Shown here one piece after another: positions 1 to 64,000 of a DNA stretch of 64,000 nt. Each line of letters opens with the position of its first letter. The stretch's first letter is position 1. This DNA is from Tubiluchus corallicola (Eukaryota; Animalia; Priapulida), in assembly GCA_030141605.1 (NCBI GenBank), contig JAQGDQ010000158.1:410437-474436 (forward strand), written 5' to 3'. A program made the translations under genes and the position numbers. The notes beneath the pieces are model-generated. The model saw nothing but the letters and a program-made list of their open reading frames with translations, made no database searches and was not told the origin of the DNA.

Positions 1-345
1 ACAGTAAAAATAGTTTGATTAACTGAATAATCTAGTGATTATTAAACTTTACATACCATTGGAACTGTTAGAGAAAACAATACATTCTTAAAATAAACAA
101 TGTTTCTTGTGAGAAACTAATTCATTAATGCAGTACTAATGCATTACTTAAAAAACTAATTAGTGATTCACTGTTCATTGGGAAGTGGGAACCAATTTAT
201 TCTTTTCTACTGACGTTATGCTTTATCAAAGAATTTAATTTAAGGATAAACAACACATTTTTGAAAGAGGTGATGACTATCTTTGGTTTCTCTTTTTGTA
301 ACTTGCACTTAAATAAGTTAATTTCCAATTTATTCAAAGTAATGC

Positions 346-459
346 ATCTACATTTGACTTACCTAAGTCACATTTGAGTTACCAAAACACATTCGAAATT
401 CCTATGTCTACATTTCACTTACCTAAGTCACATTTGAACTTTCCTGTGTCTACATTTGT
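346..459. repeat. Degenerate minisatellite, unit about 19-20 bp
   Basis: Recurring ACATTTGA(C/G)TTACCTAAGTC-like units. Confidence 0.6.
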
Positions 460-1805
460 GTGTAAAACCCATACTACAACTAAACCTATAGTTTAATTCT
501 AGCACTTTACCAGCTAAATCTTTAGGTACAGTGAATGATTTTAATGCATTGAATAACTGTTTTTAAAACAAATGTTTGAGACTAGTTGTTTGCACTCCTT
601 AAATTGTATGTTTTACTGCACATCTCGCAAGTTACCTGTAATGACTCATTAAACTTAAAGGAAACCTGCGCTAACAAGGCAAATGTTTTCTAAATACTTC
701 ATTATTTTCATTTTATTATTTTTGTTTTACTGCAGTTCGCAAAGATCGTGCATATTGCTTTAGTTCTATGGTAAAAACTAGCATTAATTTGTTAAAAAGT
801 AGTGCTCACAAAAGCAGCTAAATTGTTCTGAGTGCATGATAGTACGAGTGTTTTAATGACAAAGAATGAAAGTAATTAAGAGTTGAATTAATTCGTAATT
901 CGTATCCAATTCAAATAAAAAACTGGTTTGAATTGAATTTAAACGTTCAGTGCTCCCCTTACAGGAACGTTTCTGCCGTGTCACAAGAGGTCTCCCAACA
1001 ATCGTCTGCTCTTCCAGCAGTCGGGTCAAAAACCACTTCTAATTTTCAATAATATTTGTACATCTCTTAGATCTTAGATCTCTGCTGGGCTTCGCTAACT
1101 GCTAAATCTAAGACTTAAGCAAAAATGTGGACAGTTGGGCAAATTAAAATTGATTTGTGACCAAATTAAGCATGTAATATGTCAGCCTGTAATTTTTCAG
1201 ATTTTTTGTTGTTAATATAGAAATGAGAATTATTTTTCTTAAATGTACATACATTTATTTCTGGGAGAAAGTATTTTTGAGAAATTGAAGTCTGTATCGT
1301 AAAATGTGACAAGTTAACTCAACAATGTGCAACATTGTGGAATTTAGGTAGTATAGTTTGAATTTTAATTTTAGAATATATGATGCTTGATGCGAAATTA
1401 ATTATAAGAAATTAAATGATTTCAAGTCATTGATCCAAGTTCAAAATGTGTTAATATTTCTGCTTTTGAATGTATTTGCATTGTAAACTTGTTGCACTCT
1501 ATGTGGATATTTTTGTGAACATAGTTCTTGAAATAAAAGTGTCAATGATTATTAAACATGTGTAATTAACATATTAATGTAGTTTTGGACGATATTTTAT
1601 TGAATGCGAAATTGTTTTCCCTGCTTTGTACGATAATAAAAGTTTACAATTATTACATTTAATTAATTCAAACTATGAAGTTTTTTTATTTACACAGTAA
1701 CTTAGTCATTGGATGCTGCACAACTCTGAACATTATACACAACGTAAAAATAGTCAGTAAGACAGCTGCCACTTTCTCCAGTGATTTTTTGACAACCCCC
1801 ATTCT

Positions 1806-1886
1806 TTACCTTCTGCCATATTTCCATCTGGCCTTCTGTTCTTCAATCTGGGCTAGCAGTCTGAGTGACAGAAAGATGACTAGTAA
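1806..1886 (-). CDS. TspanC8 tetraspanin last recognisable coding exon: end of TM4 and C-terminal tail
   Basis: Acceptor ttttttctttcag. Encodes LLVIFLSLRLLAQIEEQKARWKYGRR then TAA (1806-1808). The stop overlaps a possible AG|GTAAAG donor. Confidence 0.88.
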   Translation of the reverse strand, partial: LLVIFLSLRLLAQIEEQKARWKYGRR

Positions 1887-2148
1887 CTGAAAGAAAAAAA
1901 TGGTTACACCTTTTGAGCTCTCTCTCTTTCTCTCTCCCTCTCTCTCGTTTCAAGTTTTAGATGCTGTATTGTAACTCCGTTCTGCTCTCATCCCAGTAAA
2001 CATTTCTGAGAATCTGAGTCTATTAGTCTTGGTGATTATCTTCACTAAGTACAATAAAATAGTGACATTAAACTTTAGTTCAAGGATTTGCCTATGGGTT
2101 TTTAAACAAATCTCAGTTTTCCTATTAAGCGTTCAGTAAAGTACAAAC

Positions 2149-2265
2149 CATTGGTATTAGTACGGCGGTGACGCAGCTGGCCAGAATTGTACCATGATCC
2201 TCAATCCAAGCCATTATGGTGGGATAGCAGCCTACAGTATTTATAACATCCCGTGCTTCCGGTTC
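2149..2265 (-). CDS. TspanC8 tetraspanin exon: last loop cysteine and start of TM4
   Basis: gatacag ... GTTTGT, 117 nt, phase 0/0. Encodes EPEARDVINTVGCYPTIMAWIEDHGTILASCVTAVLIPM (IxTxGC motif). Confidence 0.93.
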
Positions 2266-3232
2266 CTGTATCAATTTTAACAGCATTTAAACTTGGGCAC
2301 AAATAAATTTACGAACTTTCATATGATTTCTAATACTTTCTGATAAATAATGGTAATGGTAAAACAAACATTTCAGAATGCAGACCGCGAATGGTGGGCA
2401 CCAAATTTTGAACGTTAATGGTTTCTTATAATAACCCCTGTACACCGGGCGACTGAACGGTGACCAGCAGTATCAATCAGGCACCATGAGTTAGTTAGCC
2501 TACCATGACAGTTACAATAAACCTGTTCTCAGTTCAAGCGATTGATGATGATCGTGAAAAGGTCAACGGTTAAGTGAACCAGACAATACATTTGTGTACA
2601 CTTCGCAGCCCATGGTTGTAATAGTAACAGTCTTAACAGCTAGCTAAATCCCTTACCTAGTTCGATTTTTTTCTTGTTCCCAAGCAAGATCCTGCTAGTA
2701 GATCACTCTGCACACAGCCTGATGCATAATTAAGTAAAGTCCACGTAAAACAACTGAAGTTACTGAACTGGTGCGGCAGATGGTTTGCTTTACCCACATG
2801 TCACGTAACGGTTGCAGCTAAGACGCGTACACTTAACCTTTGACCTACAACAACTGCGCGTGCGCACAACGAAACTGTGAAAAGGTTTATTCACGTTCAC
2901 GACCAATGACGTTTTACCTAGATGAAGAGGAAGTATGGCTCGAACATTCAATTATTTGATGCCAATAGAAATTGTAACCTCACATCGTTTGAATGAACTT
3001 CACTGCATTTTACAAGTAACTCGTATCTGAATTTTTATTTTAACACGTTGGGCGGCAGACCTGTCGAACAACCATCTGTTACTAACGGCTTTGCGATCGA
3101 CTCTCTTAACTGCCTTCAATGAACATGTACTTATCCATATTTTGACAACTCTAACGTCAAAAGCTGTCTGATTTTCGCAAACGTGGATATAATCAGACTT
3201 AGTTATACTTAAACTATAAAACTTTTGCCTAC

Positions 3233-3280
3233 CGTTTTCTTTAAAGCGTCAAATCCACAAATAGAATTGGGTGGCTTGTC
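3233..3280 (-). CDS. TspanC8 tetraspanin 48-nt exon carrying the 7th loop cysteine
   Basis: ttttctag ... GTAGGC, phase 0/0. Encodes DKPPNSICGFDALKKT (NxxCG motif). Confidence 0.9.
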
Positions 3281-3697
3281 CTAGAAAAGCATTTTTCACA
3301 TTAATTAGCTTAAATAGTAATTATTTTTCCATTCAGCAAGACTAATTGACATTCTTCTGAAAAAAAAACAAAACCAAAAGGAAATATCGAACAACTTATT
3401 GTGAGAATCCTGGTTTATGGTTTATGACAAAATCATAAGCAGAAGATTCTGCAATGTTACTTGAACTGTATTGCGATTGGAAGAACAAAACGTGAGTCGT
3501 TCACATAATTATCACGGTATAATATAAGACTCATAAGATTAAATGCAGGAACCTAATCTTACGCTTTGACAATGCGATGCAGCTACGTCCACTTTGCGAA
3601 AAAAATTCTACATCATTCCAGGTGTTTATAACAGAGTGAAAAGCTGCATTGGTGAAATATTCAAATTTGCATGACGAAAACTAAAAATGAATCATAC

Positions 3698-3826
3698 ATC
3701 TTCATAAAGGCAGCAAGATCGTGGCACAGCACATCGTTCAATGCTTGGATTCTGCTCCGTGCAGTTGTAGTAAGTGTTCATGTTCCAGTCTCTATATCCA
3801 TCAGGACCAACACCACAACACTTGAA
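3698..3826 (-). CDS. TspanC8 tetraspanin exon: CCG and PxSCC motifs
   Basis: tgtcag ... GTATGA, 129 nt, phase 0/0. Encodes FKCCGVGPDGYRDWNMNTYYNCTEQNPSIERCAVPRSCCLYED. Confidence 0.96.
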
Positions 3827-3867
3827 CTGACAAATATTTCAAAGCAAATTAAAATACAAAAACAAAA

Positions 3868-4170
3868 GAAGCCCATTCCACCTATAACTTGGTCCTATAA
3901 GCGATAATGGCCATTTTGATAACGGTGATGGTGATATGATGAATGGATGATGATGATGATGATGATGATGACGATGATGTTGATGATAAATGACTGGTTG
4001 ATTCACAATGATTTGAAGAAAAAGGAGAAAAATATGATGATGATGATGATGAAGCCCATTCCACCTATAAGTGATAACAGCCATGATTTGACGACACTGA
4101 TGGCGATAACGGTAGTAATGAAAATAACAGTGATGATGATGGTGATGACGATGATGACGATAACGATGAA
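3868..4170. repeat. (GAT)n-rich complex microsatellite with a short local duplication
   Basis: GAAGCCCATTCCACCTATAA occurs twice (near 3868 and 4051), each followed by GAT-rich tracts; intronic in the tetraspanin gene. Confidence 0.85.
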
Positions 4171-4466
4171 GAAAAAATTTAGTCCTGTTAAAGGCTTCAA
4201 CATCAATTTTGAAAGCCTCGAAAATTCTCAGTTTAGCAATTTTTTTTTCAATGCTAGTAAAAATTTCTACTTCATTAATAAAATTTTGTATTATAACTTG
4301 TTATTATAGTAAGTTTGTTACCTTATAGTAACTACATTATAGTTACTAGAATAGTAAACTCGCTACTAAAAGTAGCTATTTAGAAACACAGCAGTTTCCT
4401 GAGCAACACGGAATTTTGCTTGTATTCTGACTGAATGCATTATGATAATGTATCTGAGTGACTCAC

Positions 4467-4649
4467 TCCCACTTGAAGTCCATCTATAAGATCTTGAAGA
4501 TCAGGATCGTCTCTATACTTGTAGACAGCTTGAGTGAGAAAACTGGCAGGATTGACATTTGTCGTGTTAGGATCAGCAAAAATCAACACGAAGGCAACTC
4601 CACCCAGGACGACCGTGGCCACGAAGATGAATATAATCGTGTACGAAAA
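4467..4649 (-). CDS. TspanC8 tetraspanin exon: TM3 and start of large extracellular loop
   Basis: tttttgcag ... GTGAGT, 183 nt, phase 0/0. Encodes FSYTIIFIFVATVVLGGVAFVLIFADPNTTNVNPASFLTQAVYKYRDDPDLQDLIDGLQVG; YRDDxDLQxLIDxxQ is typical of TspanC8. Confidence 0.95.
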
Positions 4650-6276
4650 CTGCAAAAATGAAAAAGAAATAAACCTGGTTTGAATTGAAACAATCTAAAT
4701 AATTACTGCTTTGAAGCAACAGGACAGAAAAAAACTGCTTGTCGCGGAGTACCGGAAAGATGGAGAATTTTGCCTACCTGGAAAATAAGAGACATCCCAA
4801 ATGTAACACAAGTATTTCAGGCTCAGAACCTCTATTCATCAATAAAGTGCGCTGTGACCAAATACAAATGGGTGTCTATTGGCAAAGTATTAAAGCTGGG
4901 CAGGAATTTTGAAGGTAAATTTATGCAGAATTTTTGTCTAAAACTGTACTTGGACGGACAAACATTAAACGTAAACGTAAAAATGTCTGACTGCATGAGT
5001 GTTTATTTGAGCACATAATTGTATGGACATTTTGCTTACATCATATTCCTACTAATTTATTGCACTCAGTAATTCTATTTCAGCTTAGCGACATTTAATG
5101 TCTGAGCATCTTTATGAAATTGTTTTATTACCTATGAAGCAATTCGAGGCTTTTCTTATCAACGTCTAGTGATATATCATGCCTATAAAGATCATTTAAT
5201 ATTATGATGCTTATTGAAATCAGTACCTACAAAAGCATCCCATAGATTTAAACGCCTTTTATTATGTACCATGCTTTATGATGTGCATGGTAAGGCTGCA
5301 ATAATGTTAGTTGACATTGATAAGCATACGAAAAATAGAAAAAAAACTTAAAGCAGTAGTCAACTAATACTTAGCAGTTTGCAGTTTGTTTTTGCAACAA
5401 ATTAGCGGTTTTGTGTAAATGGTAGCATGAAATAGGTCAAGAAACATCGTCTTTTGACATTTTGTAGAATAATTCAAGCTGAATTTGAAGAGAACCGTTG
5501 ATCTAAATTTAACAGCACATTAAGCTTGATTCGTTTATTTTTGTCCTGTGGGTTAACTACATCAACTATCGCAACTCTGCTTCTTTTAGCAACTTGTTTT
5601 ATTCTTGAGCTGTCTAATTGGGCACAGTTTGTCAATTTTGTGCACTTGCTCTTTGAAGAATCAGTTTTAATTTAAAGTCTCACACAATAAAAAACTCTTA
5701 CTTGTCATGTAGTAGTAGTCTCTTTATACTCGTCAGAACCGAATGCACGAAAAGTTGTATTTATTATACACTGTCAGTATTGAACGTGTCTTTATGAATA
5801 GAATTTGGTGTTTAGTCATTCGCACAGTGAACATAATCATGCGCGCTCAGAGGCGCATAGCATTGTCCAATTGAGCACAATTATATTCGGGCAAATACGT
5901 GAGAGAAAGGTCCAAAGTCGCTTAAACGTTGCTGGTTTTCGTGCAACATGTCCATTTCGCTTGTGAAAATTATTAAATTATTACTTCATATGTATGCTAC
6001 ACCTCATGACAATTAGAAATGAATACGAATTGTAAATGACATCAACTGATTGTTGTAATTTTGTAAAAACGTTGAGCTTAGATCAAGCCTTTCCTGCCAT
6101 GATTTGTTGCAAAAGTTGTCCCAAGTTGCTGTGTTAAATCAGACATTTAACCACCAGAAGGTGTGAACCGTTTACGTGCAAGATAAAATATGGTATGAAC
6201 GCACCACTGTTATTGAATAGCCTTCGAAATCTTCTTGTTCAGACTTTTGCAGCGTATTAAAGAATTAGAGACTAAC

Positions 6277-6465
6277 CGTTTTTAATAAGCAAGTGTTCTC
6301 CCTTAAGGAGCCTGTGCAGCCAAGAAAAGCAAGAACAAACATGACGCATCCACACGCTAGCATCAAAATTGTTGGGTCCAAAACAACGTCCATGATGTCC
6401 ATGATTTGCTTCTTCTTGTCAAGAAATGCATATAGACCTACTCCAGCAAAAAATGCACCGCCAAC
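6277..6465 (-). CDS. TspanC8 tetraspanin exon: end of TM1, small loop, TM2
   Basis: ttacag ... GTTAGT, 189 nt, phase 0/0. Encodes VGGAFFAGVGLYAFLDKKKQIMDIMDVVLDPTILMLACGCVMFVLAFLGCTGSLRENTCLLKT with the DP and GCxGxLRENxCLL motifs. Confidence 0.95.
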
Positions 6466-7361
6466 CTGTAATAAATAGATAAAATAAACCAGCTTACGCG
6501 GGAAGAAGAGATCACAGCATTGACTTCTAAAGAGAGAGCAGTGAGCTTCTTGTGTCCTCTCCTTGTAATTATTACACTGTTACCAAACAATGTTATAGCC
6601 AAAAATATAAAATCAAATACAAAGAGGTCCCAGTGTTAGTTCTTCCACCAAACTATGTTCACTACCAGTGCTTCCGATAGTATATAGGTATTACACATAA
6701 TCAGGGGCGTATCAAGACATTACAACGCCGTAGATAGTTCAGTTTCGCCTATCTCTATTATCAGTTTATGGTTGTTTATATTTCGAAGCTTAATGCACAG
6801 TTACCTGTGGTGTTTTTGTAGCCCTCTCACTTAACACCAACGTGGGTGCTGTAAGTTCCCTATATTTGCATAGAGCTTATATAATAGCAGGCTGCACAAC
6901 TGCTTGTGGTTAAATACTAGTATTTTCTTTGCGCTTGTATAAAACTGCCTCCGTAACAGCTTGTGGTGTTTTACACAATATTGTGAATATGAAAGGATGT
7001 ACGCATTTGCCGAGATTTTTTAACGCAGGCCCCTTAAATCTGACACCCCTCAAAACTTAGCTCCCTAAGCTACAATCTATTAGTAAATATGCCCCTCCAC
7101 CCCTGCAAGGTCATAAGGTCATAATTATGGCCGCGTATGGATTACAAAGCTCACCAAATGTATGACATGGCAGACGCATTAATTAGTAACCGCCGTATCT
7201 ATTATGTTTTGATTTTAAGTAAAGCACTTAGTATACTAGTGCACAGTTATCATATAGCGAAAGTGACATTAGGACTACTGTACTACTGTTTAGCTACTGT
7301 ACAATTTCACCTTCTCCACAGTTTTTACCTAGATTGTTTGCCAAACATAAAAAGCTCTTAC

Positions 7362-7468
7362 CCAGAAAGCAAAGTTTATGAAGAACAGAAAATATTTTAA
7401 ACAGGAGCTGATGACCGTTTTTCTGTTTGCCTTGGAACTTCCTTGTTTCTCAACTTTAGACAACTTCT
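7362..7468 (-). CDS. TspanC8 tetraspanin exon: N-terminal tail and start of TM1
   Basis: Acceptor tttacag, donor TGG|GTAAGA. Encodes KLSKVEKQGSSKANRKTVISSCLKYFLFFINFAFW, matching the tetraspanin CxKYxxFxxNxxFW motif. Confidence 0.92.
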
Positions 7469-7831
7469 CTGTAAATATGAACAAGAACAACAGGTTATTC
7501 ATAGTTTCATTATAACTGTTTGCTTCTTGTCTTACAGAGAATTAATATCATATTAACAAAGTTAAGGTCGTCGTTGAAATATAATCTTGTTCATCTAATG
7601 AAACGACTGAAGACGATGACGTAAGCTTCCCATGTTTATTTTAGACACGGTTAACTGTTCTTTCCGGTTTGAGATTAAGATTTAAGTATACGGGTTTGCG
7701 AACTAAGACTCAAGTATCTCCTCAAGAATTTAATTCTAGATTAAAGATGGTAAGCTTCGAACGCAATGTAATTACAGCGAACGCACAATCTTCATAATTT
7801 TAATATTGTAATGTTTACGGTAATGCCTAAT

Positions 7832-7834
<3 letters not shown>

Positions 7835-7895
<61 letters not shown>

Positions 7896-7939
7896 AGGTG
7901 AGAAAGGTGAGAAAAAGAGATGAAAGAGAGAGGGGGAGA

Positions 7940-7986
<47 letters not shown>

Positions 7987-8085
7987 GGGGGTAGAGACAG
8001 GGTGTGAGAGAGAGAAAGAGTGACAGACAGACAGACAGATAGATGCACAGACAGATAGGCTGGCAGGCAGACAGACCTATAGACG

Positions 8086-8150
<65 letters not shown>
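7835..8150. repeat. (AG)n / (ACAG)n compound microsatellite
   Basis: Direct reading of the sequence. Confidence 0.97.
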
Positions 8151-8154
<4 letters not shown>

Positions 8155-8171
8155 GGGTGAGCGAAATATAC

Positions 8172-8238
8172 CTTCTGTTTTTGTCAACTTGGTTGGTGTC
8201 GTACTGCTGGACGATGTTATTCTTAATCTAGTTGACAT
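8172..8238 (-). CDS. Candidate alternative first coding exon (1b) of the tetraspanin gene
   Basis: MSTRLRITSSSSTTPTKLTKTE+G, with an in-frame TGA upstream and a GAAG|GTATAT donor in phase 1 that joins in frame to exon 7362-7468. Confidence 0.45.
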
Positions 8239-9960
8239 GTCTTGCTTGACACAACGTGTAAGACACGCCCACCAATAGAGCAAAACTCATCTATTATCGT
8301 CAATGATTCTTTTACTGGTCACATAGTTTTTATTCAGAATGGCTTTTAATATGTCGACCGAGCTTTATAAGATTACACACTTTCCGCAAAAACGTCAGCA
8401 ATGAATTCAAAATCTTTGGATTGCTCAAAAATACGCTGGCTTCTGTACATTGTACAGTTAGATTTTTAGTTTGCCACGACACCAGCAAGCAGTGCAGAAT
8501 TAGCGAAGAACATTAGTTTATTTTACGAATCAATTTAAAACGAAATTCCAAGAAAGCCAATTAAGGCCCATTAAAATCAGAACTAATTACACGCTGGGTA
8601 ATTTGGTATTAATAAAAAACAACCAAGCCAAATATGAAAATGTGCAAAACGCCACACACTACTACCAAACGATAACGTTCAGGTGGGCAATAATAGGGTT
8701 TCCAAATACCCGGCCGGATTTTAAACTTAGGTGAAAATTGACATGTAAAACCGGACATTAATTTGCCCATTTCTTCCACATTTTCCAATTCAACCGCAAT
8801 TGCTGTTGTGGTTATAGTTACACAAACATCAGAATTTTTTACTACAACATCGACGTCTCAAAAACTTATATTTAGAACTTTTTCTTTTTTTGCACACAAA
8901 CAGTGGAAGTCTGAAAGCTACGCTAAACAAAAAGTCGGCGATTTTATTTCACAGATAATGCGGCAAATCTTCTTTCTCTATACGCGTGTTTTTTCCATTT
9001 CAAAACGATTTAAAGAGTTAATTATTTTTTGCGGGCACACTGAGTTGTGTCCCCCATTTTGTCGAAATGGTATTACATAAAATTCAGTAAGCCTGTGTTT
9101 GGCCTACGTACTAATTGTCAGTTTTTGATACATGCTTTTGTACAGGTGTACATCACGCTGCTCCGTATTGTGTAAAATTATGGCTAACGAAGTTTTTGTT
9201 GTGTGCTAACGTCCGAAAACTCAAAAACACATGTGTTTGTTGTTATTATTTTTACTTTATAGGCCTATGCCTTTACATAATTGTTAAATCACTTTGATTT
9301 ATTATAATTTTATAATGTTTATACTGTTTTACTAATCAAATCACAAAAACATGATTATTTCGTTTTCTTTCTTCAGAATTAAACTACTTTTCAATTTAAA
9401 CTGCTTTTCAATGCCCAAACTTAAAAATGTCTTGCCACTTTTGGGAGCATTTCTATTGCATTACGATATTCGTTTCCAAAAAGCCCATTGTGGGCAATAA
9501 AAGCAGTTGACAGCTGTTCAAGCATACTGGAAACATGCTGGCTTGCAAAATAGCATAAAAAAATTGATTTAGAATCGAGTTAACCGCTCTGATCGAAAAT
9601 AATCGACGACAGGGAACTGCAGTGCAAGTAACAACGTTTAAATTGCTTGTTTGTCTGTCTGTTTGCTCGTTGTTTGTTTGTTTACTTGCTTGCTAGATTG
9701 GTAGAAGCGAAAAAATATAGCGACGGAAATGTACACGAGACATTCAAGTGAGATACAGGTATTTTCATTTTAGACACACAGTCACCGCAGTAAAAATACA
9801 ATATTATTTCTAAGCACTGCACGTTTAGTTGACCGCGCAAATTGATGACACTCAACTGGGCACGTCTACAACAATTTCCTGCTTGTTATGCAGCAAAGCT
9901 CGTCTATAGGCTTCGATTGTCCTGTAATTTAGCAGTAATTTAGTAAAAAAAGGAACTTAC

Positions 9961-10099
9961 TTGCAACTTGCTTGTAATCTCTTACAAAGTCCAACGTGTA
10001 AAATTTCAGTTGGCGAACCATTGCTGAAAGATCTATCATGGCGTCGTTATGATTCTCCATTCTCTTGGCACCATGACTTCCTTCAAGATTTTTCTTCAT
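9961..10099 (-). CDS. Candidate alternative first coding exon (1a) of the tetraspanin gene
   Basis: ATG-initiated stop-free frame MKKNLEGSHGAKRMENHNDAMIDLSAMVRQLKFYTLDFVRDYKQVA ending at a consensus GTAAGT donor in phase 1. The phase matches the acceptor of exon 7362-7468. No homology support. Confidence 0.4.
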
Positions 10100-11365
10100 G
10101 CTTTACTTTTGACACAAGGCAAGGTACATATGCTGTAGTTTTGTTCGCAAATGTATGCAAAAGTTTCGACAAATAATACAGTGACGCTTTTATTGTTTAA
10201 TCGCGACACCCGTTGTTCTAGTACGTTCTTTTTGCATTAATATACTTGCAGAAGCTTCACTATAATATTAATAAAGTAAAATGCAGGTATCATTTCAAAT
10301 CCAATTGAAGGTATCATTAAAAGTAACGGTGCATATTGCCCTCACAGTACTGCTCACGGATCTACGTCCATGATGTCACATATTTACGATTGATCATGGG
10401 ATATTAAAAAGTAACCGAAAGAAATGCGTGATACAAAGGTTTATGATAATTAATAAACTATTAGCTAATCGAATCTTTGTCGTGGGTTAGATCCATATCG
10501 GTAGCTACACCACATAAACAGACAGGTCTACTAAAAGTTCTGTGGACTGACTCCCTCAATGCGAAGTCACAAGCGCTACTCGCTCACACAACAGTCCATT
10601 GTCTGAAATCACGAATAATTCGAGTCTGTTGACTGAACAAATTACTGCAATTTGTTCGATCGAACTGACATTTTGTTCTGTTTCAGCGCGTTCAATGGTA
10701 ATCACACATTTTCGCTTATCTAAGTCGGAAGTTTGAGTTAAAATTCGATTTCAGATTTAGCAATGTTAATTCTATTACTTCAAAAGAGGCATTTCCTCTA
10801 TTACGTTGCGACTAACTGAAACTGAGTTTGAGAAACTTTGTGGAATATCATTTTATATTGCTAATCTTTCATGCAAAATATAAACGTAAATTTGCCACTT
10901 TATTAAGTTTCAGATTATACGCCAATGTCTATGATTCTCGACGGATTAGATTAAATAAAAAACTACACTGATAAAATTTAATATCATAATTTATAATACT
11001 TCAAAGCTTTTCATGTAGTTTTACAATTAGTCGGAGTTTACACGTTTAAGGAGCTTATGCAGCCTAAACAGAGAATATAAATCGCTGCAACAATCGCCAA
11101 GCCCTGAAAATGATTCTATGATCTGATTTGATTTTGATTTTAACTTTTTATTTCAAACCAAAGGTTTATAGTACAAAGCGTTTAAATATTTATAACACAT
11201 TAGCACATTAAATTAATAAACACAGATATAAGCAACAGTTACATAGCTAATAGTAACTATTAAGCCCATTTCTCATTCAGTCCACTGGTCTTGGCCCATG
11301 TGGCCTAGATTGGTCCCTCGATACAAAATTGTTTCTTAGTACTTTATAGTCCCAAGAAAACCCTA

Positions 11366-11549
<184 letters not shown>

Positions 11550-12678
11550 ACCCTATTAATGTCCAACTTTTATTAGAGCCTAAAATAATTTGATTTTTTA
11601 AGAGGCCAACATGCCGGAAAACCATTTATTATTATTATTGTCATCACAAATCCATTTATTGAAAAGTAATTACATTTTTTGCCTTCTGTTTTCGACGTTT
11701 TAGGAAAAACTAACATTTGGTTTAACATTCAACGGAATAAAAAAAGACAAAAAGGCAATTTATCAAATTCCTTGTAAAAGTTGATAAACTGGCAATCGAT
11801 ACGTTGATGATATCAGAGACATTAGTACCTTTTCTATTAATACACCAGTATTTTTGCCAGTTTGTTACCAAGAATGGCACCTAACTGCTCTAGCAATATC
11901 TGAAGTACCATCAACATTAACTAGTACAACTGTTTTATTAGTGTTTTTCTGGACTATCAGGACCACCTGGGGTAAGCGGTTTAACCAAATACAGGAAGGT
12001 CGTTTTCTTCATTTTTTCACCACAAGCAGGAGATCTCGGCTGATCATGCAGGAGAGCTGGCATATTGAGAAATGTGTCACCATCAGATGCAGTGAGGATA
12101 GCTTTTCTTATTTCATGATCTTGCTTTCTGTTAAAGTTAATCGCAGCTATGGCGTAGTCAATGATTTACAGAGGATCGCGTTGCGTAGAATATCTGTCAC
12201 ATAAGCGATATTTGCTTCAACACTTGCATGAAACAAACGCAAGCTCCTTTCTTACGTTTGGAAAAGTACTACAGCAAGTACTTCAACTGTTTTATTAGTG
12301 TCATTTTCATTACCTGTTGAAGATTTAAATGTTCATATTATTATGATCCTAGTTATGTAGGTTATTCACCACGCTACACCTATCAACTGACATCGCAAGG
12401 ATCTGCGAGACCTATTTACCTGAATGTATTTGTGAAACTGACTTTGAACGTCATCAACCTTTTGCGTTTCTGTCTCAATCGTGAGATTAGTTGGTTGTGC
12501 ATGTGTATGTACCATAATGTGTGGATTTATGATTGTAAAATCTCAAAACAAAATGTCTTCCGCTGGATTCTTTATCACAAAGTGTATGATGTATTCTAAT
12601 GTCCAATTCTAACATTGTCTTCTATGATGTCTACATGATAATTTTCCCAGCACACTGTATTCGCAGCCTTATACTTAT

Positions 12679-12986
12679 CTTTCCATTATTTTACTGGTTG
12701 ACCCAATGATGTTTCAGATCATTGGCTTTATTGATGTCTCCAGCTACTGCTGGTATTTTCCATTATTTTACTGGTTGACCCAATGATGTTTCAGATCATT
12801 GGCTTTATTGATGTCTCCAGCTACTGCAGGTATTTTCCATTATTTTACTGGTTGACCCAATGATGTTTCAGATCATTGGCTTTATTGATGTCTCCAGCTA
12901 CTGCAGGTAGTTTCCATTATTTTACTGGTTGACCCAATGATGTTTCAGAGATCATTGGCTTTATTGATGTCTCCAGCTACTGCAGG
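12679..12986. repeat. 77-bp tandem repeat, 4 near-identical copies
   Basis: CCATTATTTTACTGG recurs at 12683, 12760, 12837 and 12914. Confidence 0.95.
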
Positions 12987-15099
12987 CAGTCAAATGCAGT
13001 ACTACCATAGACAGCTACATGTAGGTATATAATAAGTGCATTTACTGTCATGACTGACGAAGCTCTGAAAAATAAATAAAATGATAATGATTGGGTAAAA
13101 TCATCGTTAGATGAGGTTGAGTAATAACAATAGTTTAACTGGCGCTAAGTGGTAAGTATTATAATAATCACACATTTATCTTGATGTTTGTCGAAACTGG
13201 TTTTCGAGATGGGCGGTTGAGCCCGAAAGTTGCTCCCTAGGATAGAGTTATATGTGAACCTTTTACAGTTTTTAATAATAAACCTTAATAAACACATTTA
13301 TCTAATTTCTTAAACAAAGCTTAACTGAAAAACAGACTTATATCAACTGCAGCATGTTATATTCTGACAGGTCTCTTTTCAGTAATAACAGTTCCCACCA
13401 ACCAATAAAAATATTTTCAAGTTAGTTTGTTTACTGTTGCGCGATTGTTACACACTAAAAATTCAGGCAAAACTTATAATTAATTTTGGTGAACATTTGA
13501 GAATTATCGATTTTTAAAATCTGGTTTCCGAAAAATATTAATTATAGGTTTGTTGCTTCGTTATTTGTTTATCTGTTGCTCTTGTGTTTCCGCAATCGTG
13601 ACACACATTAATTTAGATATTTGTCAGAAGTCAAGTTTTGTGTTTTTGCGTTTATGAAAGGTCCAAAAAAGGAATACAGAAATCTGATTGGCCAAATAAA
13701 TTAAACGTTTTTCAGTGTTAATAGACACGATTCAAGAACGAATTTAATCAATCTGGCGAGTTATTTATCAAAATTAGAATCTGTTGTTTATACTATCATA
13801 AATTCTTTCGTAATCCTTCGCAATAATTCTGTAAAATATTGCGCTAAACTATAAACAGGTCACTACGGAATCACTGTAATACATTTACTGCTGTAATTGT
13901 TACATAATCTTATCATTACGCCCACACACTGGCAATTACATTTATGGCTTCTATAATTGATCTGTGTTTTATTACCCACTGATAGGATCAGTGTGTTTCT
14001 AGATGCATTGCTCAGTAGGCCTACAACACTAGCTCACGGTATTGTATTGAAAATCCATACTGATCCGACTGGCTATCTGTACCTAATTTATTGATACTTA
14101 GGCCGACTGGTCCCTCGAACTCGTAATATCCCTAAATTTCATTATTGCTAATCACGTTGATATTCTGCAGGCTTTTGGCACCTATGTAAATTAATTATCG
14201 CGTCATACAAATCCACTGTAATTCTGCGAGTAACAGCAGAAAAACGAGTATTAGGCCTACGAACAAACTGTCGTCATTTCGGAACCAGTAAGGAGAGATC
14301 TTGAAAGTATCTTTCATAGCAGCCGCAACAAATGAACCATGTCTTCACCTGAGTAGAAATTTCAGTTTCTCTCAATCGCACGAGTACACGTGCGTGCAGA
14401 AAACTTCGCAAGATATACAAGTTTGAATAGAGAACAATTCTTGCCTCTTTTGTTAAGTTTTTTACGCCCCGATCGTTTAGTAGTATTGCAGATTCCCGAA
14501 TTACTTTATGGCGTCACGTAACTTTATTGATTATCACTTCTGAGGCGTCTGTTATTCGTTACCTAAGTTAACGACAGTCTCTAAATAGAACCTTAGACAT
14601 GTCTTCTTTCATACCTTCTGATAATGTTCATGTTTCGTCACTGATTTCAAACGCCTACCACCCATGTTGTTGAACTATACAGATAATATTATTATTTCAT
14701 ACAGTAACGCATTTTCACGCCTGTAGTGCTGTTTATAGTGTCTAATATGGGGCTTTTATGCTGAATAATGTACAAGCAGAATTATCGCTGTAAAAGCGCT
14801 CTGTAAACAAGTTGGCAAATGTTGGTTCACGTTTGCTAGTGGTTTAAAAGCGAATATCGACTAATAAAGTAATGTAATGTCACAGAGTAAATTGATGCAG
14901 CTGATACTTGAGTGTAATACAGCTCAGCTTCAAGGTCTGGAATACATTAGTCGCAATTTTCTTGTTCATCGTTTTTACCTTGCAGTGAAATAGTTGCCCA
15001 AAAATTATGAGCAGGTGCGTTTGTGCATGCAAGATAAAATGACTATTGCCTAGTCATAAAAATTCGATGTGCGTTGACTGATGCACAGAGCCTTAAATT

Positions 15100-15700
15100 A
15101 TGGTAAGCTTAACATTAAAAAAACAAAACGGTATCCAATCTATAGTAGTGGGGCAGATGACTGAAAAATTGTACAAAAATGATAAAAGCGTGAAATTTCC
15201 TACAGTATACCTTCTAACCAAATGAATCATTTTCAGATGGGGAACCACCGTGGGGGTCGCTTCTGGTGACCTTGAGTGACCTGCGACTTTAAAGTCACAG
15301 TCACGCATTACTAGGGAGCAAGCGCCTCTATTATAACTATAATCATTCATATTATCTTAGAAACATAATGGAAAACACCTACCTAAACATCTTTAAACTG
15401 TGCTTTCGAGATGACATTATCTCGGGGTCAAGGTCAAGATAAGGCAAAGGTCAAGACAAGGTCAAGGTCATATAGATATTCAATTAGTTTACCATTTTAG
15501 GAAAAAAATATATGCGCTTTTTCGTATTACTTTCTCTGGTGTTTATTTACTGAATTTCATGAATTATAACTCACGTTCACTAGCTGGTCTCACTTATACT
15601 CTATATCCAAGATAGACAGACAGAAAAACAAAAAGACAGACAAACAAAACAAGACAGACAAACGGACAAGGAAAGATAATTTTGCAATTTTTAATTATAA
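15100..15700. mobile_element. Possible non-autonomous Helitron/Helentron-like repeat
   Basis: Clustered TGACC/GGTCAA motifs (15267-15470) and an (ACAG)n-like tract near one end. Family assignment is pattern-based only. Confidence 0.3.
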
Positions 15701-16018
15701 ACACGCCTGAGCGTTTAAATTAATTTCTAGCGCCCTCTTTTGGTGCTAATTCTATTATATAAAGTCCCACTTTTCCTTGATTATAATTTAAAGATTCAAG
15801 ATCAAGTAATTCAAATGCCTCGGCGTTAAGATTTTTGTAATTACGTAGGTAGCATTATAGCTATAATAAGCACGTTGCGCACGCAACAATGTGACACTGT
15901 AACACTCCGTTTTGTACAGGATCGCCCAAAAAAAAACATCCTCTATAAGTAGCTCCTAGTCCTTTATCCTGGTAGGGGCATCTGTAAGAGACCTACATTA
16001 TCTTGTAGCCTGGCGCAG

Positions 16019-16569
16019 CTTTTCAAAGAGCTGTACGTTTCCCTCCAAAACCTTCACCAAGCGTCGATTAGTGAACCGGCGTTACGAAAAAACGATCGCT
16101 ATAAGATTCTAGAAATGGCGGATGAAAATCATCAAAAACTGGCCGTTTTTTACCCTTGCCGGATCAGTGTGCAGGAAAACGTCTTAGAGGATCTCGAAGA
16201 TTTCAACACCTGAAGAGTACCGGTATTGCTGTTTGCCGGAAGGCGATTTTCGACACATTTGATGATCAGAACTTAATGTGGTGTCAAACAGATATTTAGC
16301 ATTTAGAACGGTATTTTATTATTTTATTTGTAGTTTTACTTTTGTAATTCAAGAAACATTTCTTGAATTAGTCAAATTCGAAACACTTAGATTTGCACTT
16401 ACGCTATGGCAGTATTATATGTAATTATTTTGCTGTTGTTGTTTCAGCCTGATCATTGCTGCAATATCGTAAATAAACCACTTTGATTCAGCAGAAACTT
16501 CTTTAGTTATTTACGTCTTAACGGCGCTTGATAGAAGTTTTGAGGGGAAACTTATAGCTCTTTGAAAAG
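16019..16569. mobile_element. Non-autonomous DNA element remnant with about 55-bp imperfect inverted repeats
   Basis: CTTTTCAAAGAGCTGTACGTTTCCCTCCAAAAC... versus ...GTTTTGAGGGGAAACTTATAGCTCTTTGAAAAG; followed by a 27-bp direct duplication (16569-16621). Confidence 0.6.
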
Positions 16570-17172
16570 AGGAGAAATTGAGTCATATTGTGAAAGAGGA
16601 GAAATTGAGTCATATTGTGAATAGGTCCCAATGAAACTACAATTATCCCCGCGTACATATCGAGCAGTCGTGCTAACCTGATTTTGTGATATAGTTATGG
16701 TCTAATGAGATTTCAAATAACATAACAAATAAACTTTTTATTATGATGCCTTAGTCATTTTGCGGTGACGAGTCGCGTACGTCGATTGTAATCGGAAACA
16801 AAATTACCAATGATCACCAATGCGCAAACATTCCTCGTTCTGTCAATGACGCAGTTATAATGCGTTTTACGTTGGAGTCTGTTAACGCTGCGCACGCGCA
16901 TCATCAGCATCTACGGTGCGGTGTTTCTTATTACTTTGCTCATGAAAGGTACTTCGCTCCGTGAAAAAAACTGCACTGCGCAACACGTACGCGAAAAAAC
17001 CGTTGTACCAGTACTAAAAATTTGTCGAATTTTGTTCGCCTGTGTAACTCTGTAACCGGAAACATTTTGTGAAAGATAAATTTTCGTTTAGCTTTAATTC
17101 TAAATTGTGAATAATTGTTTATAGATCGTGTAGAGATTGCGAACAAGAAACCAGGTGAAAAAGTAAGTATGG

Positions 17173-17793
17173 CGAAAACTCAGTGTTCTTTAATAAATGT
17201 TATTTTAATTTACCGAGTTGATGCATTGTGTTTTCGAAAACTCAGTATTCTCCAATAAATGTTATTTTAATTTACTGAGTTGATGCATTGTGTTTTCGAA
17301 AACTCAATATTCTCCAATAAATGTTATTTTAATTTACTGAGTTGATGCATTGTGTTTTCGAAAACTCAATATTCTCCAGTAAATGTTATTTTAATTTACT
17401 GAGTAGATGCATTGTGTTTTCGAAAACTCAATATTCTTTAATAAATGTTATTTTAATTTACTGAGTTGATGCATTGTGTTTTCGAAAACTCGATATTCTC
17501 CAATAAATGTTTATTTTAATTTACTGAGTTGATGCATTGTGTTTTCGAAAACTCAATATTCTCCAATAAATGTTATTTTAATTTACTGACTTGATGCATT
17601 GTGTTTTCGAAAACTCAATATTCTTTAATAAATGTTATTTTAATTTACTGAGTAGATGCATTGAGTTTTCGAAAACTCAATATTCTTTAATAAATGTTAT
17701 TTTAATTTACCGAGTTGATGCATTGTGTTTTCGAAAAGTCAATATTCTTTAATAACTGTTATTTTATTTTACCGAGTTGATGCATTGTGTTTT
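17173..17793. repeat. 62-bp tandem repeat, 10 copies
   Basis: Unit CGAAAACTCAATATTCTCCAATAAATGTTATTTTAATTTACTGAGTTGATGCATTGTGTTTT, head-to-tail with no spacers. Confidence 0.95.
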
Positions 17794-17979
17794 ATATCTC
17801 TTCGTGGTTAATGTAAATTACAGTTTAAAAAATACAAATGTCCGTCTTGTACAAAAGATGGAGTGGCACGTAATTTTTATCTCGTGCCAGAAAAAAATCA
17901 TTAATTACCAAAAACGCATGACATATAAACACTTGCTGCCTATCTCTAGCTACGCAAAATCATGTTGTTGCTTATGTGC

Positions 17980-18250
17980 TGCTCCTGAGTGGTCACACTC
18001 TGAGTTCTGTTAGTAAATGAAATTAAGTAACGTCAGGCCTGGTTAGTAAATGAATGGGTGACCAGCGAGAAAGTAGCTTCCGTATAATTTCATCAACTAT
18101 ACGGCTCCAGCTACTTCATTTATTGAGGGAGGGTGGGCATACATCCAAGACACCCCTGCCAGTTTTGTCTCAATTTAAGGAATAAAAAGTTAAATAGGCT
18201 AGAGTGCTAGATCTTGCCTAGCCTTTGCTACGGAACTGGTCCTGTCGTTG
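17980..18250 (+). mobile_element. Degenerate SINE with 5S-derived internal promoter segment
   Basis: 18019-18063 GAAATTAAGTAACGTCAGGCCTGGTTAGTAAATGAATGGGTGACC resembles the 5S A/IE/C region. The body differs from the 43208 element. Boundaries approximate. Confidence 0.55.
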
Positions 18251-20149
18251 AGTATTGTATTCTAGTTACGTGTAGAAATATGTAGGCGTTTACAAAAAGT
18301 TGTCAGTAGTGCCAGAACTAGAACTAGATATGTCATTACCATAAACAGTTTCTGTTTTCGCGAAAACCTTTCATTTCTTGTGGTTTTTCTCGCACACGAC
18401 GTCAAATTACCATTTTCTTGCTTCGTGTTTTTTCAGCAGTCCGTGTGCATTGGCCTTAAATTTATCCGGCAACATGACTAAAATACGCGATAGTAATGGC
18501 GTCTCATGTGTTCAGCAGAAATGACAAAATTGGCGATAATGTGACATAACTCACAGTGAAAATAGGAAGCTGAAAAACTGCACTCAAAATCAAAATTGAA
18601 CATATGACATCCTACATTCAAACTTGGAAAACTGCCGTGACGCCTATACGCTTACAATGGGATGAAATTCCATGTTTCATTTTTCTGATCATCATTGTTA
18701 ACTTTAGCTAACTCGTCCATGTTTGCTTTCTTTGTTTCAATAATGTCATTTGTCTCTGTAATTTTTTTTGTCTTAAACACCACAGCATAGTTTACACAAA
18801 AGAGCCTGTAAACCAAATATTCACTTTTATCGAGTCTTTCATTGACTGTGTGTCGCGGCACGAGAGAAATGACAACTTCAGCCTCATTTGTTTATAAAAT
18901 ATTAAATAACTCTTTGGGCTGTAAAGTTTGATTAAACATTTTTGTCTTGAATAGGGATTAGAATTTCGTTTGTCCTGGTTAGGTTATAACTCAATGTATT
19001 GTTAAAACACATGTCGCACGAGTCTCCTTTTCAATTAACAAAATTTTGAACCCATAAGCAAACAAACGTATAATACAAGAGGCAGTTATAATACTTATTA
19101 CAAACTGGAGGCTTGAATAAAAAAGTACGCAGACGCTGTCAGTGTTATTTTGCCATAGATATTACTGCTAACAAGATTGGTGTTACGAATACCTCTAAGC
19201 TGCACCTGGCATCCGCTTATGATCATAAATATCCTTGCACACAACAAGTTTAGCAATTGTGGAGCTGGTGAAAATATGCACAATGGAGATCTATATGACA
19301 CTTTGTTATAATTTTTTATTTTGTCTTATTTTGACATCATCAACACAACGATATATATATATATGTGTATAAAACAAGTTTCAGCAACGCGTGTCACAAG
19401 ATGGATAATATAAAATGCAATGATACTTCAATAATTATATGTAACTATGTTATGATATGTTATAAATCGCTATTGCATTATAGTTGGGAAGCATAGCTTG
19501 TGAAACAATAGTGCAATGAGGAAGCATGTAGAAGGATGCGCGAAGATAAAAATGATGGAAATTGCAAGATAATGGGAATTAGCAGGGTTATTTTGTGCAT
19601 GAAAATGAACACGAGATTGTGGTTTGGGACATCCGTAAATTTGCACTAGCTAGAACAGCACACTCTGGGCCAGTCTGCCGTGTAATGAGGAAATTACACA
19701 TTTGAACGTGCCTATATGCCCAAAGTCTCGCAACATTTTTGCACACTGGACTACCTGATACTTGTCAAATCGTGTATTGTAACATTTTTGATTATGATTT
19801 GATTATGTTCTGAAAAAAGATGGTTAAGATTTATAGCGAGTTTATAGTGAGCGCATAACTTTTTATTTGATCAAGATATCAATTCTCATTTGTTTGCCAG
19901 TTAGAAAGAAATGTGCGTTTGGAAAAACCGTTAAAGATACGAATAAGTTTACGTTGAAGAGCACGAAAGTTCGATGGATAAGTAAGTCCCCTTGAAATGG
20001 AAGCATAATAATCAAGTAAACGACTGAACTAATAATTTTTAACGACATAGACCACGGACAATATCTAATGTAACATATTTCCAATGTGGTCCCGGTTATT
20101 ACTGTCCGTTATGTTACTTTGAAAAATCTGCATGCCTAATTGGTCGAAG

Positions 20150-20247
20150 AAAGAGCAGCATGACTTTTAAGTCTTTGTTATGACTCGACAGGGAGTTGAA
20201 CCCGAGACCTCCCGGATGGACAGCAAGTACGCTACCATTGAACTACT
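20150..20247 (-). mobile_element. tRNA-derived SINE head fragment
   Basis: Minus strand reads A-box TAGTTCAATGGTAG, B-box GGTTCAACTCCC, then non-tRNA GTCATAACAAAGACTTAAAAG. No complete cloverleaf. Confidence 0.65.
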
Positions 20248-20664
20248 TTAATTTTAGTAACATAATTTTTTAAAAGCAACCTATCCGTAAGTGTGCGTTA
20301 AATAAATAACTTTAAATAATAAATATTTGTCACTTTTTTATATTTCGCATGCAGCTGTACTGAAAGATTGCCACGCAGTCCTATCAACCCTACGTAATTA
20401 AGTAGGTTATGTACTTTACATAATCTATTGCAAGTCATCAACCATTGAGTTAATGTGTATCCTGTTCAAATATCATGCACAGAAAAGAGGATGACTTCCC
20501 TCTGTTTACCATCCGTATAGGTTAATATAACAAGTAATCACAGGTATAGAAATAGACGCTGTATTTCCAAAGGAATCAGTTATACATGTATATAGTTTAC
20601 AGAAACGAAATTGTGAATTGTATGTGGACTCGCGTGCATTATTTTCTCACTTGTTAACGATGAT

Positions 20665-20994
20665 GAGTGGCGTAGCTAATAGCGGAGCAAGAGGAACAAA
20701 GGCTCCCACGAACACATTTTCAAAGAGCAGGCGCTTTTCAACATTTTTTATCTCTTTAGTCCACTTGAGCGATAAAAGTCGAATCTTTTTATTTTTTAAT
20801 CGCATGGCCTTAGAAAAATTTTCTGGAGTCTGAACTTTATTTATCTATTTCCTTTAAAACTGTATCTTCTTCATATTTTGATTTTAGACGCAAAATTAAA
20901 ACCTATAATAAATGCGTTCAAAATTGTTTGGTATATGTCACGGTGCCTTTTAAGTGCTTTCTCCCCCTAACTTTAGGACCTGGATACGCCCCTG
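20665..20994. mobile_element. Probable hAT-type MITE
   Basis: Ends AGTGGCGTAGCTA / TGGATACGCCCCTG are imperfect inverted repeats; 8-bp flanks ACGATGAT / TCGACGAC match 5/8. Confidence 0.5.
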
Positions 20995-21515
20995 TCGACG
21001 ACGTTTCTTCGCATATGGAGAAAAGTTCGACACAATATTTGTGTGTGGGCGAATAAATGTGTTGCTACCCTTATATTAATTTGGAAGAAGAACGAACATA
21101 GACGCTAAGAGTAGTGATTGAGTTCATTTTTATTTCATTGTCACATGCCGATGTGCATTAAATGTGCCATTAAAATGTATTGAAACACATAATACTTTGA
21201 ACAAAATTTTAAACTATTTCTGAATACTGTCGGTGGGTTTTGACTAACGATATCTCGCAATAGTACGTTAAATACGACACACAGTATTTTCAAGATAACA
21301 TACATTTTATTTTACATTTATTTCACAGATTTTAAAGTACATAGCTCTAATAAATATTAATTTTTTCTGTTCCCCGATTCTTCCCATACAAAGTAAGTAC
21401 AGATGCACAAAAATTTACATTAAAAACGCCTACACAAAAGGTAAATTAATTGGTAGAATAGCAATAAATGAGTTTTTGTAAGGAATGTTCGTGAGCATGC
21501 GCGGCAGTGTCACGG

Positions 21516-21582
21516 GCATTGTTTCTAGCCGACAAGTATCGCATTGTTTCTAGCCGACAAATATCGCATTGTTTCTAGCCGA
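21516..21582. repeat. 25-bp tandem repeat, about 2.7 copies
   Basis: GCATTGTTTCTAGCCGACAA(G/A)TATC units. Confidence 0.85.
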
Positions 21583-21915
21583 ATGACATCTGTCGTCGAA
21601 AATCACCTATTTGCTTGCTGTCGCTGAATGTGAAAACCCACCCTCTTTCCTGATTCCACCCACTACCAAAGTAGGAATGTAATTTTTGTGTGAACTTTAG
21701 ATTTGCGTACTTTTAACAATGCAGAGTTTTTTACTTTCTGGCTCAATATCTGACTTTATAATAGTGATCCATCTGCCTTTTCTGTAGTTTATATTCAGAA
21801 TTAGTATTTAGGCAATGTGACATAGGCAATTCCTATATCTCGTAACAGTAGATTAAATACGACATGGAACATGTTCAGGGAAGACTTTATAATATGCTCC
21901 AGCATATATTTTACT

Positions 21916-22899
21916 GGAATGTAGGTAAAAACGGCACAGGTAAAACGGCGTAGGAAAAAATAGCACCGTCAAAATGGCACAAATGGAAAAGTAGATAAAA
22001 ATGCCACAGGAAAAAATGGCACAAATACAAAAGTAGGTAAAAATGCCACAGGAAAAAATGGCACACTTAGTAAAATATGTATTAAATATTTTAATTATTT
22101 TGTCTCTGCCAAGAAAGTTATTTTGTCTCTGCTTCAACACGGTTTGCTTGGCTATTTTTGTCTGTGATGGCACTAAGCCTATTACGCAAAATTAATCTAT
22201 TTAACAGATTTTCCTAAAACCTTGTGAAGAAAAGCCGGTATTATGCGCCAAAATGGGAATCTTTTCGCCGGTTCTTTTTTCGCAAAACTTGACCGAATAC
22301 TACATACAAAAAAGAAACATTCTTGAAGTACTTCGTGGAGGTTTCAGAGGGCGTGTTTAGTACTTCTTTTTGTTATCTCCACCTGGACGAACAACTACGA
22401 GTTAGTTCCAGTTCCATTTAGAGAAATTCTCGCTTGTAAAACTGTGTAACGCTGTCTATAACCGTTGCTTATTAATGTGTATAGCCGTGTAAGGTGACTT
22501 AGTATGTAAATATTTGTCCGTCTACTACCATCGCCAAAATTAATGGTTAAAAAGGTAGCTAAACGCTATGTGGAACAGTCGTGCATTATTGATTATAAAT
22601 CAATTTCATGAACAAATATTTTGTGAGTCTTTTGCTAGTCTATATAATACCAACACAGGTACATTTTTGTATGTTTGCTTGTTTATCTTTGTGTTAAATT
22701 TCTTGATTCAAAAGCATCAGACGAATAAGTTTAGGATTGTTCGGCTTTTGCAGAGATCTGCTTCCTAATGAACACATTCTAGTTTTATTATAGAAATTAA
22801 CTACATAAAAATAACACATGTGCCATTTTCCCACTTTTCCCGCTTTTTCCCACTTCTCCATTTCTGGCATTTTTTCCTGCGCCACTTTTACCGCGCACC
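21916..22899 (+). mobile_element. Decayed Mutator-like element with tandem subterminal repeats
   Basis: Arrays of GG(T/A)AAAAATGGCAC at the left end and their complement at the right end. An internal frame (WN...CESFASLYN...FIFVL...Q) loosely resembles the MULE transposase C-terminal motif. Confidence 0.5.
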
Positions 22900-24729
22900 A
22901 TTTAGAAAAGGCCGCTAGGTTAAAAATTTCGTAGTTTAAAGTGAAAGAAGCGCTGAATAGTTCCAAGTTCCTAAAATACATTTTCTTTATTAACCAAAAA
23001 GCTCGTGAATAAAAAGAGATAGATATTTATACGCAGAACACTGTTCTTACTTGTGTTTTAACTGCTATAAAAAGAGAAACAATTAATTGTAATGCTAACA
23101 AATATATTTTACATATTTACATACACAGACAAGATTAACAACAGTTCAAACAAATAAACACGCAAACAATATTAATCAGTGTAATCATCCATGTAAACAA
23201 ATCAAATAATCTATAAATAAGCCGCTTATAGAACGGGGGTAATGTATATGCTCGCTAAACATTACTAATGAGTGAGGACGAGAAACAGACTTTTATAACA
23301 TCTGAAATTCATATGTTATATGCCTAAAAATAAGTAAATTACAGAAGTAAGATCACGTACGCCATAAACATTATGATTACCAGGTTAGAGCGGCCACCAT
23401 CACCCATCCAGAACGCATTAGTTTTTCATAGGCCACGCTATCATATCAAAACCAGAGCGCTATATAATATAGTCTGCTGCTCCAGAAGAAAGACAAATAT
23501 TTCCGGCACAGAGCATAGCGGCCAAGGAATGACGCAGATTTGAGAAAATTGCCAATATATTGCACCTAAAGCATGCGCATAGAACTTCTAATGACACATA
23601 ATACTCATCAAAAGCTGGTAAATAAAAAATTATTTAAACAAAAACCGCACCCAATCTTAAACTGTAGGTAAAAACAATCTACTCTTTAAAATATTGACAG
23701 GAAACATAGCATTTTCTAAAGAGTAACTTACGTGAAACAGTTATTACCACACAAACGTAATTTTGCATTCGCACCACTAGTTCTTCGCTGTTACATGCAT
23801 TTTGCCATTCTCTAGTTAGACGGGCACAAACGCCTGCATTTCGGAAAGCGTTGCACAAAAACAGGTGTTGTACCTCTCAGTTCAGATGTGTTAGTTTGTA
23901 GCGAACTGCACGCGTTCGACAGCTTTGAAATTTTAATTTTTGTCTTAAAACTTGCCGAATTTTTTAGTGATTTTCACAACGTTCAATGCTTTTTACAACA
24001 CACTGAATATCTTACAGCAACACTGTACTTCAATTTTCGCTTTCGTTAACACGTGCAACATGCTCGAGGAATTTTTTCCTGTTGAAAATTGTTAGTTTGT
24101 GATGCCATCACTAGTTGGGATCGCCCGTGGTTAATCAAAATTTTAATCTATTAGTTAATTATCAGATTTGCAGTATTAATTGTGTCAAATTGTATGCTTT
24201 TTATCGTATAATGGGGTAGCATATGAAAAATCATTCTCCCTTCCTTTAAGGTCTATTGAACGTCGATTACTAACTTGTGACCTGAGGCAGCTGAGAATGT
24301 AAACAAAGTTTCTTACGCAATACTGAAAGTACTTACTTGAAATCATATATAATAACTACATTAATATAATAAAAGCTACTAAAGCACGGCATTAATCGTC
24401 AATGTTTATTCACAATAATAGCGAACTAAGATTTTCACGCCGGTATCTTTCTGTTTCTCTGCAACATAATGCGAAGCGGTGCTGACAAGCCACTGGTATA
24501 GCACTGCCTAGTTTTTGCTGCATTACTGTTGTGTTTCTCTATCTTGAGGCCAGTCTTCTCTTATTTCAGGCCTGCCCAATGTCTACAACGTGAACGTAAT
24601 AATCGTATGATGATAATGAACATGAATTTGAATTTATCTACATTTTATTTGCATCAATTATTGGCTTAAGTTTGTCTGATCAAATTATACAATTCATGAA
24701 CATTAGGCCTATGGCCATGTACCAAAACA

Positions 24730-24880
24730 CTTACGCGTCTTCCGCAAATAAGATGAACTTTACCTTGTCTGGTGCATTATTAATGTCGTTTATATACAGG
24801 AGAAAAGTGTGGGGCGTAAAACCGATCCTTGTAAGATACCGCACAATGGCATTGAAACAATTCGATTCACAGTTGCCTAA
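24730..24880 (-). mobile_element. LINE reverse transcriptase fragment (CR1/L2-like), decayed
   Basis: With one frameshift it reads CGILQGSVLRPTL/FLLYINDINNAPDKVKFILFAEDA, a decayed GVPQGSVLGPLLF...YIND...FADD. Confidence 0.75.
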
Positions 24881-25198
24881 TTTAACAAATTGTTGCCTTT
24901 GTTATTTAATGCATTAACTTAATTAATAATCTTTAGTATGCTTAAAATATTGTAGTTAATAATATAGCTAGATGATATTTTGAATGTTTTTATCGCCAAT
25001 TATTATTAGTGTTATTAGTATCTATTCTGTTGTGACATTCTTATCCAGGAATAATTCTATGTATTTTTGTAAATCTGTAAAATTGTCTCAATGGTTGTAT
25101 TTGTTTGTATTATATTGTAAAAAATAAAATATTTGTTTCATTTGTTTGATTATTGTATAATCATTGTAATTTAATTGTGCCGGCAAATAGAGGAAATT

Positions 25199-25419
<221 letters not shown>

Positions 25420-27089
25420 TTGCTATTTGCATTGTTTCGCAACCCTCTTGTACAGTACTGTTCAATTTTTTGCTTAACAAGTTGTGATCAATTGTGTCAA
25501 ATGCATTTTTAAACGAACAAAGAAGCCTATAGAGAATGTTACATGTTTGTAGCAGATCTGTTTGTTCTATTCGTTCATTTCGAAGTAAAAAACTAAAAAG
25601 GTTATGTTTAAGAACTAAAATAAGCGAGTATTAGTGAAAGTTTTGTATCTTTACCAATTCAGTGTTTTCCTTGACAGTCGAAGAGCGTGTTTTAGTTTAA
25701 AGACAGCAGTTACACGGCTTCCTATGCTTTCCTTTCCCAGAATTGTATTGGTCAACTACAAACGACTGCTTATACCAACTGTATCTCAGAAAATATGCAA
25801 ACTTTTAGTATCATTACGACCGCCATATAGTGCAATTGTAATGTAGTTCAACCTGCGTTTCCTGTCAGCTGGACTCCAAAGGTTTTCAATCATACTTTCA
25901 ATAAACGTATAGTCCTGCAGTTTATTTCAGCACGGATACTACGATTTAATGGGCTTAAATAAGCACTTAACTGCAGTGATTACGAAACTCCTGTTGTGTT
26001 AATTGCTGTATTCAATCACGCTCAGGCTAGTACATCAAGCTATTGTGATCCTCGTCATGGCTCGTTCATACTATGGCAAGCAGAAACAGACTATTCACAA
26101 CCACACACCCCGCATATTCTATATGCATAAAATACTCTTCTCCATTCAGTATTTTAGACAGTAAACAGACACTCGGCCAGAAAGACCACTATGGGTACTT
26201 GACTTTCCGATCCATTACCATCCGTATGTGGTCCTACAAGGTCGTCCACATATCCACATGTAGGACCTCTTGTAAACGGGTACACAAATGAGCAAAGATA
26301 TTAAAAGTGCCAAACGAATTAAAAGAACCGCGACTCATCGGCCCTGTTCCCAGTACAATAAATAGGGCTAAATTATATAAAACTTTATTTATTTGAAGTG
26401 GATTGACGTACAGTAATATTACTGATCGGAGCTTTTCCACTGTGCAACAAATACATTTTAGTTGAGAACAGATATATAGAACTGGTTATCAAGAATATAG
26501 TTACATAGATAGTTCGATCAAAAACACAAGTAATTTATTACTTAACAATTAAAATTGAAATATATAAAGCCACAGAGTACAGAAGCGATACCAGAAACAA
26601 TAATTTTCAATGTTCATGATCCTATTACTACAAAAGTATGGCTGCTCAATTACTGGTGTTTAATTCAAAAGTCCAAAATTCAAAATAATTCAGACTAAGT
26701 TCGATATACAATTACACGTACAATCAATTAGCAAACGTTTAGTAGACTTTATATAGTTCTGCAACAATTTGAAGAGAATGCCATTGGATGGATGACCTGG
26801 TCTGAGTTTATGAAAAATGTCGTTGTAAATAATAGCAGGTCTAGGGTTGGCGTGTAATTCTTGAGTTATGTGCCGGTAATAACAGAGCTGATCCAATAAC
26901 AGTGGTTCTATGTATGTCATAGTTTGCACACTCAAAAAAATAATGGCGGGGACTCTCAGTCGAATTGTTGCACCTACATGAACGGTCATTAATAATATTC
27001 CTGGAAAACAAATCACTTCTTAATTGTGAAAATTGGCAACGAATCTACATGTTGAAATCTCATTACTTCAATCATCATTATAGTTAGGG

Positions 27090-27985
27090 CATACTGATTT
27101 AGTACGAACTCCCTATAGGTTCAACAATCTGCTTTTAAAGGCAAATGGAGAAAGGAAAGTCTGTCAGTTTTCAACTGGTAAACTATTCCATAGGCGAATG
27201 CCTTTTTGGAAACAAACTATTATACAACTGTCGTGTAGGCACGTATGTCATGTAGAGCATAGTGGTTGTTGGGACGAAATTCATTTAATATTATATATTT
27301 TTTGAATTATTCCAACGGTTTGAAGTTCACTCCTTATTTTGAATGGTGACACACCAAGAGTTAATATTGTGTACGCACGACCCCTTCATCGCCCCAGACA
27401 TTAGCAACATAGTTGGATACTGCACGCTTTCAATTCTAATGAAATTTTTCGTTGAGCAATTTGACCAAATTACAATACCATATTCTATAACAGGTCTAAC
27501 AAATGCTTTATACGAAGTAATGAAGTCAAATACACACTGTTTATATTTTAGTTGGTGAAAAATATTAATTATCTTATTAGTTTTATTTTCTACATACTTT
27601 ACATGATGACTCCAAGTAAGTTTCGAGTCAGAAATAATGCCCAGAAGCCTTATATCATCGACCACTTCAATTTCAGTATTCAAAATATGTACCTCTAAGG
27701 TTTGATGGGACTATTTTGCGTGAATATAAAATTGCTTTACTTTTATGAACATTCAATATCATGCCCCATCTGGATCACCAAATTTGAATTAAAGTAAGGT
27801 CACGATTTAAACTGCAACGTTAATATTTTTGGTGGGTTTAAGTAAGTTAGAATCATCTGCAAACAGGTGAACAGTATTTTCCAAGTTTGCAGATATGTCA
27901 TTAATGAACACCACAAACAACAATGGACCAAGAATTGATCCTTGGGGGACTCCTGCCTCCATGCTCTTCTATCCAGAGACCGTCC
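27090..27985 (-). mobile_element. 5'-truncated LINE (CR1/L2-like) RT remnant
   Basis: GVPQGSILGPLLFVVFINDISANLENTVHLFADDS; LLGIISDSKLTWSHHV; YKAFVRPVIEYGIVIWS; GIRLWNSLP. Interrupted by stops and frameshifts. Confidence 0.9.
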
Positions 27986-28586
27986 ATATTCGGTCAGTGA
28001 ACTTAATCAGTCAGTGAAAACAAGAAAACAAGCTGGGCGCAAGATTATGTTAATTTACTGGAATACAGGCAAAATATAGCCTAAAAATGATTCCGGTGAA
28101 TTGCCTAACTCGCCCAAATAGGTTGCATTGGGCGCAGTTATTTTATTGGCAGATTGAAAAAAGGCAAACAATTAGTTATAATAAATTCAAAAAATCTAAA
28201 ACTGAAATCAATGTTAGGCGTAAGTTAGGTCACAATGTTGAGTTAGTTTTCTTGTTGAGTCATAGAGGCAACTTTTTCTATGAAAGTAAATTGATTAAAA
28301 AAATGAACGCTGTGATGCATGTTATTACGTCATTTTTTTATTTTTTAGTGTACTATTGATTGATTGCCGACTATACCCAAGTTTTTAAACCTGTTGAGTA
28401 ACGATTTACAATACTCGTTTCGTAATGCAAGTTTTACTTTGATTTATTATCATTCAGCTGTATTTTTAAAACGTATTTGAACGTTTACTAGAAAACTAAT
28501 TTTACTTCTTGCAGCTCGTTTGACTTTTTGACACAATAACAATGTTTTTTACTTGACGACAATGTGTACGTCAAGACAGTAATTTA

Positions 28587-28743
28587 GATGATGATGATGA
28601 TGATGATGATAACGGCGACGGCGACGACGACTATAGTGATTTTATTACCATACAATTTGTGTATGTTTTATTACAATAAAGTATTAATATATATATATAT
28701 ATATATATATATACATGTGTGTATGTGTATGTGTATGTATATG

Positions 28744-28775
<32 letters not shown>

Positions 28776-28826
28776 TGTATGTATGTATGTATGTATGTAT
28801 TTATATATGTACAATGATGATGATGT
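28587..28826. repeat. (GAT)n, (AT)n and (GTAT)n microsatellite cluster
   Basis: Direct reading of the sequence. Confidence 0.93.
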
Positions 28827-30218
28827 CATGATGGCAATCAAGTAATTTTGCATTATACAAACGAGTCTATACTTGACTCGAGAAACCTTTAAAAATGAAT
28901 GACAACTAACAAGGAAGCCAGACAGTTTTAGAAAAGAGCGGTCATTTGAAATATGAGTTTTCTCTCTGAATAAACTTTTGATACGGCACGATCGATAAAG
29001 TGTTATGAGAGGAAACAGTTCTCTCTAGTTGTATGGTAGCTGTCGGCACTTGAACCTGTACAGGGTTCTCAATTTTCGGACATTCTGTGAGGCAAAAAGA
29101 GCAACTTTCAACCTGTCAACCGGATACGCTGGATAGATTTCAAGAGTCTGGTACGGCGCGGCAGGTCGATTAAATGCGATGTTCTGCTCACCTCTCATTG
29201 ACGTAATAGCAGGCATGGGAGTTTGGCTTATGTAGTTAAGTTTGCGAGAACAAGAAATCTATTTACTGGAATAAGTAACAGTTAGCACTGTTTCATTTTT
29301 GAAGTAATTCTTAGCTACTTGCATCTTTGTGCGTTTTTTGCATTATAAATTTCAAAGGAGAACTTCGGAAAGTAGTTGACCTACCACGTCGACTTAAAGA
29401 AGGCAGAGGCAGGATTGTCAATTTGTCCTCAATAAGCTGTAAGTTCCAACCTTACAAAAATCTCAACGTTAAGTTAACTAAGCAGACCTTGTAGTTGAAG
29501 AAACCATCATCAACTTATAGAAGAACCTGTATTTTAGGCCTACTTAAGATATTAAAAGAAAACAGAACGCCGACGATGACAAGTTTTTTGTTAAATTTCA
29601 GCATGAAAAAATAACATAACTGGATGAAAAACGTTACGTTTTCATTTTTATCATTGTTAATGCAGCAGGTACGTGATTTGTTTTTCGTTTTGGTTGTTTT
29701 AATAGTTTTTACATTGACGTAATCCACATTTTCTTGCACTTCCGGAAACGCCCAACACTACCGTAACCACCAGGGCCATGTAATAGGTGCTTTTTCTTTG
29801 GTTTCCCATTAACAGTGAAATCTCTTTCACTCGGCCTATATTTCCACTTCACGTTATTATTGTAAACAGTGTTACGCCTGCTACACGCCTTTATTATTAA
29901 TTACATCCAGAGGTACTAATTAGTTTTTATGGGGCTTTAATGATTCTGAATGTGTGTCATTTAGCTTATAATGTTGTACGACTTCAAGCTATTAGCGAGT
30001 TATACTCATGAGAAATAAAGGGAGGCTCAGACTCAGTACATGGCTAAGCTTCATTACTTACAATTATAAACCTGCAGAATGATGCTAATTATGATAGCAG
30101 CCAGGTGAGTAGATGATTTCCTCCTAATTTCAAAAACAAAGTGTAGCGGAGGGAAGCGAGGTAACAAGGAAGCATTGATGAAGTTTTCTTAATTTCCATG
30201 ATGTTAGTTTGTTAGTTA

Positions 30219-30760
30219 TAGGGTGAGCATCAAAAGTACGAATTCTGTTCGAATGAGTTTTTTAGTTCGAATCATTCTGCAGTTTAACCACATACGTTCT
30301 TTCTAGTATCGCTAAAACGTTTGAAACATCAGCATAATTTAGATGCGATTTCGGTGCACAATTTCTAAACAAATTCATCATCGTCATCATCATCTCTGGA
30401 GTTTCACCTCCTCTGACATGACTCTTACAATCACTTTAGTCCACGCTGCCCTGTCACCCTCAACATCCTATGTCTCTGTATTTTTGATGTCTAATGGTGT
30501 GTTGATAAGAACTTTTTTGAATGTAAGCTAGTAGCTGTCCTCCTTGCGGTTTCTTTTTTCTGCAATACTTCATTGAAAGCAAATTTTAATGGGCTGCCAT
30601 CTAAACAAATTATTAGTGTTTTTACTGCAGAACAAAATCGAGTAATATGCATGATTTTTGATTCGGATTAAAAAAACTGAAATTCGGTTTGATTCGAGTT
30701 CGAAAATCACAAATTAGATTCGATTCGAATTCACTTTCTGGTAAAGTATGTTCACCCCAA
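30219..30760. mobile_element. Probable hAT (Ac-like) MITE
   Basis: TAGGGTGAGCAT / ATGTTCACCCCAA ends, subterminal CGAAT/ATTCG repeats, 8-bp flanks GTTAGTTA / GTTAACGA match 5/8. Confidence 0.5.
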
Positions 30761-32631
30761 GTTAACGATTGTCTTATTTATTGTCTGTCTAATGTCAAGT
30801 TCAATGCAACCTTTAAATTAAACCAACAAAAACTGCCTACGGCATTCAAAATTAGAGGACGAAATGAAAATAACATTCGTAAAACAATAAAAAACACTAG
30901 AACATCCAATTAATTGCACTACGCTAGTTGTTAAGATGTGTAGGAGCAAAGCTACTAACACGAACTCTCTCTATCGCCGTAAGCACATCTGAAACAGATA
31001 AATGTGGATTCGATGAAATTTAGTAGGAAGATTAAATTATTGGAAGAATTATCTGGAGTTTTGATGATGATCAGTTGAAGGACACAGGAAAGAGAATCTA
31101 TGTTTGGATATTGAGCAGACCTATATATAGGATGAGACGGATCGTGGATCAAGTGAGATTTGTATATGGCAATCCAACCGTTTCTCCGATGATGATCACA
31201 CCTCACAAATCTCACAATTAAGTTTCACATTTTAATCGATATTGAAGCCAGATAGCGTTAATCAAGAAAAGCTTTGGTAGGTTTTGACACATTTTTATAC
31301 AAAATAGTTTTATGTGTAGTACATCACTAACCGCTATTTTAATGTAATTTAGGAAAAAATGTCCGACAACGTAATCGTGATCGAGGTACTGGACTGGTTA
31401 GTTATGAATTCTGGATTGATTACTGATTGTGAATTGACAATTTAAAAAACGTCCATTTTTCGGAGCGAGATCGCTGAAAAAGTTCGTTGCAACCTTAACA
31501 TGGCCACACAAAACTATTAAGTTGGAATTTTAACTTTATAAACGACAAAAATAATCAGCTGTGAAAAATAACAGTAAAAACAATTTTTGGCAAAAATGTC
31601 TTAATATCACGTGGGCCAGATGCATAGGCCTATATACTCCAATGGTCATCTGTTGCCAGAATTAAAAAAATACTGCGAATGTAACTTTAAACTTTTTTTT
31701 ACATCGCACATACTTATTTTACAACCAGCGTGCAACAACAGCAGCGAAGTTCTAGTTGCGAAATAAGATTTATGGAAATCTTAAGAATGTTTTTGCTTGT
31801 ATAGACAATTAACAAATTACACAAATGAAGCAATCAGCTAAGTACGCTCGTTTTAGGTGACTTAATAATAATTGATATTAACCAACGCTGAGCTACGGAT
31901 TTTTGCGTTGAATTAAGATTTACCTGCAAAATAATCGCGCGTTCATTGGGCACACGCTGAGTTATTAAAAACGTTGTTGTTTAGAATTTAGACTCGTCCA
32001 TAACTTTGAGACGGATTACCCATTTAAACAATTAGCGTACTATAGTTATCTTTGTACGCAGTAATACGAAAACTATTATTAGCTGGCACATCTTTTAAAT
32101 TCCACAGTATCATAATGGATTGACAAAAGCTCACATTGGCAATAATTAGTGAAAAATAAATCAAACACTTACTAAAGGAAATGCAATATGCCCTACGGAC
32201 AATCTAACATCAAAATAGAAAAAAGTCAGTTGGTGAATTCTGTAGTACTAAATCTTCCTTGATAATTAAAAGGACTTCGGTTTTAATTTGACGCTTAGCC
32301 AAGAAAAAAATTCTCAGTGAAATAAGTTATAAGCAAAGAGGGGAACTCAGGAACTCAAGTATGTAAGGTATTGCTGTAGATAAGGACAGGCGAGATAGGC
32401 GAGTAGGCCATTCGTATTGAACGGGTATCTTGGGGCCCACTAAAATTAATTTGTCGTAAAGCTTGCCAACTTATAACCCTGTTTCAACCGTGATTGAATG
32501 CATTTAATAATATGATATATTTGAAACCATAAGGGCCCCTGTACAATAAGCCTATACGTGTGGAATATTGAAACAATATATATATTGGATGCTGAAACAG
32601 GCCAACATTTCTATAAATTTAGGGGCCCACT

Positions 32632-33112
32632 CATTAGTTTGGTCATGAGCTTGGTCATCAGTTTGGTCATAAGTTTGGTTATGAGTTTGGGGATTAGTTT
32701 GCCCATGAGTTTGGCCATGAGTTTGGTCATGAGTTTGGCCATAGGATTAGCTATGAGTTTGGCCATGAGTTTGGTCATGAGTTTGGCGATGAGTCTGGTC
32801 ATGAGTTTGGCGATGAGTCTGGTCATGAGTTTGGTCATGAGTTTGGTCATCTGTTTGGTCATGAGTTTGGCCATGAGTTTGGTCATGAGTTTGGACATAA
32901 GATTAGCTATGAGTTTGGTCATGAGTTTGGCCATGAGTTTGGCCATAAGATTAGCTATGAGTTTGGCCATGAGTTTGGCGATGAGTTTGGCCATAAGATT
33001 AGCTATGAGTTTGGCCATGAGTTTGGCGATGAGTTTGGCGATGAGTCTGGTCATGAGTTTGGTCATGAGTTTGGCGATGAGTTTGGCCATGAGTTTGGAC
33101 ATGAGTTTGGTC
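32632..33112. repeat. 12-bp minisatellite, about 40 copies
   Basis: Unit ATGAGTTTGG(T/C)C with variants; produces stop-free frames on both strands. Confidence 0.95.
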
Positions 33113-35239
33113 TAGGGTCCACAAGTAGGTAAATCTGGCTCTGGATGAGGATCATATTTTTCCTCTAAGCTTTTCTACAAATAGTAGCAATGTCAGGTCA
33201 TCACGACGCCTAATTTCTTTCTTTACTCGTTGGGTTCAGTATAAACGGATCCATAGACCAGTTTTTACTGGGATATGACAACAGTAAAAGATAGTCCGTA
33301 AAAGATAGACAGTAAAAGATAACAATGATCTATTCTACTTTACAGAATTATTCTATAAAACTTAGATTACGCAACAGCATATCAGCTATTATAACTTATA
33401 TACTCGTAATTATTGCAGAATTTTGGTAGTGACGACATAAACACGTGTCACACGTAACTTGCACAGTTTACACGTATTACCTTCATATATTATGTTAGTG
33501 TTATATAAACTCTTTCAATGAAAATCAATGCTGCTTTTATGCCTTGGGTAGGTTCAGTATAATAATCCACGTTATTCAGCTACGTTTAGCACGCATTAGT
33601 CGCATTACCACCCGTTTTGTTTGTCCTGCTTAATATCTTAAATACAGAATGTAAGCAACTCTGAAACATATCGATCATGTCTTCAAAATTATTAGTAAGC
33701 TCAATGGAGCAGTCTAAGCTTTAATTGTCAAGACCACGTGCTGCTACCTGTTCTGTAAATGGCTAGTTTGCATCTTAACCGTTGAAGTTGTCGTCACTCC
33801 ACACGCCATTATTGAGACTGGTAACACGCGGTTTTGCTTCCCTAGTATAGCTGAAATACCTGAAACAAGCCATTTGTTTGGGAGAATGAAAATAATGATT
33901 CTTTCTAACTTAATCTCAGTCCAAGCTAATTAAGGCTATTGTTCTGCTTTCCGAACAATGTTAATTTACATTATTTTATACTGTAACACTGACCCTGTAT
34001 TGTATTGTGTTATGTGGAATAAAGGACTCTTGGATCTTCCAAATCGAGTTGCCATTTTAGAGAAGTTCATGAGAATGTACATAATTTCAATGCACGTGAT
34101 GCGGGAATTACGATTATTTTCCTGATAGGCCATGATCAGCTGATACGCAGAAAATCTTTATTTGTATCTGTATGACATTTGAGGTAGGAAAGACATTTCA
34201 AGGTATATTGCTGCGTCGGACAATATGTACAAGTTGTACCATTTCAAGCCACTTAGGAGCAATCTGAAGAGGTTACTAAATTTCGAACGTGTCTGTTGCA
34301 TATATCACAGATAAAATGGAAAATGTCGCAAAGTGTTCCGATGAAAAAAGGAATTCGCGAATTTTTTTGTGCTCTTGTTAATTAGAATTCCATTTAAATT
34401 GTGAATAGTATAACGATAGTTAAATAAAATTCTTTCTTTTCGAAATATGGCATTATTTTGTAGTTTGTGCTCGTTGTACTCAAAATGGCACATCGGTACA
34501 AATAGAAATTTACTATGTGTCAGCAGTTTACGTACCAGCAAAATAATATAATACCTATGCAACTGATGTCACACTCTCACAATAAATTTGCTTAAACTTG
34601 CAGCTGCTTTCGATTTCACAAATGGCCTTAATTTAACTTAGAGTGAGATCAAATCCGTAAAAATGAAAATAAATAGTAGTTTTGAGTCTTTCTGTGACTT
34701 GTTCGGAACATTGGGTTATCAAAACTGGGCCATAATTAATGGAACACTGTTCTAATTTAAAGTATTCAGAATAGTTTTTATGTCATCTTACGTATCAAAA
34801 CTTCTCATAGCAATCGCCGCTTGTTTTCCAAACATTCTCGATCTTCCCGGAGACATAAAACTGTATTTTGATGCGTCATCCTGGCTACAAAGTTAAATAT
34901 CATTCCATGATTGACATTTATTTTCTTTCCTCGGCTCATAAAAACAAGTACAAATGTAGATACTTAGCTAATCACTTACAGAGAACAGTGGTGATTGTAC
35001 GTAATACTGTTTGGGTGTTTATTTGTTAAGACGCAAGAGCATCAACACTGATGCTTTCAAAGTGTCATGTGTTTGTTTCACAGCTACATACGCCTTGTAT
35101 ACAATAATGTTATATAACAAGGTCGTTGTGAGCTAAATACGCCAACAAATGTGAAATTTCTGCAATTTTGTTAGCGTTTTCACTTAAAACCTGGATTTAA
35201 ATTAAGTCAAACACAAGTTCAAAAAACTAAAAGGTCGGT

Positions 35240-35522
35240 GATGGCGACGATTATTATAGTAAAGAAGTTGATAATGATACTGCTGCTGCTGATGATGATG
35301 ACGATGACGACGATGTCTATGATGATGCTGCTGATGGTGGTGGCGGTGGCGATGATAATGACAATGATGATGACGACGACAACGACGATAATGGTGATGA
35401 TGATGATGATGGTGGTGGTGGTGATGGTAATGATGACGATAATGATGATGATGACTAGAATGACGTGGCGATGACAATAACAATGATGATGATGAGAACG
35501 ACAACGGCGACGAACGTGATGA
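35240..35522. repeat. Degenerate trinucleotide (GAT/GGT/GAC) low-complexity tract
   Basis: Direct reading of the sequence. Confidence 0.9.
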
Positions 35523-36149
35523 GGGTGGTAGGCATAAAAAGTTGTTTGTTTGGTGAGCTTTCTTGCGCACTTAAGCATGACAGCATCTTAATTATTTAAA
35601 AGTTATTGGGCGATTTAATTAGCAGCTCAATATTGCAATTACATGCCTTGATAAACTTACTAAAAGCAGTCCCTCAAGTAGTTGCGTTTCAGTGATTAGT
35701 TGTCACGCAGAGTAAATAACTAAGTTTATTAATGCATGAATTAGGCTACTGTGTAGCAGTTAGAAGATACGAAAATACATGCATTTCGAAATAAGATTGT
35801 GAAATTCTGCAACTGCAAAATTTGCAATTAAAGTTTTCGTCATAGTGACGCAATTAGAAAAATGAACCGGCAAGTACAGTAATATTTAAGTTAAAAAAAT
35901 ATTTAAACAAAAATTGACTAAGGTTTTATAATTACGGTAGGTTAGAGTTCTACAGTTTATAGGCCCGGGAATAAATGAAATCTATGCTGGTGTGTATCAG
36001 CGAATGTTATCATGTTGTTGGGACGGATATTCGTGTCTAGTCATAATAAGGGCTTCTGAATTAGATTTGACGGAAGATGAAGGTTTAATTTGCTTAATTT
36101 TGGCTATAGAGTTTATTTCGTAGAGACTGCCTGTTGCCAAGTCTGTTTC

Positions 36150-36660
36150 AATGTCTATTTTTTTTCTTTTGAACTGAATACTACTTTTGACAATATACTT
36201 GATTATGAACAAAAGTGTATAATATATGCAGCTTCCATGATTGGAACTTGTTGTGGAGTATTTAATCTTATTCTTGGTGTGAGAGCTTTAATGCGAAAGG
36301 CTAATTATTATATTTAGAGCATAGTTCTGTGGCATATTAATTTTTAAATCGTTTTCTCTTTTAACTCTCTCAAAAACTATACACTCATATGAAAATGTGG
36401 CAAAAGGTTGAGCAATTTTGTTTGTGTTGAAGGCTGCCTGTTTATTTGTCTTAAAGTACGCTACACTAGATGCCCCTTTTTGTATAGCTATATCAAAATG
36501 TTCGTCCCAATATAAAGTGTTATCTACCCTGACTCTTAGAATTTTTCCCATTTTACTTGTTCAGTAGTATTGTTTCCAAAATTAAGTGTTTCTTATGGTA
36601 TATTATGATTATCTGTGTAAGTATTAGGGGACAATATCATAAATTCAATTTTATGTTGTT
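36150..36660 (-). mobile_element. Highly decayed LINE RT C-terminal remnant
   Basis: KILRVRVDNTLYWDEHF resembles the KxLGVxxDxxLxWxxH motif. Boundaries approximate. Confidence 0.55.
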
Positions 36661-36858
36661 CATTGTTACTAACGTCGTAGCTGCTTGTGCTTTTCCCCCC
36701 TTTACAATCATCAAAAATATGTTGCGCACAGTCTAGCACAGTGAATTTAACCGGCAATGTTTGTCATTCTTTCAGAGGACGCCTAGGAAACGTCCACGGA
36801 TTGACGCAGGAATACGCCCAGAAATTAGCACCCGTACAAGACCAGTCATCGCTGGAAA

Positions 36859-36945
36859 ATGACGACACTTTTAACGTTACTTTCACTTATGCTAGGGCTA
36901 TTTGTATTTTGCACTGCAGTAGAACATAAATTCATATCAAAAAGA
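36859..36945 (+). CDS. CCAP: CCAP-family neuropeptide precursor, coding exon 1 (signal peptide)
   Basis: Exon opens at acceptor tctttcag|36776, with an in-frame TAG upstream of the ATG. Encodes MTTLLTLLSLMLGLFVFCTA-VEHKFISKR (hydrophobic core, C-T-A cleavage site, KR). Perfect GTAAGT donor, phase 0. Confidence 0.82.
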
Positions 36946-38942
36946 GTAAGTAGTTTGAGACATCATGTATTTCATTTCATGCATAATTGTACTACGTTAC
37001 CCTAACCTTATATTATTTACCAATTACGCCAAACAGAAGCAACCGTCGAAAATTCTTTGATGCCCAGTTGGGGCGTCTACACCCGTCAAAATTTAAACAG
37101 TAGAAAATTTTGAGTCATTCAGATTCTTACTTATAACATTCAACCGTATAGGTCTGAGGTGAAATAAATCTAGTGCTTGCTAAGCTGTTGAAGTAAGTAA
37201 AAATCTGGTTATTGATTGCCCTGCTGCCAAACGCTTATTGGAGTTTTGACATGCGCAACAAAGATTAATTTTAATTTTAAGTTCATCAGCTGATTGTAAT
37301 TCAATCAAATGTTTTAACGAGTATCGAGTTTGATAATTATTAGCTGTAATGGCCCATTATTCTTTTATTAGCAGTTTGCACTCCCCACTTTCACCGTGTG
37401 GATACCTGAATCAAACCCAGTCTGTTTTGTAAATCAATTATAACTAAATAAAGTTTAAACTAAACTATTTTTAATCGAAAGAACAGTGACAATGAATAAA
37501 AAATCTAACATTAAAAAGGAGAAAAAGAAAGAAATCACAAGGAATTATTAGAACTACTGAACTAATTTTTGGGAGTTTCTTTCTTTATATTATTGATACA
37601 TAAAAGGGATATCACTGAAAAGGATACAAACGCGTAGAAAAAACACAGTAGCACAGCAGATTAGTCGGTCACCGCCCAATAGACTGTGTCAGCAGAATAT
37701 ATAAAAGACCATATTGTGTGAGCTATTGCTAATGCAAATGAATCACGTTACAGTATAAGTAGGGGCTGCCCGATAGGAGATACCTTTGCGAGAAGCCCGT
37801 TTGGACGTAAAATTGCAGAAAATTGCCGGAAATTTATCAATTATATCATACGAAAAGAAAACTCCTTTGATAGCTCAAGAATAAGATTCATTATTATCAA
37901 CAATGAAAAAACAAAGACGATTGGCGGATTCATGAGGGATACTTTGCAGTGCCTTCCACAATAGTAATAACAAAGAATGTGAAACACTAGAAACTAATGA
38001 GAAACCAGCGCTTTTAAAATTTATAGGCTATATCACAAACGAGTATTATTAAAGATGTACAATATTTGAGTTTTTGCGAATTTCAGCGTTTCTGCAAAAA
38101 CAAGATGGTCATTATTTAAAAATATATTTGCAAGATTCTGAGCCTTTACATACATTAATATACCAGTGAAATTACCAATCTGAGCAACAAAGTTTTACTG
38201 AAGCGATAATTTCATATATTCTCATGGAAATTACCACAAAAACTTTCCTAGCGTTGAATTTTATTCAACAAAAAAGATAAAATGTTAATTTAACCAGCTG
38301 CTTGTTATGCATTAATGGCGTTGGTAAAATCTGCTCGTTAGCTCCCAAATCATTTTATTTATGTTGACAAGAATGAGGTCCCTCGTTAGCGCTGTGACAA
38401 TGACTGCCACCTGCGTTTAATATGTGAGATTCAAGTAAAACGGAGCGTCGAAACTGTTAAACTTTATTCTGTCCTCCTACGCAGCTGATACATTAAATAC
38501 GATGCAGTACAATCTTTTGGTGAAGCCATGCAGTTCATATTATACAGCAATGTCTGTTGGACAACTTGAAATTTTATTACATGAACTTGATTTGTACGAA
38601 CTTAATGGTTCTAGGATTTTTTTATGTCATTTTGTCTTATAGAATAGGCGGGATTACATATTTTCTAACTTTTAAAACAGTTCTGATGCATACTTTTACG
38701 TGATATGGCAAGTTAAATTGAGCGCCGTTGGTACTGTAACAAATACGATCGCCCGCTACTCAGTGCTATGACATCACAAGGGGCAGTACAGTAGACAGCC
38801 AGACAGCAATGATGTATTAGTTAATAAAAAGTTTGTTACAATAGATTTATCTAATTATAGCAAAAAAACTTACGGTTGTAGGTTGGTCTATAGTATACTT
38901 TCACTCGTGTCCCAGTCTCTCAATTACCGCTTGAGCTTGCTC

Positions 38943-39124
<182 letters not shown>

Positions 39125-39649
39125 AAGAACTCGTTCTTTACTTGCTATGGTTAAAAATACTTGTATGTAGCACATTTATAAATAATTGGGTTTAGAAACA
39201 GTTTATAATATAGACGTATTAAAAATTTACAAATAACAAACGAGTATATTGTAATTACTGTGTATTTATAGTAATACTATATAGCAACCTGCAAATAAAA
39301 TTATTTTTAAACGGCTGTTAAATAAAAGTTCAATAACAGACTTGCATTTATCAGTTGTAGCAACCTGGCTTCTCGACTTCTACATTTATGAGAGTTTGAT
39401 TCTGTGATGCCCAGTACACTACTCATTATTGACCTATATTTGTGCAATAAAAACGTTGCATGATGATGGGTGTTTATGGCATGTGATCTAAGGGCGATAA
39501 TCTTAATAAAGCATTCCCTGTACAAACTAGACGGTAATTTGAAAGAACAGCTAAATATTAAGTAGCCAAAAACAGCGGACAGCGTAAAACTATTCAAGGT
39601 AAACCACTAGGTCTGCACATTAGGCCTAGTGCGAGATGAAGTTATTTCG

Positions 39650-40279
39650 ACGTTTTGCAGTAACTACCTTACCGTCACCAGGATTCAGAGTTTTTACATC
39701 TGTAATAAAATGTAATTAATCTGATTATGTACACAGTTAGGCGGGTAAAGATAGCTCCTAGTAAAGGGGTACGTAGAACAAATTTTTCGTCTCAGATTCT
39801 GTTTGAACATGGCTTCAGATACCCTCAACAAAAATCAGCCAAAATCGCCTTTGGTTCTTTTCAGGTGCACCTTCCTATCAGCCGATAATACATATTTTTC
39901 ATCTCGGCTGGATGGCTTAGAGGATATAACTGATTTTTGGCTCCAGTAGGCGCTATGTTGCATTTATCCGTATATTTCAAAAGTACCAATGCCGATTTTG
40001 GCCGATTTTTTGCTGAGGGTACTTGAGACCACATTCTAACAGAAGAGAAAATTTCTATTGCAATTTGTTCTACGTTACTTATTATCTTTGCCCGCCTAAG
40101 TCAGTAATTATAATGAGTTGTTACCGTTTCTGACCAGTTATGCATTTACTCTTACTGAAGGTAACGGCTTAACAAATGTAGCAACTAATTCTAATTACTG
40201 ACAGTATGTATAATCAGAGTAAATCTTACAGATGTAAAAATTCTGAAGCTTGATGACGGGTAGGGTTTCCTCGAAACGT
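39650..40279. mobile_element. Outer inverted repeat pair resembling Penelope-like terminal repeats with decayed hammerhead motif
   Basis: 39650-39734 is an imperfect reverse complement of 40204-40279. The right arm ends TTGATGACGGG...CTCGAAACGT. Confidence 0.5.
39737..40099. mobile_element. MITE with long imperfect inverted arms
   Basis: TTAGGCGGGTAAAGATA / TATCTTTGCCCGCCTAA ends, plus internal inverted blocks (ACGTAGAACAAATT; CTCAACAAAAATCAGCCAAAATCG). Confidence 0.75.
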
Positions 40280-42061
40280 GACAGATCATTTATCTGGCAT
40301 TATTTAAACCTTTTTGTTAAAGTCTAACATCATCTTACCTGCAAGTGTCTTGAAGAAAAGCAGCGCACTGTCAATCCTTCATCAAAAGTATAATTAACTA
40401 AGTATAATAACTTAGTTAATTTTGTAATATTTTGCGTGAATATTAGATAAGCTACAGAAATTTGAATGAGTTTTAGTAGCGCGCGCTTACGGAAAGCCAC
40501 GATGCGCTTACGAAAAGTCACGAAGTCTCCTAGGTACGTCATAATTTTCAAGTGAATGGCGACTACCACCACTCCCGAAAACTTCTATTCGGAGGCGGTA
40601 TATTTTAAATTTATGTTTTATAGAAATTCTTTTTGCAAAATTCTTTGTTATATTTTTCTAAGTTTAAGTGATAACAGTAAAATAAGCCCAATATACTGAA
40701 TGACTTGTACTTTCCTTTAACACTTTATCTGGAAACTCTCGTCGCGGATCTAAGAGAACCCCAACGCTGATTTGTTACTTTGTTTTAGGTATCTAGTTTT
40801 GCACTTTTTAATTCGTGTTAGCTCGCAAGCGCAGAGGGCTTCAGTCACGAAATTTGTCACGAGTCCTAGGACAGACACCTAGGAAACTTACAGAGGCCTA
40901 TGAAAGTAGACGGTGAACAGTGACAATAGTGACAAGTCGGTGAACAGTGATACAGACAATAGTGTGGTTTTGAGATAGTGAGTTAACCACACTCGACCAG
41001 ATATAATCAGGTGTAAACAAAGTCACGGCATTGCTTGCGTGCATTTGAATTAGAATCCATCCAGCCTTGTTATGAACCACTGATGCAGTTAATGTACCTG
41101 GAGTAAATGATATCGCGAATCTATGATATGTTCTTGTTCACTTCATTTTGTTGCAACTATTTAAACTAATGATTAAATTCCAAGGGCTTGTATGGAATCT
41201 TATATAATCCACGGACTTTTCTATCAGGCGTTACATACATTCGTATGCTCTTAGCTAAGTCACTATTGTGAGATGTTGTACTGTTTGCTGCCGTTTTGTT
41301 GTAACCTGTGCTTTTTCCCGATTTTCTCTTGTGGTTCACAGCAGCAAACAGCCCGTCATCTCGCAATAGCACTGAGTTAGGAACAATGGAGTGTATGTAA
41401 CCCTGACAGAAAGTCCCTGTATTACGTGAGCGCCTCATATAATCCCCTGTATAATAATTACTTAAAGAGTTACAAGAAACTTTACTGTGTTTAATCTGGA
41501 CTCTGTTCTTAACCTGTGATTATGTTCCTTAGTGTGTGGTAGTTTTCTGTGCTTTACAGAAGATGTCTTAATACAATTTTATACATAATAGACATATGAT
41601 ATATATATATACCTATGTGTAAAAAACTTAGTAATTAGAAATTAGCCATTGCTTTTGTTTCTCTTTTTTCTTTTTCACTTGAAGATAGTTGACAGTGATG
41701 GGGTGATCGGTTGCAAAGTCGTGTCTCCTCTTCTTCTAGTGGGATTTTTGTATTAACTTGTATCTATTCTTGCCATTAAGAATTGTTTTGCCAAAACAGG
41801 TAAACTCTTATGACTGCCACACTGAAGTACTAAAATTAAAAAATGTCGCCTATTCATTAATGCCGAATTAACGGAAAACAAAGCCTCTTTACAGCTGTAT
41901 TCGAGGCACATGCTAATGTCACGTGGGAGAAATGGCAAAAATTCTAAAAGAAATTCTAACAAGCAACTTCACCTAATTCTTTGTCTGTCATTGTTTAAGC
42001 TCGTTATAAACATTTCGCAAAAGACGAAGAAAACTAAAATAATTTTTGTGTTTTTTTTCAG

Positions 42062-42286
42062 AGTATCGACAAAAGACCATTCTGTAATCAGTTCACTGGG
42101 TGTAGGATACGATATTCGAAAAGAGAGGACGACGCGGCGGATGACTATGATTCAGCGTACATGGAACTTGCGGAACGACTAGTCAATGAAGCAAAAATGT
42201 GGGAATCACTGATAGATAGAATGAAAGTCGAAAAGCAAAGAAATCTCATGGACCAAGACAAAGCCAATGACGAATTTTTAATAACG
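42062..42286 (+). CDS. CCAP: CCAP-family neuropeptide precursor, coding exon 2 (peptide 1 and associated peptide)
   Basis: ttttttttcag ... ACG|GTATGT, 225 nt, phase 0/0. Encodes SIDKR-PFCNQFTGC-RIRYS-KR-EDDAADDYDSAYMELAERLVNEAKMWESLIDRMKVEKQRNLMDQDKANDEFLIT. 8/9 identity to CCAP PFCNAFTGC, plus an EAKMWE motif resembling the EAKLWE of arthropod CCAP precursors. Confidence 0.93.
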
Positions 42287-43207
42287 GTATGTGTAGCTCA
42301 CACAGGTAACTCTTGCCAACCATATATATTACTGTCAAGATTAAGAACATAGTCCAACAATGTTTTAATCCAGGTTAATCAAATACACCCTTTGGTCATT
42401 GTAATAATCTCTGGGCTCTGTGGGTCGTAGAAAAAGAAACCTGTTTTACATGATTGTAGCTAGTAAATCAAAAGTATTTTACTCAATCAAACTGTGATTT
42501 TCTATAAAATGGCCGTCTCTTTATAAAGGCATCTTCTTTGCTGAGACACAGTCACACAGAGATGTGTTTTATTATTTTATACAGAAATGATTACAAAGTG
42601 ATTAATGATTCAAAGCCAAATACGGGAATTCAATAGTTTTGTAATTCAAAGGCCTTGCTTTAAAATGGCGCTGCTTGCGTGTTTTAAAAGGCATTGGCTT
42701 TGCAATAGTTATTGCCTCCGCGATTCAGAAAATGCAATGGTGCTTTTTCTTATATTATGTGCATTTTAAAAAAAATTATCAATTACAGTTCATCATCCGA
42801 TTGACCTGTTCAACACAGTTTGACAGAAGAGCAAAAACTAACATGAGCAATTATCAGAAAAACCAATAGATCTATAATCGTTAATCGTTTTTATCAAAGC
42901 GATCTAAATTTACAACGAATATGCAACAACGCCTTTAGGTCCTTTAAAATCAAATTTATATCGCATTAACAAAAAATCCAGAAATGGTGATATCGTTTTG
43001 CCATCTGGGATCAGAAGCATAGTGGCTCAACTGTATAGCAAAATCATAACGTTAGCACTCGACTAGCATTTGTTCAACCGTTGCTGTTAACAAGCTCTGT
43101 GCTTCACAGTTCAGATTCAGAATAGGTAATAAAATGCAGGAGAGCAATGGTGGTTTTACGAATAAAATTCGTTAAATCCGGTTTTGGAGTGTGCCATATT
43201 TAGTTTT

Positions 43208-43325
43208 GCTACGGCCAATTCGCGTTAAAAACACCGGTTCTCGTCTGATCACCGAAGTTAAGCAACGTAGAGCCTGGTTAGTGCTTGGATGGGTGACCGC
43301 CTAGCAATACCAGGTGTTGTATGCT
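43208..43325 (+). pseudogene. 5S rRNA-like sequence forming the SINE head; probably not a functional 5S gene
   Basis: Matches eukaryotic 5S along its length (CACCGGTTCTCGTCTGATCACCGAAGTTAAGCA...GGTTAGTGCTTGGATGGGTGACCGCC). Lacks a T-run Pol III terminator and reads through into the SINE body. Confidence 0.8.
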
Positions 43326-43685
43326 TGCGGGATGCCCACACTGTATCTCGACACTAGGCGGAGGAGCTGTACAAGCAGCCAACGGCTAGAGGGCGGAGGA
43401 GATCAAGTGACCCAACGGCCATGTGTAGAGGCGTAAACCTTCCAAATCAGGAGTGGCGCCCCGAAGGCGGAACAGTGCAGCAGCTCCTGCAGCCAACCTG
43501 GTGCCAAACGTATCGTTCGCTTTCCTTTGGACTACACCAGGGAGGAAGAGAGGGTGTTCCTGCGGTTTTTGACAACTCAGGGTCTCCACTCATCTTGCCC
43601 AGGCGTGCGCGCTGGAGACGTTCAAGGATCGGATTCCCTGGCGCACATTCCATTGTCTTCCGAGACAGAAGTATGCCAACAAAAA
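43208..43685 (+). mobile_element. Full-length 5S rRNA-derived SINE (SINE3 type)
   Basis: 5S-like head, about 360-bp GC-rich body, short A-rich tail, flanked by a 12-bp TSD with one mismatch (ATATTTAGTTTT 43196-43207 and ATATCTAGTTTT 43686-43697). Confidence 0.82.
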
Positions 43686-43699
43686 ATATCTAGTTTTAG

Positions 43700-44750
43700 C
43701 GAAATATAATAAAATATTTTAGAACTTGTATGAGAAAAATTTTACGTCACTAACTGGCAGTATTTTTATGTGTTTAAAAAGGGAACAAGGTGATGCAGTT
43801 GTTTAAAATTTGTTTTTAAAAGTTTGTATTTTTTATTATTCTACACGCAATCATTTTTCTGCGGGAGCTCCATTGTAAGAAAACACAAAAACATTTTGTT
43901 TATTTGTTTAGTTACAGAGCAGGCAGTTGAAAGATATAGAATCCTTTGTTTCGTGGGACGGGAGTTGGTTTTGTTTTGGATTTAGAGATAATTTGTTCGT
44001 TTTAATTGTAACTTGGCGGAAATTATTAGTAATGTACAATTTGGGTTGCAGGAAGTACTTTAATATTCACAACTGCTGTGACGTTGGCGAATTGCGTAAT
44101 TTGCAAATTATCTTTCACGTAGCAAAGTCAATTAAATAAAAGGAGCCTCAAAATAAAGCCCTAAGGGACACCGCATTTAACTACCTCTCGATCTTAGACG
44201 TGCTCTAAAGCCCGTTACTGCTTCCATCTCAGCCTTTGCAGCATGAATTCACAGATAACCTCATTTTCTGGCTCTGATTTAGTGGGCGAATTTTCCTGGC
44301 AATCTTATTTACAATCGATTATTTTCCTTCTGCAACAAGCCAAAAGCAAAATAGCTTTTCAAAACTCGGATCGAAACTGGGAGCTCGTTGACGTTTAATT
44401 CCAAATGACATTAAGGTCGCTGATAATGTCAGGTCTATTGTAAGGAAATTCAATTCTGTATCAAAAGGTGATCCAAAGTCTCGTAATGTATGGGCCTTTA
44501 ATGCAGAACGACAAGAAAAAAAATTAACTTGAAAGCAGGGTATGGAAACGAGTTGGGAAATGGAAATACATTCAGAGTGATAAAAATCTGTAGGAAAATT
44601 GGGAATTTTTGCTATTACTGCATAAAGCCATCTACAGTAATTCCAACATCATGGAGAGCAAATGTTCGTTTCTTACTGTATTTGGCTTCTGTGAGGATTA
44701 AGATTAAAGGAAAATCTGGCGATTGACTAGACTCAATCTGACTTTAATTT
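43700..44750 (-). mobile_element. Decayed LINE RT remnant in CCAP intron 2
   Basis: Minus strand reads VKCGVP*GFILRLLLF (decayed GVPQGSILGPLLF) near 44140-44185 and NKLSLNPK near 43970-44000. Boundaries approximate. Confidence 0.65.
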
Positions 44751-46964
44751 ACTGTCCAAAAAATACATTTTCTTGCCTATAAAACTTAGCAGTTGTTCTA
44801 ATTAACGGCAACCGAGCACAGCTACCGTTTACGTCACAAGCTAACCACAACTTGTGCAATGGTAGGCATCTTCCTTGCGCATTAAACACGTTTGCGTAAG
44901 CGAAGATTGCTATAAGACGCGGAGGCTTCATAAGGCCCGAGTATGACAAAAAGGCGCCACTGCCAATCATAGTGGATTCGCTGAATTGCGCGTAGCTTTG
45001 ACGGTTTAACAAAATTTAACTATCTGAGGTAACTATTATTCAATCCAAACTTTGACTTAAAAAAGCTGTTATAGATTTCAATATTTTAGAGCATACTTTA
45101 CTTTAATTAATGTCAACGCAATTGTCAGTTTTTCTTTAATAAAAATATAATCTCCGTGCCCTCGCGAAATTGTAGGCTTAGGCCTACTCTATGAGATTAC
45201 CGTTTCTGTCATTTGAGTTGTTTTAATGATTTGACCTATTTTTGGTTTTCAAGTCCAGGAATGACCACCGCTTGTTATTCTAAAATAAATGGACACTATC
45301 TGGCATTTTGTTGTTTATCCTTTGGGTGCACAATAGTGCAAAGCCTGTTTATTTAGCCTTCATGTTTGATGCCGACGTTAATATCCAAATCGGTCGTCGT
45401 TGGTCACTTTTGATATCATCTTCTAAGTGGTTTGTCTTACAGTGGTACACAGTAAATTTTTCTTGGATACTTCGATATTTATATCTTGATTTAACACTGC
45501 TTTTCATTCAAGGGCTTCCAAATATTGTAAGCGTAAAATACTAGTATAACCTACCATGGGCACCTCTCCCTCGTAGCACTCGTATGTATAATTGCGACTT
45601 ATTGTGTTCTTTCTTGTTTCGTTGCATTGCGACACTGATGTTCAGCAATCAGCAGTGTTTTACAGTGACAACTCTCTTTGCGAGCATCTCGTACTTCGAG
45701 AGTATTGTCATGAGTTTGGGTTAACACTTACAATGATAGCCTAGGTAGATTAGCTAAAATACGAAAAAGACTCATTAGATTAATAGCGCACTCCCTTTAT
45801 AGAACGCATACTAATGCTCTTGAATTTACTGAAAATTATTGACATTAATAAACTTAAAAATGCCTGTTTTATGTACAATTTCTAGAACAATTTATCACCA
45901 AATATTTTTCAACGATTTTTTTTATTATAATAAAAATATTCATGAGTATAAAGCTAGACAAGCGAAAAACATAAATGCTGCCAAGTCTAAAACAAATGTT
46001 TTGAAACATTTTGTCAAATATGACGGTGACATAGAATGGAATATTCCTTATGCCATAAAAAATGTTAGAAATCTGCAACACATGAAAGTCAAAATGAATA
46101 TGTTTTTACTTAGCTTCTATTAAATTATTATTTTACATTGAACATAATATTGTATTGTACTTGTCATATTTTTTATATTTTTCATTTTTCATTTTAGTTT
46201 TGTATTAGTACTTGTACATGATGTTTTTAGTTAGGTCGCAATTTACTATTTTTATTGGTCAACTAGCAAAAGATAAATATGTATCCTTATTCATTGAAAT
46301 ATAAACAGGTGAACAAGTCAGGGGACTTCAATACCACCATGTCAAAAATATCTAAGCTAGAAACTTGAATTTTTCTAACATTTTGCCACACACTTCATTT
46401 CTGTTGTACTTGTAAATAATAATAATTTTGTTTCACTTTTGCATATTTTATATGGCAATAAATGTAAAGAACACGTCTTATTTAGAAGATTACTACGTAC
46501 CCAAATTAAGACGCCTACCGTAGGCTATTATGGCCTTGAAAGTGAAAAGTAGGCAATATCATAAAAACGACGTCAAATATCAGTTCCTTGACCAAAAAGG
46601 TTGTAGAAGTCATATACTGTACACCAGTGTAAGCCAATTACACTGAGAAGATAATTTCCTAATGGTTGATGGCAGCCATTTTGGATACTGGGCTCTCAGA
46701 AAGTTAGGCCAAATGAGGTGTTTCAGGGACGTCCATAGTTTTACGTTTCTTCAATATTGTTTGTCTAACTGGCTTAGTTGTCTGCCATTCAAACTACACT
46801 AGAATTAGAGTCATAAGTACTGTTTATGATTTGGTCGTGTTTGTAACAGAACTAACAAGTTTCACACCTGTGACGATCTAGAAAAAGCAACTAGTCCACA
46901 CTACGTTGTGAGTCCCAGATTTGCACGTGATTGTTTTGTTGTTAAGTGTTGTCTCTTTTTTCAG

Positions 46965-47042
46965 AAACGACCATTCTGCAATTTACACACAGGATGCAGC
47001 TTACAGCGACGGAAAAGATGGACAACATCTTATGTTGTTTAG
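46965..47042 (+). CDS. CCAP: CCAP-family neuropeptide precursor, coding exon 3 (peptide 2 and stop)
   Basis: Acceptor ctcttttttcag, phase 0. Encodes KR-PFCNLHTGC-SLQ-RRKR-WTTSYVV then TAG; 7/9 identity to PFCNAFTGC. AATAAA at 47182-47187. Confidence 0.88.
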   Translation, partial: KRPFCNLHTGCSLQRRKRWTTSYVV

Positions 47043-48199
47043 ATCACTACGGAATATAAAACAGGTACAGAGAACTAATTGATACGTCGATCATAGAACA
47101 ATGCTTGTCTTATGTACCGATTGTGATCCGTATTACCAAAATTAACGGCTAACCTCGGTAACATAAAAGCGATTTTTTTTAAATAAAAAGACAAATCAAA
47201 AGAAGGAAATGGCTCAACGTTTTGAACTACTAACTTCAGGTCAACAGAAAAACAACAAACAAAGAAAAATCACGTCGATTTAGTAAAAATAAGAGTTTTT
47301 TTTTGTTATAACATGAACACGTTAAAAGGATATCACATTAAAAATGAACAAGCAAGTAGAACAACATTAGCATAGTAAATAGCAGCAATTTTGACCAGCA
47401 GCCACCGGCATGCCGAAATGCAACCCATCGGGAGAACCCTAGTTCTGTATCTGTGAGTTAACAGAGAGGACAGAGTCTCTCTCCATCAAATTTTAGGAGA
47501 TTCTTTTCACGGCGTTTGTTGACAATTGAACAATGAATTTTTCAAGCCATAATGAATCTGATAGCGAATTATAAGTTTTGCCTGGTCATACGTCAGTAAT
47601 GCTGCACGGTGGTCCAAATTTGTAACTCATTTCCACTTCTGCTCAACACGTGTAGCTGATTATATATACTACACACCCACACAGCTATTTTTGCTCAGTT
47701 TTTAAAACTTGAAAATGAAACTCTAATTTGGCTAAGTATTTCTAGACGTGATTAAAAGAGCGCCGACGAGTAATACGATTAGCAAAACAGGAAGTAAAAA
47801 CGCCCAATACCAGATGAAGCGGATTAAAACCAATCTCTGTCATGTTTAACTTATTCAATTAATTTAAAAGCAGTAACTTGATTTAAAACGCGATGCAGGC
47901 GACGTTTAACAGACCAGGATACCTGACCAACCAGTTTAACAAACAGCGAAATACCTGAAAATGATATTATGCACTGTCAAGCTTAGCTGATTTTCAAGGA
48001 AGCCATGCAAACTACCTTAGCTAGCAGCTGTAAAGCATTTGTACTCCGTATGTCCATTAAATCTTACTACGCGTTTAGTGAATTCTCGGGTTTATGTCCC
48101 TTTTAACAAAGATGAAAGCAGGTGTAAACAAAACCTGACGTAACGAAGAGTCGTCAATAACGATAAGTGTCTATTTTTGGTAATACTCTTCTCTTCTCT

Positions 48200-49270
48200 T
48201 TTCTCTCTCTGTGCCTTGTCTGCCTCTCATAACGCAAAACATGATCTGTACCAACTGGTCCACATAATTGTACTATGATATGAAGAGTAAACAGACAGCT
48301 TATTAGTTATATCATTGGGCAGTTCTGCCAGCCCATATATGAATGAACCTGATATCTTTCTTGTAATGACGTTATAGTTAGGAATATCAAAATATACAAA
48401 TTTTTCATTTATGCCACATTTTCCCAAAAAGTTGAAATGTCTACGAAATGCGCTATTGTGAGCCACGTTTAAGAAAGTGTAGTTGTAATGGAAAAGTCAC
48501 ACCGTAGGGCAGATGTGTAAAATTGACACACATACGAGTTGAATATCATTATTTGCGTATATACACAACATTTAGAGACCCTTTAACTGTTCATTCATAG
48601 CTTCATCATCACGTAAATCCAAAGTTAATATATAACCTAAATAATCATAAGAATGACAATATCTAATAAGAGAATCATTAAGCCAAAATTCAGGGTTTGC
48701 AAAATTTACCGTTTATAAGGATGTGTTTGGTCGTGGTTGCACTAAATATGATATCATGAGAATTAGCAAAGTTCGCACAACAGTCGATTAGTAATTGCAA
48801 AGCAGCACCACTAGTACCACGTTATTGACATAAAAATAAATGATTTATACTGATATTATCAATCTCACAGGCAAGACCTAAATACTTCAACATAGAACTG
48901 AGGTCGGCTACAAACTACATACACACTAAATAGGCAGGGGGACAAAACGTCACCCTGCCTAATACCGTTTATTATATTAAAAATTTCTGACAGTTTATTA
49001 CCCCAAGACACCTGAACAGTTTGGTTTCGATACCAACTTCGTAGAAAACGTAACAGCAAACGTGGCATTACACGCTGCACGGGTTTGCTGAAGAGTGTAC
49101 TGTGGTGGACCCTGTCAAATGCCTTGCTGGCTTTAACAAACAAAGGTAGACAGTCCGCCACTATCAGAGTAACAGAACACATTGCTATGCATTAGAGATT
49201 GCTTGAATAGTATAACGTTTTTGCTTGAATCCAAACTGAGCAGATGAAGTACTGAGTAAATGAGCAGATT
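48200..49270 (-). mobile_element. LINE RT remnant
   Basis: SAQFGFKQK, ASKAFDRVHHSTLFSK and NGIRQGDVLSPCLFSVYV motifs; frameshifted. Confidence 0.88.
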
Positions 49271-51293
49271 TTATTAAAATGTGAAATTGCATTGACTAAA
49301 CACAAAATTCGAACATATGACATCCCCAGACAAAATAAATGCGCTTAAAGACTAATTTTAGAAAAAAACTATTTTTGTAGTACGTAAATTGAGAACGCAG
49401 CTTTGTAATAATAATTACTGTCATTGTGACTAGCAATTTTTATGGCATTTTGCCACATAACACGAGTTTATTAAATCATTTTCTTAAGATATATTCTAAT
49501 ACACATAACAAAGCACGGTCTTACTTGATACGTAAGGTGCAAGGCTGATTTTATCCATGTGTAAAGTGTAAAGGCATAAAGTTCAATGTTCAACCGTTAA
49601 CAAACGCACAAAAGAGAGTCCCCTAAAATTTTCAAGACATTTGTGAAGATTCATTAACTAGCAAAAAGCAATTAAATATAGATAATAAATGTTAGATATT
49701 TGTGGCAAAATTGAAGATGAAGATTCCTAGTTTTCCTATTCATTGCTGGCACTATTCATGCAATTATTTACGCAATTTATGCAATAATTTAATTTCCAGA
49801 TAGCGCACTACAACCAATATTTAACACACCTCATAATTTCTAAAGCCATTCAGCACAAGTTCTCGGAGTTTCATTAAATTTTCAGCTTCCTCGGACGAGT
49901 GTTTTTAGGTAAAAATATCCGCTGAAATCGCCTTTTCGCCATCATTAATTTTTATCAGTTAAAGCATTAGACAGCATTATATGCGCTGAAGTGGAATCAA
50001 TGCAACTTTCACACCTGTGTATCATTTTACTTATAAGTTGTAGTCTTTTCTAGTCCTCACGTCTGTGAGACTAATCTCTTTTTCGACACGTAGGCATTAA
50101 GTATCGATATAATACCCAATATTTTTACGCTTTGTTTCCGTAAGTTTCAAGGCTGTCTGTTTACAAGATGTCCTGTGGTCACGATAAACAGAGTAAAAAA
50201 GTGCTTTAACGCTACCTTTATTTATCTGCAGTGTGGTTACCTCAAGTCGTGGTTACTCACCTGTAAATAATCAGTTATTATATCTCAAATTAACTATTTC
50301 ATATTAGAAAGTATAATCTAAAATACAAAAGGAATAATTTACGCAGCGGTTTCAGACTTTGAAAAGTTCAATCCAAATACAAAACTGCTGTGTTGTAGCG
50401 TAATCGCTTCTGAGCTGCCGTCAAATTTTCAGTGTGAAATCTTAATAAACAAAGCACTATTAGTAGGAGAATCAATTGGTTTTTCAGTTGGTTAGTACTA
50501 GTACGGCAACCAAAGGAAACCAGATTGGCCAATCAGATTGCAAACTTGGGCAAAAATTTGTATAAGAATGGTTGAACTATTGATCACCAGACAACGAAGT
50601 TGCATTTGCATAGAGAGAGAGGGGAACTACTTTTTAGAAGTCTGGAAAAGAGTTTTGACTGTTGGTTTTTTGATGAATCTCGTGTTCGAAATAATTTACT
50701 TTTGATTTACCTACACCCGCACTCACGCCCAAGCGTTGTGAATTCGAATTAGTCACTGGTTGTTATAAGATAAGCAACTAGGTACATACCGTACTTTCAG
50801 TATTACGTAATATACTTGTTTACGTTCTCTGCTGTGTCATATCACTCACGAGTTAGTAATTAGTGAACAATAGGCCTTCAAACAACATGTGTTTACCAAT
50901 ACCAGTCTGATGAAAACGTATCTCTGTAATGTGGTGTATTGGTAGCCGTCTTGGTGAAGTTATGAAGCTATTGAAACACAGACATTTTGTGTCATTGTTA
51001 GTGGAACATTATATCTAGTGTAGGAAGTTATTGGATTGGAGTAATATCGTATACGGGAGGGGGACGCTGGTGGAAAATAGATCAACTCGTCCGCATGGTA
51101 CCTGTACGATTTAGAGATAAGCTTGTATCTTTTCATGTTAATTTTCTATAGTGAGTGAACAAATTAGAGTTATGTATTGTTTGGCTATAATTCTGTGTTA
51201 CTGTTTGAGTTGTTGTGGTTATTTTATATTATGTTACGTGATTGTTTGAGGTGATAGCACGTAATATGAAGCTACAGTGAGAATCGCTGGGCT

Positions 51294-51677
51294 TGTGAAA
51301 GATATTTGTGAAGACGAAATTGAACACTGGTATAAACAACTAAACACAAGATTAAATATTTGCACAAACTAAAACACTTTTATTGCACTACATAGTTATA
51401 TGTAACATGACTGCTACACTGAGGACCAGCGTGTCCTGCAGTGATCACGAATGAGTAGACAGTGGCTAGAAGTGGAATCTAGCCAGTTTATATATGTAAA
51501 GAACTATGCAAAAACATGGCTTCACGTATCCCATTTACAGAAAAATAGGGGAGATACAGTGAGTTTGAATATTCATTGGAACATACAATTGCATTAAGGG
51601 GTGAATTCAACTAGTAAATGTTTAAAGTAACGAATCAATAGATGGCAGCACCTAAATATACAGTTACAACTTTCACA
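51294..51677 (-). mobile_element. Solo LTR (384 bp)
   Basis: Ends TGTGAAAG...CTTTCACA form an 8-bp perfect inverted repeat. Identical 5-bp flanks GGGCT (51289-51293 and 51678-51682). Minus-strand TATA-like box near 51490, followed by AATAAA near 51380. Confidence 0.8.
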
Positions 51678-51852
51678 GGGCTTGTATAGGCAAATAAAAG
51701 AGAAAAAGCAAGTATACAGGCTAAAGAAGAATTAGGTCTATTAGTACAATGCCCTAAAAGTAGCAACGAGTGGATTTAGTAAACTTTACTACTAGCTTAG
51801 TAATGCTATTCAGTAATATATAAAGTTTATCGCAGCTTTCATCAATACTCAT

Positions 51853-52070
51853 TAAAGTGGCGTTTATGTAGCATGCGGATGCGGGTACGTTGTCCACGGC
51901 TAAGAGTGCGGAAGAGCCTGCGGAAAATAATCATTAGAAAATAGCCGCAGAAAAGAATAACGCATACGCAGGCTGCACAAACGGGTGCATTGAAAACAAT
52001 ATAAACCGATTTTATCTATTCCGCAACCCCATCCGCATCCGCATCCGATAACTACATAAACGCCACTTTA
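51853..52070. mobile_element. Tourist-like (PIF/Harbinger) MITE
   Basis: Perfect 19-bp inverted ends TAAAGTGGCGTTTATGTAG / CTACATAAACGCCACTTTA including TAA/TTA termini; subterminal GCGGAT/ATCCGC repeats. Confidence 0.85.
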
Positions 52071-53520
52071 GACTACATACTGTATAGGAGAAGCAATGAC
52101 GGAAGTGCGTGTCTCTACTTCCTGTACGAGCCACCAGTCATTTTGTGAATAGTTTTGTTGCATTATTAACGACATGGAGCAAATTATTCTATCGACAATT
52201 GGAGCTACGCTAGTTGAACTGCTCACTGCTGCTCAGACTAAAGTTGATTCTGTTTGATCGGAAATGAGCTTCTACCTCGTCATAGAATTAATGTCGTGCC
52301 GATAATGTCTCTTAATAATACCATTGCACTTTCTTGTTGCATTTTTTATATTTTAACAGCTTCTACGTGTATACGAAAACACGGTTAGTGTTATTATTGA
52401 AACTTATGAACCCTATTAGGCACGAGTAAACTGTAATTTTGATTATTACTGTCTAATCTTTTAGACGCATCAAAACAAACGGACGTCTTTGGAATAGATG
52501 TTTGCATAAATTAAACCAATTATAATTATTTTTTACAAAAGTTATACAGTGATTGGAATGGCTGGTGATTGAATCTGTATTTTGCGTGGCGAAGCAATTG
52601 AAACTTTTTACAGAAAAGCAACTTTAATCTATTGTAAATGCTTTAAATAAAATGAATAGAAAAGTAAAATGTTTTAACCTTGAACTGATGTAGGTACCCA
52701 TAATGGGTGCCTAAATTTTTCTGTTTTAATAAACAACTTTTCCACAGGCCTATTCATATCTGCTTAGCCAAACGTTATTTTGAACTTTCCGCGTAAATTT
52801 GCACTGCCATTGTCACTAATTATCAGAGGAGCTTACAAATGAAATTACAGAAACACAAAGAGCGTAACATTGGCTTGGTAAAACAAAGTTTCAGCTAATT
52901 TACTTTAGCTGAGTATTTGCTGTTCAGATTGACTCTGCATCGTGTAACAAGTCACATACAGCTCAGTATTAATTGGAAACTAGTTGACAGTTCAGGTTGG
53001 AGACCATAGAAGCACTGAAAGCGTAAACATATTTTATGGACTGAATCTCATATTCAGTTACGCTACCTGGCGGCCATACATTGTTTACATTACTGATGAA
53101 CATGAGACGACCCGAGAAATGTTTATGCTTCATTTTCTCGGGTTTTCCCGAACGTCAGCAGATAAAACTGGCTTCTTCTACTTCTCTGTTATACTAAGAA
53201 TATTGAATAAGCACATTTAATTACTTCATCGCACTATAGTATTTGTATTTGCACCATTGCACCATAGTATAGTATGTTCTATAGTTTATACACGTACTTG
53301 GTAATAACATACCTATAGTAACGCACACTTCAGTAATTTGCAAAACAAATTTTAATGCACGTACATCATGTACCTGTACAACATTTAATACACATTCATT
53401 TGACAAACACGTACATCAAATAACTTTAAAAATCAAAAGCCATCATTGCTATATACAGGTTATTTCATAGTGACAATTTGACAATTTATTTTTGCGAATT
53501 AAGTATTCAAAATTTATTGG

Positions 53521-53560
53521 CCAAAACGTTTCGATCTAAATTGATCATCCTCAGGAGTAC
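53521..53560 (-). ncRNA. Minimal hammerhead ribozyme-like motif (Penelope type)
   Basis: Minus strand CTGAGGA-T-GATC-AATTTA-GATC-GAAACGTT: CUGANGA box, 4-bp stem II, GAAA box, palindromic AACGTT. Stem I is weak. Confidence 0.55.
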
Positions 53561-56458
53561 AACCAAAAAAAGAAACAACAGTTAGGGATTTTTTAAATTG
53601 TAAGAATCAACTTATGCCATTTTCAATCTAATGTCACCTGCCTAATGACTAATATAGAGTCCAATCGCAGATTTATAACCAAGTATACCCTATTGTAAAT
53701 TTGAGTAACTTGGGTAAGCCATATATATATATATATACATATTCGCATATACATCATATAAAAATGCGCCATACATACTAAAATATGTACACAATTAAGA
53801 AGCAACATAATAATGAGGGGTGGTGTGGGGGAGACACAAAGAGCAAACGCTTCTTGCATGTATCTGCTAAATACTAAGATGGCATTTAGATCGGCATAAT
53901 TTAATCGCCATTTAAAAAGGTTTCGTGCTTTACCCATGATTCATCATTTGCAATGATAGAACGTTTCAAATCGAAAGAACCCTATTAGAAAAAAATGACC
54001 AAACGTTGGGGGGGGGGGGCGTGGTAACTTGGCTAAGTTATATTTTACTGCACCTGGATAACACATGCTTTCCTGATTTTCACTGAATTATTTGCTGTGT
54101 TTCTCGCTTGATATAATAACTCCTGTAAACACATATTTTTCGCCGAGATACTGCACTCCTTCTCCTTGTCATGCAATCACGAAAGTATAACACCACGGAG
54201 CATAACACTGTAATCGGAGAATTAACGTCAAACAAAATGTCAATCATTATCAGTCAACCTTAGCTGACCGTCCAATCAGCGTGCATATTTTTCACACACC
54301 CACAGAACCGGTTCATTACCTCGTCTTTCGGGACAAACAGAGACATGAGCTGTGACTATGTATTGTCGGTATAATTATGTTATATTCTTATGAAAAATGC
54401 GCAAATTTTCATCAGTTTGCCGGAGAGAAATCAGGCTGAGTTTAGATTTTATTACAGGTTGTCGATTGTCTGTATTGTCGATTGAAATTGCAGGTGAATT
54501 AGAGGAAATATAGTCTAATTTCGTCCTTTATAGGAAGAAATGCGCAGCGGTTGCGTCTGGGAGTTACTGATTTTGTTACTAATAAAATACGCAGTTTAGT
54601 TTAATGTACGACCTTGTAAGCTAGACAAAGACAAGTATTTGATTAATTTAAAAAAATACAAATTAACGTAACGAGGTTAATTAGACCCATCATATGTTGC
54701 TGCTTTAATGATCGCAAATATAATATGGCCTACTTGAACAAAGGTAACAATGAAATTTACAACTTTATATCGAATCCTGAGTTGGCAGGTATAAATGATT
54801 CAAGGTTAACATGCATATAAGAATTACAGCCTGAGCACTTCCAGGTAGGTTTGCGCAGGTTACAGGAATGGCCAGTTAGCAATAGCTGAGGCCTAGCGGC
54901 AGAGTTGAACTCATGAATTCACATTCAGCCAAAACGTTTTCTTTGCTGGTCAGTTTTCATAAACTTCAATAAGATCTTCACGGTCCAAATTAATTCAAAT
55001 GTGGTCAAAATTTATCTTATATATAAATGTAAAATTTGTATCCTGAAATAGTCAATTTTATGACATTCTTCTGGTTATAATCAGGGTTAAAAGATGCCAT
55101 TGAGATTTATGACTTACGTAACTTAGGCAAGATCGTCTACGGAATACATTCAGAATTTTTCCATGTCTGTAATCTAGCATACGTTGAAAAAATGTAAAAA
55201 GCGGATAAAATCTTGCGAACGACCACATGATTAGTTAAAATTAGAAAAAATACGTCGCAGGTATGATGTGTTCGTATATTCAAAGGCAAAAGAGACTCAT
55301 AAATATATTTTGTTGCTTATTTATTGTAAAGCAAGGCTAATTGGCTTAGTTTCTTTATTATACTTATGTCTCTATATTTTGTAGTGCTTCGAAACTTAGA
55401 CTCTACGTTCTGTTTAAATTGAAGTCAATTGTTTGGCTACTTGAAGTGTTAATTTCGTGTAAAAATAGCTGCTGCTCTGCAAATTCGTTGTTGTCCAACG
55501 TGAGCTGTTGTCCCGAATGCCGCTGAGCGTGCTTGCGATAGGTCAATATGTTTGACGTGCGCCATCCAACGGGTAGCGGGTGAAAAAGTACAAAGTGTTC
55601 CTCATATCTATGACGTTGGTAATAACAATAACGTTATCTTCTGCCGTAATGTTATTATCTATGGTTTCCTCGCCATTGAAGCGTTAGCGCCACAAACTTT
55701 CTGACTCGGTATAATGTTGAGCTCCGTGACAACATTAATAGCGTTTACCTCCGTGATGCAATACAGAACTCTGCCATTTCCTCATTGTGGGACAAACAAT
55801 GCGTCTTCCAAATTTCCATGAAAACCATAAATCGATTGACAACCGCAAACGCGCATTAGCTTATTACCAGCATTTCGGAAGATGTAAGCAAAGACTATGT
55901 AGAATGTTCGGTTATCATTAGTTTATTAAACTACTGTGCTGTCATTTCTCGCACAGTCTTTAGAGCAGTTGCTCTCGATAAAGAGGCTGTGTAGCTCGGC
56001 TTGTAAAGCAGCTAAAAAGCTGAAATTTGACAGAATGATGCTTTGTCATGATAGTACTTCACACCTGGAAGCCGATACAAGTCGGAACAGAAAAAACTCA
56101 ATTACTGAGTAACAAATGCTTCGCATTCCACAATATATAGGTCAGCACAGCGCTGCTTCTTTGCCATTTTTTCTGACCAGGGTTTCAATCATTATGTAAA
56201 TGTAATACTTTTAATATTTAAAACAATCGATCATCAATTGAATATAAAAATTTAATCATGTAAAAAACGTAACCCGTTCCCACTCAAAAGTTCAAATCAT
56301 AATGTTACGCTGAGATATTTAATCGAAAACTGAAGTTATTTATTGTGTTGCAATGCTGAACTTCGTTATAAAACTTCCTTATCAATTTATTATGATCCTG
56401 TTAACTATTTTTGACGACTCTAGTTATTTTACTCGTACATTTGTTTCTGTTGTTTTAG

Positions 56459-56563
56459 GAAGAGAATCGCGAAGTCAAACCGGAGAGACTGTGCAATAAA
56501 CTTCAGAAGCCAGAAAAACAGATGAAACAACAGTTAATCACCACCATCAGTATTATTGCTTGA
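56459..56563 (+). other. Candidate downstream exon of the CCAP-like gene (alternative coding end or 3'UTR exon)
   Basis: Strong pyrimidine tract and acceptor tttgtttctgttgttttag. The phase-0 frame reads EENREVKPERLCNKLQKPEKQMKQQLITTISIIA then TGA. AATAAA at 56793-56798. No homology support. Confidence 0.3.
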
Positions 56564-57284
56564 GAAAGTTGAAAGGCTAGCGTCTCCGCAAAAAATCATC
56601 GTTCTTAATTTGTTATTACTTTTGATTGTGTAATACATAAAATGAGTAAATTAACTGATCAATGACGAACTGCACATATACAAGGTGGGCATGGAAAGAG
56701 TTAAAATTAATATAGAAAGAAGGGAGGGAATAAGGTTAAGCTATTGAGTGAACCATCAAAAGAAATTCTTTATGTTCTATTTCTTACAAACTAATAAATT
56801 ACTATGATCTTTTTAATAATTATACGGACTGATATTTTCCATTATCTGTGTTATTATATTGAGGTGAAATACAAATTTCTTGTACAAAATTGTGGTCTTT
56901 TGTTATAAAAAATCTGTTAATCAACTGTCTTGGTTTTTGTTTAGTCGTATGTATGTATGTGCGTTCTTTTTCCTATTCCGAGAGAAGGAGTGATCATCAA
57001 AAAGTGAGGCTTTTTTACTATGCACACTCTGGTGGCTCTGAGAAGATTTAAACTTCATATGTGTTAGCAACTTCATAAGTAGTGAATGTTTAATGTAGTA
57101 TAGCAAACGTGAGTGCCATTGTAACCATTGATTATAAATTTGAAATTTTTTAAACTTGACAGTTCTTTTCTAATAATTGCAGATTTTAGCTATTGGTAAA
57201 TTATGAACTGATTAATTAGGAAATCAAACAGTTTATATGTAATCAGCAATTAACCTAACGCTTAATTAATTGAGAGGAGAAAGC

Positions 57285-57370
57285 CTTGAAAATTTTGAGA
57301 CAACCAGAATTCGAACTCAGTAACTTGTGGTATCAGGCCGCGTGTTTTTCCATTTGAGCTATCATCCTCC
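57285..57370 (-). mobile_element. tRNA-derived SINE head fragment
   Basis: Minus strand reads A-box TAGCTCAAATGG and B-box GAGTTCGAATTC at tRNA-like spacing; stems are degenerate. Confidence 0.55.
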
Positions 57371-58007
57371 TCGGTAGAACTCGTTAACAACAATAATTAT
57401 TATAATAAGGGGAAATTTGGGATTCTATCACAGAGTTAGAGCAGCTAATTTGGTTACATTGATTATTTGGCTTTTTGATCGTCTCATTTTCTCGACAGCA
57501 CGGTGAAAGCGATTTACGAAATGTCGCATTCTCTCCCATATAAGACATCATGATTCTTACTGTGTGAGGGCGGTATCTTGAATAAGATCGTAAAGCTTCA
57601 AAATGTTTTTCAAAAATGCAACGCTACACCAACGCATCTCAAGCAGCTTATTATAGTGGTTAATGGCAACACTTTTTTCTCACAAGTAAGGCAGTGTTTC
57701 ATGCTATCATGTTTTCAAAGCTTTATGAACGGCAGCTTTGTTGTCTTTCACACCGCTTTTCGTATTAAATAAATTATTTAATTAAAAGAGTAGAGTATTT
57801 CCTCGCACAGAGTAATAACAACTTTAATGACGGCCAACGTAATGGATTTTCACTTAGAGCTGAAATCTCTTATCACGAATGTTGAAATATTTATATAAGT
57901 TGTATCAGTGAGGTAAACCACGAGCTTATTCACTAGCTTTCCCATGTTAGATTGTTTGCTCACTCTATCATGTATTCTCGTTCATTCGCTTTTTGTTCAT
58001 TTCCTCA

Positions 58008-58692
58008 ATGACTCCTGAAGGTTCCTCCTGATGACTCCTACCTGAAGGTTCCTCCTGATGACTCCTGAAGGTTCCTCTTGATGACTTCTGGAGGTTCCTC
58101 CTGATGACCTGCATGTTCCTTAAGAACTCCTAGAGGTTCACCTTGTTGACACATAAAAGTTCCTCCTCATGACACCTAGAGTTTCCTCTTGATGACTCCT
58201 GGAGGCTCCTCCTGATTATTTCTGGATTTTCCTCCTGATGACTTTTGGAGGTTCCTTCTAATGATTCTTGGAGGTTCCTTTTGATGAATCCTGGAGGTTC
58301 CTCTTGATGACTCCTGGGGTCTTCTTCTGGCGATTTCTGGAGGTTCCTTCTAATGACGGCTGGTGTTTCCTCCTATTCACTTCTGAAGTTTCCTCCTGTT
58401 CACTCATAGAGGTTCCTCCTGATGGCCCCTGGAGCCTGGAGGTTCCTCCTGATGACTACTGAAGGTTCCTCCTGATGATTTCTGGAGGTTCCTCATGATG
58501 ACTCCTGGAGGTTCTTCCTGATGACTATTGGAGGTTCCTCCTGATGTTTTCTGCTGGATCCTCCTGATGACTCCTTGTGGTTCCTCGTGATGACTCTTGA
58601 AGGTTCCTTCTGATGACTCCTGGTGGTTTCTCCTGATGACTTCTGGAGGTTCCTCCTGATGACTTCTAAAGTTCCTCCTGATGACTCCTGAT
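58008..58692. repeat. 23-bp minisatellite, about 30 degenerate copies
   Basis: Consensus near GGAGGTTCCTCCTGATGACTCCT. Confidence 0.92.
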
Positions 58693-59739
58693 GTGGTGTT
58701 GCTAAGCGTGGTGTAAATGCATGTTGTCTTGGCATGTGTATAGTTCTTTTGATTATTTCATTCATTCAGTCATTCATTCGCTGTTATAATTTTATTGTCG
58801 TCTTGTTTGACCGATAGTTCATTGATATGCACGTGTACGATTGTTCCGGCATTCTTTTGTTAATTTGGTTGGTCAGTCAACCAGTCAAGCAGTTGATCGG
58901 CAAAGCGGATATCTGTCACTGATAATTATTTATTCATTCGTTTTATTGTGGGTTTCCAAACTTTTGAATTTTCAATGCGACTATCAAAGTAGGTCATCTT
59001 GCTTTAGTAATACAGCATTCATTGTCATAAGCCGCTTGTTATATGTAAGAAAAACAAACATTCCTGTTTTTTCAAACTGACACTCGTTAAATGCTTAAAA
59101 TAAATGCTTTTGCGCAGGTAATACATATAATAGAAAACAAAGTAAGTAATATAAGATCATAAATATGAATGTTTCTGATGTTTAAAAATAATTTTGTTTT
59201 CAGCCATTCAGTATATTTTTCTTCTTTATGAAAATTGCTGTAAAAAGAAAAATTAAAGACATCTAAATTATTTTGCTAAATATTGTTCAGTTTTATATAT
59301 TACATCAATGTACAATCTACATTTTTACAAATCGCAAACTTCATAAAGCAGTTTACGTAATACGTTTTAATTACCGGTTCATGGTCAGTGCTGAACCAAC
59401 AATTCAGTAATTAACACATTATCGACGTTCGTCTTGTAATTTTTGCTTCACAAAACTTGAAATTTGTGGCATAAGCTGTTTTGAATCGATGCTTTTTAAG
59501 AGTCTTTTAAATAGAACAATCTGATCTACATTATTATAATGAGGGCACAGTTTCATTCAAGATGTGGTTACGGATGTCAGGCCAACGTCAAGCATATAAA
59601 ATTAGTATTCCTTTATTTTCCATATGGCATTGAAAACTTACATCTAGGCTGCTTAGTGATCAAAGTAAATTTACCTTGTCGATAGCAATTGTACACTATA
59701 CAGCGAAAAGATATCATTCAAACCGACATGTGTTGTTTG

Positions 59740-59930
<191 letters not shown>

Positions 59931-59966
59931 CGTCAAAGTCACTTTTGTTTTTTGAGTCACATTTGA

Positions 59967-60235
59967 TGTAGTCACAGAAAACACTTTAAACAGAGGTTAA
60001 TACCACTGAATGCTTTATTAACATAATTAGTATGTCCAGTATAACATAAATGTTCAACAGCTCCCATAAGTGGATTAACCTGACTGTTCAGAGCACAGGT
60101 GTGTAATCACAGACAGGTGACTAGCAGGTAACAAACAGAAAAGCTGGCCAAAACCAAAAGCTTTACATTCACGTCACAGATGGCGCCTCGTGCACGATAA
60201 GTAAGATTAACAAAAAGAATGCTAAGTCTGCTACA
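59967..60235 (-). repeat. 3' LTR of the BEL/Pao element (269 bp)
   Basis: TGTAG...CTACA inverted ends, directly preceded on the minus strand by the polypurine tract; minus-strand AATAAA near 60014-60019. Confidence 0.85.
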
Positions 60236-60986
60236 CCCGCCTCCTAATGAGCGCTTATAAAGTGGTCATTACAATAATCTGCTTGTAAGTCACTGTACAA
60301 TATTACATGAACTCTGAACAGTAACACTTAGATGCTATTTAGTACAACTAAATATTTCAGTCAAAACTGAACAATCATACAGTTTGATAGTTAACACTAT
60401 TCCAGTGAAACACTTTGAGTGAAATAATTCCAAACATGAAAGTTACAGATAAATACTGTTAGCTAAAGCACTACAAAGCAATGAATCAAATAACGAATCG
60501 ATAATAAGATACGATGTAATAAAACAGAATCTGATGCAATAGTGACTTGATAGCTTATAACAGTTAGCAAAGGCAAATGTCGTTCAATGCTAAGTTCTAT
60601 GTAACACATCATATAAATTTTAGAATTACATTATCACAAAGTTGGCATACTGCCAAGTGATAGAATTTAATGTTAATTTTGTCTGAAAGATTTAAGCAAA
60701 TATTTGACATACATTTCAAATTACTGGCAATTAATTTGGCAAAATTGTAAACTAAATCACACATTCATGAATAACACTTAATTCACAAAATTAACACAGA
60801 ATCAAATATTTCGCATAACAGCGAACTATTGCAGCATCAAATTTAAATAACTAAATAATACAGGCGAGGTCATTTCTCACCAACAATACTGCAGTCATTA
60901 GGTCAAATAAACGTAACTATATATGACAAATATGAAATAATTCGTACTTTAGAATTAAAGTGTATATCAACACATTACACAGAATT

Positions 60987-63900
60987 TTACTCAGCTTCTT
61001 CGAGGAGACATAGCTTAGTTATTGGTCTAAGCAATGTCGTAGATGGGGTCTTCACCATAACTGATCTCACGAGTCCATCCGGAGCTGGAAATACTTCGGT
61101 GATTCTGCCTGTTGTCCATTGATTCCGAGCAGCATTCTCATCAACGACCAGAACCAAATCATTCTCTTTAAAGTTTCTTTTTACAGTCAGCCATTTCTGA
61201 CGTTGTTGCAAGTTTGGAATGTATTCCTTGACCCAGCGGCGCCAGAAGATGTTGACGAGATACTGGCACTGCCTCCATCTCCTTTTCAGCATAGAGTCGT
61301 CTTTGCAGAAGATGCCTGGTGGCAAATTTGGGCAAGGTCGCTGTAGAATGAGGTCATTTGGCGTTAATGGTCTGAAGTCATTTGGGTCATTGGAAAACTC
61401 CGTTAAAGGTCTGTTGTTCATGATGAACTCGGCTTCAGCAATCAAAGTCAGCAAGACTTCATCAGTAATGGTTTGTTCCTTCAACAGTTGCCAGAAGATG
61501 CCACGGAAAGATCTGATACACCTTTCCCAAACACCACCATGGTGACTGGCCCCTGCAGTGTTGAAGGTCCATTTTACACCCCTTTGCACCATATGCTTGT
61601 TTAATTTTTCTTCATTCCACAGTTGTAGAGCTTCACGAAGTTTACGCTCACCACCAATGAAGTTTGTCCCTCTGTCAGTCCAGACTTCCAGCACCTCTCC
61701 TCTTCTACATATGATTCTTCGAAATGCGTTGATGAAGGAGTCGGTGTCAAGATTGTGCGTGATCTCTATATGAACAGCTCTGGTGGCCATGCATGTAGCA
61801 AGGCACCCATAGCGCTTGATGGTAGAACGGCCTTGTCTAACATATATCGGCCCGAAAAAGTCGATTCCTATTCTGGAAAATGGAGGATCGTATGGCTTAA
61901 TCCTTGCAGTCGGAAGATCTGCCATTAACTGCTCGGCAGGCCGGGAGCGTTCTTTCTTGCATTTGAAGCACCGAGACAAAACTCTTCTTACTGCGCTTTT
62001 CCCCTTAATAATGTAATACTTCAGTCTCATCTGGGAAAGAACGTAGTCTCTGCCTAAATGAGCATATGATTCATGATAATATTGAATCAGCAAGTCAGTT
62101 ATGTGATGTTTGTAGGGAAGAATCAGTGGATATTTGTAACCATAGTTGAAGCTACCTCTGGTTAGTCTTCCATAAACTCTCAGTAGGCCTTCGGCATCCA
62201 CGAAGGGTCTGATGCCATACAGAGGACTGGACTTTAGGTGATTCTTCTCTTTATTAAGTGATTCTTTATTACCTGGTAATGCGGGAGACATCAGTTTTAT
62301 CTCTTCTCGAAATGCAATCTTCTGCACCAAATGAATAATGGATTTCTCTGCTTCTTCCAGATCACCATATCGCAGATGCTTCTCTATCTTTCCATGGCAA
62401 CCTGTTCCCTTGTTCCTCAAGTAATGTTTATACTTGATGAACCAAGCTACAGAATTACGGAGTTTTTCCCATGAAGAGAAATAAGTTAGCAACTCGTCTA
62501 TTGGCTCTTCTTGGATGGCCAAGTTGATCTGCACTTTCTTCACTTCTTCATGGTCATCAGGTACTGGGAATAGTGTTGGCTGTGCTGGCCATTCAGCTTG
62601 TGTTTTCCAGAGAAAAGGAGGACCCTTGAACCATCTGTGGTCTGCAGATAGCTGTTCTGCCTTTATGCCTCTTGTTATGTCATCTGCAACATTCTGCGAA
62701 GAAGTGACATACCGCCATTGACTAACATCTGAACCACAATGAATCTCAGCGAGTCTATTGGCCACATACACTTGGAACCTCTTCTTTTCATTTTGGATGA
62801 ATTTCAAAACTGATGTTGAATCAGTCCAGAAAACAACAGCATCTATTTTGATGTCTAAAGCTTCTAGAATTGTTTTGTTTATTCTGACAGCAATAATTGA
62901 AGCTTGCAATTCTAATCTCGGCACAGTTTGTGTTTTCAAAGGAGCAACTCTGCTCTTAGCTGTTAGCAGACAACAATGAATCTGTCCCTGCTGATTAACA
63001 AACCGGACATAGGAGCATACTCCATAGGCATCATTCGAGGCATCACTAAAATGATGCAGTTGGGTAGATGTAGCAGGTCCGAAATTGATCAGCTTGATAC
63101 ATCTCGGAATATTCAGGTCATTAAGACTGCTCAAGCTACTGGTCCACTTTAGCCACTTAGCTTCTAGATCATCTGGGATATGCTCATCCCAATCAAGCTT
63201 TAGCTTGCACAAGTGCTGGAGTAAGACCTTGGCTGGTAGAATCACAGCACATAAGAAACCCAAAGGGTCAAACAATGATGATGTCTCAGACAGGATACCT
63301 CGCCTCGTGGTAGGTTTGCCCTTCAGAACAGACTTGAATTGAAATACATCATCTTGAGTGTTCCATCTAATTCCAAGGGCACTCTCTATTGGTGGATCAG
63401 CTAGCTTCTGTTGCAAGTCCAGAATAGGTTTGGCTCTTTCCAATTCCGGAATTTCTTTGATAACAGCCTCTCTGTTACTAAGGAACTTTGTCAAGTGGAA
63501 ACCGCCTCTCTGCAGTAGTTCCGTGAGGCTATTTGCTAGTCTTACTGCTTCATACTCTGTGCTGACAGACTTTAACAGATCGTCAACATAAAAATTGTTC
63601 TTTACAGCATACAGTGTTGCAGCATCAAAATCATGAGCATTGTCATCAGCTGTCTTTCTGACTGCCAGATTGGCACAAAATGGTGATGAGATACAACCAA
63701 ACAAGTGAACAGACATGTGGTAGTCTACTGGACTGTCGCCAATCTGAGCGCCATCATCATACCACAAGAATCTCAGCATGTCATACTGTGAAGGATCTAC
63801 GAGGACCTGGTTGAACATGCCCTCGATGTCTGCACAAATAGCAACTTCATGCTCTCGGAACCGTAGCAATACATCTAATAAATTTGATGTCAGATTTGGT

Positions 63901-64000
63901 CCAGACATTATAACATCATTCAGAGATATGCCATTGCACTTGCAGGAGCAATTAAAAACAACACGGATCTTGTTTGGCTTCCTAGGGTGAAATACTCCAT
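60987..64000 (-). CDS. pol: BEL/Pao pol polyprotein (RT, RNase H, integrase), 5'-truncated by the window
   Basis: The frame stays open to the window edge (GVFHPRKPNKIRVVFNCS...SLNDVIMSGPNL). RT motifs ADIEGMF and YVDD; Pao DPLG motif; RNase H FSDAS, PRLEL, WTDS; zinc finger HESYAH...CFKC; integrase GIDFFGP, TDRGTNF, GVWER; C-terminal RPITKLCLL. Confidence 0.97.
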   Translation of the reverse strand, partial: GVFHPRKPNKIRVVFNCSCKCNGISLNDVIMSGPNLTSNLLDVLLRFREHEVAICADIEGMFNQVLVDPSQYDMLRFLWYDDGAQIGDSPVDYHMSVHLFGCISSPFCANLAVRKTADDNAHDFDAATLYAVKNNFYVDDLLKSVSTEYEAVRLANSLTELLQRGGFHLTKFLSNREAVIKEIPELERAKPILDLQQKLADPPIESALGIRWNTQDDVFQFKSVLKGKPTTRRGILSETSSLFDPLGFLCAVILPAKVLLQHLCKLKLDWDEHIPDDLEAKWLKWTSSLSSLNDLNIPRCIKLINFGPATSTQLHHFSDASNDAYGVCSYVRFVNQQGQIHCCLLTAKSRVAPLKTQTVPRLELQASIIAVRINKTILEALDIKIDAVVFWTDSTSVLKFIQNEKKRFQVYVANRLAEIHCGSDVSQWRYVTSSQNVADDITRGIKAEQLSADHRWFKGPPFLWKTQAEWPAQPTLFPVPDDHEEVKKVQINLAIQEEPIDELLTYFSSWEKLRNSVAWFIKYKHYLRNKGTGCHGKIEKHLRYGDLEEAEKSIIHLVQKIAFREEIKLMSPALPGNKESLNKEKNHLKSSPLYGIRPFVDAEGLLRVYGRLTRGSFNYGYKYPLILPYKHHITDLLIQYYHESYAHLGRDYVLSQMRLKYYIIKGKSAVRRVLSRCFKCKKERSRPAEQLMADLPTARIKPYDPPFSRIGIDFFGPIYVRQGRSTIKRYGCLATCMATRAVHIEITHNLDTDSFINAFRRIICRRGEVLEVWTDRGTNFIGGERKLREALQLWNEEKLNKHMVQRGVKWTFNTAGASHHGGVWERCIRSFRGIFWQLLKEQTITDEVLLTLIAEAEFIMNNRPLTEFSNDPNDFRPLTPNDLILQRPCPNLPPGIFCKDDSMLKRRWRQCQYLVNIFWRRWVKEYIPNLQQRQKWLTVKRNFKENDLVLVVDENAARNQWTTGRITEVFPAPDGLVRSVMVKTPSTTLLRPITKLCLLEEAE

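Follow-up and report, generated by a model that had tools for sequence, protein, structure and literature searches.

What would a CCAP-type gene release when the codon directly after the second ring cysteine encodes arginine rather than the glycine needed for amidation? The question is raised by positions 42077-42124 of the window, by which we mean the whole 64-kb stretch of Tubiluchus DNA that was analyzed. We propose that this segment belongs to a three-exon CCAP gene encoding two Gly-less peptides, predicted to be released as 14- and 12-residue free-acid rings and to target the CCAP/NPS-type receptor of the same animal; we give this reading a probability of about 0.55.

Peptide 1 and the spliced gene

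Read codon by codon, the plus strand at 42077-42124 translates as PFCNQFTGC followed by RIRYS and KR. The first codon is CCA (Pro, at 42077), the fifth is CAG (Gln, 42089-42091), and the second cysteine (TGT, at 42101) is followed directly by AGG (Arg, 42104-42106) and then by ATA (Ile), CGA (Arg), TAT (Tyr) and TCG (Ser); one K-R pair precedes the peptide (42071-42076) and another, AAA-AGA, closes it and ends at 42124. The sequence-only reading had reported R-I-R-Y-S-K-R in place of glycine after the second cysteine and glutamine in place of Ala5, and both are borne out by these codons. The ring matches canonical CCAP at eight of nine residues, with one change; by chance, 7.8e-7 occurrences of the ring motif would be expected over the six reading frames of the 64-kb window. 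A second ring, at 46971, was found by a six-frame motif scan, and a profile scan across the 64 kb returned the two known rings as the sole matches with E < 0.6. Exon 1 was located by scanning for an ATG, a hydrophobic run and a donor; the 11-residue hydropathy of its signal region reaches 2.68, and the exon matches the N-terminus of P0001, a Logan protein considered below. The features of the gene are as follows.

36859-36945, plus strand: coding exon 1, with the ATG, a predicted signal peptide, a short propeptide ending in K-R and a phase-0 donor, GTAAGT
36859-36918, plus strand: predicted signal peptide, about residues 1-20, from hydropathy
36946-42061, plus strand: intron 1, 5116 bases, GT..AG, phase 0
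42062-42286, plus strand: coding exon 2, 75 codons, phase 0 at both ends, with K-R, peptide 1, K-R, an acidic spacer and a Trp helix
42077-42118, plus strand: peptide 1, a CCAP-type ring with Gln5 and the tail RIRYS, a predicted 14-mer free acid
42119-42124, plus strand: dibasic K-R site 3′ of peptide 1, predicted to be cleaved
42167-42226, plus strand: Trp helix (CCAP-associated peptide) with an EAKMWE motif, resembling arthropod and onychophoran precursors
42287-46964, plus strand: intron 2, 4678 bases, GT..AG, phase 0
46965-47042, plus strand: coding exon 3, with K-R, peptide 2, R-R-K-R, seven residues and the stop codon TAG
46971-47006, plus strand: peptide 2, the ring PFCNLHTGC with the tail SLQ, a predicted 12-mer free acid

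The exon junctions are seen in X6, a 489-base contig (kind 'RNA?') from a different study that was added by its species label. X6 aligns to 42061-42283 and has unaligned ends of 158 and 123 bases; the 30 bases shown of the upstream overhang are the 3′ end of exon 1, and the 30 shown of the downstream overhang are the start of exon 3. X6 thus joins the three exons, showing that the transcript is processed. A stretch inside intron 1 (41685-41799) also resembles an exon in its pyrimidine tract and its good donor; it was rejected as the signal-peptide exon, having stops in all three frames, and X6 joins 36945 to 42062. Intron 2 harbors a 5S rRNA-like copy on the plus strand (43208-43325; Rfam RF00001, 82.9 bits), a repeat of very high depth that is probably a 5S-derived SINE, and a more decayed 5S-like piece was seen by eye near 18030-18070.

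The codon at 42104-42106 was checked in assembled contigs, X1, X2, X3 and X6, of which X1 and X2 come from one sample and X1 is a possible source of the window sequence. Record 4 of X1 (depth 148) spans 42028-42459 with no differences to the window; X2 differs at nine positions, none of them within 42077-42124; and the coverage of X3 ends at 42081, short of the codon. A further contig set, X5, contains next to none of this region. X6 has 14 differences in exon 2. Among the 12 that are listed, three fall in peptide 1, all synonymous, and none touches 42104-42106; five of eight altered spacer codons change the residue, versus none of three in peptide 1. Gln5 is present in P0001 and in a second Logan protein, P0002; X6 leaves room at this position, with two of its 14 differences unlisted and possibly near an end. 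X6 further lacks 15 bases of the acidic spacer (42132-42146), an in-frame deletion that P0001 and P0002 do not share. Under the same species label, X6 diverges by approximately 7% in coding DNA, and several cryptic species may share that label. The two alleles of X1 over 41927-42057 are distinguished by 8 of 131 intron bases and by one insertion, a sign of high heterozygosity.

Family membership and close relatives

The precursor has two x-F-C-N-x-x-x-G-C rings, each directly behind K-R. Both ring cysteines are invariant, and a Cys3-Cys9 disulfide is predicted. The glycine donor after Cys9 is absent, being replaced by Arg in peptide 1 and Ser in peptide 2, and positions 5 and 6 are Gln-Phe and Leu-His, respectively, rather than Ala-Phe. 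One spliced precursor carries two peptide copies, compared with one in canonical arthropod CCAP.

Near-length searching gave only two candidates, P0001 (129 aa) and P0002 (119 aa), and a homologue search at longer length scored none of 18 candidates. P0001 and P0002 are full-length, 86-89% identical and span all three exons, and we infer that their source contigs (1420 and 1122 bases) are transcripts. With the Pfam CCAP profile (PF11105, gathering cut-off 27 bits) they score 44.4 and 44.5 bits, respectively, and on these profile scores membership of the CCAP family is shown for the full-length relatives; the exons of the window, scored singly, reach 22.4 (exon 2) and 20.0 bits, under the cut-off. 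For P0001, Atlas placed CCAP first at only 0.90, a tie with galanin, and the recognition score fell below its threshold; for the peptide exon alone, CCAP came third.

A search with P0001 against 1.84 billion representatives gave 12 matches, and the 10 that were looked up comprise six arthropods, one abalone, one nemertean and two unnamed entries. The Trp helix was assessed with a ring-free profile of six named arthropod precursors, which was made from these search results and is therefore biased upward in its score; the spacer scores 17.9 bits, a value reached by none of 1000 shuffles (best 14.7). The abalone and nemertean precursors score nothing or -0.4 bits on the helix profile, and the helix Trp is kept in 11 of 11 aligned rows. 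As judged from these alignments, the Trp helix argues for an arthropod-like ancestry of the precursor.

Across the window, P0001 and P0002, peptides 1 and 2 are identical; 0 of 26 peptide positions vary versus 21 of 71 in the remainder, made up of signal, spacer and C-terminus (p=5.5e-4, Fisher test), counts that come from close kin and do not represent independent events. For the tails alone the comparison (0 of 8 versus 21 of 71, p=0.073) is not significant. The 14-residue propeptide (36919-36945 plus 42062-42076) matches the peptides in this respect, with 0 of 14 positions variable in the three sequences; it may matter for processing or may itself be a small product.

No published description or named database entry of the precursor was found, the NP-HMMer preprint on priapulid peptides (10.1101/2024.07.20.604414) being covered in part; P0001 and P0002 each stand alone in an unnamed cluster. 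The strings PFCNQ, PFCNL and FCNQF are absent from the supplements of PMC6660194 and PMC8557429, and in the portions of the PMC6425005 and PMC3890597 supplements covered, peptide-string matches occur only in unrelated proteins.

Comparison with known CCAP precursors

The sequence-only reading took CCAP to be amidated. This premise stands for canonical arthropod CCAP, which in insects is described as an invariant amidated nonapeptide (PMC3510462, in excerpt), and one paper gives amidation as a family feature (PMC5996578, in excerpt); it does not hold in general, as Gly-less extended CCAPs are on record. Absence of the amide is in fact already known in CCAP outside the canonical arthropod form. 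In a 100-entry CCAP ligand set (PMC6660194), 14 species have at least one peptide in which no Gly precedes the basic site or the stop, a count made by eye in a set where some entries are fragments: Modiolus, Bathymodiolus, Deroceras, Gadila, Graptacme, Antalis, Idiosepius, Octopus, Tubulanus, Parasteatoda (second entry), Hypsibius, Ramazzottius, Capitella and Taenia. The records take in cephalopods, scaphopods and mytilids as well as annelids, tardigrades and the second gene of a spider, and the Gly-less form is the sole one listed for Capitella, the two tardigrades and Idiosepius (PMC6660194), as it is for Platynereis, where Ser precedes K-R (PMC3890597). The remaining arthropod entries have Gly after Cys9, and in the onychophorans Gly is combined with a tail of one residue (PMC6660194). 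In mollusks, CCAPs are said to vary more than the arthropod peptide does (PMC6523705, in excerpt).

Arthropod CCAP precursors (Pycnogonum P0008; mites P0006, P0007, P0009 and P0012; louse P0003; and the decapod and insect entries of PMC6660194) share with the Tubiluchus gene a signal peptide, a propeptide ending in K-R, a P-F-C-N ring behind K-R and an A-(K/R)-x-W-E helix. They differ in having one peptide, with Gly after Cys9 in seven of seven rings (P0003, P0006-P0010 and P0012, all but P0010 being named arthropods), whereas the Tubiluchus gene has two peptides with tails of five and three residues and Gln or Leu at position 5. Several rings, a variable position 5 and tails are likewise found in the multi-copy CCAP of lophotrochozoans (M-CCAP/conoCAP; Idiosepius, scaphopods, mytilids and nemerteans), and in Idiosepius both peptides lack Gly, as here; however, most lophotrochozoan peptides retain the Gly donor, and conoCAPs are amidated (PMC5100318, in excerpt). 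The annelid and tardigrade forms (Platynereis, Capitella, Hypsibius and Ramazzottius) also have a tail after the second cysteine and no Gly before the dibasic site, but carry one ring per precursor, other ring residues and, by eye, no clear EAKxWE helix.

Two further Logan proteins bear on the origin of the tail and of the layout. P0004, a distant relative, has a canonical ring followed by G-R-Y-N and K-R; it resembles the Tubiluchus gene in its R-Y-x tail before K-R, its want of a terminal Gly and its helix, which is the closest among 10 non-self proteins (similarity 66, versus at most 57 for named arthropods), and differs in keeping the canonical ring and Gly10 and in having one ring, in a fragment. 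Its G-R-Y-N tail implies that a tail of R-Y-x form, placed ahead of the dibasic site, would predate this species group, and suggests that the tail arose first and that Gly10 was lost later. P0013 has the same overall layout, with a Trp-containing spacer between two rings that both lack Gly; its rings, however, are I-F-C-N and its score on the arthropod helix profile is -1.3 bits.

What looks new, then, is the combination of an arthropod-like ring and Trp helix with tandem Gly-less peptides. One alternative to our reading is that the host, an arthropod or a near relative of one, has a canonical amidated CCAP gene as well, and that this is a divergent second gene whose Gly-less peptides would differ in potency or receptor. 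The arthropod-type ring and the helix fit such a gene, the helix pointing to arthropod-like precursors whose standard gene is single-copy and amidated, as do the arthropods that make up six of the eight named P0001 matches. There is also a precedent in the spider Parasteatoda, where a canonical entry stands beside a second one that is extended and Gly-less (PMC6660194), although by eye the latter has neither the helix nor a tandem copy; and the 64-kb window contains no further CCAP-like ring. We consider a second gene a serious possibility, if on balance an unlikely one.

More tentatively still, and with some doubt, we suggest that this could be the sole CCAP gene of a lineage with an undescribed CCAP ligand, uniting the arthropod-type Trp helix with the tandem unamidated peptides of lophotrochozoan type. 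If so, the ancestral protostome precursor would have had both, and the amidated nonapeptide would be an arthropod specialization; the mixed layout would in this way inform on the form of the ancestral CCAP precursor. Scalidophorans lie outside the search of PMC6660194, as far as its excerpt goes, and the ligand was not found in brachiopods or phoronids (PMC8557429, in excerpt). It is also reported absent from deuterostomes (PMC6660194), and a deuterostome host, which would overturn that report, is much less likely.

Predicted processing and the form of the products

On the three-exon reading that we favor, the signal peptide would direct the precursor into the secretory path and be cut near residue 20; a convertase would cleave at K-R and R-R-K-R, followed by carboxypeptidase trimming, and a Cys3-Cys9 disulfide would form in each peptide. 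Since no product ends in Gly, no PAM amidation step would take place. The predicted released products are cyclic free acids, a 14-mer and a 12-mer, with computed [M+H]+ values for one disulfide of 1689.76 and 1317.57 (peptide 2). An amidated nonapeptide is impossible from this precursor because neither peptide has a Gly donor. The 14-mer free acid put forward in the sequence-only reading is accordingly still the best prediction for peptide 1, the Gly donor being absent and the Arg retained in X6, P0001 and P0002.

The receptor would presumably be the NPS/CCAP-type GPCR of the same animal, and the gene would be the main CCAP gene of its lineage rather than a spare copy. In NPS work, receptor recognition occurs mainly through the N-terminal motif. 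The receptor here would likewise mainly sense the N-terminal F-C-N ring, leaving the tail free to vary. The family of NPS/CCAP receptors has been described, and in vertebrates the orthologous ligand, NPS, is given as an unamidated 20-mer (PMC6156427, in excerpt). Peptide 1 pairs a near-canonical ring with a conserved basic tail while lacking the amide, and it could serve as a natural probe of the need of CCAP receptors for a C-terminal amide, a subject on which our literature search found no structure-activity paper.

A different product would arise if peptide 1 were cut at a single Arg, as the sequence-only reading had also allowed; cleavage at R10 or R12 would give a 9-mer or 11-mer free acid (computed masses with one disulfide, 1014.38 and 1283.57) and leave the tail as a mere linker. 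The tail does contain two Arg, and the invariance of the tails alone does not reach significance. Ile after a monobasic Arg is disfavored for cleavage, however, and Ile follows R10, with an intact K-R five residues later; moreover, the tail of peptide 2 has no internal Arg, and the product would still be unamidated. Monobasic sites occur in spiralian peptidomes, but the empirical rule for them requires a further basic residue 3-6 positions upstream (PMC8557429, in excerpt). Neither Arg has one, which weakens the proposal, and we regard such a cut as improbable.

Venom mimics usually diverge fast, whereas the peptides here are invariant in three sequences. A CCAP-derived exocrine or venom peptide is thus very unlikely, even though the multi-copy, tail-extended layout resembles that of the cone snail conoCAPs and CCAP has been recruited into Conus venom (PMC5100318 and PMC13311285, both in excerpt); the conoCAPs, as noted, are amidated. 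An assembly error or a decaying pseudogene is essentially refuted: the data are contigs, and X1 may be the window's own source, but the Arg is retained in X6, P0001 and P0002, which excludes the GGN at 42104-42106 that had been offered as an escape, and the frame is open over three spliced exons with a purifying pattern.

Elsewhere in the window, tetraspanin exons lie on the minus strand at 6277-6465 (PF00335, 38.4 bits) and about 4475-4657; by eye, they look TspanC8/Tspan33-like, and a word search for a tetraspanin homologue scored none of 40 candidates. Tandem repeats occupy 12680-12986 (period 77), 17173-17793 (period 62), 32632-33110 (period 12) and 58008-58690 (period 23). The pol of a BEL/Pao LTR retroelement is found on the minus strand at 60990-63998, as a 1003-codon open frame that runs past the window end and contains Peptidase_A17, DUF5641, integrase zinc finger and RT domains.
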